From assembly GCA_030587475.2 (NCBI GenBank), contig JAUQYZ020000207.1:1-10228 (forward strand): a stretch of DNA of 10,228 nucleotides, read 5' to 3'. Made by a program: the position numbers and the translations under genes. Of the stretch, positions 1 through 10,228 are shown in pieces; the first letter of the stretch is position 1; the number at the start of each line of letters is the position of its first letter. The notes under the pieces are model-generated. The model was not told where the DNA came from. It was given only the letters and a program-made list of their open reading frames with translations, and did no database searches. This stretch comes from Candidatus Sigynarchaeum calidifontis (GTDB taxonomy: Archaea > Asgardarchaeota > Lokiarchaeia > Sigyniarchaeales > Sigyniarchaeaceae).

Positions 1-372
1 AACATCACGCACGTGATCGTCTACGACGTGCCGCAATACGCGGAAAACTACATACACCGCATCGGACGTACGGGACGGCTGAACCAAGCCGACGGTACGG
101 TCAAGCGGGGCAAGGCCATCATGATATGCGCCCAGAACGAGCTCATGTCGGTGGCCCGGATCGAGGAGCTCATCCACAAGCAGATCAAGACGATCCGTGC
201 CCCTGGCGTCTCGGAAAATGGTGGCCCCAGCAGCAACAACCCGCAGTTCGGCTGGCAGAGCGCGAGCAACGTGCCGCACTCGATGGGCGACAAGGATTCG
301 GACGCGCAGAGCGACGATGACGACGAGTATTCTGAATATAGTTACATGCCACGCAACCCGTTCCGGTATTGA
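1..372 (+). CDS. DEAD/DEAH-box RNA helicase, C-terminal part (gene begins upstream of the window)
   Basis: The frame is open from base 1: NITHVIVYDVPQYAENYIHRIGRTGR. This matches the end of the helicase C domain, with SF2 motif VI (HRIGRTGR). A low-complexity acidic tail follows; stop TGA at 370-372. Confidence 0.93.
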   Translation, partial: NITHVIVYDVPQYAENYIHRIGRTGRLNQADGTVKRGKAIMICAQNELMSVARIEELIHKQIKTIRAPGVSENGGPSSNNPQFGWQSASNVPHSMGDKDSDAQSDDDDEYSEYSYMPRNPFRY

Positions 373-386
373 GCGCTTCATTAACC

Positions 387-400
387 TTTTTTTGTAATTT
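387..400 (+). terminator. Putative archaeal oligo-T terminator of the helicase gene
   Basis: T7 at 387-393 plus a further TTTT, starting about 15 nt after the stop codon. Confidence 0.5.
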
Positions 401-486
401 TGGGTTGGGTTGGCTATCCAGGTTCGCAAACATAACGGTGACTCGGGTATTTACAATTTTCATCCACTGGGTGGGCATATTTATTA

Positions 487-494
487 CACCAAAC
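487..494. repeat. Left target-site duplication CACCAAAC
   Basis: An identical 8-mer lies at 2650-2657. Each copy directly abuts a TIR, and 8-bp duplications are typical of IS66. Confidence 0.93.
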
Positions 495-535
495 GTATTA
501 ATTAAGTCCGTAGATCCAATAAATCTACTAGATCC
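495..535 (+). repeat. IS terminal inverted repeat (end downstream of the transposase)
   Basis: GTATTAATTAAGTCCGTAGATCCAATAAATCTACTAGATCC versus the reverse complement of 2609-2649, GTATGAACTAAGTCCTTCGATCCAATAAATTTACTAGGTCC; 6 mismatches. Confidence 0.92.
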
Positions 536-654
536 CTTCTCTTTATAAACATGCGCTTGTTTTTTTCGTTCGATGGCAAGATGGGAGCAAGCGAAGCCGG
601 TTGGATAGCCATCAGAATGGTGATCACGAGATGCTGTTCGCTATCGAATCAAAG

Positions 655-681
655 CACGTTCCCGCACGTCCGGGGAACGTG
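655..681 (-). terminator. Hairpin downstream of the transposase stop, possible terminator or 3' stabilising structure
   Basis: Perfect 9-bp stem CACGTTCCC (655-663) / GGGAACGTG (673-681), 15 nt past the stop codon, followed on the minus strand by CTTT. Confidence 0.45.
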
Positions 682-696
682 ACCGGGAGAAAGAAG

Positions 697-2568
697 TCAC
701 GCGGACACCTTGGCCGCCGCGTCAGGCAGCCGGGGAGGGATCGGTGGCGGGATCTTCAGAAAGGTCAGAATGCCATCCACGTCATTCTCGTGCAACAAGC
801 GAAGTATAACGTCAAACGGGATCTCGTGCTTGAGCCCCGTGTGGTACAAGGACAGCAGCATGGCATATATCTCGAACACCTCTGGATTGACGAAGTTTAC
901 CGAGATCTTGCGCTGGACCACGAAGGGGCGGATATCACGCTCGGCCCGGTTGTTGTCTGGCGGGATGCCAGGGTGATCCAGGTACGTGAAGAGCTTGGAG
1001 GCGAATTTCTCCATGCGCTTGAGCAAGCGTTCGATGTCGGGGCTGGCCGCACCATCGGCACGGATCTTGCTGATGAGGACTCTCATGCGATGTACTGCCG
1101 CTCTCCTGGAGATGCGCTTGTCCATTGGCGTCTTCCAGCCCATGTCGCCATCCTTCCACGCCGCGCCGAAAAAGTCCCGGAGCCACTGCACCTGCTTGAT
1201 GGCTTTTGCTTGCTGTTCCACGTCCGCGGCAAGCTTGGCGCGCTCCTCCTCGGAAAGGGGCGCGGGCTGCTTTGGTGGCCTGCCACGACGTGGTGCTGCC
1301 GGTTCGCTCCCCGCGTCATCATCCACGGTTGTTGCAGCAGCTCTGCAATCCCCGGCCAGCTTTTTCTCCGCGCCCTCGCGGCAGTCGATGGCCTTGCATT
1401 CCAGCACCTTCAAGTCCTGCACCAGGTGTGCCAAGCACTTCTGCTGCTCGGCATCCAGCCGGTTGTAGGCGCTCCAGAAATCCGCGATCAAGATGCCCTT
1501 GTACCCATCGAAAATCGCCTCGACGGTCTCGTGCCCGTGGCTCTCCGATGCCAAGTACAAGATGACATGGCCCGTGACGATAACCCATAACCAGTGATTC
1601 TTGCCATCCATCGGCACGCCGGTCTCGTCCACGCATGTGAACGATGTATCCTTGATCGCGGCACGAAATGCCTCGAACACCCGCCGCACCTGCGGCTCCC
1701 ACCGCTCCATCCAGTTGATGAACGTGACTATCGTCGGGATGATCTCCGGATTCTTCCCTGCAAAAAACCGGATGGGTTTCCTCCGAATGCCATCCCACGT
1801 GCCGCGGCGATCAAGCCGGTCCTCCATTACCAGCGAGATCAAACCGATGCCATAATGCAGCCGAGCGAGGCGCCCGAAATCCTTCGCCACGATCTGATGA
1901 CACCCGGGACAGCGATACCGGTAGATCACGTGTCGAACGCATTCCAATAACATCCCGTTTTCAAGCTTCACGACATCGATGATGAGGTGATGCCACTTCC
2001 CGACATGCCGGGTGCCTTCCAGCGACCTCCCGCAACGAGGACATCGATCTAGCCGCCATTCCACTTCCCGGTCGATCTTTTTAGGTGCCTTGAATCCCCC
2101 GCCATTTTTTCCCTTCGGTTTGCCGGTTCGCTTGTTCTTGGGTGGAATCTCGCCTTCAAATGAATCAGATGCTTGATTCGCTGCGACAAGCTTGGATTGG
2201 CGTCGCTTTCGGGCCGCCATCCGAATCCTCTTGTTTTCCTCGTGGTATCCATCAAGATTTTCCGCTTTTTTCTGCCCACGCGTCTTGAGTTTCAAGACCT
2301 CGGCCTTCAAACGAGCGTTCTCTTCCTCCAGCGCGGCCATGCGGGACGCGTTAGGTTCGATCTCTGGCGTCTTATTGCCTTCTGCGCTTCCCTCGAGACG
2401 ACGCGACATGGCAAGGGCACATCCAGGCAATCGAGCATTTATAGGAGAGGGCGTGATACTATCCTCGCTTGATGCCTTTTGTCGAGACCGCCTTTTTCCC
2501 TTTCTCACGACAATGGTGAAAACAAGAGCGATCATCATCGCGACAGGAAACAAGACCACGGGATGCAC
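697..2568 (-). CDS. tnpC: IS66-family DDE transposase (TnpC-like)
   Basis: Coiled coil (LEEENARLKAEVLKLK), zinc finger (CPRCG...YRCPGCH), and IS66 motifs VDETG, WLWV, ILIADFWSAY, QKCLAH and PPDNNRAERDIR. Confidence 0.93.
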   Translation of the reverse strand: MHPVVLFPVAMMIALVFTIVVRKGKRRSRQKASSEDSITPSPINARLPGCALAMSRRLEGSAEGNKTPEIEPNASRMAALEEENARLKAEVLKLKTRGQKKAENLDGYHEENKRIRMAARKRRQSKLVAANQASDSFEGEIPPKNKRTGKPKGKNGGGFKAPKKIDREVEWRLDRCPRCGRSLEGTRHVGKWHHLIIDVVKLENGMLLECVRHVIYRYRCPGCHQIVAKDFGRLARLHYGIGLISLVMEDRLDRRGTWDGIRRKPIRFFAGKNPEIIPTIVTFINWMERWEPQVRRVFEAFRAAIKDTSFTCVDETGVPMDGKNHWLWVIVTGHVILYLASESHGHETVEAIFDGYKGILIADFWSAYNRLDAEQQKCLAHLVQDLKVLECKAIDCREGAEKKLAGDCRAAATTVDDDAGSEPAAPRRGRPPKQPAPLSEEERAKLAADVEQQAKAIKQVQWLRDFFGAAWKDGDMGWKTPMDKRISRRAAVHRMRVLISKIRADGAASPDIERLLKRMEKFASKLFTYLDHPGIPPDNNRAERDIRPFVVQRKISVNFVNPEVFEIYAMLLSLYHTGLKHEIPFDVILRLLHENDVDGILTFLKIPPPIPPRLPDAAAKVSA

Positions 2569-2591
2569 GTGATCGTATCACGGCGTGATGG

Positions 2592-2603
2592 ATATAAACT
2601 TCA
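2592..2603 (-). promoter_or_regulatory. Putative BRE/TATA promoter of the transposase (leaderless spacing)
   Basis: Minus strand TGAAG-TTTATAT just inside the TIR. The TATA ends 24 nt before the GTG at 2568. Confidence 0.6.
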
Positions 2604-2608
2604 AGACC

Positions 2609-2649
2609 GGACCTAGTAAATTTATTGGATCGAAGGACTTAGTTCATAC
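2609..2649 (-). repeat. IS terminal inverted repeat (end upstream of the transposase)
   Basis: Partner of 495-535; begins 5'-GTAT on the minus strand. Confidence 0.92.
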
Positions 2650-2657
2650 CACCAAAC
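2650..2657. repeat. Right target-site duplication CACCAAAC
   Basis: Identical to 487-494. Confidence 0.93.
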
Positions 2658-2735
2658 ATCTAAATATGGATTGTAATCGTGAATGCCTTTCTTTTATCCC
2701 CAACATCATCTTTTTTACCAAACTTCATTGTTCAG

Positions 2736-2756
2736 TTTATATATATAACAAGGTGA
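2736..2756 (+). promoter_or_regulatory. TATA-like box and possible SD (GGTGA) upstream of the membrane protein gene
   Basis: TTTATATATATAA at 2736-2748, GGTGA at 2752-2756, ATG at 2763. Confidence 0.55.
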
Positions 2757-2762
2757 AAATCG

Positions 2763-3197
2763 ATGGAAAAACCGGATCTACTCAAGCTTCTCCCCGCGAT
2801 CCTGGGATTCGCGGGGCTTGCAATCCCAGCCTTCAGTGCTAGATACCCGGTCGTATTCTGGGTATTCGGGGGTTATGCCAGCGATAGCGGTTTCGATATG
2901 ATCAATTTTGCTAGTGCCGGTCTGCTGGAAGATAACCCCAAACTCCTCTTGATTCTCGTCAGTGCCATCTTGCTCGCCGTCGGTGCCGTCTTGGCGCTGC
3001 TATCGGGGCTCGGCGTGCTCAAGATGGGGAAGGTGGCTTGGCTCCCTGGCGTGTTGATGATCGCCGCTTTGCCGCTGTACATGATTGGTACCTGGGAAAC
3101 CGAGATCTTGGAAGCCGCCCCTATCGTTGTCAACCTGATCTGCGGCGCGGTGGGCGGTGTCTGGTCGATCGTGAACGCGGTCAAAGCGAATAAATAG
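2763..3197 (+). CDS. Hypothetical integral membrane protein (about 4 hydrophobic segments)
   Basis: 144 aa with hydrophobic stretches LLPAILGFAGLAIPAF, LLLILVSAILLAVGAVLALLSGLGVL, WLPGVLMIAALPLYMIG and IVVNLICGAVGGVWSIV. TATA upstream and T7 tract at 3244-3250 downstream. Confidence 0.85.
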   Translation: MEKPDLLKLLPAILGFAGLAIPAFSARYPVVFWVFGGYASDSGFDMINFASAGLLEDNPKLLLILVSAILLAVGAVLALLSGLGVLKMGKVAWLPGVLMIAALPLYMIGTWETEILEAAPIVVNLICGAVGGVWSIVNAVKANK

Positions 3198-3254
3198 ACA
3201 CGAACACGTCACTAAATGCCATGACTTGCTCTTTATTCTTCCCTTTTTTTCTCG

Positions 3255-3849
3255 TCACGTGCATGCTGGCGTCGCGTGGCCGATGGCCAGGAGGGCGGCG
3301 TCGAGGCTGGCCCTCGCCGCAGGCTTGAAATACGTGTACGGGCATACAGCGGCGTTGTTCTCCTTTATCATGAAGTGGATGTGGGCACCGTCAGCCTCGT
3401 GTAGCAGCGTGCCGAGCAGCGCACCGGCGGCGACCCGCGTGCACGCCTTGACAGCGATGGCTTGCTCTTGCAAGCGCGCCGCCGGCTCGCCAGTCGCCCA
3501 AGACTCGAAGGCGATCTCCAGCATCCAGGTGAACCTCATCGAGCCACGCACGTTGGTCTGCCAGTGGCCGCCTTTCTCGTTGTACCAGCACTTCACTACG
3601 AACACGAACACGTCGCACGGCGCGACGATGCGCGTCGAGACGTTGATGAAGAAATCGAAACCATTGTGACCTGAGCTATTGAACCCTTGGAACTGGATGA
3701 ACGTGCCGAAGTCCTCGAGCGGTAACCGGATTGACGGTGCTTGCCCGGGGGGCCAGCGGGAACACAGCGAACGCGAAGATGGCGAGCGTGCTCCCCGCGG
3801 CGATGCCGATGGCGGGGAAAGCACCCGCGATCTTGGTCGATTTTTTCAT
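3255..3849 (-). pseudogene. M23-family metallopeptidase-like gene with N-terminal signal/anchor, split by a one-base frameshift
   Basis: The downstream frame has the M23 zinc motifs HNGFD (HxxxD) and HIHF (HxH), plus IVAPCD and a terminal CPYTY. The upstream frame from ATG 3849 is MKKSTKIAGAFPAIGIAAGSTLAIFAFAVFPL. Removing one base, e.g. from the G6 run at 3747-3752, joins them. Confidence 0.75.
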
Positions 3850-4023
3850 GCACGTCACGCTCGCTTGCCTATCAATGATGATCTCCCGGCTGCTCTAATA
3901 CTTCACGATGGCAATCCATTTCTGCTTCATTTCCAGCGTGGAACTGGTGCTGCTCTTCGAAGGAACGAGCTTGTTGTTCTGGCCTCGACTTTCTTGCTTT
4001 TTAGCTGGCCACAAGCACCGCGC

Positions 4024-6006
4024 TCAGAATTCATTGCCGAGCCTGGATAAATAGCGGACTTGGATGCCTTCGAGCTTGTCACCGAGGAACACGATCTCGC
4101 GGAACGCTCCGTATTCCCGCTTCTCTTCTTGACGGCGGATGCCGAGGGATGGTGTCTGGAGGACGAACGGCCGGTTGTCTTGCACGAAGGAGGGGGGCTC
4201 GTTGTCCGTGAAGTCGTCCCAGGTAATCTCGAGGAGGCGCTTCTTCAAGATCTCGTCCATCGCAAGCGGGGCTAGCTCGTCTTCCTTCGCCTTGAAACCG
4301 AAGCGAAACTCCCGCTGGAGGTGCGTGTGGCCGCAAAGCGCCGTCATGCGATGTTTATAGAGTAATTTCAAGATCTGGTCTCGATTTTTCGAGATCGTGC
4401 CTATCCCGAAGTCGAGGTCGTGGACGACGTTCATGTCGGTGCGTCCGTGGGCTTTCAGGCTGGCTACCTTGTAATATTCCGGCGGTGCGTGTTTCTTGCC
4501 GCGTAGAATGCCCTGGACAGATTTCCACAATGCCCCCTTGAGCGCGGGATTCAAGATGGGCGAGTGCAAGACGAGGAAGCTCGTCGAGCCGTCATGACAC
4601 GATGTACACGATTCCAGCACGCGGCGGGTGAACGTGAGCTGCGTGTCCTTCAAGCCAACGCAGCCAGGATTGGCCATGAGCAGGCTCTTGATGTTGAGAA
4701 AGCTGTCGGCCCCCGAGTTGAGCATGATGAAAAGGCGATTGCCGAGCTTGACGAAATAGTCATCGAACGGGTTAATGTGCTGGTAATAGGGCTTCAAGCA
4801 ATACTTGTCGATGACGAGGGCCTTCTCCGCGGATAGCTTGACGGGATCCTTGTACAACATGGCCTCGAAGCGGGTGAGGCCGAAGTACTTGTAATAGCCC
4901 ATGGCCGTGAGAGGATAACCGTGCACGCGAACGTCGTGATTGCCGGGGAGTGTAAAGACGGGCACCGCGATCTCCTCGTGACGCACGATCTTCGTGGGTT
5001 CGCAGCCGTGCCGGTACGCGATGGGAAGGTTAAGCAAGATACGAAGAAAAATATCCCAATTCGTGTCGCCAAGCGAATAGCTGGTTTTCTGGACGGATTC
5101 CTTCAAGCAATAATCGATGATGTCGCCCGTGATCAGCACGAGATCGAGATGTTCGCGCGCTGCTGCTTGGTTCGCCCAGATGATGAACTGCCGCAGCTTG
5201 TTGTTGGGGTTCTGGAAACGCCGGTTGAGCGGGTTGAACCGGCTGTATTCTGTTTCCTGGAAGATTTCTTCTTGTACTTTCTGCTTGCTTGCCTTGCGCC
5301 TGGTTTTTCCCTTGAAGAAGTCAGCGACCCGAGTCATGTCGAGGATGTCGCCGAACGGGCCGATGAACCCCGAGAGGTTGTCCAGCACCTCGTCCCAACG
5401 CCGGGCGACATGGAGGTCCGTGATGTGAGCCACGTGGAACGACTTGTAGTCCTTGTTGCGCAGCACGACGGCGTGATAACACGATCGCTCGCGTTCTGGG
5501 GTGCCACCTTGGAACGCTTGCACGAGATCGAACATGAGGAACGCGTGGTTCCGCAGCCACTCGCGGCACTCTGCCGGCGCTTGCGAGAAGTCGATGCTGG
5601 CGGTCGCGTGGAACAAGGCGCGGCTCTTGCCGAAAAAATCGTGGCGGAGCAAGTAACTCTGTCGATCTTGCCGGTTCTGGTACAAGCTCGACAGGGGGGA
5701 CGTGCCGAGCAACAAGCAAGGGGTGTTCTGCACGGGGGCGAGTTGTATCGGTACGGGCGTACCGCGCCGGAGCCGGCGCGTGCCGGGCACGGTCCCGAAG
5801 AGCGGCACGGCGGAAAGCTTGCTCGCGAGCCGCTCGTGCACCTGCGCGGCGCTCATCTGCCGTGGACCGATGATGTTAACCGTGAATCGATATACATCCT
5901 TGGAATCCGGTTCCTTGGCCTCCTGATCGAGAAATGCCGGGATACCAAGATTTGGCGAGATGATCGCGGGCTCCGTGTCGGGAATATCGGGAATGTCGGG
6001 AAACAT
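4024..6006 (-). CDS. Large calcineurin-like metallophosphoesterase with uncharacterised N-terminal region
   Basis: All five motifs in order: HITDLH, TGDIID, PGNHD, VLHSP and CGHTH. ATG 6006 (MFPDIPDIPD) is preferred over the upstream GTG at 6033. Confidence 0.88.
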   Translation of the reverse strand: MFPDIPDIPDTEPAIISPNLGIPAFLDQEAKEPDSKDVYRFTVNIIGPRQMSAAQVHERLASKLSAVPLFGTVPGTRRLRRGTPVPIQLAPVQNTPCLLLGTSPLSSLYQNRQDRQSYLLRHDFFGKSRALFHATASIDFSQAPAECREWLRNHAFLMFDLVQAFQGGTPERERSCYHAVVLRNKDYKSFHVAHITDLHVARRWDEVLDNLSGFIGPFGDILDMTRVADFFKGKTRRKASKQKVQEEIFQETEYSRFNPLNRRFQNPNNKLRQFIIWANQAAAREHLDLVLITGDIIDYCLKESVQKTSYSLGDTNWDIFLRILLNLPIAYRHGCEPTKIVRHEEIAVPVFTLPGNHDVRVHGYPLTAMGYYKYFGLTRFEAMLYKDPVKLSAEKALVIDKYCLKPYYQHINPFDDYFVKLGNRLFIMLNSGADSFLNIKSLLMANPGCVGLKDTQLTFTRRVLESCTSCHDGSTSFLVLHSPILNPALKGALWKSVQGILRGKKHAPPEYYKVASLKAHGRTDMNVVHDLDFGIGTISKNRDQILKLLYKHRMTALCGHTHLQREFRFGFKAKEDELAPLAMDEILKKRLLEITWDDFTDNEPPSFVQDNRPFVLQTPSLGIRRQEEKREYGAFREIVFLGDKLEGIQVRYLSRLGNEF

Positions 6007-6078
6007 GCGCGTGGTCACGCGTGTTAATTGCACGTAAGAATACCAGCAGCATTCGAGAAAAGGATTGGTGGCAGATTT

Positions 6079-6351
6079 CTAAAAGTGAAATTCCGTCCCG
6101 ACGACGCCTTGCACGTGCGCGGCGCTCCCGAGCATCTTCGCGTTGAACAGCAGCCCCGTGCAATGCATGCCACACACGATCGCCGGTTCGAAGTTTTTCA
6201 AGGCCTGGATCGTGCGTTCGATGTCAGCGTCCTTCTTGATCTCCTCGTGGAACCCGCCGATCACGGCGTGCACCCGGTCGATGCCCGCGAGTTTCTGCCC
6301 GTGGCAGATGGTGTTCACGATCCCGGCGTGGCCACACCCCGTGAGCACGGC
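6079..6351 (-). pseudogene. 3' fragment of an MBL-fold metallo-hydrolase (MJ0448 / dihydropteroate-synthase-like group)
   Basis: VLTGCGHAGIVN, VIGGFH, MHCTG and VGTEFHF match the C-terminal third of this family. The N-terminal HxHxDH motif is absent, and the sequence turns AT-rich just upstream of ~6351. Confidence 0.8.
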
Positions 6352-6731
6352 TTCTATACCGAGAAGCTGGGGATTATATCCTGAATCAGCCCATATCTGT
6401 ATCTCCACCCATGATGATATATCAAGAATTCAATTCCATCTATGAATATTTTCGTGCGATCATCATCGAGAACCACATCGATATGCTCATTCACGACGTG
6501 TTTTTTTTCAAAAATTTTTCATCCCTATCCATTAATGAATACAAAAATCTCGATTCCTCATTCCTATAATCTATACTTCGCACTAATAATCGAATCGGAT
6601 TTCACATACTATTCAAAATCTCAAGGAAAAGATAGCGGCGAGCTCGTCGATGCGAGCTTGTATTTCGGGAGGTAAAGAACCCATCTTTTAAATGCTCTCT
6701 CTGTCTGTTCATCATAAGATATAATCATATG

Positions 6732-6828
6732 CTCTTTCTTTAATATCAAGTTCGTCAATCTCTTGAAAGCAACATTCACGTTGTCGCCGTTTTTTCGCAC
6801 TTGTTTCTATAATGTCGATGGTGTCGAG
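6732..6828 (-). pseudogene. Relic of a second small GTPase (G5 motif and helix 5 only), frameshifted
   Basis: Removing one base from the T6 run at 6790-6795 gives LDTIDIIETSAKNGDNVNVAFKRLTNLILKKE. This is 19/27 identical to IDMIETCAKSGDNVNKAFMTLTKSILK of the adjacent intact GTPase. Confidence 0.85.
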
Positions 6829-6982
6829 GGCACTATCATTTTTTTCCGATAATAGATAGTAAGAACAAGTGATATCGAGCATTGCTATCGATTTGGTAAT
6901 CTCAAGAAATATTCTCTCTCCATGTAAGGTTATTATGCGCTTGTGAAATAGTAAATGATTATACGCTAGCATATCAGAAGTT

Positions 6983-7510
6983 ATGATGCCCATGCCGCAA
7001 AAGTACAAACTCAAGGTGGTAATCATCGGCGAACACGCTGCTGGAAAGACAAGTCTCATCAAATCTTTCGTCGAGGGAAAGTTTACGGCGGATTACCGCC
7101 CCACGATCGGAACGAACATCTTCATCAAAAAACTTGAATTCGAAAACGGCGACGAGGCGACCCTAACGGCGTGGGACGTGGCGGGCCAGGAGAGGTGGGT
7201 GAGTATGAGGCCGCTCTATTACAAAGGATCGTCTGGCGCTATAATCGTAGGTGATCTCACGCGCAAATCGACGTTCGACCAAATACTCAAGTTCTGGGCT
7301 CCAGATTTGAAAAAACACGCGGGCGAGACCATTCCTATACTCCTGATTGCCAACAAGAGCGATCTCGAGCGAGAAGCCACGCTTGCCGATGTCCAGGATT
7401 GCGCGAAGCAGATCGGCGCAATTGACATGATCGAAACGTGCGCCAAGAGCGGCGATAACGTCAACAAAGCCTTCATGACTCTCACCAAGTCGATTCTCAA
7501 GATGAAATGA
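6983..7510 (+). CDS. Rab-like small GTPase (Ras superfamily, Asgard type)
   Basis: G1 GEHAAGKTS, G2 YRPTIG, G3 WDVAGQE, G4 NKSD, G5 ETCAK, and a RabF4-like YYKGS. There is no C-terminal tail or Cys prenylation motif. The start could be 6983, 6986 or 6992. Confidence 0.95.
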   Translation: MMPMPQKYKLKVVIIGEHAAGKTSLIKSFVEGKFTADYRPTIGTNIFIKKLEFENGDEATLTAWDVAGQERWVSMRPLYYKGSSGAIIVGDLTRKSTFDQILKFWAPDLKKHAGETIPILLIANKSDLEREATLADVQDCAKQIGAIDMIETCAKSGDNVNKAFMTLTKSILKMK

Positions 7511-7537
7511 CGCATCTGCCCGTTTCTATGCAGACTT

Positions 7538-7860
7538 TCACAATCTCCACAATTGGATCTTGCCATCTTCCGAACCAGAGGCGAATGCATTGTCTGCTGG
7601 CGACGGCGCGAGGACATTGACCGGGCTCCCTTTCTCTTGCACGGTGTCAATCAAATCCCCGGTTTTCACGTCCCATATCGAGATAGATCCGTGCACAGAG
7701 CCCGTGACAATAGTTCGACCATGCTCCGCACTTCATACGGTGCGTGTATTACCATAAATGGTGCTGAGCGCGATGAATCAGCCTTAGTCATTGCCCCGTC
7801 AAGAAGAGAACATGTGTCATGTCCATTTATACTTTCTGCATGCCAGGTCTGGATTTCATG
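7538..7860 (-). pseudogene. Decayed WD40-repeat gene (last two repeats readable)
   Basis: Frame 7732-7538 reads SAEHGRTIVTGSVHGSISIWDVKTGDLIDTVQEKGSPVNVLAPSPADNAFASGSEDGKIQLWRL*. An in-frame TGA at 7735-7733 sits where Trp would fit, with more stops upstream. A weaker WD-like trace (EIQTWHAES..GH) occurs in another frame near 7820-7857, so the 5' limit is uncertain. Confidence 0.85.
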
Positions 7861-7932
7861 ACAGATCAACAAGACGGGAGAAATAAAGAAAATAGAAAAG
7901 AATCTATTAAGGGGGGGCACCAGGTGGGGAAT

Positions 7933-8217
7933 TTATAGAATCGGGATTTCCATTCCCGAAGACCGTGAGCAGTTTCCATAATTGCTGGACGGGTCGACCC
8001 ACGGTTCCCCCGCCAGGGGGGGCGTGTAAAAGCCCATAAAATCCGTCAAATATGCGACAGAATACAAGGGCAAATACGTATCCCAATTCCCCGAATTGAT
8101 GCTTGTCACCAGCGTGCTCCAGCGCAATGTGGGACCAGTCGATGTTAGAACGTCATGGGTGACCGGATCGAAGGTAGCACCCCAGAACGCTCGAACGCCG
8201 CGGCTGACCACCCCCAC
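7933..8217 (-). CDS. Small hypothetical protein or 3' fragment of an unidentified gene
   Basis: 94-codon ORF with protein-like composition (TLVTSINSGNWDTYLPLYSVAYLTDFMGFYTPP), followed by a minus-strand T-rich tract at 7881-7902. No family recognised, and the start lies in GC-rich structured DNA. Confidence 0.35.
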   Translation of the reverse strand: MGVVSRGVRAFWGATFDPVTHDVLTSTGPTLRWSTLVTSINSGNWDTYLPLYSVAYLTDFMGFYTPPLAGEPWVDPSSNYGNCSRSSGMEIPIL

Positions 8218-8330
8218 CCATCCCCCGCGCGGGTGATTGCGCGGGGGATTTTTGCGATCGCCCGGAACTCAAGCGTGTCCTGCGCGGCGGGAAAACACTC
8301 CCACCATTCCGCGGTGCTGGTTCCTTCACT
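8155..8330 (-). ncRNA. Candidate structured RNA or structured 5' leader (unassigned)
   Basis: Stems at 8264-8268/8320-8324, 8286-8292/8299-8305 (U-G pair on the minus strand only), 8220-8230/8239-8249 (11 bp perfect) and 8155-8161/8215-8221. A BRE/TATA-like AGAAAG-TTATTATT lies at 8362-8349. Confidence 0.3.
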
Positions 8331-8372
8331 TCAATAACGGCGGGACATAATAATAACTTTCTATCAAGCCCC

Positions 8373-8426
8373 ATGGATCGCGGCGGGTCAAGCACGCGGG
8401 CGCGATCCATTTCCGGCGCCCGGAAA
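8373..8426. repeat. Two adjacent inverted repeats
   Basis: ATGGATCGCG (8373-8382) / CGCGATCCAT (8401-8410), then TTCCGG-CGC-CCGGAA (8411-8425). Confidence 0.7.
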
Positions 8427-8504
8427 GGAGGAAAAATCGCTCGCGCGAAACCCATCCATCCATTTCGTCATGCGGGGGGGAATGGAAGGAGAAGGAGGGC
8501 ATCG

Positions 8505-8514
8505 TTTTTAAATA
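8505..8514 (+). promoter_or_regulatory. TATA box of the TPR gene (leaderless spacing)
   Basis: TTTTTAAATA ending 23 nt before ATG 8537, in otherwise GC-rich DNA. Confidence 0.65.
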
Positions 8515-8536
8515 GCCGCCCCTCGTTGCCGGGATC

Positions 8537-9481
8537 ATGAGGGATCTTTTCGAGGTCATGGACCACAACCTGAAGCCAAAGGAACCTTTTCGGGTGCGGG
8601 ACGACGATGACGAGCTCGTGAAACTTGAAAAGCTGCTCATCCAAACGAGATTTCTCGGGGATCCCGGCATGATTGGCGAGATCTTGTTAAACATGGGTCA
8701 AATCTTGATCGCGCGTGGCGATGTTGATGATGCCGAGAAAAAATTGCAGATGGCATACGTGAACTTGATGGACAAGCGCCCGCCCCGCCGGCCTCTTTTT
8801 CCAGGCCCGGTTGATGAGGGGACAAGCCGTGACAAGCTTTTATGCACGACCTTCGTGCTCCTCGGCCAGGTCGCGATCAAGCGCGGCAAACATGCCGAAG
8901 CGGAGTCCCAGTTCAAGGCAGCGCTTGACGTGGCGCGGAAGATGGGCAATGATGATCTCCTCATCAGTCTCTCGTTCGATTTGTCGGACATCCAGGTACA
9001 ACGCCGGGATCTCGATAGCGCCATCGCGACCTTGTCCGAGGGCGCCCAGCGGGCCATGAACTCGGGTAGCGACGAGCTCAAGGCCGTTGCCAGCCTCAAG
9101 CTCGGCCTGCTTCACGGGTACAGGAACGATATAAAGGAGGCCAGGGCCTTGTACGAACGCGCCTCGAACCTTTTCGAGCGACTCGGAAACTGGGAGGACG
9201 CCATACGGGCCAACTTGTGCCTCGTCGAGCTCTACCAAGTCAACGACATGCGGGGTGAAACGCGCGACGTTCTCGAAAAGGTCTTCATCCAGCTGCGCAA
9301 GAGTCGCGACCCCGTCACGATCGACATGCTGGGCAATCGTATCGCCCAGTATGACCGGCTCCCGTTCGATCTTCTCCCGTGGAAGGATTTCTTGAGAAAA
9401 TTCAAGGTATTATGCGAGGAAATGGGCAGATCGGACATCGCCGAGGTTATCGACGACGTGATGCGGGACAACGGGATTTAA
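8537..9481 (+). CDS. Tetratricopeptide-repeat (alpha-solenoid) protein
   Basis: Repeated TPR patterns: MGQILIARGDVDDAEKKLQMA, LGQVAIKRGKHAEAESQFKAAL, LSDIQVQRRDLDSAIATLSEG and LGLLHGYRNDIKEARALYERA. Confidence 0.9.
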   Translation: MRDLFEVMDHNLKPKEPFRVRDDDDELVKLEKLLIQTRFLGDPGMIGEILLNMGQILIARGDVDDAEKKLQMAYVNLMDKRPPRRPLFPGPVDEGTSRDKLLCTTFVLLGQVAIKRGKHAEAESQFKAALDVARKMGNDDLLISLSFDLSDIQVQRRDLDSAIATLSEGAQRAMNSGSDELKAVASLKLGLLHGYRNDIKEARALYERASNLFERLGNWEDAIRANLCLVELYQVNDMRGETRDVLEKVFIQLRKSRDPVTIDMLGNRIAQYDRLPFDLLPWKDFLRKFKVLCEEMGRSDIAEVIDDVMRDNGI

Positions 9482-9486
9482 GTGGC

Positions 9487-9494
9487 TTTTTTTT
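9487..9494 (+). terminator. Putative oligo-T terminator of the TPR gene
   Basis: T8 beginning 6 nt after the stop codon. Confidence 0.5.
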
Positions 9495-9511
9495 CCCATG
9501 ACATCATCAAG

Positions 9512-10177
9512 TCAATCATCATAATCGTCCGGATCATCCACGTCATCGAACTCGTCAAGCTCATCAAGCTCGTCAAATTCGTCAGCCTGGGTAGGCTTGT
9601 CGATGTCTTCCTCGTCCGCGGGATAACCGTTGCTGCCTTCCCGCACCGATCGCAGGTCCGGCGTCTGGACTTTGCGTTTCGGCAAGAGAAAATCTGAAAG
9701 CGAGCGGTTCAGCTTGTCCTCCCCGTTCTTGATCGCAGCGAATGCCGCCTCGAACTCGTGTAACTGCATGTCGGGATACAGCTCGGGCCCGCTTGATAGC
9801 AAGCTTCCCCCGTGCATGCTGAACCGGCCCAGGAGCCCCGGCATGCCATCTGAAGGAGTGTTTGAAACGATATAAAAATAGATGAATCCATCCCGGTCTG
9901 GCGTGTCGGTGATCATTTCCACGTGCATATCGCTAAGGAAGCATATGGCATCAAACGTGCGCACTTCTGCATTATCCGCAAGTATCGAGCAGTAGAATTG
10001 CGAATGGTGCCAATTGAACAGGTCAGCTTCGAGGTCTTGCAACGAAGACGGGGAGATCGCCACGTTCTTGAGCAAAGCTCGCCTCTCCCGCGGCGTTTGC
10101 TTGCCGAAGGCCACGAACTTGTGCATCTTGTCTTCCTTCGGCTTGTAGAGCAGCTTCACGCCTTCCAGCGACGACAC
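9512..10177 (-). CDS. Hypothetical protein with acidic C-terminal tail
   Basis: 221-aa ORF, GTG start, bounded by an in-frame TAG upstream and converging neatly on the TPR gene. About 165 aa look globular, followed by a D/E-rich tail. No family recognised. Confidence 0.8.
   Translation of the reverse strand: MSSLEGVKLLYKPKEDKMHKFVAFGKQTPRERRALLKNVAISPSSLQDLEADLFNWHHSQFYCSILADNAEVRTFDAICFLSDMHVEMITDTPDRDGFIYFYIVSNTPSDGMPGLLGRFSMHGGSLLSSGPELYPDMQLHEFEAAFAAIKNGEDKLNRSLSDFLLPKRKVQTPDLRSVREGSNGYPADEEDIDKPTQADEFDELDELDEFDDVDDPDDYDD
9515..9583 (-). repeat. Degenerate 9-bp coding tandem repeat encoding D-[DE]-x units
   Basis: Encodes DEF DEL DEL DEF DDV DDP DDY DD. Confidence 0.7.
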
Positions 10178-10228
10178 GATCTCGCCAGCTTTCTCCTTGC
10201 ACTAGCGCACGAATGATTTCGGGCTCGT

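What the first reader, a model, noticed from the sequence alone, without database searches (positions are those of the whole stretch)
2476..2603. IS66 transposase apparently starting with a membrane signal-anchor
Seen: the ORF opens MHP-VVLFPVAMMIALVFTIVV-RKGKRRSRQK, an 18-residue uncharged hydrophobic stretch followed by a strongly basic cluster, in frame with the whole transposase. A TATA box (2598-2592) sits 24 nt before this GTG, the same spacing as the TPR gene promoter, which favours this start over the internal ATGs. Known: IS66 TnpC proteins normally begin with a soluble coiled coil, and the positive-inside rule predicts N-out/C-in topology. Inference: the transposase could be tethered to the cytoplasmic face of the membrane, which might sequester it or localise transposition to membrane-associated or incoming DNA.
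Basis: partly seen in the sequence, partly recalled or inferred. Interest (0 to 1): 0.7.

Follow-up and report, generated by a model that had tools for sequence, protein, structure and literature searches.

The report
Membrane-anchored IS66 transposase in Asgard archaea
A jumping-gene enzyme in an Asgard archaeon begins with a conserved membrane-spanning helix, shared by its whole clade of still-mobile elements, so this DNA-cutting enzyme is probably made tethered to the inside of the cell membrane, which appears not to have been described for such an enzyme.

Summary
Window 495-2649 is a complete single-ORF IS66-family insertion sequence, with 46-nt inverted repeats and the 8-bp duplication CACCAAAC. 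Its 623-aa transposase (2568-697, minus strand) opens with a 21-residue uncharged hydrophobic run followed by 7 K/R in 10 residues.

The feature is not a quirk of this copy:
- A supported clade of this family (63 of 180 sampled sequences) carries the same N-terminal run, down to about 30% identity. The clade was found in one order of the window's phylum.
- The run has a median length of 21 aa. There is almost no K/R before it and 5.8 K/R in the 15 residues after it.
- About 130 outgroup IS66 loci lack it.
- In 20 of 20 loci with upstream DNA, a TATA-like box lies 22-24 nt before the in-frame ATG or GTG that opens the helix. This is leaderless-mRNA spacing.
- Internal ATGs are not conserved.
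- The TM segment is under purifying selection (dN/dS about 0.3).
- Truncated database entries are gene-calling artefacts.

AlphaFold gives a helix, a disordered tether, a coiled coil, a Zn ribbon and a DDE core. Membrane insertion itself, and what tethering achieves, remain inferred. A bias towards inserting next to membrane-protein genes is only suggestive (p=0.05). Two first-reader notes of this scan saw the same feature on other genomes; no paper describing it was found.

The parts
487..494 (.). Target-site duplication, left copy (CACCAAAC)
   Evidence: Read directly. It is identical to 2650-2657. 8 bp is the IS66-family length.
495..540 (.). Right-end terminal inverted repeat (IRR) of the IS; the outer end reads GTATTAATTAAGTCC
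   Evidence: arms 495-540 and 2604-2649, 46 nt, 83% complementary.
542..551 (.). Invariant TTTATAAAGA box just inside IRR, mirroring the TATA box inside IRL. Function unknown: outward or antisense promoter, or part of the end recognised by the transposase
   Evidence: 10 invariant columns in 8 of 8 subclade elements, in a region otherwise about 67% conserved.
697..2568 (-). IS66-family transposase gene, 623 codons plus stop, GTG start
   Evidence: Pfam DDE_Tnp_IS66 at 2.4e-32. NCBIfam transpos_IS66 at 187.1 bits against a cut-off of 180.
799..1731 (-). DDE catalytic core (about residues 280-590) with invariant D314-E315, D363, C378..H381 and D538-N539..E543-R544
   Evidence: Invariant columns; Pfam match; AF2 pLDDT is mostly 75-92 here.
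1900..2070 (-). Zinc-ribbon-like beta region (residues 167-223) with invariant C176, C179, C220, C223
   Evidence: invariant Cys; strands 167-171, 188-202, 205-219; pLDDT 85-92.
2164..2352 (-). Long coiled-coil-type helix (residues 73-135)
   Evidence: helix 73-135, pLDDT 65-83; dN/dS 0.16.
2353..2475 (-). Variable, disordered tether (residues 32-72)
   Evidence: pLDDT about 30-40, no secondary structure. It varies in length and sequence but is always in frame. dN/dS 0.54.
2476..2505 (-). Basic cluster RKGKRRSRQK (residues 22-31), the predicted cytoplasmic flank
   Evidence: Across the clade there are 5.8 K/R against 1.3 D/E in the 15 residues after the helix.
2506..2565 (-). Predicted transmembrane signal-anchor (residues 2-21, uncharged)
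   Evidence: AF2 helix 3-34 with pLDDT 69-87 over residues 1-20. Conserved in the clade.
2566..2568 (-). GTG start codon, probably at or next to the transcription start (leaderless mRNA)
   Evidence: The same CAC-GTG start occurs in 8 close relatives. ATG or GTG sits at the equivalent place, 22-24 nt after the TATA box, in 20 of 20 loci.
2592..2598 (-). TATA box TTTATAT of the transposase promoter, centred about -27 from the start codon
2604..2649 (.). Left-end terminal inverted repeat (IRL); on the minus strand the outer end reads GTATGAACTAAGTCC
   Evidence: Homologous termini (GTAAGTACTAAGT..GATC type) occur in relatives.
2650..2657 (.). Target-site duplication, right copy (CACCAAAC)
   Evidence: Read: the minus strand at 2657-2650 is GTTTGGTG.

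Best explanation
Window 495-2649 is an intact, recently transposed, single-ORF insertion sequence of the IS66 family (ISBst12-like, with no tnpA or tnpB). It belongs to a clade found in one order of Asgard archaea. A TATA box lies immediately inside the left inverted repeat. Transcription most likely starts at or next to the GTG at 2568, giving a leaderless mRNA, so translation begins with the hydrophobic segment.

The transposase is therefore made as a single-pass membrane protein. Residues 2-21 form an uncleaved N-terminal signal-anchor. The basic cluster (residues 22-31) holds the C-terminal side in the cytoplasm (N-out, C-in). About 40 disordered residues and a 60-residue coiled coil connect the anchor to the Zn-ribbon and the DDE catalytic core, which stay cytoplasmic and can reach DNA.

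What is shown: the anatomy of the element, the conservation of the anchor, the promoter spacing, the open frame, purifying selection, and mobility of elements that carry the anchor.

What is inferred: that the helix actually inserts, and what the tether does. My preferred role is that it restricts the enzyme to two dimensions near the place where it is made. The anchor is the first thing translated, from a start codon only 81 nt inside the element's left end. If transcription and translation are coupled, co-translational insertion would hold the element's own DNA at the membrane next to the nascent enzyme. That would favour action in cis and keep activity in trans low. It might also bias insertion towards membrane-proximal DNA.
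For: The element is real and mobile.
- It has 46-nt inverted repeats and the 8-bp duplication CACCAAAC on both sides.
- It matches Pfam and NCBIfam IS66 models above their cut-offs.
- One relative's identical transposase sits in at least 5 different flanking contexts.
- The catalytic and Cys residues are invariant.

The anchor is conserved.
- Homologues from 84% down to about 30% identity start with a 16-27-aa uncharged hydrophobic run followed by K/R, although the sequence itself has diverged beyond recognition.
- None of about 130 outgroup IS66 loci has it.
- In a tree, the anchor-bearing sequences form a clade of 63 tips with support 0.94. The 20 tips there that score as lacking it include entries that visibly begin inside the helix. 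The nearest sister lineages also carry an anchor.

The anchor is translated.
- The frame is open from the anchor to the core in more than 25 divergent loci, despite many indels in the tether.
- Median dN/dS is 0.32 for the TM plus basic region, 0.54 for the tether and 0.12 for the core.
- The coiled coil upstream of the only conserved internal Met is itself constrained (0.16).
- Internal ATGs are not conserved. L169 and L172 have none between codon 19 and codon 117/127.

The start is leaderless.
- A YTTAWAH box lies 22-24 nt before the in-frame ATG or GTG that opens the helix in 20 of 20 loci, while the distance from IRL to the start varies between 73 and 102 nt in the loci with a clear inverted repeat.
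- The same 23-nt spacing occurs at the TPR gene of this window.
- TTTAWAT is modestly enriched 22-24 nt before candidate ATG starts across this genome (17 counts at those three positions, against 10 over positions 10-21).

Structure and topology.
- AF2 gives helix 3-34, disorder 35-71, helix 73-135, disorder 136-157, then a beta ribbon and the DDE core.
- In 35 sequences there is 1 K/R in total before the helix, against 5.8 K/R per 15 residues after it.
Against: There is no experimental or transcript evidence.

No dedicated TM or signal-peptide predictor was available. The call rests on hydropathy, charge distribution and conservation.

This subclade starts with GTG, and how efficiently a leaderless GTG initiates in these archaea is unknown.

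Synonymous divergence in the TM region (pS 0.44-0.48) is lower than in the core (0.58). Some DNA- or RNA-level constraint therefore overlaps this stretch and could inflate the apparent conservation within the close subclade.

A TATA-like box also sits just inside the other end of the element. Part of the TATA conservation could therefore reflect recognition of the ends rather than promoter function.

A few clade copies have a degraded anchor containing R or K (L014, L018, L019). At least L014 and L018 keep their ends (perfect 22-nt inverted repeats), so the anchor may not be essential. Whether these copies are still mobile is unknown.

The proposed cis-restriction role is untested. The neighbour-gene bias is only borderline.
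Confidence: 0.75

Rival explanations
1. The hydrophobic segment is not part of the functional transposase. Translation starts at an internal codon (the MSRRLEG or MAALEEEN Met, or another), and the upstream in-frame stretch is a 5' leader.
For: Automatic gene calls in databases often start downstream: P0002 at the Met of MAARKRR, P0003 at MPRCLEE, P0004, P0010 and P0011. The start here is GTG with no ribosome-binding site. A GGATGTG motif lies 8 nt before ATG 2408, seen in this copy and in L171 only.
Against: All of those relatives are open up to the same start and encode the complete helix. Internal Mets are not conserved, and two relatives have no ATG between codon 19 and a Met that lies after the constrained coiled coil. 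The hydrophobic character and the K/R flank persist at about 30% identity, which an untranslated leader would not preserve. dN/dS is 0.32. The TATA spacing puts the transcript start at the helix's start codon in 20 of 20 loci.
Confidence: 0.07
2. The segment is translated but does not act as a stable membrane anchor. It could be a cleaved secretion signal, a hydrophobic degron or aggregation tag that keeps the transposase level low, or a protein-protein interaction helix.
For: No localisation data exist. AF2 predicts only a helix, which says nothing about its environment. Many transposases are kept scarce by instability (established for IS903, IS10 and IS50; from general knowledge).
Against: The run length (median 21, range 16-27) and the complete lack of charge match a bilayer span. 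The charge asymmetry (K/R almost only after the helix) is the reverse of a cleavable signal peptide and fits an N-out, C-in anchor. A DDE enzyme that acts on DNA has no plausible role outside the cell. A degron would not need a conserved length and a conserved positive flank.
Confidence: 0.12
3. The gene is a domesticated, no longer mobile, membrane-anchored transposase relic. Membrane-tethered HUH transposase domains noted elsewhere in this scan are of that kind.
For: Earlier scan notes describe anchored, immobile transposase relics in other phyla. Only one copy is present in this incomplete MAG.
Against: The ends are intact and there is a perfect 8-bp duplication. The catalytic residues are invariant. 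Identical or near-identical copies occur in different contexts. The distribution across genomes is patchy, 15 of 400. Neighbours are not conserved.
Confidence: 0.03

Closest known systems
IS66 family, single-ORF ISBst12 group (ISfinder classification; from general knowledge)
   Same: It has the DDE_Tnp_IS66 core with the C..H motif after the second D. It scores above the cut-off for NCBIfam transpos_IS66. It makes an 8-bp target duplication. Its inverted repeats begin GTA(A/T). It has one ORF and no tnpA or tnpB. A coiled-coil helix and a Cys4 ribbon lie upstream of the core.
   Different: About 72 residues have been added before the coiled coil: an N-terminal transmembrane signal-anchor, a basic cluster and a disordered tether. 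Expression is from an archaeal TATA box with leaderless spacing. The clade was found in one order of Asgard archaea. The Pfam models LZ_Tnp_IS66, zf-IS66 and DDE_Tnp_IS66_C are not detected at E <= 0.01.
Canonical IS66 / ISRm14-type elements with tnpA-tnpB-tnpC
   Same: The same transposase family (TnpC) and the same type of ends.
   Different: The accessory genes tnpA and tnpB are absent. The 2155-bp element holds only the transposase gene. Canonical TnpC proteins start with a soluble leucine zipper, and outgroup sequences here show this.
Tn5/IS50 transposase and inhibitor, reported to associate with the E. coli inner membrane (DeLong and Syvanen, about 1990; recalled from memory, not retrieved)
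   Same: A DDE transposase found at the cytoplasmic membrane. Its biology is strongly cis-acting.
   Different: Tn5 Tnp has no transmembrane segment and its association is peripheral. It belongs to a different family (IS4) and to bacteria.
Membrane-tethered DNA-binding regulators (ToxR/CadC type; regulators released by intramembrane proteolysis)
   Same: A cytoplasmic DNA-binding module is tied to the membrane by a single span. This offers a model for how a tethered protein can still act on DNA, or be released by cleavage.
   Different: Those proteins have the opposite order (DNA-binding domain at the N-terminus, sensor outside the cell) and are regulators, not recombinases. Here almost nothing is exposed outside the cell (0-4 residues).
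Membrane-anchored HUH (IS200/RAYT-like) transposase relics noted earlier in this scan
   Same: A transposase-type domain is fused to a TM helix.
   Different: Those are immobile and partly inactivated, and they come from a different superfamily. Here the element is mobile, with an intact DDE centre, inverted repeats and a target duplication.

Membership tests
IS66 family transposase / insertion sequence | DDE_Tnp_IS66 catalytic domain | tested here: met
   Pfam PF03050 at E 2.4e-32 and 112.9 bits against a cut-off of 23.1. NCBIfam NF033517 at 187.1 bits against a cut-off of 180.
IS66 family transposase / insertion sequence | Conserved acidic residues, plus the Cys..His motif after the second Asp | tested here: met
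   D314-E315, D363, C378 and H381 (QQKCLAH), D538-N539 and E543 are invariant in 23 and in 35 sequences. Assigning them to the catalytic triad is by analogy, not tested.
IS66 family transposase / insertion sequence | 8-bp target-site duplication | tested here: met
   CACCAAAC at 487-494 and 2650-2657.
IS66 family transposase / insertion sequence | Terminal inverted repeats beginning 5'-GTAA-like | tested here: met
   The 46-nt inverted repeats begin GTAT here. Clade relatives begin GTAAGTAC, GTAAATAC or GTAGATAC.
Canonical three-gene IS66 group | tnpA and tnpB upstream of tnpC | tested here: not met
   Only 81 nt separate the IRL end from the transposase start. There is no other ORF with family matches in the 2155-bp element. 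It is therefore filed with the single-ORF (ISBst12-like) group.
IS66 TnpC N-terminal modules | Leucine-zipper helix and zf-IS66 zinc finger | tested here: inconclusive
   Pfam LZ_Tnp_IS66 and zf-IS66 are not detected at E <= 0.01. However, AF2 gives a 63-residue helix and a beta ribbon, and four Cys in that region are invariant.
N-terminal signal-anchor (uncleaved, N-out/C-in) membrane protein | Uncharged hydrophobic segment long enough to span a bilayer, at the N-terminus | tested here: met
   A 21-residue uncharged run with mean hydropathy 2.36; clade median 21 aa.
N-terminal signal-anchor (uncleaved, N-out/C-in) membrane protein | Positive-inside charge asymmetry | tested here: met
   0 K/R before the helix and 7 K/R in the 10 residues after it. 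Across the clade: 1 in total before it, against 5.8 per 15 residues after it.
N-terminal signal-anchor (uncleaved, N-out/C-in) membrane protein | Membrane localisation and absence of signal-peptidase cleavage | not testable with these tools
   No DeepTMHMM or SignalP and no experimental data were available.
Leaderless archaeal transcript | TATA box centred about 26-27 nt before the start codon, with no room for a ribosome-binding site | tested here: met
   23-nt spacer here; 22-24 nt in 20 of 20 clade loci.
Leaderless archaeal transcript | Mapped transcription start at the start codon | not testable with these tools

The most novel reading that the evidence does not exclude
Tethering is the point of the design. 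The anchor is the first thing translated from a leaderless mRNA that starts 81 nt inside the element's end. Co-translational insertion would pull the element's own DNA to the membrane and confine the enzyme there. That would give strict cis-action and bias new insertions towards DNA that is itself held at the membrane, such as genes for membrane proteins being transcribed and inserted, or DNA entering the cell. This would be a previously unrecognised, spatial way of regulating and targeting transposition. It would also make these elements natural reporters of which loci lie at the membrane in Asgard cells.
Probability: 0.2. Interest if true: 0.85.

Novelty: new variant of a known kind. Interest (0 to 1): 0.62.

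Why it matters
Transposases are regarded as soluble DNA enzymes. Their self-restraint is usually explained by low expression, instability, inhibitor isoforms or preferential action in cis. A whole clade of active elements whose DDE transposase is born with a membrane anchor would add a spatial mechanism to that list. It also gives clear experiments: remove the helix, then measure transposition frequency, cis/trans ratio and target choice.

The clade lives in Asgard archaea, whose cell biology and membrane-DNA organisation are of wide interest and hard to study. A mobile element whose insertion pattern may report membrane-proximal DNA would be a useful probe.

There is also a practical point. 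Automatic gene calls cut off the anchor in many database entries, which may be why the feature has gone unnoticed.

Tried and rejected
1. Other copies in the window's own genome: none were found, so the ends were defined from the inverted repeats, the target duplication and relatives.

3. Literature. The searches were: IS66 with transmembrane; phrases for a membrane-anchored, membrane-bound or membrane-tethered transposase; N-terminal transmembrane helix with insertion sequence; Asgard with IS66; and Tn5 membrane association. No description of an anchored IS66 or DDE transposase was found. A 2026 survey of archaeal insertion sequences mentions IS66 once and membranes not at all.

4. PDB sequence search: no solved relative.

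5. Internal-start hypothesis: rejected.

6. A possible soluble isoform from ATG 2408, which has a weak GGATGTG motif 8 nt upstream: the motif and the Met are shared only with the closest relative, so it was not pursued.

7. Insertion next to membrane-protein genes. A first look suggested about 7 of 15 neighbours. With 28 insertion contexts it fell to 7 of 41 neighbours against 9 of 145 distal genes with at least 3 TM segments (p=0.052), and p=0.27 at a threshold of at least 2 TM. Gene calls and TM counts were crude. It is reported as suggestive only.

8. Genome-wide TATA spacing with a strict motif gave only a modest peak, because the motif is rare in this genome.

9. An antisense small ORF downstream of the TATA box inside IRR (ATG 573): not conserved.
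Full report
**Observation.** On the minus strand an ORF runs from GTG 2568 to the stop at 699-697 and encodes 623 residues. An in-frame TGA lies four codons upstream. TTTATAT lies at 2598-2592, 23 nt before the GTG. Hydropathy over 17 residues is 2.84 at residues 4-20, against at most 1.38 elsewhere in the protein.

**What the element is.** The protein matches Pfam DDE_Tnp_IS66 (E 2.4e-32) and passes the NCBIfam transpos_IS66 cut-off (187.1 against 180 bits).
- Inverted repeats of 46 nt (83% complementary) lie at 495-540 and 2604-2649.
- They are flanked by a perfect 8-bp direct repeat, CACCAAAC, at 487-494 and 2650-2657 (read). This is the target-duplication length typical of IS66.
- The 2155-bp element holds only this gene, so it belongs with the single-ORF (ISBst12-like) branch and not with the tnpA-tnpB-tnpC type.
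- The MAG (269 contigs, 89% complete) shows one copy.
- Named database relatives come from Sigynarchaeota, Lokiarchaeia and Promethearchaeota MAGs. One entry is labelled Deltaproteobacteria and one short contig Hyphomicrobiales.
- In a scan of 400 genomes of the phylum, 15 had a clade member, all in the same order as the window's genome.

**Is the hydrophobic N-terminus conserved?** Yes, and well beyond the close relatives.
- In the protein alignment and in a hydropathy census, homologues at 71%, 50%, 43% and 32% identity begin with a hydrophobic run followed by K/R. Examples are MHPVVLFPVAIMVALVFTLIAKRCRRGSRRK, MVLFPVVLMVALAFILFVKRFKR, MGLWLSFSVLLAVISMLLCHIFRQKRNKYEK and MIAFILILILTFFYIFSLFKVKRKYKRD. 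The residues themselves are not conserved.
- I then ignored gene calls and read the DNA of 24 clade loci from metagenomes and genomes. In nearly all, the frame of the transposase core stays open upstream to a point a few codons before a start codon that directly precedes such a run.
- The exceptions are visibly decayed copies: L017 is truncated, L023 is broken, and L014, L018 and L019 have R or K inside the run.
- Among about 130 outgroup IS66 loci (cyanobacteria, Deinococcus, Dehalococcoidia and others, below 31% identity), none has an N-terminal run of this kind.
- In an exhaustive representative search, the family splits sharply into about 25 full-length clade clusters and thousands of ordinary IS66 proteins. 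A few of the nearest outgroup representatives also start with an anchor.
- In a FastTree phylogeny of 180 sequences, the locus-derived anchor-bearing sequences define a clade of 63 tips (support 0.94). The 20 tips there that score as lacking an anchor include entries that visibly begin inside the helix. The successive sister lineages also contain anchor-bearing members.
- In 35 full-length members, chosen for carrying the helix, the uncharged run has a median of 21 residues (16-27) and a mean hydropathy of 2.36. There is one K/R in total before it, and 5.8 K/R against 1.3 D/E in the 15 residues after it. This is the signature of an uncleaved N-out, C-in signal-anchor, and the opposite of a secretion signal.

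**Is it translated?**
- Several database entries start downstream: P0002 at the Met of MAARKRR; P0003, P0004, P0010 and P0011 after the helix; P0006, P0007 and P0009 inside it. Of these I fetched the DNA of P0003, P0006, P0007, P0009, P0010 and P0011 (L004). All are open up to the same TGA and share the same CAC-GTG start and a complete helix. The short entries are gene-calling artefacts: a GTG start with no ribosome-binding site.
- Nei-Gojobori estimates over nine subclade sequences give a median dN/dS of 0.32 for the TM plus basic region, 0.54 for the tether, 0.16 for the coiled coil and 0.12 for the core. The segment is under purifying selection, though more relaxed than the core. Replacements keep hydrophobicity.
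- The tether differs in length and sequence between lineages but never breaks the frame.
- The internal Mets proposed as alternative starts are not conserved. The MAALEEEN Met is I, L or V in most relatives. L169 and L172 have no ATG between codon 19 and the Met that follows the constrained coiled coil.

**Promoter and start.**
- In 20 of 20 clade loci with upstream sequence, a YTTAWAH heptamer lies 22-24 nt before the in-frame ATG or GTG that opens the helix. In L006, L008 and L010 this spacing picks a GTG a few codons inside the longest ORF.
- The distance from the outer end of IRL to the start varies between 73 and 102 nt in the loci with a clear inverted repeat. The constant quantity is therefore TATA-to-start, not end-to-start.
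- A TATA box centred about 27 nt before the first base of the start codon is the standard archaeal geometry for a transcript that begins at the start codon (established knowledge). The TPR gene of the same window has the same geometry.
- TTTAWAT is modestly enriched 22-24 nt before candidate ATG starts in this genome.
- I therefore read the mRNA as leaderless, which makes the helix the first thing the ribosome produces. This is inferred.

**Architecture.** AlphaFold2 on a 35-sequence alignment (mean pLDDT 70) gives the following.
- Helix 3-34 (pLDDT 69-87 over the first 20 residues).
- A disordered stretch, 35-71 (pLDDT about 30-40).
- One long helix, 73-135.
- A disordered basic Gly-rich stretch, 136-157.
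- A beta ribbon in the region that holds the four invariant Cys (C176, C179, C220, C223).
- The DDE core, with invariant D314-E315, D363, C378..H381 and D538-N539..E543.

No solved relative exists in the PDB by sequence.

**Mobility of anchored elements.** The window copy has intact ends and a perfect duplication. One relative's identical protein sits in at least five different flanking contexts. A 99%-identical protein exists on another contig (P0002). MAGs carry intact copies, as well as decayed ones, at unrelated places. This excludes a domesticated relic.

**Mechanism.** Shown: a mobile IS66-type element whose transposase gene begins, in frame and under selection, with a segment that has every sequence property of a membrane signal-anchor. 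It is preceded by a promoter at leaderless distance.

Inferred: the enzyme inserts with 0-4 residues outside the cell. Its catalytic part stays in the cytoplasm on a flexible tether and a coiled coil that probably dimerises.

My preferred functional reading is spatial restraint. The anchor emerges from the ribosome when only about 200 nt of the gene have been transcribed. If transcription and translation are coupled, insertion would hold the element's left end close to the membrane-bound nascent enzyme. That would favour binding to its own ends and limit activity on other copies.

Alternatives are regulated release by proteolysis, or action on membrane-proximal DNA. As a first test of target bias, I compared the genes next to 28 insertions with more distant genes on the same contigs. 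With at least 3 predicted TM segments, 7 of 41 neighbours qualify against 9 of 145 distal genes (Fisher p=0.052). At a threshold of at least 2 TM, p=0.27. Gene calls and TM counts were crude and the insertions are not all independent, so this is a lead and not a result.

**Comparison with what is known.** The element meets the tested IS66 criteria except for the accessory genes, so it is a member of the single-ORF branch. The anchor, basic cluster and tether are additions that outgroup IS66 proteins lack. Full-text searches found no paper on a membrane-anchored IS66 or DDE transposase. A 2026 survey of archaeal insertion sequences does not mention the feature. From memory only, Tn5 transposase was reported to associate peripherally with the inner membrane; I could not retrieve that work.

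Two first-reader notes of this scan (e1-5539458 and e1-5620657) recorded the same kind of N-terminus on other genomes. One of them describes a start followed by RRIIRRR, like locus L085. These notes are unchecked and are not independent support, but they show that the scan met the feature before on other DNA.

**Verdict.** The reading that this is a membrane-tethered transposase is supported by comparative evidence (about 0.75). Its biological consequence is open. It is a new variant of a known kind and of moderate to high interest.

Noticed in passing
window 542-551 (and the equivalent place in L004, L164, L169-L173): An invariant TTTATAAAGA lies just inside the right inverted repeat in 8 of 8 subclade elements, mirroring the TATA box just inside the left repeat. 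It could be an outward-reading or antisense promoter, or part of the extended end that the transposase recognises. An ATG 24 nt downstream of it on the plus strand (573) opens only an 11-codon ORF and is not conserved.
   Followed up: partly
window 2763-3197 (+); L015, L009, L197, L200, L202 flanks: The gene 106 nt from the IS left end encodes a 144-aa protein with about 4 hydrophobic spans. Several other clade insertions also sit beside polytopic membrane-protein genes (7 of 41 neighbours against 9 of 145 distal genes, p=0.052). This is suggestive only.
   Followed up: partly
database proteins P0002, P0003, P0004, P0006, P0007, P0009, P0010, P0011 and others: Automatic gene calls for this clade often start inside or after the helix, so the anchor is missing from many public protein entries.
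   Followed up: yes
L016 about 470-650; P0038 N-terminal 70 aa; L021, L090: In other subclades the region between anchor and core is a coiled coil expanded by tandem repeats such as LQEKDSK or AELQTK. The tether length therefore changes by repeat expansion while staying in frame.
   Followed up: no
window 6983-7510 (+): A Ras-family small GTPase (Pfam Ras, 1.6e-42), typical of Asgard genomes. An ATTATAC box lies about 18 nt before its ATG.
   Followed up: no
window 4024-6033 (-) and 3255-3824 (-): A 669-aa protein with a calcineurin-like phosphoesterase domain (Metallophos, 7e-09), and a 189-aa ORF with a weak Peptidase_M23 match that is below the Pfam cut-off.
   Followed up: no
L207 3198-3509 (G162:C25): A solo 104-aa ORF begins with an anchor-like MLVYYLLHFLLLFRLFILAKKYLEF. 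It is a 5' remnant of another clade element, a few kb from a frameshifted full copy on the same contig.
   Followed up: no
window 2566-2571 and close relatives: The GTG start is embedded in a conserved palindrome, CACGTG, in all nine subclade elements. Synonymous divergence is lower in the first 30 codons than in the core, which hints at an extra DNA- or RNA-level constraint at the 5' end.
   Followed up: no
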